From assembly GCA_018985225.1 (NCBI GenBank), contig JADGIF010000499.1, positions 1 through 7,561 of the forward strand: a stretch of 7,561 nucleotides of DNA. Reading direction: 5' to 3'. Under the pieces are notes generated by a model. The model was not told the DNA's origin, ran no database searches, and saw only the letters and a list, made by a program, of their open reading frames with translations. Each line of letters opens with the position of its first letter. Positions within the stretch are counted from its first letter, which is position 1. Positions 1 to 7,561 of the stretch are shown piece by piece. This DNA comes from Amoeboradix gromovi X-113 (Eukaryota > Fungi > Sanchytriomycota). A program made the position numbers and the translations under genes.

Positions 1-5
1 AAGCG

Positions 6-136
6 TGAGCAATCAGTGTAACGGAGCATCTAGCATTGCTAGTTTCTCTGTGGGAATTCTCGATTTTCTCGGAAATCAGGACTTTTAACGAGGAGATCGC
101 AATTAGAAACAGTCAAAATTTTTGTTTTTTTGCTCA
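6..136 (+). repeat. Dispersed element copy 1 (core 6-92; TGAGCAA...TTGCTCA inverted ends)
   Basis: The core aligns without gaps to 4099-4185 at 70/87 identity (manual count). TGAGCAA (6-12) is the reverse complement of TTGCTCA (130-136). Confidence 0.85.
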
Positions 137-671
137 AAATAAATTAAGCTGGTATATTATCACTTTCATTTCAGAAAAACTTTCATTTTCTTTGATGCAT
201 TACCATCGGTTTCATTTTGTCTTGCTTGTATGAGCTACAGCGCATCAACTGACAGACTTTCTCTATCAATCATAAAATTCAATTTTACTAACTTTTGCAG
301 TTATCATTTCTTTTATGACATATACTTGAATGCTTCGATTATCAAAACAGCAACGTCCGCTGCTCTGTTGAAATTTTTTGTAATACTGTATATCAATCTA
401 ACAGCAATACATTTCTGCAAGGAAAGCTATCCAGCATAGCCTGAAAATTGTTTGCAGAGTCGCTCTGCTGCCCGAGGTCGACCACCAATGGCAACACGAC
501 CGGAGTATAAGGCTAAGTGGATAAAAGGTATGCACGTTCAAACCAGTGCGAGAACTAGCGGAGAGCTCATCCCTAAAAAACACTGAATTTGCCTTCGGTC
601 ATATTGGGTCCATTTTTGCAAAGTTTGTACAATTTCTTGGTGCTTGTTGAACTAGGATAAAACAATATCGG

Positions 672-1879
672 ATGGCAAACTCAGATTTGACCGCAACACT
701 CATTAGCGTCCTGTTTATATATAGATTAGATAAATTATTTGATTTTTCGTACTTTTTCTTGAGTAGCCTAGTAATGTATTTGCCTTACACTGTAGAGGAG
801 TATATAGAGAAAATAAAAATAAAACTGCCAAAGAATAAAACGTTGGAATATGATGTAGAAGCATCCTACAAAGATCTTTCGAATGTAGGACTACGTGCAA
901 TGCAAATATTGCCTCGTAGCTATTTACGAAAACATGGCACGCTGGACAAATATTTCTTTTTTGAACAATATCAACAATTGACGTTGTTTAGCATAATGAG
1001 CATGTTCATCATAATGATAATGAGTACAATTGAATACTTTATACCAAGTAACCCCGATTATACAAATATTAGTCTTGGGCTAACCTGGTCAGTTTTTGCC
1101 ATTTTTACTCAATTGATGTTTCTGGGACTAGCGATTGAGTCAAAGTCCCAGTTGCTTCTTATTGGATTAGCAGCAACTCAGGGTTTTTTTGCCGCAAGTT
1201 TGTTTACCATACACTCCAATTTCAGTCAACCATTAATGCAGGTATATTTTGATGTTTCTTCCTATTTTAAGTCCACAAAATGGCTTTCTCAAGTCCTGTT
1301 AGATGAAAAGGTATTTATGCTCGGTTTAACTCTAATATTTAGTATTGTGACAGCCTTGTTAACTGTCCCATTTGTACGCAAATACAAATGTTACTCGATC
1401 GCAAACAAGTCCGAACCCTGGACTGGGGGTTTATTGTACCTCGAAGTAATATCCCCATTGGTAGCAGTTGTATGTTTGCTCTCTTTTGACTCGACTTTTA
1501 TTCATTTTCCTGTTGTTTTAATAGATATCCTGCTGAATGTTTATTTATTTAAAATCCATTGTCAGTCATTCCTTAACATTGCTAAAATCAAATCGGCTGC
1601 CATATTCGCAATAAGCGGGCGCACTAAGATTCAGATTTTTAGAAACACCGTGCTTCTATGCTAATTTAGATCAATTACCTTAACGGTTTCAGCTGCGTTG
1701 TATTTGTGCAATTAATTGGCCCAATCTTACTAAAGATTCAGTCTTTCCTAATGTACTGGTACAAGCCACATGTTATATGGTGGTTTATGTTGAGTTGGAT
1801 AAGTTTAAATCAGATATCTATATTTCTTATGGCTATATTTTTAACCAGCGTCTTAAATACTAGAATACTAGTTGAATAA
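672..1879 (+). CDS. TMEM161: TMEM161-family multi-pass membrane protein, 2 exons (672-1649, 1670-1879), 395 aa
   Basis: Hydrophobic multi-TM ORF with motifs I recognise from TMEM161 proteins: FFEQYQQL (cf. EYQWL) and KIHCQSFLNIAK (cf. HLQAYLNLA). Removing 1650-1669 continues the frame as INYLNGFSCVVFVQLIGPILL (cf. YLCVIALQYVAPL) through a further TM segment to TAA at 1877-1879. The family call is by recognition, not by database search. Confidence 0.8.
1650..1669 (+). other. 20-nt spliceosomal intron (phase 0) in the TMEM161-like gene
   Basis: GTGCTTCTATGCTAATTTAG has GT...AG ends and a CTAAT branch-like motif. It contains the in-frame TAA that ends the unspliced ORF, and its removal restores 69 further codons with family-like sequence. 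Confidence 0.85.
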
Positions 1880-1884
1880 ATAAA
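1875..1884 (+). promoter_or_regulatory. Putative polyadenylation signal overlapping the TMEM161 stop codon
   Basis: AATAAATAAA (two overlapping AATAAA) includes the TAA stop at 1877-1879. Confidence 0.45.
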
Positions 1885-2028
1885 ATACTTGCTGCTGTCA
1901 ATTTATTTGAGGTTTTAATAAAATCTCTGTAGCACCAAGACCAGACACAAATCAAAAGGTAGCCATTGCTGTCACTCATAAGAGTTCCAGCGAAGTTGAT
2001 TGGATTAGCGGTTCGTGTGAAAATTGCA

Positions 2029-2038
2029 TTTATTTATT
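2029..2038 (-). promoter_or_regulatory. Putative polyadenylation signal of the ALDH7 gene
   Basis: Minus-strand AATAAATAAA starts about 10 nt after the stop codon. Confidence 0.45.
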
Positions 2039-2047
2039 CCACTGCAG

Positions 2048-3601
2048 TTATTCAAATGTAATTCCCTGTGCTAGCGGCAGTTTTTTCGAATAATTAATCG
2101 TGCAAGTTGATTGTCGACAGTATAGCTTCCATGAATCACTACCACTCTCTCTTCCCCATCCAGTTTCTTTATTTCCACCAAATGCTCCCCCAATTTCTGC
2201 TCCATTTGTTGGTATGTTAACATTTACAATTCCGCAATCGCTACCGTTAGGCCCAATCCATTTAAACATGTTTGTTATGTCTTCCGTAAATAGACTGCTA
2301 GATAGTCCTTGCTGTACATTGTTGTTAATTTTAATGGCTTCATCTATGTTCTTGATCTTTATTGCATGGACAACCGGAACAAACACTTCATGCTGTAAGA
2401 GATCAGAATCTTTATCTATTTCGCTTATAGTAGGAAAAACAAAATTTCCATTACAACCTTCGTGCTTCTTTGTTGTACTACTTATGACTTTGCCCCCGCA
2501 TCGAATCTTACCCCCTTGCTTTTTAATCGACTGCACCAATGATTCATATTGCAAAACTTGGTTATGAGAATGCAATGGTCCACAGAGAGTACCCGGAACC
2601 AAGGGATCACCAATCTTAATTGTTTTATAAGCAACTGTTAACTTATCTAGAAATTCATCGTATATATTCTCGTGCAATAGTAGCCTACGTGTTGTAGTGC
2701 ACCTCTGCCCACTTGTACCCACACTAGCAAACAATGCACCTCTAACAGCCATATCAATGTTGGCATCTTCTAAAACAATTAAAGCATTATTGCCGCCGAG
2801 CTCCAACAAAGTTTGACCGCACCATTTGGCGCGCTCCTCATTTACGATTTTCCCGATCTTTGTACTTCCTGTAAACGATAACAAAGCAACACGACGATCG
2901 TTTACTAAAATCTTACCAACGTCCACATCGCCTAAAATTAAACTGCTTAGTGCTACAGGCAGAGAATGTCGCTTGAAAACTTGTTGAACTAGGTGATTTG
3001 TAGCAATTGCTGTTAATGGAGTGGTCGGTGAGGGTTTCCAAACTACAGAATTTCCAGTAATCCAAGCTAATGCAGCATTCCATCCAAACACGGCGTTAGG
3101 AAAGTTGAATGCAGTAATACACCCAACAACACCAAGAGGATTAAATACCTCAAGCATAGCATGATTTGGCCTTTCAGAAGGAATAACTTTACCATTCAAC
3201 ATACGGCTTAAACCAACAGCATAATCACATATATCTATGGTTTCTTGGACCTCACCTAGTGCTTCTTCGTATATTTTGCCCATTTCCAGTGAGATTATTA
3301 AAGCCAATTCTCCTTTATTGGCCGCAAAGGCATCACGGATATCCTTTACAATTAATCCACGCTGAGGAGCAGGAATATTTGCAAATTGTTTGTACGCTTT
3401 GTGTGCATTCGTAATTGCTGCCTTCATATCATCCGCTGTATTATGTTTTACAGAAGCCAGTATCTTGTTAGTGCTTGGACTTCTAATGTCAACTGTGCCT
3501 TGCGTTGAAAAGTACTTTTCTTTGATTCCAATCCATTCACCAGGCAATTCAGTTGGCAGCTTAACATGCAACGTTCTTTTGATGTAAAATAGCCTTGACA
3601 T
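2048..3601 (-). CDS. ALDH7A1: Aldehyde dehydrogenase family 7 (antiquitin / alpha-aminoadipic semialdehyde dehydrogenase), 517 aa, intronless
   Basis: ALDH motifs ITAFNFP, WKPSPTTP, SFTGST, LELGGNNA (catalytic Glu) and GTSGQRCTT (catalytic Cys). ALDH7-typical segments SDCGIVNVNIPTNGAEIGGAFGG, GRESGSDSWK and C-terminal LPLAQGI. The basic N-terminus lacking acidic residues (MSRLFYIKRTLHVK) may be a mitochondrial presequence (inference). Confidence 0.95.
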   Translation of the reverse strand: MSRLFYIKRTLHVKLPTELPGEWIGIKEKYFSTQGTVDIRSPSTNKILASVKHNTADDMKAAITNAHKAYKQFANIPAPQRGLIVKDIRDAFAANKGELALIISLEMGKIYEEALGEVQETIDICDYAVGLSRMLNGKVIPSERPNHAMLEVFNPLGVVGCITAFNFPNAVFGWNAALAWITGNSVVWKPSPTTPLTAIATNHLVQQVFKRHSLPVALSSLILGDVDVGKILVNDRRVALLSFTGSTKIGKIVNEERAKWCGQTLLELGGNNALIVLEDANIDMAVRGALFASVGTSGQRCTTTRRLLLHENIYDEFLDKLTVAYKTIKIGDPLVPGTLCGPLHSHNQVLQYESLVQSIKKQGGKIRCGGKVISSTTKKHEGCNGNFVFPTISEIDKDSDLLQHEVFVPVVHAIKIKNIDEAIKINNNVQQGLSSSLFTEDITNMFKWIGPNGSDCGIVNVNIPTNGAEIGGAFGGNKETGWGRESGSDSWKLYCRQSTCTINYSKKLPLAQGITFE

Positions 3602-4098
3602 AAAGTATGAAGGAGAGAATTTATAGCTACCTAATTTACTTGAACAGCTGATTCATCTTGATTACCTGAATCCTGTGGCTCGAATAGTCTTTCATAACTG
3701 TGTAAAATCTTGATATTCTCTCTTTTCTTTTCCAATCCAAATTATCTCAGCAGAATATGGAGGATCTAGAGATCACTGAGAGGAACAGAACAACTTCTTT
3801 TAAAGAAACTATCAGATACCTATATACAGTAGGAAAGAGATTTGTTTAACGCTTACAAGATGCTCAGTAGCAATTTAAAATCTCCACCTCTTCCTCCCAA
3901 CAAGATCATCTTGTTTACTAGGCTTTCATAAAGGAAGAAAAAGAAGGTCATGAAGGACAAACCCATACTTTGTCTAAGGATTTCTTGGGTGCCAGCAAAT
4001 TGAAGGCATTAAAAGTGGAGGAAGACCATATGGCAACAACTAAAATAACATTGAAATACATGAATTTTATTCAGTTGCTTCTCAGTCCAGTGGAAGGT

Positions 4099-4232
4099 TG
4101 AGCAACGATTGTAATAGAGCGACTAGGGTTTTTAGTTTCTCTGCGGAAATTCTTAATTTTCTCCGAAATCAGGACTTTTAATGAGACGCATATTTATTTT
4201 AATATTTAAAAACGATGGAGTCAATATGCTTA
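4099..4232 (+). repeat. Dispersed element copy 2 (core 4099-4185)
   Basis: Shares TGAGCAA, TAGTTTCTCTG and GAAATCAGGACTTTTAA with copy 1. GGTTGAGCA (4096-4104) and TGCTTAACC (4227-4235) form an imperfect inverted pair. Confidence 0.85.
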
Positions 4233-4431
4233 ACCATATCCTGGAATTTACAGCCAATAGTGTGGCCAAAATGAGTAAAGATAACATTTCAATCACGTCG
4301 TTTTAAAAGTTGACGTATCATTAACATAGTGGTCCGACTAGCGGTAGTGACAGTTAGGTGTCTATTATTTGCTTGAAATGTCCCCCAAAATCGTGAACTG
4401 GTCCTCTATGTTCCCATTTAACAGCTTATAT

Positions 4432-4782
4432 TCATTGTCTGATATTCGGGAGTATATTATCGCATATTATATCCATTACATGTATTTGTACGTGTACTAG
4501 ATTTTCCGGACTGGCTAACGCTTGTACTCTTAATTCTTCTGTTAAGTTCAATTGGAACATTGAGTCTTCCAGTATAAATCTATTATGTATTTCTGCCAAT
4601 ATGCTTGCCGATTTGCTATTCATATACTTGTTATATTCTATTAGAAATAGAATGTTTTCCTCACTGAAGCATTCCTTCGAAACCTTTAGTAACAAAGCTG
4701 TAGGATATTCCTTATTTCGTATCTTCAATTTTCCACTATTGCTGTTATTGCTATGAGTAAATAGGTGTAAATCTAATAACAT
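4432..4782 (-). CDS. RGS (regulator of G-protein signalling) domain ORF, 116 aa; possibly the surviving 3' end of a longer or decayed gene
   Basis: RGS hallmarks: ECFSEENILFL (SxENxxF), IHNRFI...FQLNL (I...FI......NI) and QIHVMDII.DNILP. The frame stays open about 19 codons upstream of the ATG (to about 4839), so the true start is uncertain. Confidence 0.7.
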   Translation of the reverse strand: MLLDLHLFTHSNNSNSGKLKIRNKEYPTALLLKVSKECFSEENILFLIEYNKYMNSKSASILAEIHNRFILEDSMFQLNLTEELRVQALASPENLVHVQIHVMDIICDNILPNIRQ

Positions 4783-5631
4783 ATGATATTCTTGACAAGA
4801 AGCTACGAAGATTAAGAAATCAAGCCACCGGAAATTAAGCTATTTTTCAAGTAATGAGTTACTCAGCCTGATACACCAGCCGTGTTGAATGTAGAACAGT
4901 AAGTCCTTTATGGTCTTCTAAGCCTAAGCAACATGGATATATACCATTCCGGCATATTTTCGCCTATTTTAACATCACCAACGTCCTGACGACCACAGTT
5001 TCCACATTTGAACAAGCAACTATTTACATTTTCTTGACCAATGGGTCGCATATAGAATAAGTAATAGTGAAATGTTCTCCATTTATAACAAATTGACTTA
5101 AACTACGATGTTTTCATGAATATGCTAGCCATCGGTTCACCCCATATAAAGTTGACTACAAGTAGCGATAACGTTCTATTGCGTTTCCTTATATGCCAGC
5201 TTGCTTTCTTTTTCCGCCTGTTAATAGACTTTCTTTGACTAGAATTCAGCTGCAACACGATCTTACATCACAGTGGGTGTACTGGCGTATGCGGGGACCC
5301 ATTTAAACGTCAATGCTCTTATGTTTGTCAAAATTCTCACGACTTGATGATGAGTTTTATTTAATAAATTATTTATCGAGAGTGAATTTTTATGTAATAC
5401 TTTTCTTTTCTGGACACTTCGAATAGGATAAAAACGCGATATCATATATACTCGTAATTCATCAATAACAAGTAGTACTAAACCTCGCGATCCTGAACAT
5501 GTCGGATTTAAAGAAATAATAGCAAAGATAGTATACACCCATCGACATTGAGAAAAAAAGTGCCAATAGAGATGATACGCAGCAAAGAATGTACATATTA
5601 AACCCAATTCAACGTCAAGGTAGTGAAAACA

Positions 5632-5758
5632 TGAGCAATCACTGCAATTGGAGAAATTAACTTCTCTGTGGATATTCTCGATTTCTTAGAAACCGCGTTT
5701 TTAATGATGAGTCTGAATTAATCTATTAATATTGTGAAAGCTATCGTTGAAATACTTG
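5632..5758 (+). repeat. Dispersed element copy 3 (core 5632-5711; about 11-nt deletion in hairpin 1)
   Basis: TGAGCAATCA.TG.AA, TTCTCTGTGG..ATTCTCGATTT and TTTTAATGA match copies 1 and 2. A weaker 3' extension (TTAATATT...AATA) resembles copy 2. The right boundary is approximate. Confidence 0.75.
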
Positions 5759-5795
5759 GTACGGTTTTCTATTTCATATGCTGCAATTTAAATAA

Positions 5796-5801
5796 TTTAT
5801 T
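5796..5801 (-). promoter_or_regulatory. Putative polyadenylation signal overlapping the Hsp40 stop codon
   Basis: The minus strand reads CAG-TAATAAAT, so AATAAA overlaps the TAA stop. Confidence 0.45.
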
Positions 5802-7033
5802 ACTGTTGCCCACATTGTACGCGTTCACCATGTGTATGATCTTCATCGTCGTCGTTTTTGTTTGCTTCTTGTTCTAAATCTTTTATATCTCTGTCGCTGA
5901 CACTTACGGCATTCACTGGCAATGCTTCCATAACTGCGCTTGATTTAGGCTGGTCTTGCTGCCAAGGTAACAAACTCTTCAAAGATTCGATATTAGCTGG
6001 TGAAAAGAACGACTGGGTTGGGAACACAACATCAAATACTAAGAATAGATTTCCTGGTTGGTGATGTCTCCTGCTAGGCATACCTTCATTCAGTACCATT
6101 TTTGTCGATCCTAAGTTAAAATAAAGTACCTGGTGTGATCTCATTAGCATTTACATTGATACAAAGTGTTCTATTATCTAAGTGTTTTAATAAGATGGAA
6201 CCGCCGCATAAAGCAGTAGACAAAGGCACTTGGCAAGTAACAGTAAGATGGTTACCTTTTCTTTGAAATCTGTCGTGAGGTTGGACATCTAAAATAATAA
6301 CAACATCACCAGGAATAACATCCGGCTCCTGGTCACCCTCGCCAGCAAATCTGATGGTTTCTTCATGTGCCATACCGCGCTCAACATGAACTTCTAAAAT
6401 CTTGCGTTCTTTTGCAGTGCACTTACCATTACAAGCTTTACACAAGAAGGCAGGATCAATCGACTTACCAGCACCGCGACAGGTAGGACATACAGTCTGC
6501 ATTTGCTGGATCATTGGACCGATTTGACGAACAATCATTTTCACACCAGTACCACGGCACTCCGAACAAGTTGATTGCATGCCTTTCTCTTTGGCCCCAC
6601 TCCCTTCACATTGTTGGCAAAGAGTAGTCTTATTTAAAGCAAGCTTTGTGGTTTTGCCTTTGTAAACATCCTCGAGAGTCACTTTAAGAACATGGGCTAC
6701 ATCTTTACCGCGCTGCTGGCGTTGTTGTCTTCCGCCACTTTGGCCACCGAACATTCCACCAAAGAATTGACTGAATATATCACTAGGATCATGGAATCCA
6801 CCCATTCCACCTAGTCCCTGCTCACCATATTGATCATACATTTGTCTTTTCTCTGGATCGCTAAGTACTTCAAAAGCACCACTTATGTCTTTAAATTTGT
6901 CTGCTGCTTCTGGAGAGGAATTCTTATCTGGATGATATTTGAGTGCCAATTTCCTGTAAGCCTTTTTAATCTCATTGTCACCAGCTCCTGGAGATACACC
7001 TAATAAATCGTAAAATTTTGTATCCTTCACCAT
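5800..7033 (-). CDS. YDJ1: Type I Hsp40 co-chaperone (Ydj1/Mas5/DNAJA), 2 exons (7033-6130, 6110-5800), 404 aa, C-terminal CAAX (CGQQ)
   Basis: [13 protein letters not shown] start, J-domain with HPD, G/F-rich linker and four zinc-finger repeats ([32 protein letters not shown]). The spliced junction reads [16 protein letters not shown], and the protein ends in an acidic tail followed by VQCGQQ*. Confidence 0.95.
6111..6129 (-). other. 19-nt spliceosomal intron (phase 1) in the Hsp40 gene
   Basis: The minus strand reads GTACTTTATTTTAACTTAG, with GT...AG ends and a TTAAC branch-like motif. Excision joins the two track ORFs (6116-7033 and 5800-6150) into one full-length Ydj1-like protein. Confidence 0.92.
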
Positions 7034-7070
7034 TTTAAAACAACGGACTACATCTGAAATTTTGTAGATT

Positions 7071-7085
7071 GGAGATTTCTAGAAG
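7071..7085. promoter_or_regulatory. Putative heat shock element upstream of the Hsp40 gene
   Basis: gGAGatTTCtaGAAg consists of three alternating nGAAn units, one imperfect, with a perfect TTCtaGAA core. It lies about 40-50 bp upstream of the start codon of a chaperone gene. Confidence 0.5.
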
Positions 7086-7561
7086 AAACATGAAAAGACG
7101 GGAAATTATGAGTTTAATGTAGATTTGCACTCTTTCTCAATTTTGCATACCCTCTGCACTGGAGGAAACTAGGCACACAAACTAGAATATGTAAAATTTA
7201 CAACTAAAATTGCCATTTCCATCATTCGTGAACCAGTTTGCGAGTTAGTGATTTAGCACTTCAGATGACAAAGAATATGCCTACTATGATTGTTCGTTTT
7301 CAAAACAAACTATCGCGGAATCAGTTTATAAATATTATCACTTGTTTTTGCATTGTATTGACATCTGGGACATGCTCTGTAAAAAGTAGACTGGTGGTAA
7401 AAAACGAGTGACGAGATTTACCCAGTTGAAATTTTCACAACAGTGTCCCATATTTCTTCACCTAGGCAATAGGCGAACTCTCTTTGTTTGTATAATCCCT
7501 TGTCTGCCATGTAGGTCTCCCACCATTCGCTAGCAAACTATCTACCACTTGAAGATTATTA

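Follow-up and report, generated by a model that had tools for sequence, protein, structure and literature searches.

The window analysed here, the whole stretch of 7,561 nucleotides at the start of a contig (C768:1-7561), contains three copies of a short dispersed repeat, all of them intergenic, as the first-pass annotation had described. A repeat search within the 7,561-nt window paired positions 1-92 and 4094-4185 at 79%. The 70 identities over 87 positions counted earlier between copies 1 and 2 were reproduced by BLASTN (80.46% over 87 nt, ungapped), and the third copy, at about 5627-5711, is indeed homologous with an internal loss, consisting of an 8-nt and a 2-nt deletion. The resemblance among the three is far beyond chance. 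Their common orientation is also correct, but it is hardly a notable pattern, as three copies would agree by chance one time in four. Other features of the initial description have to be revised. Homology was thought to start at a TGAGCAA motif in all copies; in profile searches, it reaches back to 4012-4023 in copy 2 and to 5566 in copy 3, for which a left end also matches at 5344-5554. The unit was put at 90-130 bp, whereas the repeat forms the tail end of elements measuring 321-623 bp.

Copy 1 (positions 1-95, + strand) is truncated because the window begins at the contig start. What remains is the last 95 nt of the right end of a mini-element, at positions 240-333 of the family profile (nhmmer match 1-94, E 3.6e-31), and it is identical to the family consensus at 91 of 94 positions (97%). 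Within it, the ancestral Fanzor frame stops at a TAA (86-88), and the right boundary of the element, as read from a boundary logo, falls after AACGAG (87-92) and GAG (93-95). A two-tier hairpin is located at 21-51 on the + strand, with an outer stem of the GGAGCA/UCUCUG type and an inner CUAGC...GCUAG stem. Copy 2 (4012-4188, + strand) is a right-end-only fragment covering profile positions of about 157-331 (nhmmer match 4012-4185, E 1.1e-36), with 127 of 165 positions identical to the consensus (77%). Besides the core, it retains degraded coding sequence for RuvC-III (GACCATATGGCAAC, at about 4023-4036); the left-end profile found no match between 3602 and 4011. Copy 3 (5344-5711, + strand) is a complete but old mini-element of 368 bp, the left and right ends of which pair. 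Its left part, 5344-5554, comprises the left end and a remnant of the first gene; its right-end part, 5560-5711, has lost the inner hairpin by deletion. Group profiles match it at 5345-5554 and 5560-5650, with about 70% identity to each part of the consensus.

The first-pass annotation had proposed a high-copy family, and the genome agrees. When the 10.5-Mb genome was searched with a 37-nt core pattern allowing up to 3 mismatches, 428 right ends were matched, against 0 for the reversed pattern used as a control. Left ends gave 392 matches (reversed control, 0), and a DNA search of the repeat against its own genome returned 312 candidates. The density is roughly one copy per 20-25 kb, mainly as derivatives of 320-620 bp, and the family perhaps makes up 2-3% of the DNA of the genome. 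An exact search of public metagenome contigs with a 32-nt core gave 0 matches. Strands are balanced genome-wide, both for right ends (209/219) and for left ends (185/207); the strand of the repeat shows no relation to neighbouring genes, and copies diverge by 3-30%, as expected under neutral decay. Such a distribution bears on the proposal that the repeat would be a cis-acting site of the host, for instance an origin, a boundary or a recombination site. The intergenic location of the three window copies would suit this proposal. It is nevertheless unsupported and highly improbable in view of the balanced strands unrelated to genes, of the divergence typical of neutral decay, and of the transposon ends and dead coding sequence that the copies carry.

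Pairing of left and right ends in sampled loci delineated 50 complete mini-elements of 321-623 bp, of which the repeat core forms the last ~95 nt. Their ends are constant, with CAGCTYGA... on the left and ...TTTTAACGAG(GAG) on the right. In aligned longer copies, the 3′ boundary of the core is sharp, and sequence conservation in the boundary logo is at background beyond position +3 past AACGAG. Neither target-site duplications nor terminal inverted repeats were found across the 50 complete copies: the two flanks are variable and mutually unrelated, and the sole likeness between the ends is a short one, CTCG/CGAG. An AG dinucleotide stands before the left end of 37-42 of 42 copies and closes the right end in 48-56 of 70. 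Of about 70 sampled cases, 50 have the core still connected with the remainder of the element. The sampled loci yielded no full-length master bearing these ends, the longest of the 50 end pairs measuring 623 bp.

These termini bear on the kind of mobile element involved. The family had been suspected of being a MITE, a solo LTR or a SINE-like element. The classical MITE was rejected in the absence of inverted repeats and target duplications, and the family is MITE-like only as a short, abundant deletion derivative. A retroelement could be imagined from the shortness and dispersion of the repeat and from its sharp 3′ end, the more so as contig C217 carries a Ty3/gypsy-type element whose 1431-aa gag-pol frame is open. 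When the genome was searched for reverse transcriptase and integrase, this element was the sole good Ty3/gypsy candidate, and it is not bounded by the repeat; a reverse transcriptase match found beside a repeat on C834 is telomerase. The repeat itself is devoid of TG...CA termini, of target duplications and of an A-rich tail, which argues against a solo LTR and a SINE alike. In addition, ARAGORN detected 0 tRNA-like parts, no match was obtained with all 4227 Rfam families on the window (E up to 1), and the DNA upstream of the core is of TnpB/Fanzor coding origin. A retroelement is hardly credible.

Translation of the mini-elements just 5′ of the core still gives the C-terminal part of a TnpB/Fanzor nuclease. 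Aligned longer copies read ...ECNESFTSQTCTRCG...C..C...DRDHMAARNIYIK upstream of the core, and the family consensus is E-SFTSQT-C-TR-C ... C..C ... RD-HMAAR-N. The signature of Fanzors consists of a DPG motif in RuvC-I and of a C-terminally shifted glutamate (Yoon et al., 2023, bioRxiv 10.1101/2023.08.09.552727). In the present family, the shifted RuvC-II glutamate lies six residues before the zinc finger, CxxC...C...RDxxxxxN is present, and the canonical upstream glutamate position shows LPS in place of LPE. The RuvC-I motif occurs as ALDPGV in three longer relics (L086, L087 and L089), contiguous with the core; the DPG portion is gone from the mini-elements themselves. These relics keep Fanzor residues 251-560, with 31-48% identity to the intact Fanzor of contig C542. 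A search with the Pfam family PF07282 (Cas12f1-like TNB/OrfB zinc ribbon) yielded 560 genome candidates; all 150 that were scored pass the cut-off, and an intact nuclease belonging to the family was not detected among those 150 of 560. A mini-element frame (L052) matches PF07282 with E 2.6e-20. The core covers some 45 codons at the end of the ancestral nuclease frame, the stop of which lies 4-7 nt from the boundary.

Full-length siblings of the element are found on contigs C542 and C459, where a serine-recombinase TnpA (MerR-type HTH and Resolvase domains) is associated with a Fanzor. In C542, the Resolvase-domain TnpA overlaps a 569-aa protein having PF07282 and PF12323, the best relative of which with a solved structure is the mimivirus TnpB-like L79, a Fanzor2 (9b0l, E 5e-16). 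The C542 element was considered as a member of the family described here. However, its tail after RuvC-III fails to align with the core, and it therefore represents a different family. Open TnpA frames are carried by C690 and C787. Screening viral contigs with the C542 Fanzor gave no match. In the family itself, the putative trace of TnpA is a 46-aa remnant adjoining the left end. It matches MerR weakly (E 0.065); its alignment with the N-terminal, MerR-type part of the C459 TnpA is in register, with a weak identity of 23%. It may be asked whether the Fanzor was captured by a transposon superfamily other than IS607, as documented for Fanzor2 elsewhere; the slight similarity of the remnant, and the sampled loci being devoid of a full-length master combining a serine recombinase with these ends, would leave room for it. 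Yet non-IS607 transposons that captured Fanzor2 bear inverted repeats and target duplications, which are absent from the 50 complete copies. Moreover, all full-length relatives in the genome couple the nuclease with a Resolvase-domain TnpA, and the short left-end frame is in register with a MerR-type TnpA N-terminus. Capture outside the IS607 type is quite unlikely.

Being continuous with the Fanzor C-terminus at the end of the element, the core therefore occupies the position that the omega/reRNA scaffold and the right end take in TnpB/Fanzor systems. In IS607, the reRNA is made of a 144-nt scaffold overlapping the 3′ end of tnpB and of a 17-nt guide past the boundary (bioRxiv 10.1101/2023.08.09.552727). 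The core matches this site by position only, as it lies at the 3′ end of the nuclease, overlaps it and ends at the right end. Past the right ends, flanks are unique. In the window, the guide positions would be occupied by unique DNA at 96-115 for copy 1 and, by the same reasoning, at 4189-4208 for copy 2 and 5712-5731 for copy 3, all on the + strand. If an omega RNA were made, these flanks would supply its guide.

In the core, the hairpin at 21-51 is the best-supported local structure (minimum free energy and centroid folds). In the pair count it appears as helices 3 and 4, where double changes go both from AU to GC and from GC to AU. Covariation is weakly above controls: 92% of cells pair, with 12 double-change pairs versus 5.7 in shuffled and 11-20 in slid alignments. 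Fold energies are no better than those of shuffled sequences (z -0.2 to -1.1), and RNAalifold gave 0 consensus pairs on 71 copies. Conservation is flat over the last 330 nt in young copies (0.88-0.96), with a slight 3′ trend in old ones (0.71-0.76); because of this flatness, the core is not singled out as specially constrained. The earlier suggestion of a structured ncRNA is half right, since the repeat coincides with the position of the TnpB/Fanzor guide-RNA scaffold; it is nonetheless a transposon part rather than an independent gene family, with weak structural support. One may still envisage that the core has become an independent or domesticated RNA gene family of transposon origin serving the host, for instance as a guide or regulatory RNA. 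Local hairpins are retained in diverged copies with some double changes, right ends slightly outnumber left ends (428 against 392), and there are fragments, copy 2 among them, that consist of a right end alone. Against this stand the attachment of the core to the element in most sampled cases, a conservation no better than that of the adjoining dead coding sequence, the lack of any Rfam match at E up to 1, the non-significant fold z-scores, and the fact that no intact family nuclease was found to load such RNAs. This scenario is very unlikely.

The explanation that we favour, with a probability of about 0.88, is that the repeats represent right ends of non-autonomous copies of an IS607-type TnpA + Fanzor2/TnpB transposon, copies which have decayed and undergone internal deletion. 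The initial proposal of a non-autonomous mobile element was therefore right as to class. Directly established are the coding continuity between core and Fanzor, the boundaries and copy number of the element, and the existence of full-length TnpA + Fanzor siblings. In the corresponding mechanism, the parent element would have encoded first a serine-recombinase TnpA and then an RNA-guided nuclease of the Fanzor2/TnpB type. The right end at the core would be the place where the recombinase recognises the element, and the guide would be read from the flanking DNA. Mini-elements would have spread in trans by means of TnpA acting at the AG dinucleotide that the two junctions share. The core may once have given a guide-RNA scaffold, and cutting of empty sites may have aided persistence of the element. 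Present copies, including the three in the window, would be mostly dead relics of more than one wave of activity.

This IS607-type reading can be compared with known systems. Like IS607 of Helicobacter pylori and ISXfa1 of Xylella fastidiosa, the siblings in the genome have a serine-recombinase TnpA and then TnpB, and the elements show neither inverted repeats nor target duplications. In the bacterial elements, the scaffold overlaps the 3′ end of the nuclease and reaches the right end, the position that the core occupies here. IS607 inserts via a matching dinucleotide, to which the AG at both junctions would correspond, being of AG type and not GG. Unlike IS607 and ISXfa1, the present family resides in a eukaryotic host, its nuclease has the Fanzor signature (DPG, shifted glutamate), and there are hundreds of copies, nearly all of them internally deleted mini-elements. 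Fanzor2 proteins in IS607-type elements are known from mimivirus (L79/ISvMimi), chlorella virus (ISvNY2A_1) and Acanthamoeba (ACa-1/2) (Bao and Jurka, 2013, PMC3627910). The C542 and C459 siblings share the TnpA(Ser) + Fanzor2 layout of these eukaryotic and giant-virus elements, for which mostly few full-length copies are reported, whereas 320-620-bp derivatives dominate here. In bacteria, PATE-like miniatures of TnpB-bearing insertion sequences, attributed to Meers and colleagues in 2023, reportedly keep their ends and the omega RNA. They are said to be likewise internally deleted, with both ends and the guide-RNA region kept and no working nuclease or transposase; their parents would however be IS200/IS605 elements, which have hairpin ends and a Y1 transposase, whereas the present family probably derives from a serine-recombinase element and lies in a nuclear genome. 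Sanchytriomycota are absent as a Fanzor host from the Fanzor literature searched. The kind of element is known, while this family and its abundance appear to be unreported.

Annotators should mask the repeat as a transposon end rather than call it an RNA gene; the family also explains many contig breaks in the assembly. Fanzors are eukaryotic cousins of CRISPR-Cas12 and are under development as compact genome editors. To our knowledge, their life in native hosts is poorly known. It may be imagined, as a quite unlikely prospect, that transcription continues at a fraction of the roughly 430 right ends and that their RNAs are taken up by a functional Fanzor2, either an unassembled master or a cross-reacting sibling such as that of C542. 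In that case, mini-transposons would feed a natural many-guide system in this early-diverging fungus, built on an RNA-guided nuclease or on a nuclease-dead regulator. With this family, a host lineage new to the Fanzor surveys searched presents a natural expansion of an IS607/Fanzor2 element to several hundred miniatures in a 10.5-Mb fungal genome. Each copy couples the same scaffold region with a different flank, and a large set of insertion sites is available for reading target preference.

The repeat of the window is genuine and forms part of a large family. In the assembly that contains the window (10.55 Mb, 1319 contigs), a repeat search paired positions 1-92 with 4094-4185 at 79% identity and gave shorter three-way matches to 5627-5684, in agreement with the three co-oriented copies of the first-pass annotation (copies 1, 2 and 3, noticed at 6, 4099 and 5632). 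The 70/87 ungapped identity reported for copies 1 and 2 was recovered by BLASTN (80.46% over 87 bases, no gaps), and the deletion ascribed to copy 3 appears in the alignment as one 8-nt and one 2-nt gap. The high copy number that had been supposed is also borne out, as copy 2 used as a query retrieved 312 candidates from its own genome, the 40 that were scored having E-values of 1e-17 to 1e-22. On the other hand, homology does not start at TGAGCAA as first proposed. In an alignment of 33 copies and their flanking DNA, similarity ran on for hundreds of bases on the 5′ side; on the 3′ side it was abruptly lost at ...TTTTAACGAG, usually followed by GAG.

Profile searches placed the three copies on the plus strand. 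Copy 1 (1-94, profile positions 240-333) is truncated by the contig start and copy 2 (4012-4185, profile positions 157-331) is a right-end-only fragment. For copy 3, the hit at 5566-5707 is accompanied by a corresponding left end at 5345-5554, which makes this copy a complete element of 368 bp (5344-5711). Identities to the family consensus (97% for copy 1, 77% for copy 2 and about 70% for copy 3) indicate that the window members differ in age. Downstream of copy 1, an open frame of 330 aa at 672-1664 (+) contains hydrophobic stretches and has no Pfam match. Within a DnaJ/Ydj1-type gene on the minus strand (5800-7033), a GT...AG segment of 19 nt at 6111-6129 interrupts the coding sequence; without it, exons of 904 and 311 nt form one frame of 405 codons.

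The nature of the element is indicated by its coding content. In the aligned copies, the upstream neighbour of the core, the conserved right-end stretch of about 95 nt, translates as ...ECNESFTSQTCTRCG...C..C...DRDHMAARNIYIK, and the same nuclease frame crosses the core to end at a TAA 4-7 nt before the right boundary. The zinc-ribbon TNB domain of TnpB/Cas12f (Pfam PF07282) has 560 candidates in the genome, of which 150 were scored and all 150 passed the curated cut-off; one frame from a mini-element, as we call the short internally deleted derivatives, reached an E-value of 2.6e-20. In three longer relics (L086, L087 and L089), Fanzor residues 251-560 are contiguous with the core, ALDPGV is present, and identity to the intact 569-aa protein of contig C542 is 31-48%. 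The published Fanzor signature consists of a RuvC-I DPG, a shifted glutamate of RuvC-II placed six residues ahead of the zinc finger, and RD.....N (bioRxiv 10.1101/2023.08.09.552727). All three parts are found in the abundant family, where the canonical RuvC-II glutamate position reads LPS, as against LPE in C542. The abundant family is very probably a Fanzor2 transposon of IS607 type together with its miniature derivatives, an already known kind of element, and the three window copies are relics of it.

Pairing of left and right ends within the loci studied gave 50 complete distinct mini-elements of 321-623 bp, clustering near 450-490 bp and at about 570 to 620 bp. They start with CAGCTYGAYTRTTTTCTTGAATAAA and close with the right terminus already described; the next GAG is 66-80% conserved and gives way to background composition. 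Target-site duplications are absent, as the left and right flanks are unrelated, and since the ends resemble each other only by CTCG/CGAG, there is no real inverted repeat. A solo LTR or a SINE is ruled out by these termini, the absent target duplications and the coding content. The sole good Ty3/gypsy element of the genome (L046, G000:C217:1-10000, 19-4314), a single open 1431-aa gag-protease-RT-RNaseH-integrase frame on a contig that begins within the element, its 5′ LTR not being assembled, has no flanking copies of the repeat. The reverse transcriptase match adjoining one repeat copy belongs to telomerase, not to a retroelement (L047, G000:C834, 3342-5765, minus strand; RVT_1 and Telomerase_RBD); there, a decayed copy lies in the spacer between the telomerase and arrestin-domain genes. 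In one subfamily of mini-elements, about 110 nt that span the zinc-ribbon coding stretch are tandemly duplicated inside the element (L015, 1249-1355 and 1362-1604; L019, 1241-1349; L049, 1801-1909).

According to the published rule, IS607 elements insert via recombination between matching dinucleotides. AG is present at both junctions of the mini-elements, a pattern that would fit this mode of insertion, and an A-rich triplet precedes the left end, with A at 62%, 60% and 48% where the background is 31.5%. In some subfamilies, the left end adjoins a 46-aa frame that aligns, without a change of register, to the MerR-type N-terminus of TnpA from C459, the serine recombinase (identity 23%, E = 3e-5 in a search of two sequences; E = 0.065 against Pfam MerR), which is suggestive of a TnpA remnant. 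As the TnpA link of the abundant family itself is weak, there is a slight possibility that the Fanzor was captured by a non-IS607 transposon.

Fuller siblings are available. Contig C542 (L059, G000:C542:57-3245, minus strand 1417-3169) carries an apparently intact IS607-type pair, the tail of which has no match to the core, hence another family. Its Fanzor has PF07282 and PF12323, is overlapped on the upstream side by a Resolvase-domain TnpA frame, and has as best solved relative the mimivirus TnpB-like protein L79 (9b0l, E = 5e-16). The first zinc knuckle is C-I-C, not CxxC; one glutamate occupies the canonical RuvC-II position (LPEY) and another lies near the zinc finger. From its sequence, this protein is a candidate working nuclease. 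A second near-full-length pair, on C459 (L083, G000:C459:9016-12375, 1032-2880), combines a 233-aa MerR+Resolvase TnpA with a Fanzor that changes frame between about 2613 and 2680, which could be a frameshift or a tiny intron.

The reRNA of IS607 ISXfa1 has a 144-nt scaffold overlapping the tnpB 3′ end and a 17-nt guide past the boundary (bioRxiv 10.1101/2023.08.09.552727), and the position of the core agrees with it. Stretches of 95-300 nt were not more stable than shuffles (z of -0.2 to -1.1), RNAalifold gave zero consensus pairs and Rfam no match. A structure taken from one copy has five helices making up four local hairpins, and 92% of cells pair in it; pairs changed on both sides number 12, against 5.7±2.0 in shuffles yet 11-20 in slid controls, and only the covariation score stands out (0.107, against 0.03-0.06). 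Copy 2 retains the two-tier hairpin seen at 21-51 in copy 1; copy 3 keeps the outer stem, the inner hairpin being deleted. Over the last 330 nt, young copies show a level conservation profile (0.88-0.96), and in old copies conservation climbs only slightly in the 3′ direction. The core normally occurs joined to the remainder of the element and shows no stronger conservation than the dead coding DNA, which makes an RNA gene family in its own right improbable. Its position being right and direct support weak, the scaffold role rests on homology of position, from which we infer that the core may be a guide-RNA scaffold.

A pattern search of the genome, allowing up to 3 mismatches, counted 392 left ends, of which 185 lie on the forward and 207 on the reverse strand. 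Right ends number 428 (209 forward and 219 on the reverse strand), and the reversed control patterns gave zero matches for both. This corresponds to roughly one element per 20-25 kb without strand bias; with strands balanced genome-wide, the co-orientation of the three window copies, a 1-in-4 chance, is meaningless. Loci L006 (C690:257-361) and L011 (C1141:465-569) share one insertion with the same flanks at about 90-95% identity, a pattern that points to diverged alleles, segmental duplication or a redundant assembly.

With the N-terminal 420 residues of Fanzor, all 25 genome candidates were scored, and the frame is fully open in C542 alone. Resolvase matches number twelve, and frames of about 210-245 aa are open in a few of them. 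The assembly breaks at the repeat, copy 1 and many others lying at contig ends, so that an unassembled master copy of the abundant family is possible. The word stems "transpos" and "repeat" are absent from the published A. gromovi genome paper, and none of the papers searched treats Amoeboradix or "sanchytri" together with Fanzor, TnpB or IS607; provisionally, the abundant family is unreported. Young copies lie about 5-10% from the consensus and window copies 2 and 3 lie 23-30% from it, copy ages that suggest more than one wave of activity. The host lineage is apparently new for an IS607-type Fanzor2 transposon, and the copy number is unusually high.
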